From positions 32,001 to 96,000 of the IMG/VR virus record IMGVR_UViG_3300014911_000001: a stretch of DNA of 64,000 nucleotides; one strand, 5' to 3'. Shown here piece by piece: positions 1 through 64,000 of this stretch; the stretch's first letter is position 1; each line of letters begins with the position of its first letter. Source of the stretch: a virus. The notes beneath the pieces are model-generated. The model was not told where the DNA came from and did no database searches. It saw only the letters and a list, made by a program, of their open reading frames with translations. The translations under genes and the position numbers were made by a program.

Positions 1-3000
1 CTGAACATTTCCATAAGTTGCGCCCATGTAGGCAACCAAACAGGATGACGCGATGACCATGAGTGCCCATTTATCGGGGAGATACCAACATAAGCCTCGC
101 CCTCATTACCATCGGGGTAGGTAATATGTTGTGGTTTATCGCTAGTAAGGATCCCATAATAACCCTGTGAACACACAACATGATCACCGATGCGCGGCTT
201 CCATCTGTTCTGTATTTCCTTCACATTGCACATCTTATAATACTTGTCATTCACTCTCTATCTCCTCCTTCTCTTTTATAATAAAGCCAATATTATTACC
301 GCTGACAACTAAACCAACAATTTCCTTGGTTTCTTCAACCTTCTTTATGAACTCCTCAATACCATGACATCTATAATATGCAACAGCATCATATGCTTCA
401 CCTTCTTTTGAATTAATAAACCAGTAAACCTTTTCCATTGTTATCTCCTTTCCGTCCATGACTGGGCATAAGCCCATTTCCTTTACCTTGTTACTTCCTT
501 TCCACAGAACCTACATCTATACACATATACCTCCTGTTCATCCCAACCGCCTAATGTGAGAACCTTTTTATAGCGACCAGTGGATTCTTTCCTTTCCCAA
601 AAGTGTATACACCCATCAATAGAGTCCTCATCTATTATACGGACCGTACCATCATTTAGCATCGCTTTAGTAATAAACCAAGGGCGGCCCAATTCATAGC
701 CATCGATTTCATCACTATAAATGACGCGCGCTTTCACCTCATCCGTGTCTTCATCAACCTTAAAATATTCGATCCTACCTTTCAATACTTCATCCTTATG
801 CTTAACTTCTACAGGTGTAAATTTATCAAGACCTGTCTCCTTTTTAAATTTTTCTATCATCTTCTGTTTAAGCTCTGCTAATGTCATACTACACCTCCTT
901 TTCTTCTTTGTTGATATTAAACAATTCCTCCAATGAACATTTTCTCAAGATATTATTCGCTATTTCCAAAAATCCAATGGTCAATCCTATCATTCCACTA
1001 ATAGCTCTTGCTATGAACCAACAAGCTAATCCCAAGCCTGATAGTAATAAGATTCCTATCGCAAAATCCATCATTTCTCCTTATCGGAAAATGCATGATT
1101 TACATCCTCAACCCACGCATGAATAGCTTCCAATGCTTCCTTATATTCCTCATCAGGGATTTCTATATTATAACCCAAGCACTCTTTCAGATCATTGATG
1201 GTCTTAATATTACACAAAGTATCATAAGTATATAGAACCTGTTGGTCCCTATCATGAACCTTTTTGTGCAATATAAATAATAATTGATCATCCTTAGGCA
1301 AGCCATCATTCATGCCGTCCCAATAAATGTACCAGTTCGAATAACTCCACCTAAGATATGCCATACTCCTTTCTCCCTTTAATCTGTATATGGTTCAACA
1401 ATCTTCACATACCAATGAGAGCACTTGCCGGGCTTCCACTTAGGATGTGCTTGTTTTATCATTTCAGTCGTTGGTCCTACTGGTTCGCATACCTCCAATC
1501 TAGTCTCCCACCAACCTTCAAGTGATTCATTAAAATCCTCTACAAATAACTTAGCTAAAGACTTCACCTCTTCCTCCGTTAGATCAGGATAGAAAATGGC
1601 TCCATCAGTTAACATTCCTTCTGTCCTGCATGTTATATAGGCTTCATAAATCGTATCAGCATAACGCTTATTGCTAGTATGAATATCAATTTCTATGATC
1701 CTTTTCATTCTTCTTTTCGTCAATGTTCAACAACTTTCTTAATTCCTCTATGGCCTCTTCTGCAAGTCTCTTCCCAAATAATTCAGGATCCTCTTCGATC
1801 TCCAATTCCTCCTCGTCATCAGGAAGGTATTCATTTTTAAACTCTTCAATAGACTTGAATACCTTCTCCTTTTTCTTTCTTCTTTTCGACATCCTCACCT
1901 CCTTGTCCAAGGACTGTTGACTCTAAACAAGATGGGCGTTCCGAAATTAAGAAAATGAAGTCGCCATGTTCTATGGCATCTTGAAGGTCATAAATGCACC
2001 AAACCTCTTTACCAATTTTAAAGAGTCCTCTTTCCATGGGTACCAATATATGACATTTTGGACACTCTATAACACTCGGCATACCCGGTACATATATAAT
2101 AAGATCATCTGAGGAATCAAAATCAATGGTCTGTGTGTCAGTTGAATCAGATGTGTATGTACCTGTGTCATACCAAACATGGTAGTTAGTACCATCATCA
2201 TTATAACTATTAAAGGGCACATAATCATCAAAAGGTACAAATGGCACAATAGGATATGCTCTTAGTGGAAAAGCTAGCATATGAGAGGGTAATTTAATAT
2301 CTACCTCACCCTCAAAAACATCCCTTGTAAGTAAATATGCAGCAAATCCATTTTTATACCTATCAAGCGCATTCCGTAGTGAATGCACAAATACAGACAC
2401 ATGCTCTCTGAAGCGGCATGTGAATTCTCGCATTAAGCCGCGCAGTTCAGGAACATTAGTATCAATAATTGCTATATGCTCTCTGGAAGGCGAGTCTTTA
2501 TTATAACCAATTATCACATAAGGCATAAGCGCGTCATCACTTTGCATGTTTACCTCCCTTTGTTAGTAATCTCCTATTTCAAGGTAATATGTTTGCCAGT
2601 GGTAATTAATGGTGTCATTATAATCATTAATGAATTTTTTAATGGTGATATTAAGCCCGCCGGCTTCACTTTTCTTAACATCTGATACAAATATATACGG
2701 CGGGTATATAATATTATCCGGTATCGAATGCTGATTTGAGAAAGCACTAAGCGCGTGCTTAAAATAATTTCTTGCTACATTCGGCGTGACAATACCACCA
2801 GCATCTTTATAAGATGTAGGATGAGCATAATTTACATAGTCATATCCAAAATACATCATCTCTGATTCTATCTGTACTCTATAAGCGAGATCTAATAGAA
2901 CCATGTTTTCATAAAAGATGCTCATAAGATAGATGACATCATTCACAAAATTCCCCTTATGATATGTTTCTATATGATGATCATGTATATCTGGTGGTAA

Positions 3001-4361
3001 TTCCAGTTCATACCGCCAGCCCATAACACCACCAGCTATGATCCTTAACGACGGTAATACAGATTCATCAATTAGGTATTCAATTACCTCCTTACCAAAG
3101 TTAACATCCTCTATTTCAGGTGGGTAGAAGACAATACATTCCGAGTAGGAAGAAAAAGGACTTTCCTTCATTTCCACATCTATAGAATGGGGTCGGATTT
3201 CCTCTCCCTTGGATGTAGTAACTGATTCTATAATGAAGCACCTCTTTTCTTTATTTATAGGAATCATAATATTCATTCACCCTCCTTTGTATTTTGTTGA
3301 AGCATTCTCTTTACATCGCCCAGTGTCAAGTTTTCAGAGATCCAGCGCACCCTCTTTCCTTTATTTATTAAATGAATCATTTCGGTTTTGTCAAGTAGAA
3401 GAAGCCGCGGCTTCTTCCCCTTCTCATACAAAATAGCCCAGCGCATGCCTTTGCGAAAAAACATTAGCGTCTCTACCTCCTAAATAGTCTTGCTATTGAT
3501 AAAGCACGACTAACCTTTCTTACTGTACTTGGCATATAGTTATAGCGTCCGATATTCGTCAAACCTATGTTAATAAGCACCGCACCGAAAAATATCAATA
3601 AGTAATCGAGAGGTTTTATTTTCATCGAATTATTACTACTTTGCCTGACTTTATAATAAGGCTTATACCTTCTTAATTCTCCCATTTCTCCTCCTTTTTT
3701 TATAGTTGTATCAAGAGTATTAATAAGCCACTCCCTTCAAACTGACATATAACTTCCTATAAATAATTGTATATCATCAGGTAAATTTTCGATCGCATTC
3801 CACCGTATATCGGCCGCGCTACCACTTTCAGGCACATAAACAATGTAGTTGTTATCAACCCATATTTCTGGCAAGATTTCCTTACCATATGTGAAGTCGG
3901 TTGCAAGTCGTTCAACGGCTTCAGGGATTTCACCATCATCGAGATCCTTTGTTAGCTGAGTCTTAACTTCATACATCACAAGGGCAATAAGATCTGAAAA
4001 ATCGTTCATTGTGCACCTCCTATGATATCAATCTCTTTGATCATATCCTTTTTAATTCTCATATAACCTCTTGTTGGTTCTCCATTAATACGACCATTTT
4101 CAACAATTGCATATGTCAATTTTCGTTCCGGATGTGAATCATATGGCTCAATAACATAATCTTCAAACTCGCAACATGCATTTTCCTCAATGGTCTGGAT
4201 GAGATCATTTGCATCTACTTCACATTCCTTAGTATAATATTCAATGTCTTCATCATCGGTTTCCATTATGGCATATCTAGCTTCCTCTATTACCCATTCA
4301 ATCTTATCTGTCTCGATTATTGCACCATTATTTAACATGATTCTAATCATAATTACCTCCT

Positions 4362-4706
4362 TTACCTTTTTAATGATTTAAATTCATTAGGATCTGGCTT
4401 CTCAAATGTTATCGTCCATCCTTTTCGTGGTTTAATATTAGGCCAGCGCTTCCTATCAAGAACATGGATCCTCTTATGCACGAAATCAATAAATGCTATC
4501 CAGTTTCTCCTGTAACCAAGATCTTCAAACAACCATACGATATCCTTCGACTGAACTACACCAGCCCGCACAAGTGAAGCCCATATTGATCTTGTAAAAG
4601 GATTCTGCCGCGCAACAATCATTCTGCCATTCCTGACGGAGAGCTTCTTTGTATCGGTCCTAACCTCCTTTATGGCCTTTCTTATCCACTCCGTTAATGA
4701 TAACAT
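4362..4706 (-). CDS. Hypothetical protein, paralog of 35727-36095
   Basis: Shared MLSLT..., QNxxTxSxW, IxWxF, RRxWIA, V(L/M)DR, KGW/NGW pattern. Confidence 0.75.
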   Translation of the reverse strand: MLSLTEWIRKAIKEVRTDTKKLSVRNGRMIVARQNPFTRSIWASLVRAGVVQSKDIVWLFEDLGYRRNWIAFIDFVHKRIHVLDRKRWPNIKPRKGWTITFEKPDPNEFKSLKR

Positions 4707-5331
4707 CTTAAACCTCCTTTAGATTAAGCTCTCCCTCTGATTTAACTATGATTATATGATCAGGAGGGTCCAGCCTCTTTAATTGCTTTTTACTCTTTCT
4801 ATAAACAGACAGAGCCTTTGCCTTGGCTTCATTCCCATCCTTTGCTTCTACAGGAATCTCATAAGCATTCCTTACCTCAATTACATACACTATATGCTTT
4901 GACATTTGTTAACCTCACATGTTCCGTAGTGCTCTACAAACAGATATAACAATACCTCTTTCCACATCAACCTTATCAATAGGATTGCGTTTTGCTACTC
5001 CTATAGCCGATGCATTTCGACCTCGCCTCTTAAGCCGCGCCACAGTAAAGTTACCTTGAATGTTGATCTCGCAGCTGCTATAATTACTTAGTTTCTTAAG
5101 CAGGCGGCTCCTCTTATGCTGTTTTCTTACCCTCTCTTGGATAAGTCTCTTGACATCATCGACTGAAAGGATTACTCTTGTTACCTTCATAATCCCTCCT
5201 TTCTCTTTTGTTTTTTGTTCATTAAATTGACTATTTATACCTATTTATCCTCTCTTACCATCTTTCATCACAATATGACAACCTTTTGCTAACTTCATCA
5301 AAGAAAGTAAAGCATCCATTAAATTCTATTT

Positions 5332-5646
5332 TCATGTCATTGTAACAAGTGTGTATTTAGCTTCATAGGGACAAAGAAATGTACTTGGAAGTGGAATGAG
5401 AATTCGCTTGATATCTATCACTTTGGTATCATTCCAACCCTGCATATCACCCCATTTCTCTGTACTACTGTCCTCAATAATTCTGATTTTGGTTTTCTCA
5501 CTGTGAAGCAATTCCATCAATTTATTCCAACATGGAGCGCGCAATTCCGGATACTTGAATCCCATTATTAACTCATGCAGGCTAAAAGCAATAAATTCAT
5601 TATCAACATTAATAAAGAATTTCAATTCATATGGATTAATGTACAT
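5332..5646 (-). CDS. Hypothetical protein, tandem paralog of 5688-5870
   Basis: Both begin MYIxP and share FIxFSxxELIxG...PExR...WNxLxELLH. Confidence 0.75.
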   Translation of the reverse strand: MYINPYELKFFINVDNEFIAFSLHELIMGFKYPELRAPCWNKLMELLHSEKTKIRIIEDSSTEKWGDMQGWNDTKVIDIKRILIPLPSTFLCPYEAKYTLVTMT

Positions 5647-6224
5647 TGTTATACCTCCGTTTCAGATTTCCATAACTATTATACCCATCAACAAGAATAA
5701 ATCAACTTAATTTCTGTGTTATCATTATGCAATAATTCTATTAATTCATTCCAATAATCTGGACGTGATTCTGGGTCTTCATATCCTTGTATTAATTCTT
5801 TAAAGCTAAAACCGATAAAACCTGTATTAGTAGCAACAAGAAACACCATGTCATCAGGTTTGATATACATTACTACCTCCCGTATTATTGTTTAACGCTC
5901 ACTAATTTCTTACAATCTTTTGGTAGCATTATGATTAGGGGATATTTGAAGCCCGCGCCTCTTACTGTACCCCTCAACACTTTGCATTCATATGAATTAT
6001 CAGACATGATTATGGAACACACCATGAGCTCGGTACCCTTTTTCAGCTCTATGAATCCTGAAGCGGAACCACCAATATCAAATTTTAATTTATCTTTTAA
6101 CACAAGATGGGTACCTATATCGATAGGCGCCGGCTTCTTCCTACTAGCCTTCTTTACTGTTTCTACTATATAAGTTGTTCTTTTCTTTGCTTTTGCCTTC
6201 TTTGGACGCCTCATTTAACCTCCT

Positions 6225-6563
6225 CTATTGTCTATGTTTATTATCTTCTGCCCGTTCGTCTTTCTTGGCCTCCTCACATGCAATATGGTATGTATAACTC
6301 ACCATGTGCTCCCACAAGTCGTGCCACATATCACTAAGAAGCCGCGCTGCTATATGCCTAAGGAACATATCTGTTTCCTTATCTGTTAGCTCTCTATCAA
6401 GAAGACTATTGCTATTTAATTCATCCTTACCGATGGCAAGAAGATTAACAACATGACCGCCGCGCTTCAATATAGCACATTCATACTTATTACCATTAAC
6501 ATCTTCAAGTTCAAATTTCGTACCACTCCTCCATTTTATTTTGACAACATTCCATCCATTCAT
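6225..6563 (-). CDS. Hypothetical protein, tandem paralog of 6569-6913
   Basis: Shared WxxVKIK...F...CxI(L/I)KRxG pattern. Confidence 0.7.
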   Translation of the reverse strand: MNGWNVVKIKWRSGTKFELEDVNGNKYECAILKRGGHVVNLLAIGKDELNSNSLLDRELTDKETDMFLRHIAARLLSDMWHDLWEHMVSYTYHIACEEAKKDERAEDNKHRQ

Positions 6564-7582
6564 TTTGGTTACCTCGGTAGTTCAATATTATATTTTTCTG
6601 CAGCATCTTCAATGCCTGCCCATAACATTTCCTCTAAATTTCTATATATTGGATTTAATATGTCATCCAATATATCACCAACATATTCCAATACATAATC
6701 AGTAAAATCATCACTAATATCCATCCCTACTGTCTCTCTTACATACTCCTTATTAACAAGTGTTAAACCTATAGTCCTGCCATTACGTTTGATTATTTGA
6801 CACAGACACTCCTCACCATCGATGAATTCTATCCTGAATACCGTATCAGAAACTTTTTTTATTTTTACTATCTTCCACTCATCCATTTTAATCCTCCACC
6901 TTCTCAGGTTCACCTATGGCAATATGAGCGAAGAGCCAATCAGTTGCCTGCTCTATGGCTAACATTTCGTCGGCGGCTTCAACCTCTAAATATCCCTTTA
7001 TTTCAATATCATCTATTGCATTTGTAGCTATACCCCAAGGAATCTTAAACTTCATGACTCACCTCCTTAAATTTTGATTCAAGCCATTTGAGACATTTCT
7101 GAGAATGAAAATAATCCCATACATAATTAGGAATTCTATCAAATTGAGTTGTTGGTTCTAAACTTATAATCTTATGCTCTGGGTTGTACCATATAAGAAA
7201 GATTTCACGATTAAGAAGTTTCCATATGCGTTTATCAATTTTTCTATTGCTGCTTTCTAACTTATCATAAAACAATCCATTAACAAGGTAATAGTAATCA
7301 TTCCCATCTTTTACCTTCATCATTATACTTCTCCTCCTTTTTATCCAGCTCTTCAATACAAAAAACTGCCGCCGAACCAAGTACGAAAATAAGCGTTGCT
7401 ATATTGTGAAGCTTCTGCATGTCAACTTTATTTTTATCTTTTTTATCACGAATATAATTATCCAAGGCAACAAATAGTGCTTCCATCGGTTCAACATTAT
7501 TGCGGCAGGCTTCCTTAAATAGATCAACAGAAGGATTATCTAAATAACGCTCCCAATCTCTCCATGACATAATATCCTCCTT

Positions 7583-8074
7583 TTAAACAGTTACGAATTG
7601 TGAAACCAACTCTTTTAATGATCCCTCTTCTATTATATATCCATTATAATTAGCAACTATGACATACCAATTCATAGGATCATTCTGATCATGTGATCGA
7701 TATACGAAATATAAATACTCTACATCCCCATGTAAATACGGTTCCAACTTCTCAAGTGGTATATACTTTGAACCATCACCATCAGAAATCGGTGAATCAA
7801 TATCGAAATCAAAAACAACACCCGAGAATCCATATCCTAATGTTAATCCCGATCCTTTTTCCTTCTGTCTTTTGCACCAGTAAACCCAATTTGCTGACAT
7901 GTACTCAGCATCAAATCGCATACCCCAATATTTATCCTCTCTTAGCCATTTATTGAATCGAACAAGCCGCGCCAGTATACCAGCATCTGTATCAGGATAT
8001 CCATCTGAATGCACATATGTTATATAGGCACCATAATCATCAACAAAGATCACATGACATCTCGTGGACATCAT
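7583..8074 (-). CDS. Phage hypothetical protein (MSTR...YVHSDGYP type); start trimmed to 8074
   Basis: GGAGG directly upstream of ATG at 8074; the upstream extension of the ORF runs through GC-rich hairpins. Confidence 0.7.
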   Translation of the reverse strand: MMSTRCHVIFVDDYGAYITYVHSDGYPDTDAGILARLVRFNKWLREDKYWGMRFDAEYMSANWVYWCKRQKEKGSGLTLGYGFSGVVFDFDIDSPISDGDGSKYIPLEKLEPYLHGDVEYLYFVYRSHDQNDPMNWYVIVANYNGYIIEEGSLKELVSQFVTV

Positions 8075-8224
8075 TACCTCCTTTTTCTGATGGGGCAGCC
8101 CCGAAGGACTGCCCCGTTGAAAGGAGCCATCATGAGGACGGACACTTTCACCTCCTTCGAAGCCTGCTGAGGTGACCCACGAAGGGCCACCCCAGCACGA
8201 GAAAGGAGCTGCCATGAGGAGTGC

Positions 8225-8770
8225 TTAGAAGCCTACATCATCATCCATATCCTTCGGGAAGGGAGGCTCTTCATCAAATTCCTCTTCGTCCTCCTCACCT
8301 ACAGGAAGCTCATCCTCCTCTTCATCCTCGATATCCTCATCTGCACTCGCGCTTGTACGCCCATCATACGGTCTCTCACGGATAAGATCCCTTATCGTCT
8401 CATCGAGATACAAATAGAGTAGATAGAGTTCGTGTGAATCAAGAGGGAAGGCCAGCTTCCTTGCTTTCTTCTTCCCTGTTTTCTTGCTAATCGTCAGGAA
8501 GAAGGTATCCTTATAGAGACCGAAGGATAGTACGCTACTTCCCTTACCGCCAGCAAGAGATGCATCGTGTATGAAGCGGACCTTCTTACCTTTTCGGACG
8601 CCAAGAGCCAGCTGGGCGGCTTCCGTTAACCCAAGCTTCATCGTTAATCCGTCATCCATGTTGAAGCCGTCGCCCTCCTCATCAGCAGGATACAGAGAGA
8701 GGTAAATACTGCGGTCCTCCACTCTAGCATTGGCTCTGAGATACACAGACTTTTTGAAAAGACTCAACAT
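8225..8770 (-). CDS. Single-stranded DNA-binding protein, Whirly/PC4-like fold with acidic tail
   Basis: By-eye match to the Whirly pattern (LSLFK..., KLGLTEAAQL, RFIHD, FFLTIS, FPLDSHELYLL); long D/E tail ending DDDVGF. Confidence 0.6.
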   Translation of the reverse strand: MLSLFKKSVYLRANARVEDRSIYLSLYPADEEGDGFNMDDGLTMKLGLTEAAQLALGVRKGKKVRFIHDASLAGGKGSSVLSFGLYKDTFFLTISKKTGKKKARKLAFPLDSHELYLLYLYLDETIRDLIRERPYDGRTSASADEDIEDEEEDELPVGEEDEEEFDEEPPFPKDMDDDVGF

Positions 8771-8788
8771 AATAACACCTCCTTTAGG

Positions 8789-9199
8789 TTAATTATTATT
8801 CTTTTGATTCAAAAATGCAAGTGCTTTTTCCTCTGTTTCTGCTATTGTTCTTCCACAATATGGACATACCCATTTATTCAATCCGCCTGTGGAAGTGATA
8901 TCATATGGCCAATCATCATATGTTCCATCTGGATTAAGTTTCCAGCTTACAAAACACTTTTGGACATTCTCTAAATATCTTATTTCCTTATTGCAATGTG
9001 GGCATATTGGATAATTCTCCTCTTTGTAAGCGCGAAGTTCAATACGGCAATTGTATCCTTGCCTTTTCAATTCTGCTATGATATCTTCATATTCCCTTAG
9101 CCTTTCTATTACTTCATCTTTATCAACCTCATGAATGTTTGCCAACAATCGATTAACCATATTCATCAACTTGGTATCTGACATATCCTTAAGATTCAT
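8789..9199 (-). CDS. Zn-ribbon protein
   Basis: CPHC...CPYC; RBS present. Confidence 0.65.
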   Translation of the reverse strand: MNLKDMSDTKLMNMVNRLLANIHEVDKDEVIERLREYEDIIAELKRQGYNCRIELRAYKEENYPICPHCNKEIRYLENVQKCFVSWKLNPDGTYDDWPYDITSTGGLNKWVCPYCGRTIAETEEKALAFLNQKNNN

Positions 9200-9211
9200 G
9201 TTTGACCTCCT

Positions 9212-9796
9212 TTATTCAATATAAATTGTAACACGAGGCCGCGGCCTCATTATCTTCTCTATAACCTTCTTCGTAAGTTCTTTACCAACAACATATTCAA
9301 AATATTTACGATCGCTAAACAGTTTACTTTCCGGTGGAATGGTACCATCAGTAAGAGCTTGATATGCATCAAGTTTAGGACTAAGATCCATACCACAACC
9401 ACCTAGTGCAAGGAAAAACCGACTGTTATACTCAAACGGTATGAGATCGCATTCTATAGCCGCATTTACATCCTCTCTATGTGGTTCATAATATACTATC
9501 CAATATGAAAGATCCTCTTTTAATTGCTCAATTGCCTGCCATTTCCTTTCATCCTCATCCTCATACTCATACTTTTCCTTATACAATTCTATAATTTCAT
9601 CAGGAAATTCCACTTTCATTATATAATCATCATCATAATCGCTTAATCGAACTTCGTCATAAAAGGACTCAAACGGCCGCGTGCGCACTCTTTCGATCAC
9701 AGCCCTTATATGTGTATTATCATTAGCCACAAGTCTATTAAACATATATGTTATAGCATCATCATGTTCGATTGTTTCTATTAGTTTCTCATTCAT
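9212..9796 (-). CDS. Phage hypothetical protein
   Basis: 194 aa ORF with GGAGG; LALGGCGMDLS motif. Confidence 0.7.
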   Translation of the reverse strand: MNEKLIETIEHDDAITYMFNRLVANDNTHIRAVIERVRTRPFESFYDEVRLSDYDDDYIMKVEFPDEIIELYKEKYEYEDEDERKWQAIEQLKEDLSYWIVYYEPHREDVNAAIECDLIPFEYNSRFFLALGGCGMDLSPKLDAYQALTDGTIPPESKLFSDRKYFEYVVGKELTKKVIEKIMRPRPRVTIYIE

Positions 9797-11480
9797 TAGT
9801 TACCTCCTGTAGTTACCTCCTGTGAGCTGACTTTTATAAGAAGCCCGCCGTTCTCCTGCAACTCCTCTGGATCGAATTCTTCAACCTCCATGGTATGACC
9901 GCAAGCAAATGTTATCTTCCTCACATTCTTAACATAGTCGTCGGGATCCGTCATATAGAGAAAAACAGCACCGTCTTCAATAAGCGCATGCACAATGACC
10001 TGATTCTTATCATTGTAACACTTTATTTCATTACTTATTTCTCCGCATTCTGGACAGAGCCATCCCTTGTACATGGAGTAACCTCCTTTCTCGTAAATGG
10101 GTTTATGAACCTCTCAAACTTCTCTCTTATAAGAAGCTCGGCGCATCTTTTACATAAAGGGTAATTTGCTTTGAGGATTTCCATGAGGGCATATGAAGGC
10201 GAGGCTTCCTTTATCTCCTTTCCGCATATCACACAACGCATAATAACCTCCTTTTTACCGTATTATTATTTCACCAGAATCAATCGCGGATAATGTCTCC
10301 TCCATTTCATAAAGCTTTGTTTCTAAGAACTTTCTGCTCTCTTCACTTAGTTTATCACCATACTCCTCAAGGATCCTACTCAACATTCTCCTCCATTCCT
10401 TTAAATCCTCATAGTCACTTCTATGTATTACCATTTATTTCCTCCTTTTCAAAACACAACTCAAGATGTGACCTATAACCTCTACTCTCCAGTTCATCCA
10501 TTATAAGTGAGAATTCATCCCACTCATCATCAGAGATATTGGCATCACGAACCATAATAGCATAATGCAATTCCTTCGCCCTCTTTATGAGATCCTCATC
10601 TGTTGCTCTTATGATACTTGCAATCTTCATTCTTCTTACCTCCTTTACCTTTAATAATATTTCTTATTTTTGATTAATCAATAATTTTTTGTCCATTAAA
10701 TTGACTTTTGTAGTTGTCGTCATCTGACACAGCTAATGGTAAAACGCTTATGTGGCCTTTGTTAGCCTCCTTACATTTATCTAGGAATGAGAGAAATGAA
10801 TATTCATCCATTATGAGGTGGAAGCCGGCGGCCTCATCACTTGCTCGTACTGTTCTGAAAAAGACAAATAACTCACCATTATCAACACTAAAGTTAATTC
10901 CTATCATTGTTGCTCTCCTTTTCAAGTAACTTAGCAATCAATCTCTTTATATTCTCTATTTCTCTTTGCAGATCATATACCTGCTTCGTTACTATGCTGA
11001 GGCATATTTCTAGATCTTTCAGTCTGCTCATATCGTTTCCTAGTTTTGATTTTATAGACCATACCAAACTTGTAATTCTCTGGATCGATCCATCCATGAA
11101 AGTGTTTTGGTAGAACTCTACGACCCTTGCGTTTGTAGAATGCTACCTTCTTTCTCTGCTCCTTCATCACCAAACCTCCTTCACAGGGAAAGAGGTGAGA
11201 CCCGGTTACTTGAAAGGGGGTTGTTTTATGGATTATGGACCGCGCTAGGTATGCTACGCGGAGGAAGGCCGGGCCTCACCATACCTCTTATGTCTCCCTC
11301 AATAATCTTTCCTTTACATAGACCTCGAGAAGCGATCTGAATACCTTACTACTACAGAAATGCTTATCCATTACAAACACATGATCTCCTTCGGTCCTTA
11401 CTCGCTTGTCCCATGTGTGGCCGGCTTCAAGAATACTAAACACATCATCATCAGAGAGGCGGACCTCACTACCATTATCA

Positions 11481-12680
11481 TCAGTCCTCAAAACAAACGC
11501 ATCGGGTGTGATTCTTATTAACATAATCACCTCCTTTTAGGTTTATATCTACTAATAAACGATTTGTCTCCTCAAATTTCTCTCCATATTCTATTCCCAT
11601 AATATCTGCATATTCCTGTATCAGTATTGGTGCAAAGAAATAAAGACGCTTATAATGTCTATCATTTTTCCTATATCTATGTTTGACAGACAGGTATAAA
11701 GAAGTAAGTAATTTCGCATGACCTCTTGTTATCAGCAAGTCATATAAGTTGTCATTTATAACAAGATAAGTTTCATCAGAGGAAAACAATTTTGGGAAAA
11801 TTTCGGATTCAGAATGATATACTGATGCATAACGGTAATAATATTTATCACTCATGACGATCCATGGCATATCAACTGGCATCTTCACAAGACTAACATT
11901 ATGATATGGCTTATGCTCGTGACCTGTATCCAACTTCACTTCTACACTACTGTTAAACAGCGACTTCATTGTTTGGATAAGGAATAATCCACCTATGTCT
12001 ATCACATTCACTCCATCAGATGGCAAAGATTTCTTAATAGTATCAGCATCCTTATAGACTGTAGTTAATAATCCATCCGGCACTCTGATCATATAGTTGA
12101 TTGATTCACCTTGGATAACCAGCTCATTATCTGCATCTGCAAATCCTTCCGCGTCGTTTGAACTAATATACTTTTTCCATCTACCAATATAATTTCCATA
12201 AAAACCATATGGTTTATTCCGATCAGCTGACCACTTACCATACAACATTATATTGCCTAGTGATATAGGATCATTAACATCAAAGTGCAATAAAAGAATG
12301 GGCATGTCGTATTTAGCTGAAGCTGTATAAATATGCCCTATATGCGCCGTTGTAGTTGTACTATAGTGGAGATAGTATGACCTTATGAAGCACACGGACC
12401 TCTGGTAATCAGATTTACCGCTACGGCGATCATACTTGTATTCATGGAAAACATATCCAATACCAGAACTATAGGAACAGATTCTCAGTCCAACAACTCT
12501 TTTGCAAGAGTTATAATTCCTACAAAATATCCTATCATAATATTGATGAAACCAGAAAGATCCTTTGTGATTACTACACCCATCATAACGCGAGAGGTCA
12601 AAATGGGGGTTAAGCGCGGCTTCCGCTACATCATGATTCTTCATACGCTTCAGACGGATGTTTCTTACTGAAGAAGACAT
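11481..12680 (-). CDS. Hypothetical protein (399 aa)
   Basis: Long ORF with AGGAGG RBS. Confidence 0.7.
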   Translation of the reverse strand: MSSSVRNIRLKRMKNHDVAEAALNPHFDLSRYDGCSNHKGSFWFHQYYDRIFCRNYNSCKRVVGLRICSYSSGIGYVFHEYKYDRRSGKSDYQRSVCFIRSYYLHYSTTTTAHIGHIYTASAKYDMPILLLHFDVNDPISLGNIMLYGKWSADRNKPYGFYGNYIGRWKKYISSNDAEGFADADNELVIQGESINYMIRVPDGLLTTVYKDADTIKKSLPSDGVNVIDIGGLFLIQTMKSLFNSSVEVKLDTGHEHKPYHNVSLVKMPVDMPWIVMSDKYYYRYASVYHSESEIFPKLFSSDETYLVINDNLYDLLITRGHAKLLTSLYLSVKHRYRKNDRHYKRLYFFAPILIQEYADIMGIEYGEKFEETNRLLVDINLKGGDYVNKNHTRCVCFED

Positions 12681-12698
12681 CAGAAACCTCCTTTCTCC

Positions 12699-13445
12699 CT
12701 ATATATCCTTTTGCTCCCAAGATCTCCTTATGTCAATACAATTATTAATAAAATATTCCTCAAACTCATCTTTTGTTTCATCAACGAGCGTAAACATGTC
12801 ATTAATATCCTTTGCTTTCAGCGTATCCATAAGAATTTTATACCGGTGCCGCGCCTTCTTCTCATCACCCTGCTTAATAAGGTTTATAACAAACTTCTTT
12901 ACCTCCTCTACTAGCTCCTTATTCCTTTTCACGGCCTCATATAAATCCTTAACCTTTATCGTAAACTCAGTATCATTGTCATCTATCTGTACTACATCAT
13001 TAAGCTCACCTTTATACAGAAGCTCCATAAATACTATTTCGGCAACCATTTCCTTATATGCATTATCAATAATCATCTGCCTCTTTTTCCTGCACAACAC
13101 ATCACCATAGAATCTACCTATATCGCGAGCCGGCATGTAAATGATCTTATTTGATACAAGAAATGGTGCTATCGCCAATGCATTGAACTGATGGAGATTC
13201 ATCACCTCAACAGCTACGAATGGTTCATTGCTGAACAAACCACGGCAGTAGCCATTCCAATGCAACCTGATGAACTTATAATAGGTTATCTTTGCGTCTC
13301 TATTTTCCTCTATATCTCTATCGATATCGATGTCATCCTCCAGCAGGTATTCGTCATTATGGATTATAAGAATATACTTTGTCACATCCTTATCTGTCAT
13401 GCTTTCAACACCTTTTATGAGCTTCTCCTTATCAAATGTAAACAT
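12699..13445 (-). CDS. Hypothetical protein (248 aa)
   Basis: Long ORF, GGAGG RBS, TAATG coupling to upstream ORF. Confidence 0.7.
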   Translation of the reverse strand: MFTFDKEKLIKGVESMTDKDVTKYILIIHNDEYLLEDDIDIDRDIEENRDAKITYYKFIRLHWNGYCRGLFSNEPFVAVEVMNLHQFNALAIAPFLVSNKIIYMPARDIGRFYGDVLCRKKRQMIIDNAYKEMVAEIVFMELLYKGELNDVVQIDDNDTEFTIKVKDLYEAVKRNKELVEEVKKFVINLIKQGDEKKARHRYKILMDTLKAKDINDMFTLVDETKDEFEEYFINNCIDIRRSWEQKDI

Positions 13446-13684
13446 TATGCACCTCCCTCCTCCAACATTTCCTCTATTGCATCTAAATCATTGTCCCATA
13501 ATTCGATTGCTTCCTTGTATATGTCCCCAACCTCTTTAATTACTTCATACTCAAAGTATTCACCTAATATCTTAGCAACCTTTCCTTTACCATACTTTTT
13601 AATCAATTCTTCTAATCTTTTATCAACTATCACCCTTGACGGAATTTTGATTTTTAGTGTTTCCACTTGATACCTCCTTTTTTC

Positions 13685-14753
13685 TTAGTTACTTCTTAAG
13701 TCAAGCAATAATGTAGTTATGTAGTATTTTCCGATATCATTATTATGCAATCTACTATTCACATTATTGACCTTCAGATAGACACATGGATAATTACGCG
13801 TATAAAAATATGTAGATCTGATATTTGATATGTGAAAACCTTTCAATCTATAGCACATCTTTGGTGTTAATATAAGCGTTCGCATTTTCTCATTTATAAT
13901 ATATTTAAATATCTCCTTTCTTATTCTGTTCATGAAGTCGCAACGGAAAAGAACTGGTACATAATCACTCATATACACATAGACAATTTTCTCTATGTCA
14001 CTCATATTACACTCATAACTTTCACATAGGAAATTATACAACTCTGTTCCATATGCAGTTATATTGAAATTATTAAACCTCTTCTTTGTACCTGAGATTG
14101 TTATGAAGCCCGCCTTTATTTTCTTTGTTATAGTTGAGATAGCATAAGTTGGCGTCTCCTCAATCCTCACCTCCTTCTTAGGAACTAGTGCATAAACAAT
14201 TAGTTTCATGACTCCTCCTTGATTAGGTCTCAAGCTATGTTACCAATAATACTGTTATCCAATACTTGCCGATATCACTTTCATGAAGTAATTCATTAAC
14301 ATTGTTAACCTTAACATATACACAATTATAAACAACATCATCCCAATAGAGAGTAACATTATAATTATGAGAAATATGAGGATGATACCTTACATACCAA
14401 TATGACCTCCTTGTTAATGGAAGCGAAATGCACCTTCCAATAAGCCATTCGTATATTTCCATCTTTACCCTGCGACAATAGGATACTTCTGATGCACCAT
14501 ACATCACACTTATAAGATTTCTAATGTCTTCACAGACATTAGGCATCACACCCTCATAAAATATCGTAAACATCCTGCAAAGCTCATTCTTATCTATTTT
14601 TATATTGATCTGCTTGTACTTGCGTTTTACTCTGTGGACAGTTATGAAGCCCGCCTTCAACTTCTTCTCCAATATTTCCTTAACATACGCATGTACTTCA
14701 CCGAATTCTACTCTCCCTTTTGGGACAAGTGCATACACCAGAATACCATCCAT
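13685..14753 (-). other. Tandem paralog pair 13685-14233 and 14235-14753
   Basis: Shared VYALVPK, KAGFIT, CVY(L/V)KVNNVN, DIGKY(Y/W)IT. Confidence 0.75.
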
Positions 14754-14771
14754 GTTAAACCACCTTTATAC

Positions 14772-16064
14772 CTAATCAATCAATCCCTTTATCTTGTATA
14801 CTTTGAATCCATCGAATAATCTTATATTCTTTTCATCCGATAGAGCAAACACCCATGTTCTATCTCCTTTTATCATCTCCAAGCTATCCTGATCACATGG
14901 ATATCCATCAGTAGCCATGATTTTAACGTCATACTGCTTCCTAGCCGCCTCCTTAAATACCGGACGATAGAGAGTACCTCCCGACTTTATATCCATCACC
15001 TCAGGTACTTTCTCATTACCACTTATCCGCAACCATATGTCATCAGAGAAGAATACGATATCCAAGTTGCATCTGTTCTTTAGCGGCTTTAGCATGCTGA
15101 TGAAATACCTAACTTCCTCGTCCGTTATAGATAGAGATGTATCTACAGCAATGAATACAGATAGGATGAGCTTCTTGCTTTTCTTTATGAAGCCACGCCT
15201 ATCCTCTCTATTTAGCCGTATTTTCCTTGTGAACTTCAAGCTATTCATGCCGATAAGATATTTTATCAAGTGAACCAGATCCCATTTTTCATCAAGATCA
15301 AATGCACCTCTGTTCAATAGATTTCCCACTAAGCCGGCGCCTCTTGACGCCTGGCTCTTAATAATCTCTCTATCAGATTTACCTATGCCCGCTTTAGGAC
15401 AGGATCTGTAGGTATAAGGATAGAGCACAACCGCAGCCGGCCACTCAAAGACGATGTATCTATCAGACACAACAGCTATTTTATCTTCTATCACATCTAT
15501 ACCAACACTAAATAACCGCTTACCCGATGAAAGAAGATCTTTAAACTTCTTCTGATCGCTATCCTTGTTCAGATCAAGCACATAACGATCCTTTAGACTG
15601 TCAATTAATTCCTTTGCAACAGTCTTATATTCAATATTATAATCAGGTATCCCGAATGAATCAGCATTCACCCCTATCTGCTTATAGTATAATCCGACAT
15701 AGTAATTAACAACCACATCGAAGACGATATTCCTGAATGCTTGAGCCTCCACTTTATCCTTCAATCCTGATATCTCATCAACCTTTGCCGCTATCATTGA
15801 ATCGAAATGTCCCAGCAAGATGTGCAGTAATTCGTGCACTAATATTGATGCAATATAATCAGGATCCTTCGACTCTACCGTAACAGGATTCAATACGATT
15901 TTCATCTCATCGGTAGCAAACCCTTCGTACCCTATAATGAGATCTCCTTTTTCGCGACTGCTTGATACCACAATAGGATACTTAGCAAGAAGCATAAGGA
16001 GCGCGGGATCCCGGCTCCCTATGCTCATACGCGCATAAGTTAATTTTTTATTTTTATCTATCAT
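14772..16064 (-). CDS. VWA-like domain protein with N-terminal HExxH metallopeptidase-like domain (DUF2201 type)
   Basis: HELLH; MIDAS-like DTSLS, GGT, ATDGY; coupled to upstream AAA gene. Confidence 0.8.
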   Translation of the reverse strand: MIDKNKKLTYARMSIGSRDPALLMLLAKYPIVVSSSREKGDLIIGYEGFATDEMKIVLNPVTVESKDPDYIASILVHELLHILLGHFDSMIAAKVDEISGLKDKVEAQAFRNIVFDVVVNYYVGLYYKQIGVNADSFGIPDYNIEYKTVAKELIDSLKDRYVLDLNKDSDQKKFKDLLSSGKRLFSVGIDVIEDKIAVVSDRYIVFEWPAAVVLYPYTYRSCPKAGIGKSDREIIKSQASRGAGLVGNLLNRGAFDLDEKWDLVHLIKYLIGMNSLKFTRKIRLNREDRRGFIKKSKKLILSVFIAVDTSLSITDEEVRYFISMLKPLKNRCNLDIVFFSDDIWLRISGNEKVPEVMDIKSGGTLYRPVFKEAARKQYDVKIMATDGYPCDQDSLEMIKGDRTWVFALSDEKNIRLFDGFKVYKIKGLID

Positions 16065-17119
16065 TATGACCTCTTTTGTTTACGAGATGACTTTCTATAC
16101 TCCTCGACGACCTCTTTTATTACCTCAAAGTTATCCGGATCCTCCTTCTTAAACCGTGAGAGGAAGTTATGTATATCAACATTATCGTGCATTGCTAGAG
16201 TTCCCGTGAAAATATCCGGGAACTTATCAGCAAGAAATGCTGCCATGTGCCCAGCGAGAGGGTGATATGTCTGCTTATCCATGCATTCACTTATGATTCT
16301 TGATGTATAGAAGTATAGGAGACCATACTGATCCTTGGGCAACTGTTTCACAAGCGTCGGATTCTTCTTCAGCTCATCATACTTCGGGATTTTCTTGTAA
16401 TCCGACTCGACGAAGCCCTTGATGGCCGCCGCTACCTCAGCACCTACATAGACATCTATGTGGTCGATAGGAAGCCCCGCCTTCATCATCTCGGAGCAAT
16501 CCTCTATAGCTCTTGGAGGCACACCCATCGTATCCGCATCAAGTTTCATGTGCTGGTTATAGATCGAGAAGAACATAAGGAGCCTTTCATCCCAGCCTTG
16601 TTTAACTCCATATTCAAGGACCTCTTCTACTTTCGGTACCAGCTTTACCTTCGCGCTCCTCTCTATGAATGCGTCATCCATCTCTATAACGATATAATTA
16701 TCTTTGCCCTCCTGGATATTAGCCGTCATAACGATAAACGTGCCTTTAGGAAGCGGGCGTCCATTGAATGTCTTATACTGTATAACTTCAAATAATGCCT
16801 GCTGTATGAACGGATTACACCTATTTACCTCGTCAATAAGAAACACTGTATTTTCTTTCTCAGGAAACCAATCAGTATATGTGAATTGAGATTTACCATC
16901 TTTCACAATGATTTTTCCGAGCAGATCACCAACATCCTCCATATCGCCGGGCTTAAACTTCTTAAATGGCAGGCCGTGCTCATCAGCAAATTCTTTAACT
17001 ATGGCAGTCTTGCCGACTCCTGTTGCGCCGACAATAAGCACCGGCTTCCCTGCCTTTCTCGCAGCAGGTAGAATCGTATCTTTTACTTCCTTTATGTTCT
17101 TTACTGCATATTCTACCAT
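16064..17119 (-). CDS. MoxR-like AAA+ ATPase
   Basis: Walker A GATGVGKT, Walker B FLIDEVNR, TAN sensor, DDAFIER. Confidence 0.85.
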   Translation of the reverse strand: MVEYAVKNIKEVKDTILPAARKAGKPVLIVGATGVGKTAIVKEFADEHGLPFKKFKPGDMEDVGDLLGKIIVKDGKSQFTYTDWFPEKENTVFLIDEVNRCNPFIQQALFEVIQYKTFNGRPLPKGTFIVMTANIQEGKDNYIVIEMDDAFIERSAKVKLVPKVEEVLEYGVKQGWDERLLMFFSIYNQHMKLDADTMGVPPRAIEDCSEMMKAGLPIDHIDVYVGAEVAAAIKGFVESDYKKIPKYDELKKNPTLVKQLPKDQYGLLYFYTSRIISECMDKQTYHPLAGHMAAFLADKFPDIFTGTLAMHDNVDIHNFLSRFKKEDPDNFEVIKEVVEEYRKSSRKQKRS

Positions 17120-17140
17120 CTTGACCTCCTTTTTGTTTAA

Positions 17141-17737
17141 TTAATAATGACAATCAAAATAGACAACCCAATAATTATTGATGTCCCTTTCACTTAATGG
17201 TTTGTCATCGTACTTGATATATTCACCTCCCTCAGGCATGCGCTTATGATATATGCAACCTGCACTCATTAAGTCTTCATATAAACTTTTACTCAGATTA
17301 TGGACAACAATGTGATTATATACATTTTGCCATTCACCATAATTATTTGTGTGGGGATAAAACTGTTCATTTTCATACATCAACATAAATTTGATGAACT
17401 TTTTTATATTCTTATTAAATGCAAGTATAAGCGCTTCGTACCATATCCTCATTGAGTACACATATTCATTGATAGCATCAGATAGCTTTAATATCGTTCT
17501 GCTAACATGGAGCATCTGATAAGGATAATGTGGGGAATCATAGATGAGGTCATTGAATGCCATGTCGATGAATCGGCCGCACGGTAAGCAATAGTCAAAT
17601 CCTAATTCCTCAATATCAACATCATTATACATGAAATCATCAGCTTTATGCAGCGCTTCTGCCCTTGTCTTTGCTACCTCTTTTGGTACAAGAACATGTA
17701 ACAGCGTGTGCATGGTATCACCTCCTTTACATGTCAT
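17141..17737 (-). CDS. Hypothetical protein
   Basis: HVLVPK N-terminus and WVVYFDCHY C-terminus; RBS before second Met. Confidence 0.65.
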   Translation of the reverse strand: MTCKGGDTMHTLLHVLVPKEVAKTRAEALHKADDFMYNDVDIEELGFDYCLPCGRFIDMAFNDLIYDSPHYPYQMLHVSRTILKLSDAINEYVYSMRIWYEALILAFNKNIKKFIKFMLMYENEQFYPHTNNYGEWQNVYNHIVVHNLSKSLYEDLMSAGCIYHKRMPEGGEYIKYDDKPLSERDINNYWVVYFDCHY

Positions 17738-19292
17738 CCTCCTTTTCCATATTTATTATAGCTTGTTCAACAAAAATCGCAATAATATCCTCCGGAAAGT
17801 AGTCATATGGAATTGACTCATCGTATTCTTTAGTAAGCGCGCCGCCCAATGTCAGAGCCTCCACAGTAACGCTATCAGTATTGCCATAAGGATCCTTTAC
17901 CACTAATGGAACATCGAGATAGACTTCGCCAAATTTGCACTGTCCCAAAACTGCCAACAACTGCAACCTTTGCATTGTCATTTTTAACTCCTTATGATTG
18001 TTCTACTATTAATTGTAATTCTAATTATCATAAGTTTTTATGTGCCAATAAATTGACTTTATCATAAGGAAAGGTAAACAGTTACAAGAATAGGCAGAAA
18101 TAGGGCAAAGCCCGCCGGCCTCTCCATTCCCAAAAAGTGTTGCTAACTCATTGATTTTCAAAGAGCTAATGAGGCCTGCCGCGGGCTTCCCCATCAACCC
18201 TAATAATAGTCCCATCACCACTTGCCCTTTCTCATCATATGAAATGTTACACCAACCATTATAATATATAATATTGCGATTACAAAAGCACCTGGGTCTG
18301 TATTCATTTCTCTACTCCCCCCCCCACATTAGTACTTATTAACAATCATTATATACTGTTATTGTATTGCCAGTAATTTCGTTCTCTATGACAACACGAC
18401 ATGGTAAAAGAAGACGATATTTTCGTAGCAATTCTGCCAACTCATCTTCCAGTATTTCAGCCCATTCCTTATTTCTGGCATCAACAAATAACGATTTGAT
18501 GGTAAAAACCGTCCTCATAATATCCTCCTTTATTCATTCTTTCCCAACCCACTTTCTTCCGTCTGTTTTATTTTACATTTGATGCTGAGATACTTTTCAA
18601 CATTCCTATACAATATATTATAAAACTCCACATGCAAGTCATAATTAACTAGGTTAGATATACGCTTAAGTTCTCTTTTATCCAGATTCTTAATCATGCG
18701 ATACAATTCTTTATCTACATTATGGCCCGAGATTTTCTTATACCAGAAAGCAACTGCTATAAGTTCATGTGTCAATTTAAATTTAAATTTGGGGGGCTTA
18801 GCTTTTGCTCTACTAGAATCAACTAATATTAATTTCATAATATCCTCCGTTGTGCCTTCTTTAATTTTTTGATAATCCATTTCTTCAAACTATCTGGCAC
18901 CTCTTCCCATGTAACTCGCCGCCCTAATGACGACATATGAATATCAGATTTCTCACCGATATAATATAGAACACCAAGAGGATGCTCTGGATCTTTCGAA
19001 GCACCATATACATCCCTATTGTTTATTACCACTGTGTAACAATCTATAACGCCGGGATTATAATAGATTTTCACCTCAGATGGCTTTGGCCATGTTTTAC
19101 ACATCAATAAGTTGACTTTCTTACCCATTATCTTCATAAAATGTTGCAGAGATGAACTCACTTCCTACTATTTTACCACAGAACTCACACTCCACATCAA
19201 ATGGTGGTAAACCGACAACATTAATATCAACCTCGAATATCGTTCCGCAATATGGGCATTTTAATTCATAACCAGTGATTTTTTCATTCATA

Positions 19293-19820
19293 TTATCCCT
19301 CCTTTTCCTTACTTAATGCTTTCATATATAGATATGAAAGCCGATCCATATTAAGCTTTGCGCAATGCTCACATACTGGAATGGGATTACAAAGATATCT
19401 TGATTCGCTATGTATTACTAGCTTCTCATCGTAATATGAGGTGCCTATGTACATGTTTCTGGTAAGGATCCTACCACAAATACCACACCTTTTTTGCTCC
19501 TCAGGCGGTTTTCTCAAAGTATCGATCACATCAGCTAATTCACAGAGGCGGGCTTCAATTGCTTTGATACTTTTCTCAAGTTCTTTCTGCATTTTATTAT
19601 GATATTCATTGTGGTCAATTTTGTATTCCCTCATATTGCCAAATAATACGTCAATTCTCATTTCAACATTTTCCCGCATGTTGTTAAGATCCTCTTTTAG
19701 CTTTCCAAGGTCTAATTCTAATGTACGGATCCAATTATCTATCATTGAAATACGACTTTCCATTTCCTTCTTTTTCTTTCTACTGAACATTTTATACCTC
19801 CTTTGTTTTTTGTTCATCAA
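19293..19820 (-). CDS. Coiled-coil plus Zn-finger protein
   Basis: Heptad-rich N-terminus; CGIC...CEHC. Confidence 0.6.
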   Translation of the reverse strand: MMNKKQRRYKMFSRKKKKEMESRISMIDNWIRTLELDLGKLKEDLNNMRENVEMRIDVLFGNMREYKIDHNEYHNKMQKELEKSIKAIEARLCELADVIDTLRKPPEEQKRCGICGRILTRNMYIGTSYYDEKLVIHSESRYLCNPIPVCEHCAKLNMDRLSYLYMKALSKEKEG

Positions 19821-19825
19821 ATTGA

Positions 19826-21216
19826 CTACAAATCATTGGATTCAAGAAACTGGCGGACCTCTTCCACTATCCGCTTTATTATATCGTACCTCCTTATCGA
19901 ATTTAACGATATTACTTCATCACGGGTTAAATATTGTCCATATAATTTCTCTACATGTCCATTTTCAAACCTATAACCATACATTGATCCGTCCTCAGCA
20001 ATGAATTCAACCTGTGCTTTCTCAAGGTAAGGCGAGAGGGCTTCAAGCAGAACATCAAAATCATCCCACCTATCAAAATAATCGCAATCCTCGATCATCA
20101 GGAAATTATGGCCAGTAGACTCATTACGGATAACAGATACACTACAACCTTGCAAAATCCGTGCGGATCCGGATATAGACGCAGCCTTCTTTATAGCCTC
20201 CTTTATATCGTGGGTTGTAACACCATCCTTCACAGCAATAATATAGAAGCTGAGTGTGCTATACTGGGACATCCCTATCCTCCCTGTTTATTATTATGCT
20301 CATCATTTCTTTTATCAACCGTTTTGATAATTCATCGAAGAACCCTCCAAACACAGCAACCAGCATATCCGCGTCTTCTAATGGCACAAATATTCCCTTT
20401 GTTTCAATAAGCCGGCCGTTTTCCACACGGTACCCATGTAGTGTAGCATCATCCTCAAACAATTCTATCTCAGCAAAATCAACAATATCCTTTATAGCAT
20501 TCATTATTCTTTCTACATCCTTGACAGGTACTAATGCATCCATACTAAACCTTGAAAGCCACATACGCGGGCGGTCAAGTGTGAGTCTCGTAAATCCTGT
20601 TTTGAGCATATAGCGAGCAGCTTCATTATCAATCTTTTTTATTACTCTAAGGATGTTGTCAAATTTTTTCTCATCAGCGTATATGTCAAAACTAATTATT
20701 ATAGCTCTTCTTTCAGTCCTGAGTTCTTTACATATGTTATCCATCATATCCTCCCTATTGAAAAATATCACTTGTGTTCTATTCCTAATCCTTCATCATG
20801 GAAGCCACTTCCTTTATTAACCTCCTTGCTATCTTTCCAGACTTGTTTCCAAATAGTGCACTTATTAGTTGCGCGTCGTCTACTGGTACAAATATGCCTC
20901 TTGTCTCTATAATCTGCCCATCCTCTACCCAATACCCTACGAGGTTATCATCATCACGAAGCATTTCAATACTTGCAAGATCAACCTTATCCTTGATAGT
21001 ATCTAGTATCTCCTTTACATCTTCTATAGGAAGCCACATATCAGGATCAAATCTTGCAAGGTGTGCGTAATCATCATCTCTACTAGTTATAAAGCACGCA
21101 TAAATCATGTAGCGGGCGGCCTCATTATCAATTCCCTTTATAACATCAATAATCTCACCAACTTTCCCTTTATCTACAGAGAATTCGAAATTTAGTAGTA
21201 TAGCTTTATCACCCAT
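19826..21216 (-). other. Three tandem paralogs (19826-20272, 20259-20771, 20785-21216)
   Basis: Shared IDNEAARYM (last two) and GY(R/W)(F/V)E(N/D)G motifs. Confidence 0.7.
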
Positions 21217-21511
21217 CTTTATTACTCTCCTTTCTTGGAGGCGGCGGCTTCACCCCTGCATGCAATGCTAGAATGAACCATCGTCTCCTAGCTTCTTCTA
21301 AGCCGGCCAGCGCGGCCTCTCTTGTCTCTCCCATACTCATGCATCCGGGCAGATCCTCTATCTCTGCAACCCATTCATCATTCCACTTCCATACCTTAAT
21401 CGCATAGCTGCGCTTCATATACTTTTCTATTTCATCCTTATATTTCCTTTCTACCTCTGCAAGTTCATCGTTACTTATGAACCTTCCCATGCCATTATCC
21501 TCCTTTAACAT
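21209..21511 (-). CDS. hicB: HicB-family antitoxin-like protein
   Basis: WVAEIEDLPGCMSMGETREAAL...LEEA...PPP is the HicB N-terminal signature. Confidence 0.8.
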   Translation of the reverse strand: MLKEDNGMGRFISNDELAEVERKYKDEIEKYMKRSYAIKVWKWNDEWVAEIEDLPGCMSMGETREAALAGLEEARRRWFILALHAGVKPPPPRKESNKDG

Positions 21512-21909
21512 TTACCGCCTCCATATAACTCTTTCAAATCCTTTTCCATTTCCTCAAGGCATTTTTCACATCTATCACATCTTTGTGGGAACCATCTTTT
21601 GTGTTTCTTACACCATTCGAGACCCGGTTCCCACAAGGGGCATTGGTGGTCTTCATCTGTTCCTACCTCTCCATTGATACCGAGTCTTTCAAGCTCTTCC
21701 TCTTTCATACAACCAGCATCTAACATACTGCCACCGGATAATGCTACACCCGACGGGGACGGATCGAACCATTCTTCATAATAATGCTTACATGTTTTAC
21801 ATATACCTACCTCTATATTCATGTAGGACCTCCTTATCATTAATAAATGACAACCATAATGACAATAAAAATGACAATGAAGCCGCGGCTTCACCCATAA
21901 CCCTTTTAT

Positions 21910-22018
21910 AGGCGGCGGTTTTTACGGGTCTGCACCTCGACCCTATTAAACTACCGACCTGACAGCCCGGTGCGAGGCCTTCAACGGTCGGGTGGGATTG
22001 ATACCCACATCGCCGCCT
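21910..22018 (-). ncRNA. Candidate structured RNA, multi-stem junction with complementary loops
   Basis: Closing stem AGGCGGCG/CGCCGCCU, three inner hairpins, loops GCACC and GGUGC; intergenic. Confidence 0.55.
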
Positions 22019-22325
22019 GCTTATAATATCACTCATCCTTTTGTTTTGTTGCCTTATAATTGACAATAACTTATTCGTCAATCAAGGAAGCGCGTCTTCC
22101 TTCTTCAAGAAAGCGCGGCTCCTTTCCTAAAAACACTACCCTTACAAGATCCATAAATGCATCTACATAGATTCTACCTCTTACCTTCCATGGTAGTGAG
22201 CTCCACCTCTCATCATATTCTAACCTGCCTATCAATGACATTGCACAACATGAGAATATAATCCTGTACAAAAGACCATCAATAAAATTATTAAACCTCT
22301 GCTCCATTCTTCGCATTAATCTCAT

Positions 22326-23180
22326 TTATGTAATATGTTTTTGTATTCCATCTACCCACACCTCTAACCCATTTTGGTAGACAGTGTGGGTAGAACCATC
22401 ATTTAACGTGACACAAGCATATATAGTATTATATTCATCTTTACAGATTCTAATAGATTTTATCCCATAGGATTTAAATTCCTCATATCCTCGGAGACAT
22501 AGCCATGGGTAATAATAACATCTATCTTCTATTTCAACCCCTTCGGCTTCACTTATTTCTCTTATTCTCTGCCGAAGGGGTTCAAGTGATTCTTCGACCA
22601 GCTCCTCCAGCCTTCGTCGGAGCCGGTCGCAATAAATATCTCCCCTCTCGTCTCTCCCACTTTCACATTGCCCATTATAAAAATATGGGCAATCTTCGCA
22701 ATTCTGAACCCTCATCAACTCTTCCTCTATAGAAGAGTATTCATCTGTTTTCACTAACATGCCTTTCCTCACCCATATATAAATCTTCGCCAATAACTCA
22801 GCGAGGCTGCCGGCTTCATACATCACCACATAACTAATGCTGTCCCATCCATGGTCGATATAACCACCACATAACTTACTACCATCTAATCCTTCTATAC
22901 CAAGACATACTCTTATCTTACCACCTACTTCTATTTCATCATCTACCATAACACAATGAGGACACTCAGAGATTATTTCATCAGCAACAGGTGCCTTAAT
23001 AGCCACACCTTGCATAATAAGCCGCCGTAGTTCTGCATTATTAAAGTGGTACTCGAGCTCCCATTTATCGCCCTTATGTTTCCGCCAGTAGAAGCCGCCG
23101 CCTCCCTGAGGGAAGCCGGCTTCCTTCAACTTCCTACATAACTCCAAACTAGGAACAAGCTTTCTTATGTTACACATCAT
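22326..23180 (-). CDS. Hypothetical protein; N-domain paralogous to 23170-23553
   Basis: Shared LVPSxxLCxxL...YW...AP motif. Confidence 0.7.
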   Translation of the reverse strand: MMCNIRKLVPSLELCRKLKEAGFPQGGGGFYWRKHKGDKWELEYHFNNAELRRLIMQGVAIKAPVADEIISECPHCVMVDDEIEVGGKIRVCLGIEGLDGSKLCGGYIDHGWDSISYVVMYEAGSLAELLAKIYIWVRKGMLVKTDEYSSIEEELMRVQNCEDCPYFYNGQCESGRDERGDIYCDRLRRRLEELVEESLEPLRQRIREISEAEGVEIEDRCYYYPWLCLRGYEEFKSYGIKSIRICKDEYNTIYACVTLNDGSTHTVYQNGLEVWVDGIQKHIT

Positions 23181-23813
23181 CCGCCTCCTTTTTCTTTATT
23201 TCTATTAACTGCTCCGCCACCTTATTTGTAAGCAACCCTATTACCTCTCTTACAAAATCACTCCTCTCCATTAGTACATACAACAGGCGACATATGAGCA
23301 CATCAAGGGTCGGGGCTTCATACATACACACAACCCTATCATGTTCAATAAAATTCCTATGAATCAGATGAAATGCATCTCTTATATCTGCTGTATAATC
23401 AGGACAAATGCTATGGTCCTTACTACTATCATCCTCATATAGCACCCAATAATATTCAGTATCCCTATGATGAATTCCCAGCTTCTCAAGTTGCATACAT
23501 AGGTCAACACTTGGTACAAGACACTCAAATTTTGGTGATAAACCTTCGAACATTATTTACCTCCTTAATTTAAAGAATATGCTACCTTCTTGCAAGAACC
23601 GCCCTTATACATTATACAAGGCTTAGATTTCCCATATTCATCAGTCCTCCATACAACAACATACATATCCGGCGCCGCCTTCCTACAAATTTTGCGGGCT
23701 TCTCTCCTCGCCCGCTTAAACTTCCTGTACTCACCTACTATCGTAATCCCGCCGGCTTCACATAAAATAACAGTATATCTGTCCACACGAAATTCTTCAT
23801 TCCCTGTCCGCAT

Positions 23814-24248
23814 TTATTCCTCCTTAACATCGGATTTAACCATTCTATAATCCTCAAAAACCTTCCATTCTTTTCGCTCATCATCCCATACCTTCCTATA
23901 TTTCATCCACATTACGAACGCAAGCCAAAGTTGCTCAAAGGACTCAAATCCCTTCACATCACCAGTAAGCCAGTTGCCCTTCTGCTCGCGTATCCACTCG
24001 TCAAACAACACATGCTTCCACGCCAATCCATCAGGGATCATCTCCTGCAATTGATCCTGTCGAGGAAGCCAAATTTGTAAATAGGAAGGATCCAACCCCT
24101 TGGACTTATGAAAGACCGCTATACCCACGAGAATATCTTTTTTCATTCCTGCAAATTCTGCATAAAAATCTCCCTCGCGGGGCTCCCATTCACTCCGTAA
24201 TTCCTCCGCCTTAACACACATCTCAATATATTTAGATGACAAATCCAT
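23814..24248 (-). CDS. Phage hypothetical protein
   Basis: Well-formed ORF with RBS; WLPRQDQLQEM, SFEQLWLAFVM. Confidence 0.7.
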   Translation of the reverse strand: MDLSSKYIEMCVKAEELRSEWEPREGDFYAEFAGMKKDILVGIAVFHKSKGLDPSYLQIWLPRQDQLQEMIPDGLAWKHVLFDEWIREQKGNWLTGDVKGFESFEQLWLAFVMWMKYRKVWDDERKEWKVFEDYRMVKSDVKEE

Positions 24249-25299
24249 TCAGGATACCTCCTTATCCACATCAAACAAATCCTAAAGGGCGCGGGCTTCA
24301 CAACAAATACTCCCGCTTAATCCTCCCTATCTCTGCATTAATCTCTTCTATCCGCCGCCTCACTCTCCTTAACCTATCCCAGTCCTCACCCGATACCAAA
24401 AAATCATCCAAAACAACCGCCTCACTCCAAGGAGTAGACGAAGCCTCACGCGGTAACGCACGAACCTCCACAGGCTCATTAGATAAACGCCACCTCTCCT
24501 CAGCTAACCTCCTCACCTTCTCCCTCATCTGCTCCCTCACATATAAAAACCCCTTTGCAATGTTTATAATATGCCTCAATCTGAATAAATCAACCTCACT
24601 CCGCACCTCCAACGGTATCTCCTCAACAAGAGACCCAGCTACCTTCCCGCCATGTTCACGACGCACCCTATCCACCAAACTCATTATAACATCCGACGTC
24701 ACATTAGCAAACGATAACGACTCAAATTCCTTCTCCACATCACGCGATATCGAAGCTATACGCCTCGCATTGATCAACGACTTAAATAATGCCATACTTA
24801 CACCTCCTTGTATGTTTTCCTCTCACATAACATCTTCCCTATCAATAACATCTAAGGCATACCGCGCGGCTTCCTCTATATCACCAAACTCCTTATACCT
24901 AACATTCCACTTCGACGGCTTCCTCCCATATCCACCAACCTCTCTCCCCGTCCCCGCATCTACCACAATAATCTCACCAGGAATAAAAACATCCCTCATA
25001 ATACGATGAATATGCCACCTCCTTCCCTCATGCTCAATATCAAACTCATGAAGCTGCGAAAACAACACCTTCTCACCAGCACAAGAATCAACAAACATAT
25101 ACCCATCATCCGTCAACGATATACACGTATCCGCACAACAACGCTCACCATGCTCAGATGTAGGATCCGAAATTACACCCTCAATAACAATAAACTTCAA
25201 ATCCATGTTATTACCTCCTGTTAATGTTGTTAATACCCCCGTTACATCCAATGCATAACCTCTATGTCAATCCATTACCCAACCATAACCAAGCCAAAC

Positions 25300-25470
25300 C
25301 ATGCAGGCCAGCACTGAGTCTACGAAGTCCACCAAGGTCCACCAACCCTCCACAAACCCTCTACAAACTACTCTACTTCTACAAATGGTTCTACAAAGTC
25401 TACAAGCGGTCCTACAAACGGTCCTATACATGGCCCTACACATGGTCCTACAACGGTCCTACAAACTGAA
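25300..25470. repeat. Degenerate tandem repeat (about 9-12 nt unit, GGTCCTACAA-like) in non-coding gap at a strand-skew switch
   Basis: ggttctacaaa, gtctacaag, cggtcctacaaa, cggtcctataca, tggccctacaca, tggtcctacaa, cggtcctacaaa. Confidence 0.7.
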
Positions 25471-25632
25471 GAGGCCTATGGCGCCTGCTGGCTTCGTCGG
25501 GCCTCGCTCGACCTCTGATGGGTTTCGTTGGGTGTCCTGACCTCGCTGGCTGGTTTTCGGCGGAAATTTGGCGTTGTTTGGGCATTTTGACCTCCTTTGT
25601 TTGATATTTGTTTTTATGCCAGTAGATTGACT

Positions 25633-26619
25633 TTATTTTAGTATGCGCTCTATGGCTCTTCTGAAGTTTTTTAGTGTTTGTTCTTTTGAGTGTTTGATTA
25701 TTTTTTTGGCTTCGTTCATGGTTATAGGGCGGGCTTCGATATTATTGTTTACGGCGTAGTGGTATGGTACGAACAGGGTTTTATTGGTTTTTATTATTTT
25801 GAGGTATAAACCGCGGCATCCTATGTCGAAGTCCTTTTTCATATCCCTATCTACGATCATAGCCTCGCTGAGGTAGGTATCTGGTATTGTTTCGAGGGTT
25901 AGTGGGTTGGTGAAGCCGCGGCTCCTCCTTACGAAGTAGTACTTGCAGTGGATGCAGTGAAGCCCGCACTTTTTTACTTTAGTGTTAAGTTCCATGTCAT
26001 CTGAGATCCACCTACCCTTCTCCTCGAATGTATCATATTTATAGCAATATACGGTGTTTGTTCCTATATCATATATGGTTTGTATATGATTATCTTCGGG
26101 CAGTAAGATGCACATCGCGACCTCGCGTTGGTGGTGTATTTTTATATCCTTATTACCGAGCAACAATCTTGTAATCTTGTTTTCATATTGTTCATATATT
26201 TTATCTATATCAGCGCAGATATATATTTCATCGCCTTTTGATAGGAGCTTTTTTATTGCTTCGGTGCAGAGTGTTATTGAGTTGCCTATCTTGATGGCTT
26301 TTAGTGGTATTTCGAGGTGTTTGCAGATGCTACATGTAGGCATGCTGGAGTGTTCACTTGGTTCTGCGTATGATATTTTATAGAAGAGGAATGGGAATGC
26401 TTGGAGTGAAGCCGGCGCCCATGGTGGGGAAGAAGCCGCGGCCTCCTTATGTTCTCTTGATACTATATAGGCTGAAGCCGCGCCGCCTAATGTATCAACG
26501 ATAAAATTAAGATGAAACACCATCTGCTCCACAGAATATTCTCCTTTGACATCAGGATCCGATTCCACTACATAAACCTTACCATCCTTCATTCCATAGA
26601 TAGCATATATCATCCCCAT
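25633..26619 (-). CDS. Hypothetical Cys-containing protein
   Basis: 328 aa ORF with RBS; shares PPWxPAxxxxFPFxFYxI with next gene. Confidence 0.65.
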   Translation of the reverse strand: MGMIYAIYGMKDGKVYVVESDPDVKGEYSVEQMVFHLNFIVDTLGGAASAYIVSREHKEAAASSPPWAPASLQAFPFLFYKISYAEPSEHSSMPTCSICKHLEIPLKAIKIGNSITLCTEAIKKLLSKGDEIYICADIDKIYEQYENKITRLLLGNKDIKIHHQREVAMCILLPEDNHIQTIYDIGTNTVYCYKYDTFEEKGRWISDDMELNTKVKKCGLHCIHCKYYFVRRSRGFTNPLTLETIPDTYLSEAMIVDRDMKKDFDIGCRGLYLKIIKTNKTLFVPYHYAVNNNIEARPITMNEAKKIIKHSKEQTLKNFRRAIERILK

Positions 26620-27152
26620 CTACTCCTCCCTTCTCGTATAAACTCCCTCAGTCTTATGGGTTTATCATGTAGTATAAGAACGCTCGCGTTGTTGCGTGCT
26701 ATGATATCGACCCAGAACTCATCTGGTGTGACATATGTATTGCTTATTACGATGATGCCTTTGATTTGAGCTACCTTCATCCATAGAGGAATATGTTGCT
26801 GGACATACAGACATGGTACATCCTGTGGTGCTATTATGCTACAAATACGGTAGAAGGAGAAGGGGAAGCCGGCGACCTCTGCTGGTAGCCATGGTGGTTC
26901 ATCAGGTTCGTTGTTGGTTGGAGGTGGTTGGTCCATGTGTGATGGTAGAGGTATTTCATTGCGAGAGAAGATGTATGAAGCCCCGCCCTCTTTATATATA
27001 TCATATAAATTACTAATAACATCACTTTTATTAAATATATAATTCCACACGAGCAGATTATCTTGGTTCGTGAATGTTGGTTCTAAATACAACTTAGGAG
27101 GGATACCTATTTTGATTGGACTGAGTATGACATAGTAGTAATCGTCTGTCAT
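26610..27152 (-). CDS. Hypothetical protein; start trimmed to 27152
   Basis: AAAGGAGG upstream of ATG 27152; the 27260 ATG abuts a -10 box. Confidence 0.6.
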   Translation of the reverse strand: MTDDYYYVILSPIKIGIPPKLYLEPTFTNQDNLLVWNYIFNKSDVISNLYDIYKEGGASYIFSRNEIPLPSHMDQPPPTNNEPDEPPWLPAEVAGFPFSFYRICSIIAPQDVPCLYVQQHIPLWMKVAQIKGIIVISNTYVTPDEFWVDIIARNNASVLILHDKPIRLREFIREGRSRWG

Positions 27153-27260
27153 GAAGCCCGCGCCTCCTTTTTTTATCACCTCTCTTTTTCTTCGCCGCCC
27201 CTCCCTTGCCCCACCGCCCCGCCTCATTGCCCTGCCTACGGTTATGACATATTTTACCAT

Positions 27261-27288
27261 ATTATAATGAAAATTTTATTATTTTCAA
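27261..27288 (-). promoter_or_regulatory. sigma70-type promoter TTGAAA-16-TATAAT
   Basis: Read directly. Confidence 0.6.
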
Positions 27289-27371
27289 GATCTTTCCCTT
27301 CCTTTTTTCCTCATTGCGATGCCGACAGTTATGGTTTAGTTACCGCAAAATTGACCAAAAAAATTTACGGT

Positions 27372-29354
27372 CTACTTATTAGGCCGCCAGCCTGACGCTG
27401 TCTTGAATGCGTAGAACAAGCTCTTCGCCTCCTCTTTACTTATACCGTTCTTTATCGCGATCTGCTCGATGACCAGATCCTCATTAGCAGGAAGAGGAAC
27501 GATATCAATCTCGGATGGATCCTTATCGTCTCTGAATCTGATGAAGCGCGGCGCCCTGAGAGCTTCTTTTCCTAGATCCATCGCGCGGACTTCGATGACT
27601 CTTCCTTTATATTTCTCAGGATGGAGCCACATGTCATCTCTTATTTCGTCTGTGAAGCCGGAACCGACCATCGCGACTACTTTACCCGTAGCATCAGCTG
27701 CTGCTACCTTCCCTGCGGAGTTGGATAACCTTCCTGTACCGGGCAGAATATCAACGATCTTCAAATCATAGGTATCAAATCTTTTTACCTTATACCACTT
27801 ATCCTCTCTTGGCAATCCGTTGGGATCCTTTATAATGATACCTTCGCCCAGTGGCAGATCGTCATCGATCATGTCGCGGAAGAAGTCGGCGGCCTTATCA
27901 GGATCACTGGACTTGAAGTGTATCATCTTTGGCACCGTGAACATCCTCTTGGTCGCGGCTTCAGGTATTTGGTATTTACCATAATAACTCTCATTAAGAA
28001 GCCCGACGATATCCTCGTATATGGTTCTTCTTTCCATGTATGAAGCCGGCGCTGGTATCAGTACTCCGTCCTCTGTGGCCCATCCGATCCAGTCGAATAC
28101 CATTAGTCGGATTAAGCCGCGCTCCTTCTGTGCAAGGACGGCATTCTCGGGACTCGCGTTGAGCATCCCGCTGAGGACATTAGCTCCATCAGGATGCCAC
28201 AGCTCGCCCCGCAGGACCATCCCCACCGCCCGCTCCGGTAGCCATAAGCCCGCGCTCATATGAGGAACATTACCCTCTCTGTGGATCGGATATCCCTCAA
28301 CGGAATACCTTCTACTTACTACAGTAAGAGTAACAGGCACTCCATCAGGCAGATAACCCTCATATTTGAGGAAGGCGCGCTTCAGTGCGTTAATCGCGGC
28401 TCTATCTAAGACTGGTTTGACTATAGCTGGCTGACTCACCTTGAACGACGGACCGGGGTCCTGGCTTTTCTTGGCAGCGGTGAAGACCTTGAGGACCCCA
28501 CCGATGGTCCCCACCGCCCGCCCCGCTTCTTCCCGCGGGCTTACTATGATTTGATCCTCTGTCTTAAGAATCTCATATTCTCCTGTCTCGAAGAACGGTG
28601 CGTTTATTCTTATTATGAAGTTGGCACCATCGACCTTCCGCTCTGCGATAAGCTCCTTACCTTCCTCGACTCTCTTGGTGACATCCTCCGCTGTTTCGAG
28701 GGCTTCATACACTCGCCTCGGGAACCATAATTCCGTAAATCCAGAATGACGGATCGCGATATAATTTTTATCTGTCACCTTAATGAACTCCCACCATCCG
28801 GACCACGGCTCATCTATTTTATACGGTGTGAATACCTCAACAGATTTCAGGTTGGATCTTACTACGCCCGGACTTTGGTATTCGATGGTCATTAAGCCGG
28901 CGCCGTATTGCCCTTCGGGGATTTCACCTTCGAAGTCCTCTGCTAGGATTTTATGATCCTGGGATCTTATCACATTTGTTTTCCATCCGCTTGGTTTCTT
29001 AGGATTATCGTCAGCATGAAGCGGCGGCTTCTTCTTGAACACGAACGATATCAGTCTTTCGCTAGCACTTTTGAGGAGGCGCTGGCTCCGTGTCACAGGA
29101 TATCTGAACCGGAAGTCCCAGTGAAGCCCCGCCGCCCGCGCCTCATGCCTATGCACCGTCACCCTAGTAGGATATGGTTTCAGAGGTCTTAGCTCCATGT
29201 TCTTCTTATAGAGCGCCCGCTTCGTGGATCCCTTAATAACACGCTTTGCGGCTATCTGTGTATACGCTTTAATGAGACCGTTAGTAACAGCCTTATGCAG
29301 GAGAGCACCGGTTATCTTCGTACCAAGGGTTGCTGCTATGTGCCACATTTGCAC
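27372..29354 (-). CDS. ATP-dependent DNA ligase with N-terminal LigD-type 3'-phosphoesterase domain
   Basis: HxA...LHWDFR and DH...FEGEIPEGQYGAG (PE domain); ERKVDG, GE, FD, EGIIIK, WYKVK; OB domain VGSGFT, LRAPRF. Confidence 0.85.
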   Translation of the reverse strand: MQMWHIAATLGTKITGALLHKAVTNGLIKAYTQIAAKRVIKGSTKRALYKKNMELRPLKPYPTRVTVHRHEARAAGLHWDFRFRYPVTRSQRLLKSASERLISFVFKKKPPLHADDNPKKPSGWKTNVIRSQDHKILAEDFEGEIPEGQYGAGLMTIEYQSPGVVRSNLKSVEVFTPYKIDEPWSGWWEFIKVTDKNYIAIRHSGFTELWFPRRVYEALETAEDVTKRVEEGKELIAERKVDGANFIIRINAPFFETGEYEILKTEDQIIVSPREEAGRAVGTIGGVLKVFTAAKKSQDPGPSFKVSQPAIVKPVLDRAAINALKRAFLKYEGYLPDGVPVTLTVVSRRYSVEGYPIHREGNVPHMSAGLWLPERAVGMVLRGELWHPDGANVLSGMLNASPENAVLAQKERGLIRLMVFDWIGWATEDGVLIPAPASYMERRTIYEDIVGLLNESYYGKYQIPEAATKRMFTVPKMIHFKSSDPDKAADFFRDMIDDDLPLGEGIIIKDPNGLPREDKWYKVKRFDTYDLKIVDILPGTGRLSNSAGKVAAADATGKVVAMVGSGFTDEIRDDMWLHPEKYKGRVIEVRAMDLGKEALRAPRFIRFRDDKDPSEIDIVPLPANEDLVIEQIAIKNGISKEEAKSLFYAFKTASGWRPNK

Positions 29355-31680
29355 CTCCTTATATAACCTTTTTCACATTGAATTTTTCTACGAGGGCATC
29401 AGCCATCTTCGCAGCACATTTTATACAGTATGGCCCGAAGGTTTTCTCCTTCTGGAACGCTCGGTAATCATCCTCATTATTACTGGTTTTTCTTATATTA
29501 CCAGCAATGATGAGGAATGCGAGGTCCTTCGGACCATAATTTTTACCACATATTTTACATGTCCACTTTTTACTTTTTCTGAATAGCATATCTCTACTCC
29601 TTTTGATGTTGTTTACTCTTGAGTTCTTCGTGAAATTCAGCAACAGCTTCTTCTACCTTAGTGGAAGGCGTGATAAACAGAGTAATACCATTGAACTCTA
29701 GATCGATATACACACCAAGCCGCTTTGAGGTTTCAATAGCCTCTTCAACGGCATTCACTATGTGTGTACCGGGTAATGGTTTCATGGTGACTACCAATTT
29801 CATCCTGTCCTCCTTGTTGATGTGAGGCCCCGCTCCTGCCCCACCCCGCCGCCCCCATCAACTTATTAAGCTTCTTGGGCGGCCTTCTTCATCGCATAAA
29901 ATTCCTTGAGCTCTTTTGCGCTCAAGCCCAGCTTGACAGCACCAGTCATAATAACAGGCACCGATACCACAGGTGGCGCCATCGTTGCGATGATAGCACC
30001 AGTTATAGCTCTTCCTACATTCAGCATGGATTTCAGCGTGTAATGTTTTATGTCTTTACACTCCTCAGGTCTTATATCCTTGGTTAACGCCGTACTTCCG
30101 AGGACGACCTTGGCAACGGGCCCAACGATCGGCAGCAATGTCAGGCCAGCGCCAATAGCCATGGTTGGCTTATCGGCCTCTATGATCGCGTTTCTTGCCG
30201 TTTGATACTTCTCTCTTATGAAGCCGCGGCTTCTTTCTGCTATATCCTTTATCTTTTCGCGCGGCTTCACCTTCTTTACTTTCATAGCGAGTTTCTTTAC
30301 CACATTACACCTCCTTGCTTCTGATTTTTATTAGCTCCTCCTCTATTTTTATATCAGGATCCATCACAAAGAAGATGAGGCGCGCATACCTGTTAACAGG
30401 ATAATCAGGATAACCACCGATTGTTTCCCATGTGTGCAGACATATTATATATGTATCGCTTTTATACACGACCTCAAGCTCATCATATGTGCAACAGTCT
30501 CTTAGCATGTTACCAGAATTAGCTATCCATCTCTGTCCTACTTCTGCTTTTTCTAGGTCACTCCATGTAATCGTGATCTCGTCGCCCTCTCCATTATAGT
30601 CGAGGGCCGCGAGTCTGAATGCAATGTTCTGCTGCACTGTTTCTACCATCCTAATACCTCCTTGTTTGTTTTAGTTACCACTAAATTGACACCCGCCGGG
30701 CTTCACTCCTCCTCATATTCCTCCTTGTAATATTTTTCCTGATGCGGTAATAACTCCACTAGTGTCCCGCAGTATACGCATTCATATGGAGGATTGTCAA
30801 CCCTGGCGTTCTTTCCTGTCCACATTCCACACACAGGACATATCACATTGCCTGTAACGCTTACATCACCAATAACGGTGACTTTTTCACACATGTTTAC
30901 CTCCTTCCTGCTTTTTTTCCTTACTATTAAACATTATCCTGCGGGCTTCCGCCCCCACCGCCCGCCCCTCAAAGGCGGCGGCTTCTTATATCCTCCGCCG
31001 ATATGATACACAATATAAACGAGGCTAATAGTGGTAACACAGCTAGTAGCATCTTAATTATCCTCCTTTGTGTAAGATTTGCGTCAGATGTGTCAGATTT
31101 GCGTCAGATTAGCTCTTCTTCTTACTGAGTAATGCGCTCATTTGGATGTATACACTTATAAGAACACTTGCCAGCAATCCTACTATCATGCCGGTTACCC
31201 CGACGAACAGGGTAACCCCAACAGCCACCAGAATGCAGCTGATCGCAAAATCGCGCAGGTAGTGATTGCCTCGCAATCCTCTGATCAGCCCTTTCTCCTT
31301 TATTCTCTTCATGCCACGGGTCAGACTTATATACATCCATACTAAGCCCGCGGCCGCCACTAGGTATAGCAACATAATACACCTCCTTGTTTATTCGCCA
31401 TTTGATTGACTAGGCGGTTATGACATCATGGCCGCCAATGCTTCGGTGGCTTCCGGCGGCCCTTCTTCTTCCTCTTTTTGTTTTCAAACGCCTGTCCCGG
31501 CTTGATTGGTCCTATCACTTCTCTTGATAGGTATTTGATCACCTTTGATATTTCGCTGCCGGGCTTCTTCTTCCTTTTGCGGCGCTTCTTGCCCACTCCT
31601 ACTCCTCCTTGGATATGTTTATGCATAATATAGCTATCAATGCGAAGAAGGCTGTATACAACATACTAACCACCTTTGCG

Positions 31681-31720
31681 AAAAGGGGGAGGAGGCCCCA
31701 AACATCAGGACCTCCTCCCT
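31681..31720 (-). terminator. Intrinsic terminator after 31744-32121
   Basis: GGGAGGAGG...CCUCCUCCC followed by a U tract on the minus strand. Confidence 0.6.
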
Positions 31721-31743
31721 GCTCTGGCTACCCTCAGCTATTC

Positions 31744-32121
31744 TTAAAATGGTGCTTCGTTGTCGTCCTCCTCCTCAACTGGTGTGGATGCAGGCCTGCT
31801 CCGACGCCAGCTTGGACGCATAAACTCACCGATCGCTATTTTACATAGCATTTGGAATGTCGGAAGACTGCAGATCTTGGTCTTGCCGAGCCTTACAACC
31901 TTACCGTCGGATATGAGAGTCTTCGTAGTGCCATCATTTCTCTCGTGCGTAATTTTCCACTCAGGTTTCGCTGCGCACATGGCAACCTCGGTGCCATTCA
32001 GGCTGATCGAGTTTCTGATGGCATTGTTGCTTGTCGAACGGAGCATGATGAAGAGTCTATTAGGACGCCTTTGAACACTGATACCACAATATGTCTTATC
32101 GGTAATGCGGAAGGTAAACAC
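31744..32121 (-). CDS. Putative second SSB-like protein
   Basis: Acidic tail EEEDDNEAPF; ISLNGTEVA...ITHE resembles 8225-8770. Confidence 0.45.
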   Translation of the reverse strand: MFTFRITDKTYCGISVQRRPNRLFIMLRSTSNNAIRNSISLNGTEVAMCAAKPEWKITHERNDGTTKTLISDGKVVRLGKTKICSLPTFQMLCKIAIGEFMRPSWRRSRPASTPVEEEDDNEAPF

Positions 32122-33401
32122 GGTATCACCTCCTTTTTGTTTGGTTTTTTACATCACCAAATTGACCTTTCAGATATAGTGGCAATGTTATCAGTCCAGC
32201 AATGAAGCCGCCGCATTGAGCAGCCGTCACATTACCAGTTAGTGCTGCAATAAGGAACGATACAGGGAACGCGGCCATGAAGCCGACGGCTGCTCCCTTT
32301 AATGATGCCTTTAATGTGTTTCTCATCTCTTTCCTATTCCTCCTTTCCACTGTTGATGAAAGAGCGCACCTTCTCAACCAGCTTCTCCTTCACCTCCTCG
32401 GCGCGCTCTGTAAGTTCCTTCCCCATCTTCCTCAGTTTCAGAAATCTGAAGAATCCAATTATTCCAACTGCTGCGAGGATGCTTCCCACTATTCCTCCTA
32501 ATAACAAGGCGAGAATCGCGGTTACCCAGCATGCGAAATCGGGTTCGTCGCTGATTATGTATGGTGCGAAGTATGATGCGGCTGCTAGTATTATTCTGCT
32601 CATTCTTTACCTCCCTCTGTCGAAAACATTTTTGATAATATAACTCCTAATATAAACCCTATTATAAATGGTATGTAGTCAATTACTCCAAACATTGGTT
32701 CAAACATTTTTTGACCTCCTTTCTCCATTTTCTTTCCTTCAGCATAAGTTTTACTGACCTTACCATGATGTATATGCCAGCAACAATTGCAGTAAGGCCA
32801 GCAACTACCAGTGATGACCTTATGAATATTTCACTTAATGTTATAAACATTTCTCCTCCTTTGTTGACCCTCCTCCCCTCCTTGATATGGCGGGGCTTAT
32901 GGTGGGACAAGGGGAGAGGCCTAATTGAGGGAAACACTTGGATCAAGGTGGGAGAGGGGAGGAGAGCCCTTTGATTTAATCTTCGTATTGTGTGTACCAC
33001 TTGTTCTCTCTGGCGTTATACCATATGTAAATCTGTAAATCGCCGAAGTCTATATGTATGTATGGCATCCCGTCCGACCAGTGCCACCTGAAGGTCATCC
33101 AACCGATTGGTTCTGTTAGGATCTCCAATTTCGGTTCGTCCTTCTTTGGATTGAATGCCCATGCATATAGATCGAGTCTCTTCTTGTATGCGTACGGTGC
33201 ATCCGGGTGTCTGCATACTATGTAGACTGGAACAAGCTCCGCCTCGGGGCCTATGGGAGAGGATACAATGTTGCCATCTTCATCTATCGCGACGGGGAAT
33301 TCTACATGCGCCTTTGCTGTGTATCCCACAGGATACACAATGTGCGCATGATATTTGTTATTCATTCTAACTGATTTCCACATAATAACCTCCTTGTTAA
33401 T

Positions 33402-33749
33402 TTAGAATTTTATTATGATTACTTTCTTGCCTTTCTCTCTCATAACTCGTATCATATGCCGCGTCCCGGGGCTCTTTCCGTCCCAGAACGCGACAAGCAT
33501 GTCGGCTATCCGTGCCATTTTTTCATTCCTGCGATATCCTGCAGATTTCCCAAAGCGCTCCCAGTCCGCCGGATACACCTCCAACCTGAAGCCGCGCTCC
33601 CTCGCATACTTCTCGCCTAACCTGTCGGCTCCGCGAGCACCTCCTGATACTATGGTTATACCCGGGATGTTTCCAAGGATCTTGTCCAGCTCCTTCTTAA
33701 GCAGATTGTAATCGCTAAATGTCCTAGAGCCTGCGATTATTACCTTCAA
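33402..33749 (-). CDS. SLOG/YspA-like (DUF2493) protein
   Basis: IIAGSRTF, VSGGARGAD, ADW...GKSAG.RRN, AFWDGKSPGT. Confidence 0.85.
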   Translation of the reverse strand: MKVIIAGSRTFSDYNLLKKELDKILGNIPGITIVSGGARGADRLGEKYARERGFRLEVYPADWERFGKSAGYRRNEKMARIADMLVAFWDGKSPGTRHMIRVMREKGKKVIIIKF

Positions 33750-34030
33750 AATCCTGACCTCCTTATCTATTATAGTAGATTTTTATCTTTGCACTCCGTC
33801 CATATCTCCACCTCAATCTCCGCTTTAGCTCGTTTATATCCGCAGCAAAAATCTCATGGAGGCCGTCAGTTCTGACAAACCTCCATGATTTTATATTCCC
33901 CACGTAGGTTGGCTTTCCATTAGGGGCATATGTATGTAGTTTCTCCTTTGTCCTTACTGTTATAACATCAATGTCCTTCAGTAACGGGTAAAATTTCAAC
34001 GACATAAAACACCTCCTTTTTTAATGTGAA

Positions 34031-34081
34031 GCCCGCCATTAAATCGAAGCGCGCAACCCGGCGGGCTTAGGTCGCGCGCTT
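34031..34081 (-). promoter_or_regulatory. 5' leader H-type pseudoknot (PK-h)
   Basis: Stem AAGCGCGCGACC/GGUUGCGCGCUU; loop UAA-GCCCGCC pairs with downstream GGCGGGC; RBS of 34005 follows. Confidence 0.7.
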
Positions 34082-34088
34082 ACTTTTT

Positions 34089-34760
34089 TTATTCCACTTT
34101 ATTGACCCAGTCGGCTTTGGCATACGGCTTGCCGTTTATATACCACCTCTTCTCGGACGTTATGAGCACGGTTTCATAGCGCTCAAGTAGGTAATCGTTA
34201 CGCTCCCTTACCACGACAGCTTTAGGCTCAGGGATGATGGCATCGGTACCATGTGGAGGTGTGGGAGGGAAAATTGAAACGAGCTGACGTGGAAGGATGA
34301 CAAGAGAAAGGTGTTTGCCTTTCTGTTTGATGCGACTCCTGATGGTCTTCTCGAGACCCTTCTCGACGATTACGTAGCCATACGAATCCGCAGCCTCCTG
34401 GGCGAGTGTGTTCGCCATTTTATTCCCTGTTCTGGCTGTGTGTTTTACAATAACCTCCTTATGCTGGTTATCAGCGTAGTACCTAGCCAGCTCATATAAT
34501 TCCATAAGCTCAGGCTTCTTAATATCATATTCTTGGTTAAACTGCTTCACCACTAACTGTGAGTCGCTGTGTATTGTGGTATCACCCTGGATGTACTGGC
34601 TAATGTATGTCGCAAGAACTAGTGCTGCCCATTCAGCCTCGTTGTTTGTTGCCTCCCCAATGGGTATTGATAGTGATATACCAACCTCCGGAATATATAT
34701 CCCAATCCCAGCGGGACCGGGATTGCCTTTTGATGAGCCATCAATGTAAATGTTAGTCAT
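34089..34760 (-). CDS. rnhA: Ribonuclease HI family protein with C-terminal extension
   Basis: [36 protein letters not shown]. Confidence 0.85.
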
Positions 34761-34774
34761 AATACCTCCTTTAT

Positions 34775-35197
34775 TTATGGTTTAACTTTTCGTAAGCCGA
34801 GGCAACCTATCGGTCGTATGCTTCCACTGCTGGTCTTTTCATATACAGGATGAGCAATCGTGTATAACTTGTCTACGTTAGGTAGGTTGAGAGCAACTGC
34901 TGCAGAAGCATATTGATTACTAACAATTATTATATCAGCATCATCAGGGATGGGATCAATATCCTGTATCCTCTGTGTTATAACTGGGATCATAACCTCA
35001 CCGTTCACTGGACATTCGTAAAGGATGCTCGGAAGGAATTCGGTTTCATGGTGGACATTCAGAAGGATTCCGGAGGGTGGAATTATGGTAACTAGCTTGG
35101 TTTTTTCAGGCTCTATGAAGTATTTCCTGTGCTCACTTATGTAAACGGCGTCCTCAAAAATACATATCTCGTGAGGAGTGCAGTTTAAGATTTTCAT
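34775..35197 (-). CDS. Phage hypothetical protein (NxTPH type)
   Basis: [24 protein letters not shown]. Confidence 0.7.
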
Positions 35198-35219
35198 TAC
35201 ATACCTCCTTTTATTAGGC

Positions 35220-35279
35220 GGGCCTCATTACACCACCATGCAGAGCAGCAGGGCGAGGCCCTTAACCCTGAAGCTCTGC
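35220..35279 (-). promoter_or_regulatory. 5' leader pseudoknot (PK-g)
   Basis: Loop UAA-GGGCCUC pairs with GAGGCCC; RBS of 35197 follows. Confidence 0.7.
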
Positions 35280-35294
35280 GAAGAAAGAGAGCTA

Positions 35295-35627
35295 TTAGGA
35301 CAAGCGTTCTGCTTCCTGTCTAATCCGAACGGCATCCCTTACTACCTCTAACAGCGAAGGCGGTATAACCCTATTGTTCGAGGTTTTCCCAGTGCGCAAA
35401 TCAACTGCGACAGCACAATCATGCTCGTAAAAGTATACTATATCCCCATCCGGGAAGAATGTTCCATTAGCAGTAGCAACATTATAAATCAGATCGTTGG
35501 TGTATTCGCCGGGATCGCGATATGGTGTATAATGATCCTGAGCGTCCGGTGTTTCACAACCGGTAGTGCTTCTCACACATACATCACACCTGCCACTTCT
35601 ACACAGACGGCACTTATCAAATAACAT
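35295..35627 (-). CDS. Cys-rich hypothetical protein
   Basis: CxxC...CxxC N-terminus; RBS. Confidence 0.65.
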   Translation of the reverse strand: MLFDKCRLCRSGRCDVCVRSTTGCETPDAQDHYTPYRDPGEYTNDLIYNVATANGTFFPDGDIVYFYEHDCAVAVDLRTGKTSNNRVIPPSLLEVVRDAVRIRQEAERLS

Positions 35628-35654
35628 GATAACCTCCTTATTTTAATGTTTTAT

Positions 35655-35706
35655 GCCCGCCATTAACCAAGCCAGCAAGGACCGGCGGGCTTAGCCCTCA
35701 CTGACT
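35655..35706 (-). promoter_or_regulatory. 5' leader pseudoknot (PK-f)
   Basis: Loop UAA-GCCCGCC pairs with GGCGGGC; RBS of 35627 follows. Confidence 0.7.
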
Positions 35707-35726
35707 ATTAATTTCCAACTAATTGA

Positions 35727-36095
35727 CTACACAAGTGACGGGCCGAGGGCATCCTCTATTTTGGGACGCCCATACTCAACCTTCCACCCATTTTTAGGCG
35801 GAAGGTTGCGGACCCACCAGTCATACCACTGGCGGTCCATCACCTTTATAAGTTTGGATCGCTTGAAAAACACAGCGATCCACTTCCTTCTTCCCCCAGA
35901 ACGAGGGGAGAAAAACCATATAATCTCATTGGGTCGCACCTTGCCTGTTTTAACAAGATGCGACCACTGCGACCCAGTATTCACATTCTGGGCCGCTAAA
36001 ATAAACTCGTAATGGTTGCGCCACCTTTCGATGGCGCTCTCCCCGGATAACAACTTGGGGAGGTTGATTCTCAAGAAGTTAGTTAATGATAACAT
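35727..36095 (-). CDS. Hypothetical protein, paralog of 4362-4706; start trimmed to 36095
   Basis: GAGGAGG before ATG 36095; N-terminus matches paralog. Confidence 0.75.
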   Translation of the reverse strand: MLSLTNFLRINLPKLLSGESAIERWRNHYEFILAAQNVNTGSQWSHLVKTGKVRPNEIIWFFSPRSGGRRKWIAVFFKRSKLIKVMDRQWYDWWVRNLPPKNGWKVEYGRPKIEDALGPSLV

Positions 36096-36119
36096 AATAC
36101 ACCTCCTCTTTTGGAGGTT

Positions 36120-36175
36120 GCCTGCCACTTTTACCCACAGATAAGGCGAGGCCGGCAGGCTTAACCCCGCCTTAT
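36120..36175 (-). promoter_or_regulatory. 5' leader pseudoknot (PK-e)
   Basis: Stem AUAAGGCGGGGU/GCCUCGCCUUAU; loop UAA-GCCUGCC pairs with GGCAGGC. Confidence 0.7.
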
Positions 36176-36285
36176 CTTACTACTCCAGCTCATTGACTCC
36201 ATCACGAGCCAACAAGCCGGCCAAACCCTCCGTCACCCTCGCGGCACCGCTCCTCGCAGGCCGCACACAGGGGAGGAGGGCTTGG

Positions 36286-36353
36286 GGAGGCCTCTTAGAC
36301 CCTCTGTCGAGGGAGCTCCAGCGCCACGCCAAGGCGGGCCTCCAGTGCTGGAG
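36286..36353 (-). ncRNA. HDV-like ribozyme variant Rz1
   Basis: P1 CUCCAGC/GCUGGAG, P2 GGAGGCC/GGCCUCC, P3 GCC/GGC, L3 UUGGCGU, P4 CCCUC/GAGGG, J4/2 UCUAA. Confidence 0.8.
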
Positions 36354-36457
36354 TAGCCCCCGGCACGGGGGCTTCATTCTTTTTTCTCTCCACCTCCTTT
36401 CTAGCGGGATGAGCTAGCCCGGCCACCTAGCCCATCCCGCGGTTTAAGGTTTAACCT

Positions 36458-38857
36458 TTAATCGAGCTTCCAGAAGTTGAGCCAAAATTCGCGATCGGCA
36501 TTAGCAAGAGGATGAAGACCAGCAGGAGTTGTAATCCTAAGAAGCCGCGCGATTTCCCAGTTTCGCTTCCGACCAGTATGAAGTTCCACAAGAAATCTCA
36601 CATGAGATTCAAGTTCAGATTCGGTACCAGCAACAATTGCAAGGAAGTCGTTCTCAGCAACGGTAAGAGATTTCCAAGTGGTAAGAATTGCCTGAGGTTC
36701 AAACGCAGCAAGAAGTTTACGGAATCGCCGGTTGAGTCTCCGGAAGTTCCTAGTAAGAAGTATACGTAGCTCAGCAATCCTGCTGTTGAGGAAGCGCCTA
36801 CGCCGATCCAGTTCCCGTCTCCTATTTTTGAGGGTAGCCAGAGCATCGGATAGGGTATTAAGCCTAGGTAGCAGCCACTTTTCCATTTTCTGCCTCAGAA
36901 CTTCGTTTCTGATCCCAGATACTAGGAACCTGACTTTAGTTTCAGGTTTCGCATTAGCGAAGAGTCTCCGGCTCCGATTAACTACCGTATCAACCGCCGT
37001 CACTTTCTCCGCAAGAGCATTCACTTCATTTTCTATCTTCCGTATCCGAGAGAGCATCCGTCCAAACATGCGCCTCCTTATGCGATCCCACTTGAGGAAC
37101 AATGCCTTAACTTCTGGATCAATGGTGCCATCAGGAATAAGATCCTTAAGAGACCTAACTTCTGGCTCAGCAAACTTAACTTCAGGAATAAATTCAGCAA
37201 GAGGACCTGTCGGAGTTATGGCTGCTGGATCAGCTTTCGCGGTTCGGTTAGTGATCATTTGAGTAATAGTATCAAGCCTGGCAGTCGTACTCGCGAGTAG
37301 ATGCAGTCCCGCTTCTACCTCATGACGAAGCTCCGGTTCTTTACCATTAGCAAGATTCACCGCAGCTTGGAATAGCGCTCCAGCTTTCGCAATAAGATCC
37401 ACATTAATCTCAGTATCAGAAAGAAGCATCCTAGTGAAGCCAGCATCTGCCCGTGCGATCATCTCCTTCCCTAGCTCAATATTTTCCACTTCAGTACTAG
37501 GATCCATTCTCCACTTCCCGAAAGAGATTTCTTTTATCTTGCTTCGTATGCTATCGAAGAATTCCTTAGCAACAAGAGGCTCCTTGAAGACCTTGGATGC
37601 CGCGGCGAGAGCCACTTTGTCGCCATCGGCATCCCATCCGCTAGGCATATCTGCAGGGTGTACCAGAATCGCATGCGCACGATGGTCAACAATAATAGGA
37701 AGGATAAGAGTATCACCAGGCAAGATGGGCGACTTCTGTATGAGTAGGAGTTCTCCATCTTTCAGACCAAGCATACGTGCAATCACAGGAGGAATAACAG
37801 CAGTGCCGGGATGTGCATTCTGAAATCCCAGATAGAAGCCCGGGCCTAGTCTCAACTTCCGAAGTGCGATCTTTAAGTGGTCCAGAAGCACTCTCCGCAG
37901 GAAGCCTGCCTCCTTTATGAGGCCGAATTTCCGCAGAATATCAGCAGTCAGAGTCAGCACTGCACTAGGTTCATTGATCGGATCAGCGTTTTTAACAAGG
38001 ATATCAGCCGCTACCTCAGGATCAGAAAAACCATTAATAGCTTCAGCAATCTGCTCCTGAATCCGTTCAACAAACTCAGGCGCTGGATTAACATTCCATC
38101 CGAGTTTCCTTGGCAGAAGGAACCAGCGCGGCAGAGCTTGGCTGAGACTGATGCCACCCGCGAATACGGCACCAACCTCATGCAGCATGATGGTTCGCCC
38201 GAGTTCGAGTACGAAGCGCCGCCTCTTGATGAGTTTTGCGGTGTCAGCATCAGCGACGATATCAGTCCCTGTCTCTATCTCAGTAAGAACTTTATCAGCA
38301 AGAACCTCATCTCCCAGATACAACATCAGCCTCTGGAACCCGACTCTGCCGGGAAGAACTGGTACCGCTATCCCTTTCAGTCCAATAGCTGTAATCTTAA
38401 AACCACGTTTAATAAGAGCACGAGTTACCGCAGGGATATCAGCTTCTGTAGGAGCATGAGCACGCGCAACCAGCTCTGTAAACCTCTCGGACACGAAGAA
38501 AATTCCGTCTACACCCATTTTAGCATCGAGCTTGAGGCCGCGAACATCCACATTAGCCACTCGCTCAGGTTTAAAGTGCCAGCCCTTATTTGGGATCTCC
38601 GGAGTTGTCATCATCTGAATTCGCTTACCAGGAAGAGTTCTCAGATCAAATCCGTGATCGCCGAGGATATCTGCAATCACCTTATTAACCTTATCAATAG
38701 CAGAAGCAGGAACTACTCTAAAGACCCGACAATCAGGAACCATGGTTGGTTTCATTGGAAGATCAGAGTTCAGATCAGGATCAAATGCGAAGAAGACACT
38801 AGCACCAGCTTCAGCGAATAGAATAGCAAGAGGAGACTTCGGTATTCTTTCCATCAT
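36458..38857 (-). CDS. Putative single-subunit double-psi beta-barrel RNA polymerase (YonO / cellular RdRP-like architecture)
   Basis: Ordered motifs DGIFFVS, GLKG, QKSP, WDADGD; AAAGGAGGT before ATG at 38857/38854. Confidence 0.6.
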   Translation of the reverse strand: MMERIPKSPLAILFAEAGASVFFAFDPDLNSDLPMKPTMVPDCRVFRVVPASAIDKVNKVIADILGDHGFDLRTLPGKRIQMMTTPEIPNKGWHFKPERVANVDVRGLKLDAKMGVDGIFFVSERFTELVARAHAPTEADIPAVTRALIKRGFKITAIGLKGIAVPVLPGRVGFQRLMLYLGDEVLADKVLTEIETGTDIVADADTAKLIKRRRFVLELGRTIMLHEVGAVFAGGISLSQALPRWFLLPRKLGWNVNPAPEFVERIQEQIAEAINGFSDPEVAADILVKNADPINEPSAVLTLTADILRKFGLIKEAGFLRRVLLDHLKIALRKLRLGPGFYLGFQNAHPGTAVIPPVIARMLGLKDGELLLIQKSPILPGDTLILPIIVDHRAHAILVHPADMPSGWDADGDKVALAAASKVFKEPLVAKEFFDSIRSKIKEISFGKWRMDPSTEVENIELGKEMIARADAGFTRMLLSDTEINVDLIAKAGALFQAAVNLANGKEPELRHEVEAGLHLLASTTARLDTITQMITNRTAKADPAAITPTGPLAEFIPEVKFAEPEVRSLKDLIPDGTIDPEVKALFLKWDRIRRRMFGRMLSRIRKIENEVNALAEKVTAVDTVVNRSRRLFANAKPETKVRFLVSGIRNEVLRQKMEKWLLPRLNTLSDALATLKNRRRELDRRRRFLNSRIAELRILLTRNFRRLNRRFRKLLAAFEPQAILTTWKSLTVAENDFLAIVAGTESELESHVRFLVELHTGRKRNWEIARLLRITTPAGLHPLANADREFWLNFWKLD

Positions 38858-39018
38858 ATCACCTCCTTTCCGCCGCGGATTTCGTTGCCCTCGGTGCGGC
38901 ACTCCGAGGGTCGCCGGGCTTCGAGCGTCATTGGTGCCAAGGCTGGCCATAGAATGAAGCCCGGAAATTCCATGGCCATGGCCGGGCGCCTCAGCACCTC
39001 TGCCCTCTTTTTATCCAT
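38854..39018 (-). CDS. Putative 54-aa leader ORF coupled to the polymerase gene
   Basis: AAAGGAGGT before ATG 39018; its TGA overlaps the polymerase ATGATG. Confidence 0.4.
   Translation of the reverse strand: MDKKRAEVLRRPAMAMEFPGFILWPALAPMTLEARRPSECRTEGNEIRGGKEVI
38872..38910 (-). promoter_or_regulatory. 5' leader pseudoknot (PK-d) before polymerase RBS
   Basis: Stem CCCUCGG/CCGAGGG; loop GCCGC pairs with GCGGC next to the RBS. Confidence 0.55.
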
Positions 39019-39042
39019 TCTTTCTTACCTCCTTTATAAATA

Positions 39043-39121
39043 GAGGGACTCTTAGGCCCTTAGGCTATTGACCTAAGGGAGCCCCGGCGCCACGACAAGG
39101 CGGTCCCTCAAAAAGCCGGGG
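39043..39121 (-). ncRNA. HDV-like ribozyme variant Rz2
   Basis: P1 CCCCGGC/GCCGGGG, P2 GAGGGAC/GUCCCUC, P3 GCC/GGC, L3 UUGUCGU, P4 CCCUUAGG/CCUAAGGG, J4/2 CCUAA. Confidence 0.8.
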
Positions 39122-39589
39122 TTAACTCAATTTGACATCATTATTATCCTTCTCTTTCTTTATCCACTCTATCAATTCATCCACTAGGCGCTCCACATTA
39201 TAATCATCAATAATAAGAAGCGCCCTCCTGACCTTGTAGCCGAGCACCTCATGCGCTTTTAGCACATGCCTCGGCATCCAAGGCCAGGTCTCATTGTATC
39301 CCCCATTATATTTGATTTGGAGAAGGATTACCTCCTTCTTATGGGGGATACCAATGCTGACGTCGATTTTAAATACGACGTCAGCTTTACTCCCGATAGG
39401 ATAGTCTATTAATTTCCATCCCGCCGGAAGCTTGGAGGATAGTTCTTCAATGAATCTATCCTCCGCTTCGAAGCCAGCTCTATGCGCCTCATGTGCGATA
39501 GAGCTAACCTCGAAATCCGGGCGGATTATTTCATGACATTCCGCCCAGAATTTTCGCGCTATAGTGCGGGCATGCGTTTCCATATCCAT
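39122..39589 (-). CDS. Putative PD-(D/E)xK-fold nuclease
   Basis: GFEAE...KIDV...LLQIK spacing resembles the E...D...QxK variant. Confidence 0.4.
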   Translation of the reverse strand: MDMETHARTIARKFWAECHEIIRPDFEVSSIAHEAHRAGFEAEDRFIEELSSKLPAGWKLIDYPIGSKADVVFKIDVSIGIPHKKEVILLQIKYNGGYNETWPWMPRHVLKAHEVLGYKVRRALLIIDDYNVERLVDELIEWIKKEKDNNDVKLS

Positions 39590-39601
39590 GGTTGCCTCCT
39601 T

Positions 39602-40177
39602 TTACTCGACAAGAACATGATATATTCCATTTATTTTCTTTACTTTCCTTACTCTAAATAAACATTTATCCACAATTACTTCCTCTTCTTCACAATAAGG
39701 TTGCAAATTCAACAATCTCCCCTCTGCTTTAGTCATAAATACAACAGGAACTACATCAGGAAAATTATATCCTTCCCACAAATCCGGGTCATCAAACTCG
39801 TTATCATAACTTCTCTTTTTTCAAATTGCGAAGCGCTTTGCAACTGCATAACGCCTCGTCCAACTCATATTGATAGATATTTTCCTCCCTATCTGAGGGA
39901 TAGCATATACAACATCCCCTCTGAATAATAGTGATCTTACCTTAGGACACCCTAATAACGATATTTTTAAGGCGAGCTTAGAAATATAGATACCTCTCCC
40001 CTTCCACATTCTCAGCAAAGCGATCCTATTGTCTTTTGAAAATATCCCGCACAAAATTCTCAGCTTTTTCAATAACAGCTTGTATTTCATTTGGAGATGG
40101 TTCAGCTTTATTTCCCAACTCCTGTAAAAAACATTCCTTTTAGGATCTTTAATGAATAACGAAATGACCCACCACAT
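39602..40177 (-). pseudogene. ADP-ribosyltransferase-like gene interrupted by in-frame TGA at 39821-39823
   Basis: LFRG and SWT before the stop; frame stays open 72 more codons containing EEEVIV. Confidence 0.6.
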
Positions 40178-40192
40178 TGTTACACCTCCTTT

Positions 40193-40251
40193 TGCCCGTA
40201 TTAGTTTACCAAGGGCACCATCTGACCTGCGGGCATTGATCAGACGGTGCC
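40193..40251 (-). promoter_or_regulatory. 5' leader pseudoknot (PK-c)
   Basis: Stem GGCACCGUCUGAUC/GGUCAGAUGGUGCC; loop UGCCCG pairs with CGGGCA next to the RBS of 40177. Confidence 0.6.
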
Positions 40252-40320
40252 TATGTTACAAAACGGGCACCGTATAGTCATGGTAACAATACGGTGCCCT
40301 CACAACATCCCCTTTTATTA

Positions 40321-40396
40321 GGGTGCTCTTAGACCCTTAGGGATTGGACCTAAGGGAGCCCCTCCACCACGTCAAGGTGGCACCCTATCGGAGGGG
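40321..40396 (-). ncRNA. HDV-like ribozyme variant Rz3
   Basis: P1 CCCCUCC/GGAGGGG, P2 GGGUGC/GCACCC, P3 ACC/GGU, L3 UUGACGU, P4 CCCUUAGG/CCUAAGGG, J4/2 UCUAA. Confidence 0.8.
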
Positions 40397-40449
40397 TAGC
40401 AAGGCCATCATGTGAGGCCTTGCTTTGGCTTGGGCGGCACCTCATCATC

Positions 40450-40746
40450 TTACACATAAAAGCGATCCAACCCCTCAATATGAGGGGTTGTTTTGCTCTC
40501 CCTATCAACGATGTACAAGTTAGTCCCTATCCGAAATATGTCATGATACTTACACGCCTCCGGCTCCACAATAAGCTCTGCATCCTCAGGTATATATCCA
40601 ACCCATCCTTTGTACAAGCACCTCCGCACTAAGACATGAGTAAAACAGCTGGAATCAACAAGTGTAAGTCTATCATCATCATCATCGTAAATTCCGATAT
40701 ACCAGTAGTTATCTCTCACCAAGACTTTAATGACTTTTACCGCCAC
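40450..40746 (-). CDS. Hypothetical protein; GTG start at 40746
   Basis: AAAGGAGG upstream of GTG; the longer ORF start lies within RNA structure. Confidence 0.65.
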   Translation of the reverse strand: MAVKVIKVLVRDNYWYIGIYDDDDDRLTLVDSSCFTHVLVRRCLYKGWVGYIPEDAELIVEPEACKYHDIFRIGTNLYIVDRESKTTPHIEGLDRFYV

Positions 40747-40761
40747 GATAAACCTCCTTTC

Positions 40762-40820
40762 GCCGCACCTCAGTTCAGCCCCCGACACGCATGCGGTGCG
40801 GCATTTACATACGTGTCGGG
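40762..40820 (-). promoter_or_regulatory. 5' leader pseudoknot (PK-b)
   Basis: 14-bp stem; loop AAAU-GCCGCACC pairs with GGUGCGGC abutting the RBS. Confidence 0.7.
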
Positions 40821-40836
40821 ATGCCGCCCAAGCCAT

Positions 40837-40907
40837 CGGACGCTCTTAGACCTAGCCACAAGGCTAGGAGCCCCTCCACCACGTCAAGGTGGCGTCCGTC
40901 GGAGGGG
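40837..40907 (-). ncRNA. HDV-like ribozyme variant Rz4
   Basis: P1 CCCCUCC/GGAGGGG, P2 CGGACGC/GCGUCCG, P3 ACC/GGU, L3 UUGACGU, P4 CCUAGC/GCUAGG, J4/2 UCUAA. Confidence 0.8.
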
Positions 40908-40956
40908 TAGCAAGGCCATGCGAGACCTTGCTTTGTCTGCGGGGGCACCATGAATA

Positions 40957-41190
40957 TTATAACTCTGATGGACGGGGCCTCTGTAACGATTCAAAATATA
41001 GCGATAAAGCCTCCATGAATGTCACAGGAATCCCTTTTTTCTTATACTGGAATGGAGGCGCCGGAACATTACCCAGCACCTCCTTTGTTATTTTTATTGC
41101 AATGTAACCTCTAAGTTCCTTAAACCGGTATGTCTTGATTTCACCATTATTATAAATGGTGATAGCATTCACGTTTTTTGACATCCTCAT
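40957..41190 (-). CDS. Small hypothetical protein
   Basis: GGAGG RBS; sits inside RNA cassette. Confidence 0.65.
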   Translation of the reverse strand: MRMSKNVNAITIYNNGEIKTYRFKELRGYIAIKITKEVLGNVPAPPFQYKKKGIPVTFMEALSLYFESLQRPRPSEL

Positions 41191-41206
41191 TTTATCCTCC
41201 TTTTTC

Positions 41207-41266
41207 GCCGCGCCTTGGTTCTACGCCCAGCATGTACGCGGCGCGGCATTTACGCACATGCTGGGC
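41207..41266 (-). promoter_or_regulatory. 5' leader pseudoknot (PK-a)
   Basis: 15-bp stem; loop AAAU-GCCGCGCC pairs with GGCGCGGC next to the RBS. Confidence 0.7.
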
Positions 41267-41759
41267 TGGCGCCCCCGCAATCCCCTATTAGCCGAGGAAG
41301 CAAATCAAAAATCAAGGGGGCAGGGGGGTCGAAATACAATCCGACCCCCTCAAAATCCACAATAGAGACCTCCTGAATTTTTTGCCGATTTCTTGACCCT
41401 TATGGACCTCCCTGTAGACTCATTCCGACGGGGTACCTTGCGGCATAGGGAGGTGTTCTATGAGGTTGTTGGTTGGACTGGATATGGGCTTGTGATGGTT
41501 ATTGTGTTAGGGTCTGGGGGGTGTGGGACCTCTTGTGGGCTTGTTTGTGACTATGTGGGTTGGTGTGGGCTACCCCTTTTCGACCCTATGGGTCTGCTCT
41601 CTATAAGGCTTCCTGCTTCAGCGAGGGATAGCTAGGCTTATGTGAAGCCCCCGCCAGAGCCCTCTCCACAGGCATAAGTTCGGGCCGCCCCGGCCCTACC
41701 ACCCGTGAGGTGGGTGAGCCCATTTTTTGTGATGTATGTTGTGTGTATGTTAGCATTTT

Positions 41760-42203
41760 TTATATACCTGTGCTACCGAATCCATTTTGGTTGCGTGTTG
41801 TGGGTGTTACATCATTGACAGGTTCGAATTCGCATGGATGTATTCGTGATATTATTATTTGGGCTATTCTATCGCCGTCTTTTATGGTAATGTTTTTGTT
41901 ACCGAGGTTGATGAGGATGACCATTATTTCGCCTCTGTAGTCGCTATCTATGGTTCCTGGTGAGTTAAGGACCGTTAGTCCGTGTCTGAGTGCTAGTCCA
42001 CTTCTTGGGCGGATTTGTGCTTCGTAGTTGTTGGGTAGTTCTAGTATGAAGCCGGCCGGTATGGCTTTATATTCACCCGGGTGTAGTGTTATGGGTTTTT
42101 GGAGTCTTGCGAAGATGTCGTAGCCTGCTGAACCCGGGGTCATTTTTCTTGGCATTGTACCGCCGGGCAGAAGTTTTAGTTTGATTTTATTAGTGTTACT
42201 CAT
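41760..42203 (-). CDS. dut: Trimeric dUTPase (probable start MSNTNK)
   Basis: AGYD, RSG, GTIDSDYRGE, RIAQ, RNQNGFGSTG. Confidence 0.93.
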   Translation of the reverse strand: MSNTNKIKLKLLPGGTMPRKMTPGSAGYDIFARLQKPITLHPGEYKAIPAGFILELPNNYEAQIRPRSGLALRHGLTVLNSPGTIDSDYRGEIMVILINLGNKNITIKDGDRIAQIIISRIHPCEFEPVNDVTPTTRNQNGFGSTGI

Positions 42204-42428
42204 GGCTACTGGATTTAATTTGTTCGTTCTTACTGTTACTAATAGGTTTGATACCCAGTACCCATTGGGCACCGCATTCACATATTAGTGTCATCCTTTT
42301 ATACCCTTGCGTATCGGATGCTGTGAATACGATGGACACAGATTGACCGTCTTTTAGGTTCCATCCTTCTATTATGTTTGTTTTACCGCATACGGGGCAT
42401 GTGAAGAAGCCCGCCCATTTTTGTTCCT

Positions 42429-42824
42429 TCATTTTATCTCCTTATTGTTTTTATCGTTGAAATATGTTTTTCTAAATTCCTCTAGGATAGGTTCATCACC
42501 TGTACCATAGAGGACGGCGTGCATCCATTCAGTTACTTGATCTGCTGTATGGTGTGGAAATACATCCTTCATGCATCCGAAGTATTTTTGCCAGTTGGTT
42601 GGTTTAGGTTTTTTATGTTCTTTTATAGTCCATTTTTTGGTAGCTGTGGCGGATCCGTAGGTTGTGAGGATGAGGCCTATAATTATTATTATTATGGTGT
42701 ATGTAGTGGGATTATTGGTGTAGTGGTGGAGGAGGAAGCCGGCCGCAGTGGTAAGGAGGCCCCAGAATCGTTTGCTTTTCCAGAAGGGTTTGGTGTTATT
42801 ATTGTTATTATCGTGTGTGCTCAT
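42429..42824 (-). CDS. Holin-like two-TM membrane protein
   Basis: KPFWKSKRFWG followed by two hydrophobic helices. Confidence 0.45.
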   Translation of the reverse strand: MSTHDNNNNNTKPFWKSKRFWGLLTTAAGFLLHHYTNNPTTYTIIIIIIGLILTTYGSATATKKWTIKEHKKPKPTNWQKYFGCMKDVFPHHTADQVTEWMHAVLYGTGDEPILEEFRKTYFNDKNNKEIK

Positions 42825-44052
42825 TTTGGATCTCCTTTATGTTATGAAGCCCGCGCTTCAGTATATTAATACTTGCATTATAATCTCTATCGAGGGTTGC
42901 ACCACAGAACGGACATTTATGTATACGATCGTGGAGTGATTTGGGTACCTTATGTCCACATGAGGAGCATGTCTGCGTAGTATATGCTGGGTTAACCTTG
43001 ATGACCTGTGAGCCGTGAAGCCGCGCCTTGTAGGATGTTAGATTGATAAGTGTGTTCCATCCTGCATCGTAGATGTATTTAGAGAGGTGAAGCCGGCGGC
43101 GCTTGCTTACAAGATCACGTATTTTTATATCCTCGAATATAATAATATCATAGTTAGTAGCAAGCTGGTGTGAGATATGATGGAGGAAGCCGCGCCGCAT
43201 GTTAGCTAATCGTTCATGGAGTCTGGCTAGTTTACGCCTCTGTTTCATATAATTAGCACTCCCTCGCTGCTTGCGCGAGAGCTGTTTTTGTACACGCTTT
43301 ATACGTTTTTCGAGTTTGGTGATGAAGCGCGGGTTAGATACAATATTACCATCACTTGATACGATGAGATTCGTAAGCCCGAGATCTATACCGATGATGC
43401 GCTGCTTATTATTAGTATCGATAACGATAGTAGCGTCATTATTATTGGGTACTTCAACTGTTACATATACATACCATCTACCGCTGGGATGTCTTTTTAT
43501 AGTAACATTTTTGGCTTTAGTCCAGTCGATGGGTCGGTGAAGGCGGATTTTTAAGCCGCCGAGTTTGGGTAAATGAATATATGCGAACTTATCATTCAGT
43601 TTCTCAAATTTAATGACAGGATACCCATCCGGATAGTTTTTATGAGTCATCCAAACTTGTGGATATGTAAGTGATAGATATTGATCAGGTTTTTTGGGTT
43701 TAGGCGGACTTATATGTCCTTCTTTATTCCTGATGGCTACAAAGAAACGCTTATATGCCCAGTCAATCTTATCAATTATAGCCTTTAAGACACCTGAATA
43801 AACGAGCCTTAAGGCAGGTTCCTCTCTTTTAAATGCGGTTAGGTTACGTTGCCTCTCAAATTTTGTAGGGGTTCTATGTTCTTCATCCCATATACGTCTG
43901 TATTCATTTATTTCGTAATTATAGAACCAGCAGAGGATGGACAGCCAGTTTTCTAGTTTGTATTCTTGTAGTGTTGTTGGATAGGCTCTGAATTTGTAGG
44001 TGAGGTAGGAAGCCGCCGCCTTATCAGTATTTTTTGATCCCTGTTTATTCAT
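42808..44052 (-). CDS. tnpB: IS200/IS605-family TnpB RNA-guided endonuclease
   Basis: YKFRAYPT, GIDLG, FEDI, YTTQTCSSCG, CPFCG, DRDYNASINI. Confidence 0.92.
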   Translation of the reverse strand: MNKQGSKNTDKAAASYLTYKFRAYPTTLQEYKLENWLSILCWFYNYEINEYRRIWDEEHRTPTKFERQRNLTAFKREEPALRLVYSGVLKAIIDKIDWAYKRFFVAIRNKEGHISPPKPKKPDQYLSLTYPQVWMTHKNYPDGYPVIKFEKLNDKFAYIHLPKLGGLKIRLHRPIDWTKAKNVTIKRHPSGRWYVYVTVEVPNNNDATIVIDTNNKQRIIGIDLGLTNLIVSSDGNIVSNPRFITKLEKRIKRVQKQLSRKQRGSANYMKQRRKLARLHERLANMRRGFLHHISHQLATNYDIIIFEDIKIRDLVSKRRRLHLSKYIYDAGWNTLINLTSYKARLHGSQVIKVNPAYTTQTCSSCGHKVPKSLHDRIHKCPFCGATLDRDYNASINILKRGLHNIKEIQNEHTR

Positions 44053-44391
44053 TTCATTATGTTACTATATGATGGAACATTTTATATTGGATATGTTACA
44101 CTATGGTATAACATCTCTCTCCTCTGTCTCTATGGACATATTGATCATATCTATTATGTCCTCAGGTAGGGAGTGAAGAATCTCTCTGAACTCGTCCTCA
44201 CCATCGAATACATAAACAGATAAGCGCCCGCATTTTTCATAGTCACCACACGGATGAATGCGTCTTATATCCCATGCGACCTTATCTTTTGATGTTATCA
44301 CCTTTATGTTGAACTCAGCATTGACTATCGTTGACTCTCCCTTCCATATGTTAACGCAAGGATTAACGCAATAGTTAACGCATAGGTACAT

Positions 44392-44844
44392 TCATGCATC
44401 TCCAAACCGTTGCATCAACCGTTCCATGCTTTTTCTAAAGAGCTTCACCGATGCGTACAATAGATTGGCAGCAATAGCAAGATAAAGCACACCTATAGGA
44501 GGCTTTGAGAGGAACGGTACGACACTTGATACAATAAATGCAATACTCATGTTAGCAGCAAACTGATGATAACGAAAATAATGATTCAGTATTCCTTCGT
44601 AGACACTAACATCATCACTTGATAGATTTTCAAATGTTATGTGAGTTTTTGATGAAATACCACATATGAAATTATAACGAATCGTATCAATAATAAGCCC
44701 CAGCATGAAGGATGATACAGCAAATGCACATGCCCATAAGCCCCACGGTATAGTTGGACCAAAAAGTCCTATCTTATATATATGGAGAAGAAGGAAGAAG
44801 CCCGGCAGAAAATGAGCAATAAAAACACCATATAAGAAACTCAT
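44392..44844 (-). CDS. Four-TM membrane protein
   Basis: Hydrophobic segments; RBS. Confidence 0.65.
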   Translation of the reverse strand: MSFLYGVFIAHFLPGFFLLLHIYKIGLFGPTIPWGLWACAFAVSSFMLGLIIDTIRYNFICGISSKTHITFENLSSDDVSVYEGILNHYFRYHQFAANMSIAFIVSSVVPFLSKPPIGVLYLAIAANLLYASVKLFRKSMERLMQRFGDA

Positions 44845-44870
44845 TAAGGTCCCTCCTTATTTTGATAACC

Positions 44871-45413
44871 TTAGAATAAACTGAATCCTACATAAAGATC
44901 CCAACCACGATCAAATGATTCATTAGAATTAACGAACTGGCTATTATCGTAGGAAGCCCCGACATAGAAGGTGGGTGATAATATAATAATGCCCTGACAG
45001 AATGATTCAGAAAGAAGAAACGGATTCATAAGCGCCACAATGATTGATAGATCTATACCTACAGACCCAGAAAGACGCATGTTGGTGTAGTCGAAGCCGC
45101 CGCCCCTTCCGTAGCCAAGCCGGCCGCCTAAACGTATGAAGGATAACTCCTTAATAAGTGGTATATCAACATCCATTGATGCAAAAAGACCATTACCAGA
45201 TCCCTTGGGGGTTCTTATGTGTTCATACCCGAGGCCGGCGTAAAGAAGTGGATATGATTCCTCATCATGGTTGAGTAGATATTTGAAGCCCCCGCTCCAG
45301 TCCTTGTTGTAAACATTTTTGTCAATTTCAATATTGATCGGGAGGATATGAGGCAGGGCATTTGATATAGCAAGAGCGGAGAGAATTAATAAAACAGTAA
45401 ATATTTTACGCAT
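44871..45413 (-). CDS. Outer-membrane beta-barrel-like protein
   Basis: Signal peptide, alternating Gly/aromatic strands, C-terminal ...YVGFSLF. Confidence 0.6.
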   Translation of the reverse strand: MRKIFTVLLILSALAISNALPHILPINIEIDKNVYNKDWSGGFKYLLNHDEESYPLLYAGLGYEHIRTPKGSGNGLFASMDVDIPLIKELSFIRLGGRLGYGRGGGFDYTNMRLSGSVGIDLSIIVALMNPFLLSESFCQGIIILSPTFYVGASYDNSQFVNSNESFDRGWDLYVGFSLF

Positions 45414-45443
45414 GTATCACCTCCTTTAATAGTATGTTACAGT

Positions 45444-45471
45444 ATTATATGTATGGTCATATTATAGTCAA
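45444..45471 (-). promoter_or_regulatory. Promoter TTGACT-16-TATAAT
   Basis: Read directly, upstream of 45413. Confidence 0.65.
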
Positions 45472-45774
45472 GCAGAAATTTTTGGGATAAATCGTTCTGT
45501 ATATAGAACAATTTTTAGGTAATTTTGTTCTGCAGACATTACAAAAAACCCAATTTTTGATGTGATTATTCAGTAAGAATATCTTCTCTTTTTTCTAATA
45601 CCCATTCTAATGCTTCGATTTTACCAAGGTGATTATAGTATGCTGGCAGAAAATCAAATCCTCTATCTTCAGTCATTTCCCATAGCTCACTTGCCTGCTC
45701 ATTCAACTCTTCTAAAGCTGTCTTAATTTCCTTTTTACTTCTCATGTTAACCTCCCTTTTAATAATATGCAACT

Positions 45775-45802
45775 ATTATATTGATAGATACTGCTGTGTC
45801 AA
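45775..45802 (-). promoter_or_regulatory. Promoter TTGACA-16-TATAAT
   Basis: Read directly. Confidence 0.7.
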
Positions 45803-45943
45803 GTCCAAAATGAAGCCGGCGGGGCTAAAGAAGAACCCGCCGTGCCAATCCTAGATCCTTATAGGCCTAGGGGGACGGCGGGGAGCTTAATTATACGGTG
45901 CGAAGCGGCGCGCCTTACGGACCCATACCTCACACCATTTAAG

Positions 45944-45971
45944 AATATACCATAATAATAAATCATGTCAA
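45944..45971 (-). promoter_or_regulatory. Promoter TTGACA-16-TATATT
   Basis: Read directly; precedes ORF-less GC-rich hairpins. Confidence 0.55.
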
Positions 45972-46137
45972 GAAATTAATCGTATGGTAGGGATAATCAG
46001 TCAACCATAATGATCAAACAGTAGGGATAATTCATCAAGTTGACGGATATGTTGACGATAAAGTTGACGGAACCAACTGCTCTGGAGGATGCTGATGGTA
46101 TGATAAGAGAAGCAAACCCAACCAATGGAGACTCCAG

Positions 46138-47070
46138 ATGAGCAAAAAACACAAGAATGGCCGTTCATTCTATTCCATCACAATCCCGACATCTCTTAAG
46201 GTTAACTGGGACATTATGTCCAAGTTCATCGAAGATGAGTTCAACATAGTACTTAAGGTCGAGGATGATACACTTTACTTATCGGGACGTAACAAAAAAC
46301 TTATGAAGGAGGTTGGTAATGTCATTATAGAACTATCCTTATCAGGAGTTACATATAAGAGCGTCGAGGAGCTGGCGGCTATATGGGGAGATTATCTAAG
46401 CGCGCGCCATATAATAACATATGATAAAGCCGGCCGGCCTATAACACCTCTATCAGAGAACCAGAAGCACTTTATCAAAGCTGTGCAGGAAAATGATATT
46501 ACATTTGTGATAGGCCCCGCCGGAACCGGTAAGACATATCTTGCTGTTGCACAGGCTGTAGGAATGTTAAGAAGCCGCCAAATAAATAAGATTGTAATAA
46601 CGAGGCCTCTCGTTGAGGTTAATGAAAAGTTGGGATTCCTGCCAGGGGACATAAAGAACAAGGTAATGCCATTCCTTATACCAATATATGATGTACTTGG
46701 GGAACTCTTCACCAAAAGCGAGCTTGAAAATTTAGAGAAAAATGGAGTTATTGAGATCATTCCCATCGCGTTCATGCGTGGGAGGACTATAAAAAATAGC
46801 ATCGTTATTGCTGATGAGGCACAAAACCTTACGATTTCACAGATGAAAATGTTGCTTACTAGGATTGGGTTGGGTACAAAATATATTATTATAGGAGATA
46901 TAACACAGAGTGACATACATAATGGCAAAAAGAATGGACTTCTTTATGTTGTTGAGCGCATAAAGAGGGTGGGAAGCCGCGGCTTCGGTATCGTTAAGAT
47001 GACAGATGCCGACATAAGGCGGCATCCTATTATAACGGAGGTGCTCAAATTGTTTGATAATTTGACTTGA
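46138..47070 (+). CDS. phoH: PhoH-family ATPase
   Basis: GPAGTGKTYLA, LGFLPGD, FMRGRT, DEAQN, GDITQSD, RHP. Confidence 0.95.
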   Translation: MSKKHKNGRSFYSITIPTSLKVNWDIMSKFIEDEFNIVLKVEDDTLYLSGRNKKLMKEVGNVIIELSLSGVTYKSVEELAAIWGDYLSARHIITYDKAGRPITPLSENQKHFIKAVQENDITFVIGPAGTGKTYLAVAQAVGMLRSRQINKIVITRPLVEVNEKLGFLPGDIKNKVMPFLIPIYDVLGELFTKSELENLEKNGVIEIIPIAFMRGRTIKNSIVIADEAQNLTISQMKMLLTRIGLGTKYIIIGDITQSDIHNGKKNGLLYVVERIKRVGSRGFGIVKMTDADIRRHPIITEVLKLFDNLT

Positions 47071-47105
47071 CAGTAGAGATGTATAATTAATATAATAAAA
47101 TTTTT

Positions 47106-47177
47106 ACCGGGGTGGCGGAAACGGCGCAGGGGACCCCGGGACGAGTGTCCGTGTGGGTTCGAGTCCTGCTCCCGGTA
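47106..47177 (+). tRNA. tRNA-like element (class II shape) lacking a normal anticodon arm
   Basis: Acceptor ACCGGG/CCCGGT, TGGCGGAA D-region, variable arm GGAC/GTCC, GGTTCGAGTCC; TTGACA-18-TATAAT at 47067-47096. Confidence 0.6.
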
Positions 47178-47609
47178 TCTATTCTGCAAGCCACCACCAG
47201 AACATAAGATGTACAAACACAAAAATTAAAGTGAAAATTAATACTGCACCAAAAATACATAGAAACATATCCCAAATACCAACAAAAGGTATGAACCACC
47301 CGATATAAGGTGGTATAAAGGATACACAACTTAGAATGATCACAGAAAGACCCATAATGAATAGTGTCAACTTAATAATTGACATCAATATTTCCTCATT
47401 ATATTCACAACAGACCTTACTCACTAGCCTTTAATTCACATGGATATTCCTCCTCCACACGGAATATATCTATGATTGGATACTTAAGTACTTTCTCTTT
47501 CCTCAATAGACAGTAAACCCCGCTTTCACATATGTCTGTGAGACATTTTCATAAACGATCGGATATGATGTACCTTTTAACCACAGTACAACCTTCATAA
47601 ATACCTCCG

Positions 47610-48158
47610 TCACAATATAAATTGTTTCAATATGGTGCCCTTCGGTACATGTATTATGTAATGGTGAATGGTTGGTTCACCAATAGCAACTAATTTCCAC
47701 TTAGGAAATCGCGGCCTCATTTTATAAACACACACGTTACCATAATATGTGCTATCCTCTAGAATAATAGATTTGGATGCCGGGATGTATACCAATTGAA
47801 ATTCATCTCCAACCTTTTTATAAGCTACATATATCATCTTTTCCTCGATATGACCTACACCTAAGAAAAACTCTCCCCGCATGTGTTGAGATGAATTAAT
47901 CGATACGATAGTATACTCATCATCCTTATATACCTCCTTACTCAGCGACTCATATGCAAGCATCCCAAAAAGAATGGTCCCCGCATATGATGTTATCATT
48001 ACAAGTATGGAAATAATAATACTACGTGTACGCAATAAGATATACAACATAATCAATATTGGTAAAATAAACCAAATCATAGCATCCTCCATATCAACAA
48101 TGTTAAACCTTTTGTTACGATTCCCCTGAATCCTTTCTAATATACTTATAGAAAACAA
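47610..48158 (-). CDS. Membrane-anchored hypothetical protein
   Basis: Two N-terminal TM segments; C-terminal YIIHVPKGTI. Confidence 0.6.
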   Translation of the reverse strand: MFSISILERIQGNRNKRFNIVDMEDAMIWFILPILIMLYILLRTRSIIISILVMITSYAGTILFGMLAYESLSKEVYKDDEYTIVSINSSQHMRGEFFLGVGHIEEKMIYVAYKKVGDEFQLVYIPASKSIILEDSTYYGNVCVYKMRPRFPKWKLVAIGEPTIHHYIIHVPKGTILKQFIL

Positions 48159-48201
48159 ATCCTAATATAAGCCCCACAACAAACCAGAAGAATCCCATAG
48201 T

Positions 48202-48813
48202 TCACCTCCTTATTTTTATTATTACATCACCTTGAATTTCAAAGTCAAAGAAACAGTTAGGCGCGCGCTCCTTGAGAACCTTTAAGATATCAATAAATAC
48301 CTGCCTTATTTCCCATTGTGCTGAAGCCGCGCCCCTTAACTCTATCATATGTCTCCATTGACGGAAATTAGCGGTTACAACAATTTGCGATGCACACGCA
48401 TTAGGTAAAACGAATCTCGCATCCTCTTTAGGAATACCTAATGTCAGAAGAACGCTATATAATTTCTGTAAATATCGCATTGTTTCTTCATATAGAAGGC
48501 GGGCTTCCTCATTACCTTCTATTGAAGGAGGTACTATATAAGTGAAGCCGGCCTCCTTCACATATCTTTGCGATCGTTGCGTATAGGAACATAACCTGTG
48601 CCTAACAAGCTGATGAGTTGCTGCACGGGATATATTCTTAATAAGGAAGGTAGCAGATGCATGCTCTAATACTGATAGATGACCCCACTTTATAAGCTTA
48701 CGTATGAGTTCACCAGGTTGACCTTTGGGTTCCGATGCATGTGATACTCTACCAGCCTGCTCTATAAGCTCCTCAGCATTAGGGGTTATTGATAATAATA
48801 TTATATCAGCCAA
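48202..48813 (-). CDS. thyX: FAD-dependent thymidylate synthase
   Basis: GHLSVLEH, RHR...SQRY, EDARFVLP, AQWEIR. Confidence 0.95.
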   Translation of the reverse strand: MADIILLSITPNAEELIEQAGRVSHASEPKGQPGELIRKLIKWGHLSVLEHASATFLIKNISRAATHQLVRHRLCSYTQRSQRYVKEAGFTYIVPPSIEGNEEARLLYEETMRYLQKLYSVLLTLGIPKEDARFVLPNACASQIVVTANFRQWRHMIELRGAASAQWEIRQVFIDILKVLKERAPNCFFDFEIQGDVIIKIRR

Positions 48814-49140
48814 CTGCTCCTCCTTTTAATGAATACATTATCATCATCTCTTGCAATCTTGTCAAGATTCTAACAATTCCTCATCAAATATTTTTATTAA
48901 CCGCTGCCTGCAGTCATTCCAGCCACTAAAATAAGCCTGCAATTCTCTCTCTGATTCTGATGGAATGTTTTCTTGCCGTAATCTTGCAAGCACAAAATTT
49001 TTAATGTCTTTAACCAACTCCTTCACAAACCTCTCATAGATAACTCTCTCATAATAATCATGGGATAATAACATATCCACCTCCTTTTTTTCCCACTATA
49101 ATATGCATAGAAGCCTAAATGTCAAGGTATAATTTCAAAG

Positions 49141-49830
49141 ATGAAACGAATACAACACATACTTTTACTAATAATAGTATTAATAATTATCGCTATAGGA
49201 CATCCCTTCCGTCCATTTTATGTTTTCTTCCAAGAAGGCTATAATGACACAGCATATGTGGACACTACAGATGCATGCATCCCTTGTTCAACATCATATA
49301 ATGTAACGATCTGCACAACGGCTGTCATATTATCGCTACCTATTGACACAACAGACGACACACTATGGCATGGTTACTTATTAAAGCTGTGGATAAAAGA
49401 CACTTCAGGATACACAAGCGATACATTTTATGTGAATGATACATGCTTCAGAACACTATATCAAGTAGCGCCTTGCAACATAGCGCCTACATGTTCATTG
49501 GTATGGGGGTATCATTTCTGGGTCATAAATTTAGATTGCATTAATCTACAATATGGCATCTATATAGGCGATGGTGATAGCATATGTGTCTACATCAGCA
49601 AAGATATGCAACATGGCCAGAAATGCATAGCGATAAATAGCAGCACATCAATACATCAACTAAGAGTGATAGCCGGAGATACAACACCTGTTTACATAAG
49701 TGAATTCCCTGTCATCTCACATCCAGCTTATTCAGATACATACTGGTATGACATACGTGGAAGAAGGACACTACCGTATAGAAGTGGAGTTTATCTACAT
49801 AAAAGACGGGTTATCGTAATAATAAAGTAA
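49141..49830 (+). CDS. Secreted Cys-rich protein with T9SS-CTD-like tail
   Basis: Signal peptide; YDIRGRR...SGVYL...VIIK; paralog of convergent neighbour. Confidence 0.6.
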   Translation: MKRIQHILLLIIVLIIIAIGHPFRPFYVFFQEGYNDTAYVDTTDACIPCSTSYNVTICTTAVILSLPIDTTDDTLWHGYLLKLWIKDTSGYTSDTFYVNDTCFRTLYQVAPCNIAPTCSLVWGYHFWVINLDCINLQYGIYIGDGDSICVYISKDMQHGQKCIAINSSTSIHQLRVIAGDTTPVYISEFPVISHPAYSDTYWYDIRGRRTLPYRSGVYLHKRRVIVIIK

Positions 49831-50538
49831 TCATTTGAGGCGTACCTTCACTTTACCATCCTCTATATAAACAGTAGGTAGGGTCCCTTGAAGCCGGCGC
49901 CCTCTAAGATCAAATCTCCCTTTTAGGTAGCGAAGCCGCGGCTTCCCCTTATATTTATCATCCTCTATAATAAGACTACTTGTATCGGGCAGAACAATCC
50001 TCATAATTTGATAAAGCGCTAGATCATCATATGCGATACATTTGCGTCCCCAAATACTGCCCTTCGTTATATAAACGCATAATGAATCGCCATCTGTTAG
50101 ACTGGGAAAAGCACTATCTCCGATGTCAATGATCCAGAGATGATAACCCCAAACAGTACTACATGTTGGAGCAAGATGATCTATACAAGGCTGCACCCTC
50201 CACAAAGGTATAGATGCTGATGGACATGAATGTATGTCGCAGCTATCCCAGATGGTATCAGCAGAGCTATCATAGATGAAAAACCTGAGGGAAAAACCAT
50301 ACCATACATCATCAGTGCTATCTGTATCGGTACCCAATGATGAGATTACCTGTAGTGTACATAGATTGCGATTGAAGGAAGCCGCGCACTTCGAACAGAT
50401 ATCCATCGTATCAACATAAGCTGTATCATTATATCCTAACTGGAATAGAACAAAGAACCACCGAGGCGGCGGAGGTGGGTCAGCAGCAACCAATGATATC
50501 GCGATCGCTAATAGTATGACAATACTAATTTTCTTCAT
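49831..50538 (-). CDS. Secreted Cys-rich protein with T9SS-CTD-like tail
   Basis: Shared GYNDTAYVDT, APTCSxVWGYHxW; FDLRGRR...VYIEDGKVKVRLK. Confidence 0.6.
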   Translation of the reverse strand: MKKISIVILLAIAISLVAADPPPPPRWFFVLFQLGYNDTAYVDTMDICSKCAASFNRNLCTLQVISSLGTDTDSTDDVWYGFSLRFFIYDSSADTIWDSCDIHSCPSASIPLWRVQPCIDHLAPTCSTVWGYHLWIIDIGDSAFPSLTDGDSLCVYITKGSIWGRKCIAYDDLALYQIMRIVLPDTSSLIIEDDKYKGKPRLRYLKGRFDLRGRRLQGTLPTVYIEDGKVKVRLK

Positions 50539-50753
50539 CTTTATCTTTTTTAGATGGCATAAGCAATTTAGCTATAAGTACAATCACACCTACAATTACA
50601 ACACCAATTATGCCAAATGTCCCTATCAGTGCCAATGCATCCATTTCAGGACCTGTGAATGGATCCTGAGCAAAAGCGATGTTAAAGATACCAAGCGCCC
50701 ACAATATGTAATATAGTCTTGCCATCATTCAATAATACCTTAATCAAAACCTA

Positions 50754-50781
50754 TTGAAAATTCCCGGAAATACGGTATAAT
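50754..50781 (+). promoter_or_regulatory. Promoter TTGAAA-16-TATAAT
   Basis: Read directly, upstream of glycosyltransferase. Confidence 0.65.
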
Positions 50782-50804
50782 CAGACCAAAAGAAAGGAGT
50801 ATCT

Positions 50805-52709
50805 ATGATTATAAAAGTCTCACGCAGACAAGACACAAAAACTGTTTCACAAAAGGGCTATCCTATTATAGCGGTAATATCCGGTAATACACACTTTTAC
50901 TCCGGTGGGCATTATTATATGTATGAAATAGCTGTTGCATTATCTGAACTAGGAGCCGAGGTGCATTTCATTACGAATGTGCGTCCAAGACATTTTGAAA
51001 AGGATTTCAAAGATTATGATCTCAGTAAAATTCATTGGCATGTTGACAGAAACTATAAAGCCGACCTACCTCCCTTAGATGCTGTTATTGGTTCTCCTAT
51101 CCATACAGCCCTCATAGCCGTTGATCTTGCGGGCCTACATTCATGCCCTTCAATTATTGTTGTCTATGAAACACCTAACTGGTACGCGGAATATGAGGAG
51201 GATGAACATAAATATATGCCACGAAAACCACCATTTGAGATGTTCAAGCAAGCCTTAATAGAGTGTGATCGTATTATAGCAATAAGCCATGAAGGCGCTA
51301 AATACATCCCTCAATGGGATAGCAGGATTCCACCAGATAAAATTAGTGTTATAAGACCTGCTATAAATCATAAATGTGCTAATAGATATAAAAATAAATC
51401 CGCAAGAGAACGTAGTGTTACATACATAGGTAGATTAGTATTTAACAAGCAATTTTGGGAGCTCTATGATGTTATAATGAATGATCCTGAACCATACGTA
51501 TTTCATGTTGTTACATCAACGATATCAGAAGCCGAGCGCAGAGCACACATGGGAAATGAAAAACATCCTGTCCAGTGGCATCTTAAGGTTGGTGATGATA
51601 AAAAATTCGAGATCCTATCGAAAACATCAGCCTTAATTTTACCAACCAAATTTGAGGGTTACGGTATGCCTCCACAGGAATCATTATATCTGAATACACA
51701 TACAATTGTTATGGATCTACCGGTTTTCCATAATGGGCACGCAATAAAGGATGATGCGCATTTTGTTAAGGACATGAAAGAAATTCCAAGTGTAGTACAC
51801 AAGGTACTTGGTAAGACATGTACACCTAAGGGGCACATACCGACGATGGAAGATATGAAAAGAGAGCTTCTGCAGGTTAAGGAGATACCATTTAAGTGGC
51901 GTTCCGAAGACGATATCCTCATAAGCTTTTCATGCTGCGTCTTTAACAACGCTAAACATATAAGAGAATGCATTGAAGCAATTTATGATCACGCGTATGA
52001 GATAATCATTGTTGAAGGCGCCACCGATTGGTGGGCTAACTACTTTAATAGTCCTACAGGTATTAGCACCGATGGAACACATGAAATAATTATGGACCTT
52101 GTAAAAAATGATAGCAAGGGGATTATAAAATATTATGGTCCCCTGCGTTTCCCTCATAAGGTACAGATGAGGCGTTATGCGGTAAATAAAATTGATAAAG
52201 AAGCTGTGAGAAGCGGGCGCCTCGTCTATTGGATCGTAGATGCTGATGAAATCTATACTGATGAAAGCATTAAAGCGATGAAGCGCGCCATCCTAACGCA
52301 CCAAAAAGGAATTGTTTTTCAACCAACATACAGACATCACTGGATTGATCCACGGTATGTCATAGAAGGCGGGCCATGGAGTGCACCTCATACAAGAGTC
52401 GTCGTGTGGAATAGGAAATACGGCTATCATAAGCGTGATCAATATTATGTACAGAGACATAATGAACCACTAGATGAACAAGGCATAGGGCTTAATATAA
52501 TGAGGCCAAAGTATTATGTAAGCCGCGGCTTAGGTGTATTGGTTCCCGACTGCATTGTTGACCACTATGCATATGATTACAACTTAGAGGCCAAAATGCA
52601 ATTCTATAAAGAACGCGGCGACAATGCATATAAATTAATGGTTGCTGTTATGCAATGGAAGCCTGGCAAACCATTACCAAAAGGTATTACGATCAAGCGC
52701 ATAAATTAA
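50805..52709 (+). CDS. Two-domain glycosyltransferase (GT4/GT-B plus GT2/GT-A)
   Basis: SGG, IGRL, FEGYGMPPQES; then FNNA, STDGT, VDADE. Confidence 0.85.
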   Translation: MIIKVSRRQDTKTVSQKGYPIIAVISGNTHFYSGGHYYMYEIAVALSELGAEVHFITNVRPRHFEKDFKDYDLSKIHWHVDRNYKADLPPLDAVIGSPIHTALIAVDLAGLHSCPSIIVVYETPNWYAEYEEDEHKYMPRKPPFEMFKQALIECDRIIAISHEGAKYIPQWDSRIPPDKISVIRPAINHKCANRYKNKSARERSVTYIGRLVFNKQFWELYDVIMNDPEPYVFHVVTSTISEAERRAHMGNEKHPVQWHLKVGDDKKFEILSKTSALILPTKFEGYGMPPQESLYLNTHTIVMDLPVFHNGHAIKDDAHFVKDMKEIPSVVHKVLGKTCTPKGHIPTMEDMKRELLQVKEIPFKWRSEDDILISFSCCVFNNAKHIRECIEAIYDHAYEIIIVEGATDWWANYFNSPTGISTDGTHEIIMDLVKNDSKGIIKYYGPLRFPHKVQMRRYAVNKIDKEAVRSGRLVYWIVDADEIYTDESIKAMKRAILTHQKGIVFQPTYRHHWIDPRYVIEGGPWSAPHTRVVVWNRKYGYHKRDQYYVQRHNEPLDEQGIGLNIMRPKYYVSRGLGVLVPDCIVDHYAYDYNLEAKMQFYKERGDNAYKLMVAVMQWKPGKPLPKGITIKRIN

Positions 52710-53104
52710 ACATGCCGTTCAAAATGGGGTACATCCTTGAATGTCTTAAAGTTGCCACCCCATCTATTCTTCTTATTAAGACTCTCCCAGTACTCACCAA
52801 ACGGTTTAATATCATTATAGTCCCATGTTAAAACATAATATCTCCCATCCACAATAACAATCGTCTGCTCATACTTATATTTTTCACCCTCCTGTATCGG
52901 CTTAAAGAAATTAAGGTCAATAGCGAGCCGCTTCAAATGATATGAGTTCATTGTCTTACTGCGTCCTGTTTCCACATATATCCGTTGTGTCTCAGGAGAG
53001 CGCCAGAGCTCTCCCCCTGTAACAATCCAGCCTTTTTCTTCGACATACTTAATCAGTTTCACTACATCCTTCAGAAATTCCCACTGTTCCTTCACTAATG
53101 ACAT
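52706..53104 (-). CDS. M15-family peptidase, probable endolysin
   Basis: SYHLKRLAIDL, WGGNF, DVPHFE. Confidence 0.88.
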   Translation of the reverse strand: MSLVKEQWEFLKDVVKLIKYVEEKGWIVTGGELWRSPETQRIYVETGRSKTMNSYHLKRLAIDLNFFKPIQEGEKYKYEQTIVIVDGRYYVLTWDYNDIKPFGEYWESLNKKNRWGGNFKTFKDVPHFERHV

Positions 53105-53391
53105 CTTCCTGAACCTCCTCTTCTTTTGGTTTCTCCTTTGACCCTTGGAAAATAAGACGATGCCCTTCGTCTTTGCTTATTAATGCGATAGTGCCTCCAA
53201 AGTCAATCTTACCAATATAATTTTCATCTTCATATTCAATATATACCCATCCAGTATGCTGCCCACTGGTGTCTACAATTTTACCATCCTCTTCGATATA
53301 GAATGCTGGATCACCACGTTGTGTAATAAGACACGCTTTATAGTTACCATAATCATAATAAAATTTGTGGAAGAATAACATATGCACCTCC

Positions 53392-54105
53392 TTATGTTAT
53401 AATTCCTTGTTTCACCTTTGACAAATATTCTAATAAATATCGTTCTTTTTCCCCATCTCTATTTTCTTTTGTTATTATGGGCCAGCCGCGCTTCTTACAG
53501 CTATTATTAATCCATGAGCGACGGTGGAAAATAGTAAGCCCGCGGCTTCTCATCTCATTAATAGCCTGCCTACTAAATCCACCACTGTATTTATATCCAA
53601 ACAACTCAACGAACATTCTCCGGAATTCATCATAGACATATCGTGCAATGATACTTGCCGCCGCTATTGAATAATGCGTCTCATCACCACCATAAATGCC
53701 AAATTGGGGAACACTTAATCCATCAATATCATAATAATCCACGAATACAACCGCATTACCATTATCCTTAGTGATTCGATCTACCATATTCTTAATAACA
53801 TCTAATTCGTGCTTACGATAATTGCCACCACCATCTACAATATGGAAATCACAGTAATCAACATAAACAGGAAACCTTTCCATAAGTGATAATGCCACCT
53901 TCTTGCGTTCCTTTACCGTAAGTACCTTGCAATCAGCAACAGGTATTAATGGATACTTAATAGGCGGAACAATTTTAACTGCACCCACAATAATAGGTTG
54001 CAGAGAAGAAAAGACATTTACCTCATCAAATCCAATGATAGTCATACCTTCATCAAGGTATTGTTTCTCATCAGGATCAAAATCTGTTAACCAATGCTTT
54101 TCCAT
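53392..54105 (-). CDS. rnhB: Ribonuclease HII-like protein
   Basis: IGFDEV, DCK, FVD, GD...SIAAASIIAR, HRRSW. Confidence 0.8.
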   Translation of the reverse strand: MEKHWLTDFDPDEKQYLDEGMTIIGFDEVNVFSSLQPIIVGAVKIVPPIKYPLIPVADCKVLTVKERKKVALSLMERFPVYVDYCDFHIVDGGGNYRKHELDVIKNMVDRITKDNGNAVVFVDYYDIDGLSVPQFGIYGGDETHYSIAAASIIARYVYDEFRRMFVELFGYKYSGGFSRQAINEMRSRGLTIFHRRSWINNSCKKRGWPIITKENRDGEKERYLLEYLSKVKQGIIT

Positions 54106-54572
54106 TATTCCTCATAGACATTTTGTGTTGCCCAATACCCTAAACAAATAGCATCCGCTATATTATGGTTATCTATCTCCTGTCCTGCCAGCTCAGATGC
54201 AAGCCTCATAGAATAACGCTTGCGATCAATACGTTTCGTCTGTGACGAACATTGCAATATATTTGTCTGCCATGTCTGGGGTTGCACAACCACAGGAATC
54301 CATCCATTACACTCAAAGATTGTTGCAATAGAAGCCCGCACCTCAACCAATCTTTCAAAAGTTAAAACATTCCTCTTACTTGCCCGGGGATGAAGCCACT
54401 GACCCTCTATAACAAGCACCCGCGTACCTTTATCATATGTTGTGGATAGCTTGTGCATTTTATCCAGAAATTCTTCATCTCTATCAATCAAACCCCAGCT
54501 TTTCAAATGCCCATTCTCCCATATGCTATAACCAATGCGTTTCGTATCGGGATCAATAGCTATAATAATCAT
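54105..54572 (-). CDS. RuvC-like Holliday junction resolvase
   Basis: IAIDPD, VIEGQ, PxTWQ, ADAICLG. Confidence 0.8.
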   Translation of the reverse strand: MIIIAIDPDTKRIGYSIWENGHLKSWGLIDRDEEFLDKMHKLSTTYDKGTRVLVIEGQWLHPRASKRNVLTFERLVEVRASIATIFECNGWIPVVVQPQTWQTNILQCSSQTKRIDRKRYSMRLASELAGQEIDNHNIADAICLGYWATQNVYEE

Positions 54573-55504
54573 TTCTTAAGCCTGCTTTCTATGAATTCCT
54601 TTAGGTTATCTTTATTCTGGTAAATTTCTAATGGGTAAATACCATTCTCAAGCAACCGATCAATCGAATATTTCTTACCATCAATCTTTATGGAATTACC
54701 TTCCATAGGTATACCAAAATCTGAAGCCGGCGCCAAATCAGACCACATATCAATCAAACCAATATTCGGCTCAACCAACAAAATGTGATTCTTGCCCTCA
54801 ATGATACTTGATGTTTTAGTTTTGACAATCGTAATCTTCACTGTGTCAAACTTGTATTTACCACTTATACGGTGGAAAAATAGTTTCAAATGATAAAGAT
54901 GCTTTAACAAGTAAGGACCCGGCTCCCTATAACTCATATAAGCTTTGGTATATCTAGTAACCTGTCCACCTATGAGATCCCTTATCTGGTTTATAATAAT
55001 CGCAAGAATTTCCTTTTCACCTATTGCTGGGGCCCATACTTTAAGCTCGCGGCTTAGTAAGCGCGCCAGCTCTGATACCTTCTGCTCCTGCGGCTTTGCT
55101 CTCTTCTCAAATTCAGTACTCATAGCAACAGCACTATCAAAGACAAACCCAACAATATCATCCAGATGTTTGGCATAAACATCACGTATATCTTCAAATA
55201 TCTCCTCAGCTGTTGAACCACGTATAACAATCATTTCATCAAGCTTGCAACCTTGGATCTCAGCCCATCTCCCATCAAACATGCGCTCTGCATCAACATA
55301 GACAGTAAGCCCGCCCTTCTTCTGTTCCTGCAGAAGACCTACTAAAGCAAGAGCCAATGTTGTCTTACCAGTAGAAGGACCACCCCAAAATCCTATGAAC
55401 CTGCCTAACGGTATGCCATATAACGCTTTCGCCATAAAGGGGAAACGGGCTGATAAATCTAAGTACTTAGTACTTGATAGTTCAGTCGCTTTTATTATTG
55501 CCAT
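54569..55504 (-). CDS. RecA/UvsX-like recombinase
   Basis: GGPSTGKTT, YVDAE, FDSA, INQIR. Confidence 0.88.
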   Translation of the reverse strand: MAIIKATELSSTKYLDLSARFPFMAKALYGIPLGRFIGFWGGPSTGKTTLALALVGLLQEQKKGGLTVYVDAERMFDGRWAEIQGCKLDEMIVIRGSTAEEIFEDIRDVYAKHLDDIVGFVFDSAVAMSTEFEKRAKPQEQKVSELARLLSRELKVWAPAIGEKEILAIIINQIRDLIGGQVTRYTKAYMSYREPGPYLLKHLYHLKLFFHRISGKYKFDTVKITIVKTKTSSIIEGKNHILLVEPNIGLIDMWSDLAPASDFGIPMEGNSIKIDGKKYSIDRLLENGIYPLEIYQNKDNLKEFIESRLKK

Positions 55505-55519
55505 CTTAAACCCCCTTTA

Positions 55520-57895
55520 TCAATCACACTTCCCACCATACCCACACTTTGGACATGGGTTATTACAATCAAACGCATATTCAACACCTCTAGTTATAAT
55601 TTTATAACCACACATGGGGCATACATTTATTATAGCATCATCGGGTACCTCACCATCTGGTAGAGCACCATTATACATATTTGACGCTTCCTGCACAGCC
55701 TTCTTGCGTTGCTCATATTCCTCCTCAGGTGTAATACCACGCAGGAAATATTTTAGTGCTAATCCCCAGAATCCCACAGGAGATGCAATCTTGTGTCCTT
55801 TATACCATGTCATACCATCAGCAGATTTTATGCTTGCAAACTCATTAATAATACGATCAACGACACGATGATATAATTCTTCATCTCCAAGGGCATAAAT
55901 CTGCTTAAGGAATATCGATGTGATCACATCTAGAGCAATAATAAAATCCGAATGTGGTATATCCTTACTACCCAAGAAGATTTCCAGTGGTTTACCCTCA
56001 ACACCCGCTACGATAAGATAATAGTTTTGGTCCCTATAAGGGAACTTATAAGCCTTTGCATCAAGTGTATCAGGCCTCTTCCAATCAGATAAAAAGAGGA
56101 ACTTGCTCTTCTTCTTACCACTCCTTATTACAGCCTGCCGGCTTCCTTCTCTGAACACAGTTATACCCTTTACCCCATTTTTCCAAGCATCAATAAAGAA
56201 GCGCGACAGATCATCCGTTGTCCATTGAGCTGGTATCGTATATGTATTGCTAATAGCATTATCGATATGTTTCTGTATTGCCGCATGGATGGCTAATTTA
56301 TCATAAGGATCAACATCATGCGCTGTAACCATATATGGTGCATTCACATCATAACCATCAGTATTTTCTACCCATTCATATATAGGTTGCTTAAATTTCA
56401 TCATCTTATTGAAGCTCTCGCTCCACCGTTCGATCTCAAAATAAAAAATTGGCTCAAATGCTGCATTAACCCCTGTCAATAATGATATCGACCCCGTCGG
56501 CGGCACAGTTAACAACGCAACATTCCTTATACCATGTTCAGCTACCTGCATCATAAAGTCCTTATTAAAATGCTTTTTGATAAATAGCGCCTGCTCAACA
56601 TAATCCTCGTATGAACCATCCTTTTTAAACTGTTCAACAGCAGGCGCAGGGCCTAACTGCTGGGCGAGCTTAACAGATTCATCATATGCTATATTACATA
56701 TAAATTCAGCTATGCGCTCGGCTTCCCTAACAGACTTAAGGGTACCATATTTAATGCGCTTAATAATAAAATAATCAGCCAGTCCCATAAACCCTATACC
56801 AACCCGCCTCTCAAATTGAGCCTGCTCCTTTACCTTATCTATAGGATAATATGCCCTGTCAATAATAGCATCACCTAATCTAACGGCAAATCGCACCGTT
56901 TGTTCCAACTTTTTCCAATCCATACGGCGGGTAGACAGATCCACATGAGCAACAAGATTGACGCTTAAGAGGTTACAAACGGAATAAGCCGGCAGCATCT
57001 GTTCCCCACACGGATTGCTTGTAGCAATCTTTGCATAGCCTGATGAATTTGATGTGCGTTCGACATTGTCTATAAAAATAAGCCCCGGCTCCGCTGACTC
57101 CCATGCAGTCCTTACAATCGTATCCCATAACTTCTTCGCCCTTATACTACGCTGGACCTTCACAACATCATTTTTGAATGATAGAGTGAAGTCATCATCA
57201 GAAATCATAGCATCCATAAACTCATCTGTTACCTTAACAGATATGTTAGCATAGCGTACCTGAAGCCGGCTTAATATATACCTCACAAAATCGGCCTCCT
57301 CATCATCAACATTCAGAAGAGTAAAATAACTCTCCATCGCATTGTTTAAATCACACTTCATTTTTACGAATCGCTCGATATCAGGATGTGTTATGTCAAG
57401 ACTTATCAACAGAGCTCCACGACGCCCGCTCTGACCAACCAATCCCGTAACAGCAGAATATAACTCAGCCCAGCTCCATGCACCCGTAGAGACCTTCGCA
57501 GATCCTGTATGAACCTTTGCACCCTCAGGACGTAGCGTTGATATATCTATACCACATCCACCACCTGATTTATAAACGATTGCCAATTCCTTCGCCGTAT
57601 CAAAAATGCCCTCCATGCTATCCTCTGGTGATGCTATGACATAACAGTTAAATGGCGTTATACGTTGTTCAACACTCCTTCCAGCCGCATACAAAACACG
57701 ACCGCCAGGAACAAGCCGCCAGCTTAAGTTACCATCATCATCAAAAAAGATGTTATCTGTCTCTATAGGATATGGTTTAAGGAAATAATCATATACACGC
57801 TGAAAGATTGACTCGATTGGTTCATCAGGTTCTGCCTGATATTTTTTGGCTATCGTATCTCTTATGGTCTTATACTCATCAGATATTGGAATCAT
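55520..57895 (-). CDS. nrdJ: Class II (B12-dependent) ribonucleotide reductase
   Basis: NCY, GGGCG, RRGA, NPCGEQ, CNL, PPTG, FREGSR, C-terminal Cys pairs; no beta subunit adjacent. Confidence 0.9.
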   Translation of the reverse strand: MIPISDEYKTIRDTIAKKYQAEPDEPIESIFQRVYDYFLKPYPIETDNIFFDDDGNLSWRLVPGGRVLYAAGRSVEQRITPFNCYVIASPEDSMEGIFDTAKELAIVYKSGGGCGIDISTLRPEGAKVHTGSAKVSTGAWSWAELYSAVTGLVGQSGRRGALLISLDITHPDIERFVKMKCDLNNAMESYFTLLNVDDEEADFVRYILSRLQVRYANISVKVTDEFMDAMISDDDFTLSFKNDVVKVQRSIRAKKLWDTIVRTAWESAEPGLIFIDNVERTSNSSGYAKIATSNPCGEQMLPAYSVCNLLSVNLVAHVDLSTRRMDWKKLEQTVRFAVRLGDAIIDRAYYPIDKVKEQAQFERRVGIGFMGLADYFIIKRIKYGTLKSVREAERIAEFICNIAYDESVKLAQQLGPAPAVEQFKKDGSYEDYVEQALFIKKHFNKDFMMQVAEHGIRNVALLTVPPTGSISLLTGVNAAFEPIFYFEIERWSESFNKMMKFKQPIYEWVENTDGYDVNAPYMVTAHDVDPYDKLAIHAAIQKHIDNAISNTYTIPAQWTTDDLSRFFIDAWKNGVKGITVFREGSRQAVIRSGKKKSKFLFLSDWKRPDTLDAKAYKFPYRDQNYYLIVAGVEGKPLEIFLGSKDIPHSDFIIALDVITSIFLKQIYALGDEELYHRVVDRIINEFASIKSADGMTWYKGHKIASPVGFWGLALKYFLRGITPEEEYEQRKKAVQEASNMYNGALPDGEVPDDAIINVCPMCGYKIITRGVEYAFDCNNPCPKCGYGGKCD

Positions 57896-58611
57896 GTGCC
57901 ACTCCTTTCGCTACATGCCTCCCTGCTTCTTAACAATAATGACACACGCTTTATAAATGCATAAAATAACCCGAGATATACTAGATAGTCTCTAACAGCA
58001 TCCTCATAGGAATCGTTTTCGACTAATAGTTCACCCTTTTTATTAAATGTTATCATCCTGCTGACCTTATCAGCCATGCGCCATATGAAGCCGAGGCCTA
58101 TATCATAAAAATCCTCCCATTCATTGTATTCCCGGGGAAGCCGCGGCTTCATCACAGCAACAAACATAAAATTAGCCAACGCATCACCACCCAACCCCGT
58201 TGCATAATCATGGTTCTTTTTTGTATGGAGCTCCTTTATCGATGCGATAATATTATCTAATGGCTGGCGCTTCACAGATGTATAGTAGTTAAGCAATTTA
58301 GCGCCTTCTATAATGATAATTGACAACATTAAATCCAACCCTTGGCGGCGGACCTCATCACAGTTGCACTTAGGATGCGCAATGATCTTTACTAAATTAC
58401 GCAGCTGCGCTAGTGATCTTACTCTATCTGATATATCCAACTTATCAAGGTGTATGCCTCTCTTCGATATGAGATCTAAATATTCCAAAAACAGACGGTC
58501 ACCTCTAAACCCATCCTTCTCAATAATAAAATCATCGCGATAAAAATAACACAAGGTAGGGTCAATAACAACATCGGATGGACTTGAACCCATATCCACC
58601 TCCTTTGTCAT
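57892..58611 (-). CDS. DUF1599-like (nucleotide-modification-associated) domain protein
   Basis: KNHDY...NF...RMADKVSR...DSYEDAVRDYLVY. Confidence 0.65.
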   Translation of the reverse strand: MTKEVDMGSSPSDVVIDPTLCYFYRDDFIIEKDGFRGDRLFLEYLDLISKRGIHLDKLDISDRVRSLAQLRNLVKIIAHPKCNCDEVRRQGLDLMLSIIIIEGAKLLNYYTSVKRQPLDNIIASIKELHTKKNHDYATGLGGDALANFMFVAVMKPRLPREYNEWEDFYDIGLGFIWRMADKVSRMITFNKKGELLVENDSYEDAVRDYLVYLGLFYAFIKRVSLLLRSREACSERSGT

Positions 58612-59062
58612 ACATTATAATTATTTATTATATGTTTTAATATAAGTGATGGCGTATGGCATTGCGGAAGATTTTGGCAGGTAGTCCCATCAAGGACCTC
58701 ATAACCCTGTTGAGCAAACCGCGTCTTGTTATCCTTCCTATCTGCCACTTCTTGCTCCTCATCAGATTCATCACAAATGTATCGATGCGCTTCGATGCTG
58801 TCAAGTGATTTTTTAATATAGGTATCGGTTGATCTATCTTCCTTACCATCTCAGGCGCCTTGGATAGAGCCGCAAGACGTGTCCCAACCTGCGATATCTC
58901 CCACTTTAATCCTGCATATCGTGCCGGCATGCGCAACAGGGATGGTTTGATACGTAATGGTAGGTCTACATAACGAGGAGACCATAACCTTTTGGTATAA
59001 CGATTCGTATCCTTTATATTACGACCCAGTTCTAATAACCTGTGATTTAACTTAAACATCTC

Positions 59063-60754
59063 TCACTGTGTGTCGGCCCCGAACCATCTCCGCTGTCGGA
59101 CATCCTCGGGGTCCCCACCTCCACACGGAGGTGAGTTTATCCGCACGGGGCCTGAAACTTTTTTTGTTCCCCTCACTGTCCCACCATGAAGCCCCGCCAA
59201 GGGCTCATTGTCTATGTTAATTATACCACCTATCGATTTTACATATCCATGCTTTTGCAACAGATACAGAAGAGATGTGTGTATATAGACCAAACGACTT
59301 GTGTTCCTACATTCAAGTCTACCGAACTCCTTATAAGTTCCGATAGGTAATCCTATCTTCTCAGCTACGTTATATAGGTACCTTACAGCATCGACGAGTA
59401 ATTTGTACTTGAACGTATAACGGTTGCGGTCCCTAAGGACTCTTATCTTACCGTCAGGTATGTCGATATCCGTCAGTTCCAACGGTTGATTACGCATGTA
59501 CCGTATGTATAGATCAATGATGTGATCAATGTCATTTTTTATAAGTATGTTATCTAATAGATATTGATGTGATGATAGGATCTTATGTAAGCATCTTGCT
59601 ATTATATGTAGCAACGGTTGCCTTCGTAGGGATTTCATGTTGGTAAGTCGTCTGGGTGTTATGTGCCGTATCTGTAGGTTATGTATGGCCTGTGCTATAG
59701 GTTTGTAGTGATGAGCAAGCTGATGTATGTGTCGTTGGCGTATGTACTTTAATGACTGTAGTTTCTTATCGAACGTAGCGTTTAGTGACCATGTTGATGC
59801 ATATGAGTAGTCAGGTGATGTTGATGGTCGTATGTTATAGACTGATATGTATGCTTCATTAGATGGTGATGCATCCTTATACTTACTATGTATAATGTGC
59901 TTTTTGTAATATTTACGTATCTTAATAGCATGATTAGTCTGTTCCGTGGTTCGCTTGTAGGATCTGATGTGACGGATGGTTAGAGGTAGTGCATACCACT
60001 CGGACTGAGGTAGACTGTAGACCTTAATATCTTTATGAGGAATGTATCTATATGCAGATGGTTGATATGCGATCTGTGGGTTGATGGGATCGTTGCGATA
60101 GTAGGTACCTTTATTAGTATGTTTTTTCTTTATGAAATGATATGTTGGTATAAGGCGGAGAAATTTATGTTTTTTAAGGTATGTTATGTGCCGCCTTATG
60201 GTTGGTATGGATAGCTGGAGAAGTGAGGATATGAAATCCTGTGACTTGGGCATGTGCTTGGGGTCGGCGGCAAGGAATGCAAGAAGTGTTATTATCTGTG
60301 TCTGTATATGTGCTGGAAGCGAGCTTATGTAGTTATGTATTGACTCAGGCATGTAGACAAGCTTGAGAGGCCAGCCCTCTGGTGCGAGAAGCCGCGGGTT
60401 TATGTCCTTTAGGTCCTTGAGAGAAAATGAAAATGATGCGTATGATGTATTAGTATCTTTATCATATTTTATCTTGAAGCCGATGGTTCTTATTATGTTG
60501 TAAACCTGTGTGTAGTGCTTTTTTAAGGCCGGCAGGTTCTGCCTGACATATGATTTGAAATCATCGTAGGGGATAAGCCCGCCGTTGTGCCATATGTAAA
60601 GAAGTGCGTTGAGTGTTTCGTAGAGAAGCCGCGGCTTCAAAGGACTACGAGGTGCATAATAATTCGATAGAGCATCACCTACATACCTGAGAACGCCGCC
60701 TAATGTGCTCACTATAATACAGTCATGTATGTCATCAGTGTAATGCTTCATCAA
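59063..60754 (-). CDS. Large basic protein with HTH-like segment, possible replication initiator
   Basis: SQDFISSLLQLSIPTIRRHITYL; K/H/Y-rich; own promoter. Confidence 0.4.
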   Translation of the reverse strand: MMKHYTDDIHDCIIVSTLGGVLRYVGDALSNYYAPRSPLKPRLLYETLNALLYIWHNGGLIPYDDFKSYVRQNLPALKKHYTQVYNIIRTIGFKIKYDKDTNTSYASFSFSLKDLKDINPRLLAPEGWPLKLVYMPESIHNYISSLPAHIQTQIITLLAFLAADPKHMPKSQDFISSLLQLSIPTIRRHITYLKKHKFLRLIPTYHFIKKKHTNKGTYYRNDPINPQIAYQPSAYRYIPHKDIKVYSLPQSEWYALPLTIRHIRSYKRTTEQTNHAIKIRKYYKKHIIHSKYKDASPSNEAYISVYNIRPSTSPDYSYASTWSLNATFDKKLQSLKYIRQRHIHQLAHHYKPIAQAIHNLQIRHITPRRLTNMKSLRRQPLLHIIARCLHKILSSHQYLLDNILIKNDIDHIIDLYIRYMRNQPLELTDIDIPDGKIRVLRDRNRYTFKYKLLVDAVRYLYNVAEKIGLPIGTYKEFGRLECRNTSRLVYIHTSLLYLLQKHGYVKSIGGIINIDNEPLAGLHGGTVRGTKKVSGPVRINSPPCGGGDPEDVRQRRWFGADTQ

Positions 60755-60775
60755 CCTCTATCATTGTTTTGTGTG

Positions 60776-60803
60776 ATTATAATCATAATGTAAATGGTGT
60801 CAA
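60776..60803 (-). promoter_or_regulatory. Promoter TTGACA-16-TATAAT (divergent TTGACA at 60818 for groES)
   Basis: Read directly. Confidence 0.7.
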
Positions 60804-60875
60804 GAGAAAAAAAGTTGTTGACAAGATTTATTTGATGAATATATAGTAGTTGAAACCTATATCAGGAGGTAATCC

Positions 60876-61148
60876 TTGATAAAAATGATTGGTGATCATG
60901 TTCTTTTGAAGCCGCGCAAAAAGGAACAGGTGGGTGGGATATATCTCCCCGAAGCAAAGGTTGAATTTTTTGAGGTTGTTGATGTCGGTGATGGTATACC
61001 GCTCCCTAATGGTACATATGCACCAGTTGATGTCCATGTTGGTGATATCGTTTTGGTACCAGAACATGTAGGTGTTGAATATGAAGATGGTGATACTACA
61101 TATGTTATTGCCCGCCTATCCGATATTGATGCCGTTGTAGAGGAATAA
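60876..61148 (+). CDS. groES: GroES-like co-chaperonin
   Basis: GDHVLL, GGIYLPE, VVDVGDG, VHVGDIVL, SDIDAVVE. Confidence 0.9.
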   Translation: MIKMIGDHVLLKPRKKEQVGGIYLPEAKVEFFEVVDVGDGIPLPNGTYAPVDVHVGDIVLVPEHVGVEYEDGDTTYVIARLSDIDAVVEE

Positions 61149-61614
61149 GAGGAGGATGGAGGCTTGCGCATCAAACGGTCTGACAAGGTCCTTCTATTTT
61201 CATCAGACAAGCAGTTGAAATTACATCTATCCGAGCGGTATAAGGTTGTAACTCCGGAATCTAATCGATTACCATTGTTTATTATATTGGATGCTGTTTC
61301 ACGGTATCAGCACCTCGATGTCTTTTCATTATTAACATATATGTTTGGTTACTTATATTTTAAGTTAGGTGAGTATGCGCGTCATAAGCAGCATTGTTAT
61401 CTGGTTGTGTTGATGAAGCCGCGTGTTTTGAAGGTTTCGTTGCTTGAAAAGAGATTAGTCAACCCCTTGAGCCGGTTGTTTAAGACCAAAAGATTTATAC
61501 GCCAGACATCAGTTCAATCCGTGCGGTCGTTATCACAGCTTATATCCCACCTTGGTGATTATTATAATGATAAAGGTTCATATAAGGTTGCTATTTATCG
61601 GATAGGAGGATTCC

Positions 61615-62223
61615 ATGAACATTGATATTACAGCAAAGAGGGTTGTTGATGATTATTTGGACAAGGCTGGTATCGTTAGTTCAATAGAAACACCAGACGA
61701 TTTAGCTCTTTATATATTGAGGTATGGTCACCGTTATCCGTCTTTACTGGTTGATGCAGTACAGAGGGTATGGAATGAAAAGATTGATCATTATGATGAC
61801 ATCATATATGTAACGGCAGATAAGTTTGCGCAGTCATATTTGAAGGAATTTGAGGGGATTGTATATGATTATAGGAAGCCCGCCGGGCTTATTGATACGT
61901 ATCTCCATTTATTGGATGTAGCCCCGGCTTCAACACTAATGTTCGGTTACTACTTTTACATACATTCATCAGAGCTTATATTGGTGGCGCCCCTCGATTA
62001 TTATAATATGGTAAAAGGTGCTTATGAATCATATTTCTGGGATTTTGAACCTAATTTAACGATTTTTGATCTTATAACATATGCATTTTTTGCCAAGGCC
62101 TTAAACATGGGTGTTGCAATTTTAGAGGGTAGTGATATATCACTTAGTGTTGTGAAGAAGTTTATGTATCGCGTTAAATCCTTATATACGACAGAGGAGG
62201 TGATGGATGATTCAAAGGAGTGA
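61615..62223 (+). CDS. Hypothetical protein
   Basis: 202 aa ORF with AGGAGG, overlapping neighbours. Confidence 0.65.
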   Translation: MNIDITAKRVVDDYLDKAGIVSSIETPDDLALYILRYGHRYPSLLVDAVQRVWNEKIDHYDDIIYVTADKFAQSYLKEFEGIVYDYRKPAGLIDTYLHLLDVAPASTLMFGYYFYIHSSELILVAPLDYYNMVKGAYESYFWDFEPNLTIFDLITYAFFAKALNMGVAILEGSDISLSVVKKFMYRVKSLYTTEEVMDDSKE

Positions 62224-63487
62224 ACCTGTTGTTATACCATTACCTGTTAATATTTACACACAGTGGGATGAAATCAAAAGGTTCATTATCGACCACAAAT
62301 ACGATATGGTTAGTATAAATAAGTTACTTCACGATGTTTTTGGTTTGCCTAAGTCGACTGTCTATGCCTTGTTAAAGACATTGGATCTATTTATTGGTAG
62401 CTGGAAGGAATTGGATCGTGTTGATGTTGAGCCGGTATTGGGACAGAAATTATCCGAGCAGGATGTAATGGATTTATGGCCAGAGATTGAGAGTTATAAG
62501 AAGTTGGGGCGCGAGGGCTTCATAAAAACGCTAATGGACAAGTATAGATTGACATATTGGGCAGCGAGTAAATTATATTACCATGAAGGTGGGCATTCTA
62601 AATATGATAAGCGGAAGCACGCGGAGCCTATAGGGAAGGGCTTCAAGTCTGATGAAATATTAGACTGGCGGGCTTACTTGGAGGAAATGGAACATTTTCG
62701 TCATCGTATAAATTATAGCGAAGGCGATGTGAATTATGATTCCGTTTATGAGTGGCATGTACCGTCATCAAAGGTTGGTGTCATTTTTACATCCGACTGG
62801 CATCTTGGTTCCCGATTTACTGACTACAAGCGTCTTAAAGAGCACATAGAGCTTCTTATGGAGAATTTTCATGTATTTCTGGTTGGTGATATGGTTGATA
62901 TGTTTTTATCATTTAAGAATAAGGCTGTTGAGTTTCAGCAGATAGTGCCGCCGACAACGCAGTTGAAGCTATTGTATAGTATATTGTTGGAGTTACAGCA
63001 GAAGGGGCGGCTTCACGTGATTTTATTATCAAGCCAGCGCGTTCATGACTCAGCTGTTAGTGCTGCGGCCGGCTTCGACCCTTACCAGTTTTTTGATGGC
63101 TTAAATACGGTCTATTTCAGAAATAAGGGTATTGTTTATGTACGCATGCCGCGGAGAACATGGGAGGTATTAATTTTACATAAATATGGTCGGAGTTCTT
63201 ATAGGAATCCGTTTAGCAGACATGTTTATGCTATTGATAATGTTTCAGCGACAGCGGATGTGATTGTTATGGCTCATCTACACCGCAGAGATTATGCCAG
63301 CTTCTACTTTGGTGGAAAGCAACGAGTTTGTATAAACCTGCCGGGCTTCAAATATAACGATCCTTATACCCAATCATATTTTGATCAACATGAAGCGCCG
63401 TTCCCCGTTGTTGTGTTTGATGATGATAACAATACGGTTGATGTGTATCCATCACCGGAGGTAGCGCGTTATGTTATTAGCAGTTGA
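62207..63487 (+). CDS. Calcineurin-like metallophosphoesterase
   Basis: SDWHLG, GDMVD, HD, AHLH. Confidence 0.85.
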   Translation: MIQRSEPVVIPLPVNIYTQWDEIKRFIIDHKYDMVSINKLLHDVFGLPKSTVYALLKTLDLFIGSWKELDRVDVEPVLGQKLSEQDVMDLWPEIESYKKLGREGFIKTLMDKYRLTYWAASKLYYHEGGHSKYDKRKHAEPIGKGFKSDEILDWRAYLEEMEHFRHRINYSEGDVNYDSVYEWHVPSSKVGVIFTSDWHLGSRFTDYKRLKEHIELLMENFHVFLVGDMVDMFLSFKNKAVEFQQIVPPTTQLKLLYSILLELQQKGRLHVILLSSQRVHDSAVSAAAGFDPYQFFDGLNTVYFRNKGIVYVRMPRRTWEVLILHKYGRSSYRNPFSRHVYAIDNVSATADVIVMAHLHRRDYASFYFGGKQRVCINLPGFKYNDPYTQSYFDQHEAPFPVVVFDDDNNTVDVYPSPEVARYVISS

Positions 63488-63576
63488 TTACAATGTTGTT
63501 CATAAAATTTACAGGTATATGATGCATATAACATTAAATTATAATGAAGATTTACCAATTGAGGATTTGATAGGAG

Positions 63577-63972
63577 GTGTATATGCGAACGAGGCGAGAG
63601 GGCAGGTATCTGTTGATACAGGGTATCGATCCTCCGATAACAAGAGATGATGTATCCGCTGCAATAGCGATTCCATTACGCCGTTTGTGTGATATTATGC
63701 ATGTTACTGATGATGGTCGTTCTGCGAAGATTGATTTAAGGTCTGTTGGGTTGGCTGAGTTGCTTGCTATAACATCATATCTTACCTTGCCGTGGGTTCC
63801 TGTAGCGATTGATTGGTTCCGTGTTAATATGAAGGCGCGATCTACATATGCTGTTGGTGTTATATTAGGCCGCGCGGCTTCATATATCCGTAAACAATTA
63901 GGCATAACATTAGAGGGGACAGATGAAGAAGATACAGTACAATCTGAAGAAACGGTTGAGGCCAATCAGTGA
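63577..63972 (+). CDS. Hypothetical protein
   Basis: AGGAGGTG RBS; 131 aa. Confidence 0.6.
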   Translation: MYMRTRREGRYLLIQGIDPPITRDDVSAAIAIPLRRLCDIMHVTDDGRSAKIDLRSVGLAELLAITSYLTLPWVPVAIDWFRVNMKARSTYAVGVILGRAASYIRKQLGITLEGTDEEDTVQSEETVEANQ

Positions 63973-64000
63973 GGGTACGGCTGTTGTTGTTGATCTGCTT

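Follow-up and report, generated by a model that had tools for sequence, protein, structure and literature searches.

A candidate single-chain two-barrel RNA polymerase of a very rare phage family

Introduction

Single-chain two-barrel RNA polymerases (RNAPs) are rare, and interest in them stems from the idea that they may be relics of the ancestor of all cellular RNAPs. To our knowledge, few have been characterised: YonO, QDE-1, the crAss-like gp66, and gp64 and gp96 of P23-45. The stretch of phage DNA analysed here (64,000 nucleotides, hereafter the window) contains a gene whose product carries motifs of such an enzyme, which raises the question of what kind of polymerase it is and what it serves for in the phage. 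The answer that we favour, and consider rather probable, is that the gene encodes a single-chain two-barrel polymerase of the cellular type, from a new and very rare family, that is likely the phage's non-virion DNA-dependent RNAP. We regard it as a variant, new at the level of the family, of the single-chain RNAPs already known from phages. A first-pass annotation had already proposed a phage transcriptase. That proposal is now favoured by the fold of the barrel carrying the DADGD loop, by counterparts of eight superfamily residues, by the neighbours in the ESM Atlas, by weak profile matches to P23-45 and by a promoter-like word downstream of the gene.

Results

The polymerase gene is under purifying selection

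The positions of the gene, its motifs and its neighbours are given in Table 1. The window comes from a 176-kb phage, and the samples are from a hydrothermal vent and sediment. The open reading frame has about the 800 codons first described, and DGIFFVS, GLKG, QKSP and DADGD were all located in the expected order. An alternative, longer start at an upstream ATG (38950) is unlikely because homologues measure 800-810 aa.

Table 1 Features of the polymerase locus, with positions in the window.
Feature	Position	Strand	Remarks
HDV-like fold B	39043..39121	-	predicted cleavage directly after the TAA (39122-39124) of the upstream 155-aa gene
Leader with 54-codon small ORF	38854..39018	-	overlaps the polymerase start (ATGA)
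Polymerase gene	36458..38857	-	799 aa; ATGATG start at 38857 behind AGGAGGTG; stop 36458-36460
Candidate beta-like barrel (DPBB-B) motif block	38372..38509	-	D117-G, F-K154, L-K161-G162
DGIFFVS	38489-38509	-	residues 117-123
GLKG	38372-38383	-	residues 159-162
Beta-prime-like catalytic barrel (DPBB-A), modelled	37526..37849	-	residues 337-444; AF2 pLDDT about 57-83
QKSP	37727-37738	-	residues 374-377; K375-x-P377 is the counterpart of Rpb1 R446-x-P448 (PMC2919709), Lys replacing Arg
DADGD metal-binding loop	37619-37633	-	residues 409-413; D409, D411, D413
Arg-rich long helices, predicted	36707..37117	-	residues 581-717 (helices 581-629 and 652-717)
GC-rich hairpin	36404..36440	-	just 3' of the polymerase stop; identical in L002
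HDV-like fold A	36286..36353	-	about 105 nt past the polymerase stop
Protein X (small partner domain X)	35727..36095	-	BLASTP E=3e-9
RNase H gene	34089..34760	-	223 aa; Pfam RNase_H 1.8e-11
Promoter-like word GTCAAT-N3-RYGR-N-AAAAAC, first of nine	34083..34106	-	downstream of the polymerase
Other eight words (starts)	32166, 31410, 30690, 27355, 25632, 19826, 10705, 5231	-	
SLOG/YspA-type protein	33402..33749	-	L023 and L024 have it next to the polymerase as well

The gene was initially remarked to be GC-rich and its product poor in Tyr and Cys. Its GC content of 0.486 puts it at the 98th percentile of the 104 ORFs that have 150 aa or more (genome median 0.393), Tyr makes up 0.24% of the protein, the lowest value among the large ORFs of the genome (median 5.7%), and there is a single Cys. 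The GC3 is only 0.43, below the 0.5-0.6 of the neighbours, and the GC surplus therefore comes from an abundance of Ala, Arg and Leu residues rather than from foreign codon usage. We thus rejected the possibility that the gene is a foreign GC-rich insert. The gene is under purifying selection, with a dN/dS of 0.10-0.17 at a dS of 0.34-0.93 in comparisons with two relatives.

The catalytic residues of two-barrel polymerases have invariant counterparts

In the six known members of the family, which are 30-89% identical, all four motifs are unchanged or almost unchanged, and D117, K154, K161, K375-x-P377 and D409/D411/D413 are invariant across all six. Eight residues have been reported to be invariant in two-barrel polymerases (PMC2919709). 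All eight have family-invariant counterparts here, one of them changed from Arg to Lys (K375). The D117/K154/K161-G162 block resembles, in order and spacing, the residues of the beta-type barrel, one Asp and two basic residues spaced 5-8 apart, in Rpb2 (D837/K979/K987) and QDE-1 (D709/R738/K743) (PMC2919709), and we regard it as a candidate beta-type barrel. In Rpb1 (R446-x-P448) and QDE-1 (R962-x-P964), a basic-x-Pro motif stands about 30-45 residues before the Asp loop (PMC2919709). Here, K375-S-P377 stands 32 residues ahead of D409 and is invariant in the family, with Lys for the reported invariant Arg. The Asn of NADFDGD is likewise replaced, by Gly. In bacterial RNAP, the Arg equivalent to K375 and the Asn before the first Asp are tied to ribose recognition. 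With both changed, the preference for sugar and template therefore cannot be read from the sequence, a point against our reading. Past the barrel, helices 453-479 and 486-503 carry the invariant patterns GK..IA..D...TR and Q......NGK, a stretch that the hhalign alignment with gp64 spans at low probability.

The barrel carrying the Asp loop resembles those of RNAP largest subunits

To examine the fold, we analysed an AF2 model of the full-length protein. Its overall pLDDT is 46, and residues 337-444 are the sole confidently modelled globular part. In the model, these residues form a beta-prime-type double-psi barrel that carries the DADGD loop. The first-pass annotation had proposed such a check with AlphaFold and Foldseek. 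The whole model had no Foldseek match at E<=0.001. In a second-look search of solved structures, the best 50 matches of the barrel were all active-site barrels of RNAP largest subunits, both cellular and viral (VIA-align Z 11.2-11.9, 99-111 aligned residues, rmsd 2.5-3.0). They include yeast Rpb1 347-517, which contains R446, P448 and D481-485, and PolD was absent among them. The active-site barrels of Rpb1, A190 and RpoA' were matched, and a structure search independent of Foldseek agreed and listed P23-45 gp96 and AR9 RNAP as well.

The original claim was of two double-psi barrels in one chain. The barrel with the DADGD loop has now been recovered as a fold, while the first barrel is a candidate proposed from its motifs. 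The N-terminal region has a pLDDT of 30-40 in both models (39.5 for a separate 301-residue N-terminal model), which counts against our reading, as does the lack of a significant match to any characterised RNAP among the sequence methods used. The long Arg-rich helical tail that had been noted is predicted at a pLDDT of 60-83. It is a probable clamp or nucleic-acid-binding tail, and is poorly conserved in the two distant lineages.

The family is very rare and distant from characterised RNAPs

We found the family to be tiny and very rare, with three lineages in 15 billion proteins. An exhaustive HMMER search of 1.84 billion representatives returned three clusters only, and a profile search of a 5.8-billion set returned nothing further. 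Pattern scans uncovered one more viral contig and six metagenome loci, and no prokaryotic genome with the family.

In Pfam, PHROGs and PDB sequences, neither the single protein nor the family profile had matches above chance level. The Pfam RdRP family PF05183 had no match at E<=1 for the protein or E<=10 for the whole genome. The same model was blank on SPbeta and P23-45, and in the Bacillus subtilis control genome it gave a sub-threshold match that is presumably YonO. No match was obtained by tblastn against 50,697 phage records, by BLASTP of the polymerase against a 2,353-aa giant protein of the same genome, or by a motif search of published supplementary data.

In the ESM Atlas, 24 of the 30 clusters nearest to the whole protein carry PF05183, as do 18 of the 30 nearest to residues 60-335 alone. 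On P23-45, the sole match of the family profile is a weak one inside gp96 (residues 719-788). The hhalign probabilities against known RNAPs are 1-13% overall. With gp64 as a single sequence, the alignment covers the barrel and about 90 following residues (E=0.0027, probability 11%), and with the five-member gp64 family it is worse (E=0.05, probability 1%). DADGD is paired with DYDGD in gp64 and with DFDGD in gp96. Profile comparison, which had been recommended as a check, gave no alignment with YonO. The matches to the P23-45 RNAPs are weak but lie at the right place.

All copies of a promoter-like word lie downstream of the polymerase gene

A 24-nt word was found nine times, eight by regular expression and the ninth by eye, against 0.12 expected. 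All copies are on the minus strand, 6-101 nt before a start codon, and each is downstream of the polymerase. The word recurs in two relatives, where it is again confined to the downstream side. Counts of k-mers in upstream regions returned only ribosome sites and a known GC-run word. The word is a candidate for recognition by this polymerase. A search for RNA runs containing this stretch listed none. The link is only positional, and the host RNAP with a phage factor could read the word too, as could the giant protein, a tail-module component with a DxDxD-like loop (GDWDTD).

RNase H is linked to the polymerase in all three lineages

The gene sits amid genes for replication and nucleotide metabolism. 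The phage also encodes a family-B DNA polymerase and a DnaG-DnaB primase-helicase. We therefore rejected the polymerase as the phage's DNA polymerase or primase, and the role of an RNA polymerase, if there is one, is unfilled by other recognised genes. An RNase H accompanies the polymerase in every lineage: it is fused to it in one (P0005), encoded directly upstream in another (L023 and L024) and four genes downstream here. The RNase H here is 27-36% identical to the RNase H domains of the other two lineages, and these domains diverge in step with the polymerases. Partner domain X is likewise shared, and a DprA/SLOG-like gene is nearby in two lineages. We know of no described phage transcriptase that shows co-inheritance with RNase H, and this tight link argues against our reading.

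These neighbours would suit a polymerase for replication priming, which lays RNA on the phage DNA as R-loops or long primers that RNase H trims into 3' ends for the family-B polymerase. RNA priming with RNase H-type trimming occurs at ColE1, T7 and mitochondrial origins. The fused or adjacent RNase H, its divergence in step with the polymerase, the shared domain X, the DprA/SLOG-like gene and the replication neighbourhood all point in this direction. We nevertheless judge it unlikely: the phage owns a DnaG-type primase-helicase, RNase H is often found in phage replication modules for other reasons, and the word stands directly before the ribosome sites in front of nine genes, a position better suited to making mRNA than to priming at an origin. 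Unlikely too, and a little more doubtful, is an RNase H-coupled two-barrel polymerase with an RNA:DNA hybrid as its product. It would make R-loop replication primers, or copy its ribozyme-trimmed RNA into the other nucleic acid, and the Lys and Gly changes would reflect an altered choice of substrate or template.

HDV-like RNA folds flank the gene

The first-pass annotation described the polymerase as bracketed by ribozymes, and HDV-like folds indeed lie on both sides of it, on the same strand. Each forms a nested double pseudoknot in which P1 and P2 both have 7 bp, P3 has 3 bp and P4 varies. In the alignment, 98.4% of cells are paired, compared with at most 55% in slid controls, and 12 of 21 pairs are changed on both sides. 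CUAAGA precedes P2' in every copy, and C-U-A-A lies in J4/2, the site of the catalytic C. L3 has 7 nt (U..NCG.), and its sequence UUGNCGU is close to the UUCACGU of CPEB3. Every copy has C-G as its first P1 pair in place of the usual G1-U37 wobble, and the sole good P1.1 pair is inverted, with G in L3 and C after P1. No Rfam model reports these RNAs, at the gathering score or at E<=1. The nested double pseudoknot with a C in J4/2 is thus shared with the HDV, CPEB3 and R2 5' ribozymes, and, like the ribozymes of R2 retrotransposons, they lie where a coding unit begins on its 5' side, whereas the C-G pair, the inverted P1.1 and the lack of a matching Rfam model set the present RNAs apart. With this strong covariation, they can be read as HDV-like folds, and self-cleavage is predicted. 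Over the last 110 nt or so, the leader is 100% identical to that of a relative, although the dS between the two polymerase genes is 0.69. Because it is conserved at the nucleotide level, the leader appears to be an RNA element, translated or not.

The ribozymes had been taken earlier as a hint of RNA-templated activity. In such a case, the enzyme would copy ribozyme-trimmed transcripts, as QDE-1 does on RNA or Pol II on HDV RNA. The flanking folds would agree with this, as would the RdRP Pfam family carried by the nearest ESM Atlas neighbours. The QKSPxLPGD...DxDGD pattern presumably also resembles the signature of cellular RdRPs. QDE-1 has both activities (PMC9508822). All HDV-like copies, however, are on the coding strand, and rolling-circle copying would thus lack an antisense set. 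The same fold frames unrelated small genes and is absent from the two distant polymerase lineages (L001; L022-L024), and there is therefore no specific reason to expect RNA-templated synthesis. YonO, which shows similarity of the same kind, is DNA-dependent (PMC5467207). We consider this reading very improbable.

Enzymes that make DNA or are inert fit the data least

An improbable reading of still lower standing is an enzyme that synthesises DNA, a PolD-like polymerase or reverse-transcriptase analogue whose RNase H acts on RNA:DNA hybrids. The fusion of polymerase and RNase H is a classic reverse-transcriptase layout, both positions tied to ribose recognition are altered, and PolD is an example of the fold making DNA (PMC4996933, PMC7708050). 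The best fold matches are, however, RNAP subunits, with PolD outside the best 50, and the phage has a complete family-B polymerase. Among single-chain RNAPs of the RdRP type, Gly may be the usual residue ahead of the Asp loop. According to hhalign, the residue at this position is Ala in gp64 and Val in gp96. Least probable of all is a catalytically inert or non-polymerase protein that retains a double-psi barrel, for which it speaks that only one barrel was seen and that such barrels also occur in many proteins of other kinds (VCP N-domains and formate dehydrogenases among them). Against it, the match to RNAP barrels extends over about 105 residues at Z 11-12, compared with about 80 residues for generic barrels, and all catalytic-type residues are invariant at a dN/dS of about 0.1.

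Discussion

Under the favoured reading of a non-virion transcriptase, the two barrels would face each other, D409/D411/D413 with D117 would hold two Mg ions, and the 3' end of the RNA and the incoming NTP would be bound by K154, K161 and K375. The helices past the barrel may correspond to the bridge helix and the trigger-loop base, and the Arg-rich helices to the clamp. The HDV-like folds would trim the polymerase transcript on both sides, and the enzyme, produced early, would start at the GTCAAT word ahead of nine genes, switching on the middle, replication-type genes. RNase H and domain X probably deal with RNA:DNA hybrids left by so minimal a polymerase.

The closest parallel is found in P23-45, which uses an injected RNAP and the non-virion gp64 (PMC10770324). 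P23-45 gp64 and P74-26 gp62 share with the protein here a single chain with two barrels, the first of them a candidate here, a length of 600-800 aa, a phage of a hot habitat and a basic-x-Pro followed by DxDGD (PMC10770324). The gp64 gene belongs to the early genes and its product recognises a promoter of its own (PMC10770324), as would the polymerase here. The partner of gp64 is the virion RNAP gp96, and the genome here also encodes the giant tail-module protein with its DxDxD-like loop. Compared with gp64, the family has Lys for the Arg of R-x-P and no significant similarity by hhalign or tblastn. Peculiar to the family are the Arg-rich coiled tail, the RNase H, X and SLOG partners and the flanking ribozymes, and the candidate word is AT-rich whereas gp64 promoters are GC-rich. 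YonO of the Bacillus prophage SPbeta is alike in being a single chain of similar size (839 aa) whose homology to cellular RNAP is confined to a few catalytic residues and which serves the phage as its own transcriptase for a subset of genes (PMC5467207). A link with RNase H is unreported for it. QDE-1 and other RNAi RdRPs (PF05183) have the same motif order of Asp, two basic residues, basic-x-Pro and DxDGD (PMC2919709, PMC9508822), and differ in that PF05183 scores them and does not score the polymerase here, although its ESM Atlas neighbours carry that family.

The family is compact (about 800 aa) and probably thermostable, and the candidate promoter that accompanies it in this genome would turn it into a ready-made test system. 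It breaks one of eight supposedly universal residues by the change from Arg to Lys. The co-inheritance of RNase H in three lineages, once as a fusion, points to unexplored handling of RNA:DNA hybrids. Non-canonical HDV-like folds, finally, are predicted to excise the polymerase messenger.

A new polymerase family, probably of the two-barrel type

We conclude with high confidence that the 799-aa protein represents a new family of two-barrel nucleotide polymerases, a variant of those already known rather than a new kind. No meaningful match to it was found in Pfam, PHROGs, or the PDB sequences. An exhaustive HMMER search of 1.84 billion cluster representatives returned only three clusters. Once contigs from viruses, genomes, and metagenomes had also been scanned by pattern, the family comprised three lineages. 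Lineage 1, the window type, is 78-90% identical (homologues P0002-P0004; loci L002-L005 and L018-L021). Lineage 2 comprises proteins of 784-786 aa with ~30% identity (P0006; L022-L024), and lineage 3 is a single 1,109-aa protein with 33% identity (P0005; L001). The pattern scan of prokaryotic genomes from 185,579 species found no relative. DNA runs with parts of the stretch were found in hydrothermal-vent, sediment, and marine metagenomes.

The window corresponds to positions 32001-96000 of the source virus record (175,796 bp), which was rated complete by CheckV. Automatic ORF listing extends the polymerase gene to an ATG at 38950. Because a strong AGGAGGTG lies immediately 5' of the ATGATG at 38857 and the close homologues are all 800-810 aa, we set the length at 799 aa, as in the first-pass annotation. 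The features which that annotation had read from the protein and its gene were also recovered: the motif order (DGIFFVS 117-123, GLKG 159-162, QKSP 374-377, DADGD 409-413), the GC richness (0.486 versus a genome median of 0.393), and the poverty in Tyr (0.24%, the minimum among 104 large ORFs) and Cys (a single residue). The distant relatives are likewise Tyr-poor (1.1-2.4%). GC3 is 0.43, below the neighbouring genes, which indicates that the GC excess stems from the Ala/Leu/Arg-rich protein rather than from imported DNA. The dN/dS of 0.10-0.17 against two relatives (dS 0.34-0.93) indicates that the gene is functional. One metagenome copy, in L021, is split into two frames (498 aa and 330 aa) by a frameshift or assembly error.

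An AlphaFold2 model built on a six-sequence alignment had an overall pLDDT of 46, with confident parts at residues 337-444 and in two long helices within 581-717, the latter matching the predicted helical tail. The double-psi barrel anticipated for the DADGD region was found at residues 337-444. In a Foldseek-independent comparison of this barrel with 48,161 solved chains, RNA polymerase largest subunits ranked first, led by human Pol I A190 (Z 11.7, 107 residues) and followed by archaeal RpoA', Pol IV, Pol II, ASFV, vaccinia, AR9 phage RNA polymerase, and P23-45 gp96. When the 1,000 best chains from Foldseek were re-examined, every one of the 50 entries listed was a largest subunit (Z 11.2-11.9, 99-111 residues, rmsd 2.5-3.0). 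One of them is yeast Rpb1 347-517, which includes the Asp triad as well as R446 and P448. Alignments to generic double-psi barrels, such as the VCP N-domain and designed barrels, covered only ~80 residues and had lower Z.

Eight residues are common to all two-barrel polymerases (Ruprich-Robert and Thuriaux, PMC2919709): Rpb2 D837, K979, and K987 with Rpb1 R446, P448, and three Asp, or, in QDE-1, D709, R738, K743, R962, P964, and D1007/1009/1011. The invariants of the new family (D117, K154, K161, K375, P377, D409, D411, D413) follow the same order with comparable spacings, the sole departure being Lys (K375) for Arg.

The motifs and one ESM Atlas lead point, with limited confidence, to a first barrel as well. 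The pLDDT of this region was ~30 in the full-length model and 39.5 when 301 residues were modelled separately. PF05183 RdRP was carried by 18 of the 30 ESM Atlas clusters nearest to residues 60-335 alone, and by 24 of 30 for the whole protein. When the family profile was run against the SPbeta and P23-45 genomes, the sole match was gp96 residues 719-788, within the crystallised polymerase. At low probability, hhalign paired QKSP...DADGD with gp64 NRRP...DYDGD, continuing ~90 residues further, and with gp96 FRNP...DFDGD; a gp64 family profile gave no improvement. These weak links fit the remark that these families have little in common outside the region of the Asp loop (PMC10770324).

Candidate promoters and the role of the polymerase

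Repeat families seen early resolve into a 24-nt word, GTCAAT-N3-RYGR-N-AAAAAC, with nine copies (eight by pattern, one by eye) against 0.12 expected. Every copy is on the minus strand, 6-101 nt 5' of a start codon and just ahead of a ribosome site, and the whole set is confined to 5231-34106, downstream of the polymerase gene. The minus-strand genes that precede the polymerase have no copy, and neither does the late plus-strand block. Five copies occur in L002 and five in L018, in each case only downstream of the polymerase. The spacing of ~11 nt between the conserved parts is wrong for a sigma-70 promoter. By its position, the word is a candidate promoter that the phage polymerase may read.

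A polymerase gene first and candidate promoters after it is the arrangement of T7-like and P23-45-like programmes, and mainly for this reason we prefer a transcriptase role; with moderate confidence, the protein is most probably the non-virion RNA polymerase of the phage for middle genes. The proposal of a phage transcriptase in the first-pass annotation is supported by the DADGD barrel fold, the eight-residue counterparts, and the downstream words. hhalign gave no alignment of YonO with the family.

The main rival is that the polymerase primes replication or otherwise makes hybrids together with RNase H. The polymerase of P0005 carries a fused RNase H domain at its C-terminus. L023 and L024 encode an RNase H protein of 257 aa directly upstream of their polymerase, with a SLOG/DprA-like protein directly downstream. 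Between the three lineages, the RNase H domains share 27-36% identity, a divergence about equal to that of the polymerases. From the partners shared across lineages, the polymerase, the small protein domain X, and RNase H form a single co-inherited module. By eye, the window RNase H has an apparent Asn at the usual last catalytic Asp (ANTLA versus ADxLA), which the P0005 domain retains, and it bears a 95-aa C-terminal extension.

Besides this transcriptase candidate, no RNA polymerase was recognised in the phage genome, which encodes a family-B DNA polymerase, DnaG-DnaB primase-helicase, ribonucleotide reductase, ligase, terminase, and portal. A 2,353-aa tail-module protein with GDWDTD at residue 1802 is a possible injected polymerase; it had no Pfam or PHROG match and no BLASTP similarity to the 799-aa protein.

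Table. Coordinates of features (window positions unless stated).
Feature	Position	Strand	Remark
Polymerase gene	36458-38857	minus	
Conserved part of leader (~110 nt)	38854-38965	minus	
Leader-hairpin-like elements	41203-41282, 40758-40837		
HDV-like folds, P3 start	36335, 39101, 40378, 40890	minus	
Two of these folds, away from the polymerase	40320-40396, 40837-40907	minus	frame ~98-aa and 77-aa ORFs
RAGATH-18-like match	41610-41672	minus	
RNase H	34089-34760	minus	few genes downstream of polymerase
SLOG/YspA protein	33402-33749	minus	few genes downstream of polymerase
GTCAAT word, site starts	34106, 32166, 31410, 30690, 27355, 25632, 19826, 10705, 5231	minus	
GTCAAT word in relatives	L002 13869-19388; L018 10757-13971		
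660-aa ligase	27372-29354	minus	
Tail-module protein	L010:481-7542 (genome 130481-137542)	plus	
Terminase large subunit	L008:6351-8897 (genome 100351-102897)	plus	
Split polymerase copy	L021:339-2824		

Flanking RNAs

A descriptor search found four copies of an HDV-like fold in the genome. In each, P1 and P2 have 7 bp and P3 has 3 bp; the loop reads UUGNCGU, P4 varies, and CUAAGA precedes P2'. Across nine different copies drawn from L002, L018, and the window, pairing held in 98.4% of cells and 12 of 21 pairs were changed on both sides (slid controls <=55%). The covariation supports the nested double pseudoknot shared with HDV-like ribozymes, and RNAs of this fold, putative ribozymes, do bracket the polymerase. 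The copies differ from canonical HDV-like ribozymes in a C-G first pair instead of the G-U wobble and in an inverted P1.1 pair. The predicted cut of the copy upstream of the polymerase (copy B) would fall directly 3' of the upstream gene's TAA. The two bracketing copies are kept in relatives. A fifth copy, present in L018, differs in the sequences of P1 and P2. The ribozyme-based argument for RNA-templated activity is weakened in two ways: other copies frame unrelated small genes, and the polymerases of L001 and L022-L024 have no HDV-like copy.

In the window, no Rfam model reached its gathering score. A limit of E<=1 for 34000-42000 yielded a single RAGATH-18-like match, which is weak (29.3 bits, E=0.025) and falls short of that score; it lies within 500 nt of non-coding sequence that follow the dUTPase gene.

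A 54-codon ORF lies in the leader 5' of the polymerase start. The final ~110 nt of the leader show 100% identity to L002, L018, L020, and L021 despite a polymerase-gene dS of 0.69 against L002, which indicates constraint as RNA. A hairpin loop in the leader, UGCCGC, can pair with GCGGC just 5' of the ribosome site, and two further elements resemble this hairpin.

The 660-aa ligase begins with a 3'-phosphoesterase domain of the LigD type, which could in principle process cyclic-phosphate ends from ribozyme cleavage. The terminase large subunit contains internal Hint/intein-type matches.

Follow-up and report, generated by a model that had tools for sequence, protein, structure and literature searches.

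Two neighbouring small-gene cassettes on the minus strand of this phage genome are each enclosed by a long-range RNA helix, here called the clamp, which pairs the 5' UTR with the 3' UTR of one message and is kept by compensatory change. Comparison of six contigs argues that the clamps are selected, position-specific and covarying RNA helices on the coding strand. The role that we favour, with a probability of about one half, is that the clamps close short processed mRNAs non-covalently, which would serve the stability of the messages and the insulation of swappable ORFs.

Structure of the cassettes

The window is the whole stretch of DNA that was analysed, 64,000 nucleotides corresponding to bases 32001-96000 of the 176-kb record of an uncultured phage, and positions 39600-42200 were read on both strands. 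All relevant parts (clamps, ORFs, hairpins and ribozymes) are found on the minus strand. The order in each unit is clamp arm, H-type leader pseudoknot, Shine-Dalgarno sequence, small ORF (77 or 98 aa), clamp arm, hairpin and ribozyme, with the following features in the direction of transcription.

41267..41280, minus strand: cassette 1, clamp 5' arm UUGCGGGGGCGCCA; arm shared with L008 and L032; no ribozyme is found upstream with the covariance model
41205..41266, minus strand: cassette 1, leader with H-type pseudoknot; formed by the hairpin loop UAAAUGCCGCGCC with GGCGCGGC, immediately 5' of the Shine-Dalgarno sequence
41190, minus strand: cassette 1, AUG start, preceded by a Shine-Dalgarno sequence that follows the pseudoknot
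40957..41190, minus strand: cassette 1, ORF of 77 aa, orphan; an unrelated 94-aa ORF takes its place in L008
40937..40950, minus strand: cassette 1, clamp 3' arm UGGUGCCCCCGCAG; three distinct C-to-U variants in relatives, all G.U-paired
40909..40932, minus strand: cassette 1, 3' hairpin AGCAAGGUC...GGCCUUGCU, followed by A40908 (nucleotide -1)
about 40837-40908, minus strand: Rz4, HDV-like fold, 78.5 bits with the covariance model; the first nucleotide after the predicted cut is 40907
40820..40835, minus strand: cassette 2, clamp 5' arm UGGCUUGGGCGGCAUC, beginning 1 nt past P2 of Rz4
40760..40819, minus strand: cassette 2, leader pseudoknot with S1 CCGACACG/CGUGUCGG and S2 GCCGCACC/GGUGCGGC
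40757-40753, minus strand: cassette 2, Shine-Dalgarno sequence, followed by a GUG start at 40746
40450..40746, minus strand: cassette 2, ORF of 98 aa, orphan, with homologues in L032, L009 and L031
40426..40441, minus strand: cassette 2, clamp 3' arm GGUGCCGCCCAAGCCA, 8 nt past the stop codon
40398..40424, minus strand: cassette 2, 3' hairpin AGCAAGGCC...GGCCUUGCU, followed by A40397 (nucleotide -1)
about 40320-40397, minus strand: Rz3, HDV-like fold, 82.4 bits; its predicted cut sets the 3' end of the cassette 2 RNA

The first-pass annotation had described the inverted repeat 40822-40835 / 40426-40439 (clamp 2) as a perfect 14-mer, and direct reading finds it at exactly these positions. On the minus-strand RNA, an inward U.G and a C-G pair extend it to 16 bp (40835-40820 / 40441-40426). 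Clamp 1, 41267-41279 / 40938-40950, likewise reads as the 13 bp given earlier, with one internal G.U on the minus-strand RNA, and has 14 bp when a terminal U.G is included (41280-41267 / 40950-40937). The AGCAAGG...CCUUGCU hairpin reported after each 3' arm is also present, and a single A separates it from the first P1 pair, where the cut is predicted. The two clamps were said to occupy identical positions, which is true of their equivalent placement but not of the exact spacing: the 3' arm lies 8 nt from the stop codon in clamp 2 and 6 nt in clamp 1, and the distance from arm to hairpin is 1 nt and 5 nt respectively.

The leaders covary as well. Stem 2 of the pseudoknot differs among cassettes with pairing retained (GCCGCACC/GGUGCGGC, GCCGCGCC/GGCGCGGC and GCCGCGGU/ACCGCGGC).

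Selection on the clamp helices

The length of the clamps is not significant in itself. In the whole window, two perfect inverted repeats of at least 13 nt with a spacing of 150-1500 nt were observed against 1.3 expected from shuffles, and significance from repeat length alone was rejected; the case therefore rests on position and on related contigs. For position, the 60 nt after the ribozyme (in cassette 1, 60 nt from 41300) were compared with the 80 nt before the next cut. The scores were 42 for clamp 2 and 36 for clamp 1 against a shuffle mean of approximately 19, and with the 3' stretch shuffled, scores as high as those observed occurred in 0 of 300 cases for clamp 2 and in 1 of 300 for clamp 1.

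The cassette array was found in five relatives, one 147-kb IMG/VR contig (L008) and four vent-metagenome contigs (L009, L030, L031 and L032). Together with the window these six contigs have nine complete clamps of four sequence types (UGGCUUGGGCGGCA, GGCUUGGUCCUGCC, UUGCGGGGGCGCCA and AGGCCGGCCGGU) in equivalent positions. All 133 clamp pairs listed are standard, 120 of them Watson-Crick and 13 G.U. At least five pairs are changed on both sides between cassette 2 of the window and its homologue in L009, where nucleotide identity in the ORF is 56%, and the two innermost pairs of clamp 2 read UC/GG in the window but AG/UU in L008. The 5' arm of clamp 1 does not vary; its 3' arm has three different C-to-U changes in three contigs, each resulting in a G.U pair. 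The sole disruptive change is a C.A in the outermost pair in L030 and L009. The independent internal mismatches are G.U on the minus (coding-strand) RNA in five cases of five, with no A.C, which argues for selection at the level of the transcript and not of a DNA hairpin or a protein-bound repeat.

The clamps within one phage are also orthogonal, with 12-16 bp between cognate arms and at most 6 bp between non-cognate arms. When folded with RNAfold, all clamp pairs are present in the minimum-free-energy structure, with a mean pair probability of 0.95-0.98 at 37, 60 and 75 °C.

Exchange of the enclosed ORFs

The same arms enclose different genes in different strains. Those of clamp 1 surround the 77-aa ORF in the window and the unrelated 94-aa ORF in L008; those of clamp 2 surround the 98-aa ORF in the window, and an unrelated 68-aa ORF together with a different pseudoknot in L008 and L030. 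The arms remain complementary around such unrelated ORFs, whose aligned nucleotide identity of 46-48% is at the level of unrelated sequences. L008, L030 and L031 contain an additional, third cassette, which has a clamp and a hairpin of its own, compared with two cassettes in the window. Comparison of the window with L032 gives 95-100% identity for the leaders and ribozymes, around enclosed ORFs that have diverged to 55-69%. With flanks this similar, ordinary homologous recombination explains the swapping of ORFs.

Searches for the cassette proteins gave no family in Pfam or PHROG and no lead of use in the Atlas, the GenBank phages gave no DNA match, and no inverted cassette was found in the six contigs. 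One homologue of a cassette protein, P0002, lies outside this genome's own cluster. The leader-pseudoknot pattern rendered hits among viral contigs that are chance matches in GC-rich phages, apart from L008. No sigma-70-type promoter was found ahead of cassette 1 on the coding strand. As judged from these comparisons, the locus is a hypervariable early-gene site with conserved RNA modules around exchangeable small genes. An IS605-type tnpB is located approximately 1.5 kb upstream of the cassettes.

The HDV-like ribozymes

Four copies of the ribozyme are found in the window (36286-36354, 39043-39122, 40320-40397 and 40837-40908), and no others in the 176-kb genome. The same fold was collected from relatives and from unrelated phages, a covariance model was built and 30 matches were realigned. 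The elements follow each other in the order P1-P2-P3-L3-P3'-P1'-P4-J4/2-P2', which is the nested double pseudoknot of HDV-like ribozymes. When P2 is treated as a pseudoknot, 96.8% of the cells of the whole fold are paired among 21 distinct sequences, with changes on both sides in 21 of 25 pairs, and no shuffle or slid register came near the observed value. The cytosine at the start of J4/2 (the catalytic position) lies in a CUAAGAG motif that is invariant in an 18-sequence alignment, an invariance that is partly by construction because the retrieval patterns mostly required CTAAGAG; the exception is the second copy in L007, which reads UCCAAGA. P1 begins with a C-G pair in each of the 21 distinct sequences, and the canonical G1.U37 wobble of HDV was not found.

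The ribozymes had no match in Rfam at the gathering score, nor at E-values up to 10. At that limit the region 39000-42500 gave only a weak RAGATH-18 match, outside the clamp and ribozyme elements. The ribozyme pattern had 11 matches in genome contigs, none with a 7-bp P1, and all of them look like chance.

From the fold, each ribozyme is predicted to cut at its own 5' edge, between 40908 and 40907 for Rz4 and between 40397 and 40396 for Rz3. With a cut of this type the ribozyme would stay on the downstream RNA, so that Rz4 would head the RNA of cassette 2. To our knowledge, no job has been assigned to most self-cleaving ribozymes of phages and bacteria.

Distribution of the clamp

The clamp is more restricted than the ribozyme. 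The segments from Rz3 to Rz2 and from Rz2 to Rz1, which are larger and belong to the same operon, have no comparable contiguous end stem, and the clamp was not found after Rz3, Rz2 or Rz1. Neither was it found in other phages with the same ribozyme class (L005, L006, L007, L018 and L028). The clamp as a general companion of the ribozyme class was rejected on account of these absences. In L007, which is unrelated and GC-rich, a single gene lies between two ribozymes, each following a hairpin and an A, with no clamp, which means that the clamp is not required for ribozyme-based processing.

The converse arrangement is found in the window. Cassette 2 is flanked by Rz4 and Rz3, but the clamp of cassette 1 has no ribozyme upstream according to the covariance model applied to the whole 176-kb genome, which suggests a role for the clamp that is independent of a ribozyme-made 5' end. 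Genes further downstream have pseudoknot leaders, with no clamps and no ribozymes. The hairpin-A-ribozyme module thus appears to be widespread, and the clamp to be an addition in the small cassettes of this phage lineage.

Role of the clamp

In the favoured reading, a long early transcript of the minus strand would be self-cleaved immediately 5' of each HDV-like ribozyme. The released RNA would then consist of the ribozyme with a 5'-OH, a clamp arm, the leader pseudoknot, the Shine-Dalgarno sequence, the ORF, the second clamp arm, the hairpin and an A with a 2',3'-cyclic phosphate. Once paired, the arms would meet P2 of the retained ribozyme and the 3' hairpin in a junction, with the variable ORF looped out. 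Such a molecule would have no single-stranded tail at either end and its UTRs would be masked, so that the entry of exo- and endonucleases may be hindered, which might be relevant to messages of approximately 400-500 nt, probably at high temperature. The constant parts of the RNA would fold alike whatever ORF is inserted, and this fits the observed swapping of ORFs. Pairing would also keep the ribosome-binding site close to the stop codon, which lies 6-12 nt from the clamp, and this could favour re-initiation. Stability, insulation and ribosome recycling appear equally compatible with the sequence and cannot be told apart. Even without a clamp, the ends could be protected by the 3' hairpin and the 5' ribozyme, and the extra benefit of the clamp is therefore putative.

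The first-pass annotation proposed that the clamp brings the ends of the Rz4-Rz3 fragment together for ligation or protection. The clamps are indeed real and selected and enclose single genes by ribozymes, and protection is a reasonable role; ligation is the part that finds no support, the clamp pairing the UTRs and not the termini. The corresponding explanation, a covalent circular mRNA formed when RtcB of the host ligates nucleotide 40397 (2',3'-cyclic phosphate) to nucleotide 40907 (5'-OH), with the molecule held closed by the clamp, is unlikely. Ribozyme-cut ends (5'-OH and 2',3'-cyclic phosphate) are substrates of RtcB, and the predicted cuts would give exactly such ends. RtcB is present in 10 of 14 control genomes, thermophiles included, which makes a host enzyme plausible, and the clamp would raise the local concentration of both ends. 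Engineered circularisation with ribozymes and RtcB works in E. coli (PMC12628768), and circular products have been proposed for clustered phage hammerheads (Perreault et al., PMC3088659), although these authors looked for such circles and did not detect them.

The geometry of cassette 2 speaks against ligation. The 5'-OH nucleotide, 40907, precedes the 5' arm by 72 nt and would be engaged in P1 of Rz4, which stays on the fragment; the 3' end at 40397 is 28 nt beyond the 3' arm and behind the hairpin, and the termini are not together in one helix or loop. In the HDV topology P1 is stacked on P1.1 and P4, beside the stack of P2 and P3 (PMC13635239), which would place the 5' end far from the junction, formed at the outer end of P2, and would leave the two ends tens of angstroms apart as long as the ribozyme is folded. 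The clamp of cassette 1, which has no upstream ribozyme, also argues against circles. The phage genome was searched for an RNA ligase, as the first-pass annotation had suggested, and neither RtcB nor a T4-Rnl1-type ligase (Rnl1) was found; its only ligase is a 660-aa divergent ATP-dependent DNA-ligase-like protein with a weak LigD 3'-phosphoesterase-like domain. A ligated junction would moreover recreate the same site, hairpin and A followed by the C of P1, and could be re-cut. Strain from the clamp might hinder the refolding of the ribozyme, which weakens this last argument, but natural circular mRNAs closed by an RtcB-type host enzyme, with clamp strain blocking refolding and re-cutting, seem a distinctly poor prospect. 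If such circles existed, they would be long-lived, exonuclease-proof messages for the first small proteins of the phage, and a natural forerunner of the engineered ribozyme/RtcB circles.

It is also quite improbable that the clamp is a site for a double-strand-specific factor, such as an RNase III-type enzyme or an RNA-binding protein of phage or host, that trims or regulates the cassette. The helix of 12-16 bp is GC-rich and can stack on stem 1 of the pseudoknot, and there is precedent in the long-range stems around rRNA, which are substrates of RNase III, and in the early mRNAs of T7, which are separated by the same enzyme. The four clamp types share no sequence, however, and such a factor would need to recognise shape only, in helices of less than about two turns. 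With ribozymes already there to cut, a further processing system would also be superfluous.

Very unlikely, finally, is a signal at the DNA level, with the arms as terminal inverted repeats or recombination sites that move ORF modules and RNA pairing as a by-product: different ORFs between the same arms, cassette numbers that vary by strain (two in the window, three in L008), the IS605-type tnpB approximately 1.5 kb upstream and the module shuffling driven by conserved regulatory cassettes in T4-type phages (PMC2839356) would agree with it, but the internal mismatches are all G.U on RNA of the transcribed strand, where a DNA hairpin of the opposite strand would have A/C instead, neighbouring cassettes do not share their arms as members of a mobile element family share their repeats, the cassettes contain no transposase or integrase (their ORFs being orphans of 68-98 aa), none of the six contigs has an inverted cassette, and homologous recombination in flanks that are 95-100% identical suffices for swapping. 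The shared repeats, transposase and strand-indifferent mismatches of mobile-element terminal inverted repeats are thus not found here.

Comparison with known systems

Non-covalent closure of processed messages has partial counterparts in several systems. Clusters of hammerhead ribozymes occur in prophages around single genes or short gene blocks, and their function is described as open (Perreault et al. 2011, PMC3088659). The two systems share the principle that ribozymes of one class punctuate a phage transcript into single-gene RNAs of varying identity. Here the ribozymes are HDV-like, with a predicted cut at their own 5' edge, and would be kept on the downstream RNA; the covarying clamp, the leader pseudoknot and the 3' hairpin are added, and no clamp appears to be described for the hammerhead clusters.

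The hbs mRNA of Bacillus subtilis has a 14-bp pairing between its 5' and 3' UTRs that modulates endonuclease access (Braun, Durand and Condon 2017, PMC5737220). Like the cassettes, it is a short single-gene message with UTRs paired over about 14 bp. The ends of hbs result from transcription and RNase Y, and hbs is one gene and not a family of swappable cassettes. The function of the pairing has been demonstrated for hbs and is proposed for the cassettes.

In the original Tornado design, both termini are reportedly placed in one stem. Tornado-type circles in E. coli (PMC12628768) have in common with the cassettes a coding RNA between ribozymes that give 5'-OH and 2',3'-cyclic phosphate ends (predicted here), and insulating hairpins beside the coding region. 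Both ribozymes are removed in that system, while the upstream one would be retained here, with termini 72 and 28 nt from the stem.

The PeSL cassettes of T4-type phages consist of a promoter and terminator stem-loops, acting at the level of DNA and transcription (Arbiol et al. 2010, PMC2839356). There too, conserved short non-coding cassettes flank small variable ORFs and modules are shuffled between related phages; the ORFs flanked by PeSL are non-essential (PMC2839356). The cassettes described here differ in having a ribozyme, clamp, pseudoknot and hairpin at the RNA level, and no sigma-70-like promoter on the coding strand.

Processing into single messages is also known from T7, where RNase III cuts the early mRNA and leaves protective hairpins, and RiboJ-type elements combine a ribozyme and a hairpin for context-independent expression. 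In the present phage the RNA itself would cut, and the long-range closure is without counterpart in either of them.

The cassettes thus combine features of known kinds, ribozyme-punctuated phage transcripts and pairing between 5' and 3' UTRs. The ribozyme would here belong to a portable RNA 'expression cassette' that occurs repeatedly and consists of ribozyme, clamp, pseudoknot and hairpin, and in which unrelated small genes are swapped between strains. Its proposed role would be to make and close stable single-gene messages independently of host RNases, a natural design that comes near synthetic ribozyme insulators and circular-mRNA systems.

Translation signals and reading frames around the ribozymes

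Several features lie in the window, most of them around the predicted HDV-like ribozyme copies Rz1, Rz2 and Rz3 and the first of the small-gene cassettes (cassette 1):

27372-29354, minus strand: 660-aa ATP-dependent ligase-like protein
34000-36200, minus strand: pseudoknot leaders on four more genes 3' of Rz1
36355-36400, minus strand: Shine-Dalgarno sequence and AUG immediately 5' of the hairpin that precedes Rz1
38854-39018: 54-aa ORF that has a strong Shine-Dalgarno sequence and lies upstream of an 830-aa polymerase-like ORF
39122-39124, minus strand: UAA stop of a 155-aa ORF, directly adjoining the predicted Rz2 cut
39602-40177: 118-aa and 59-aa ORFs
41322-41351, minus strand: stable GC hairpin, then a U-rich tract, about 40 nt 5' of the first clamp arm, the clamp being the long-range stem that pairs the two UTRs of a cassette
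41610-41672, minus strand: RAGATH-18 (Rfam), matched weakly at 29.3 bits (gathering score 44.9; E 0.011)

The start signal before Rz1 is conserved and is also present in L008 (a 147-kb IMG/VR contig with the same cassette array), L019, L020 and L029. The reading frame that runs through the ribozyme varies between strains and is not conserved, and for this reason the sequence comparison suggests that the signal is a site for ribosome loading and not a gene. The predicted Rz1 cut would shorten the frame from this AUG to approximately 8 codons. The hairpin loops of the four leaders downstream of Rz1 read as a UAAG-G/C run (UAAGCCCGCCGG is one example) and base-pair immediately 5' of the Shine-Dalgarno sequence.

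No ribosome-binding site accompanies the annotated start of the polymerase-like ORF (38950); the likelier start, judged by these signals, is an internal AUG near 38857 (MMERIPK), which an AGGAGG-type sequence precedes. The 155-aa ORF, whose UAA adjoins the predicted Rz2 cut, lacks a 3' hairpin, and the processed message would therefore terminate exactly at the stop codon. In the vent-metagenome contig L009 (reverse complement, approximately 1044-1592), one ORF of about 183 aa is the counterpart of both the 118-aa and the 59-aa ORF, and by this comparison the gene that follows Rz3 seems to be split or frameshifted in the present genome.

Possible upstream boundary and ligase candidate

The GC hairpin and U-rich tract upstream of cassette 1 are kept in L008 and may terminate the upstream unit. 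A start for the cassette transcript was looked for upstream of cassette 1 and was not found there. In the phage, a single ligase candidate was found: the 660-aa protein, of which the N-terminal part resembles the LigD 3'-phosphoesterase domain with a score under the curated cut-offs.

Comparison with other viral contigs

Ribozymes of the same class occur in other viral contigs. In the GC-rich, unrelated contig L007 (region 7576-8286, plus strand), one gene lies between two such ribozymes, with no end clamp around it. Both ribozymes are preceded by a hairpin and an A, and UCCAAGA replaces UCUAAGA in the second copy. The AT-rich contigs L005 and L006 (6890-7300 and 2618-3000, minus strand) carry the class with a minimal P4 of 3 bp, preceded by a non-coding stretch of about 400 nt that is conserved between both contigs and looks structured.
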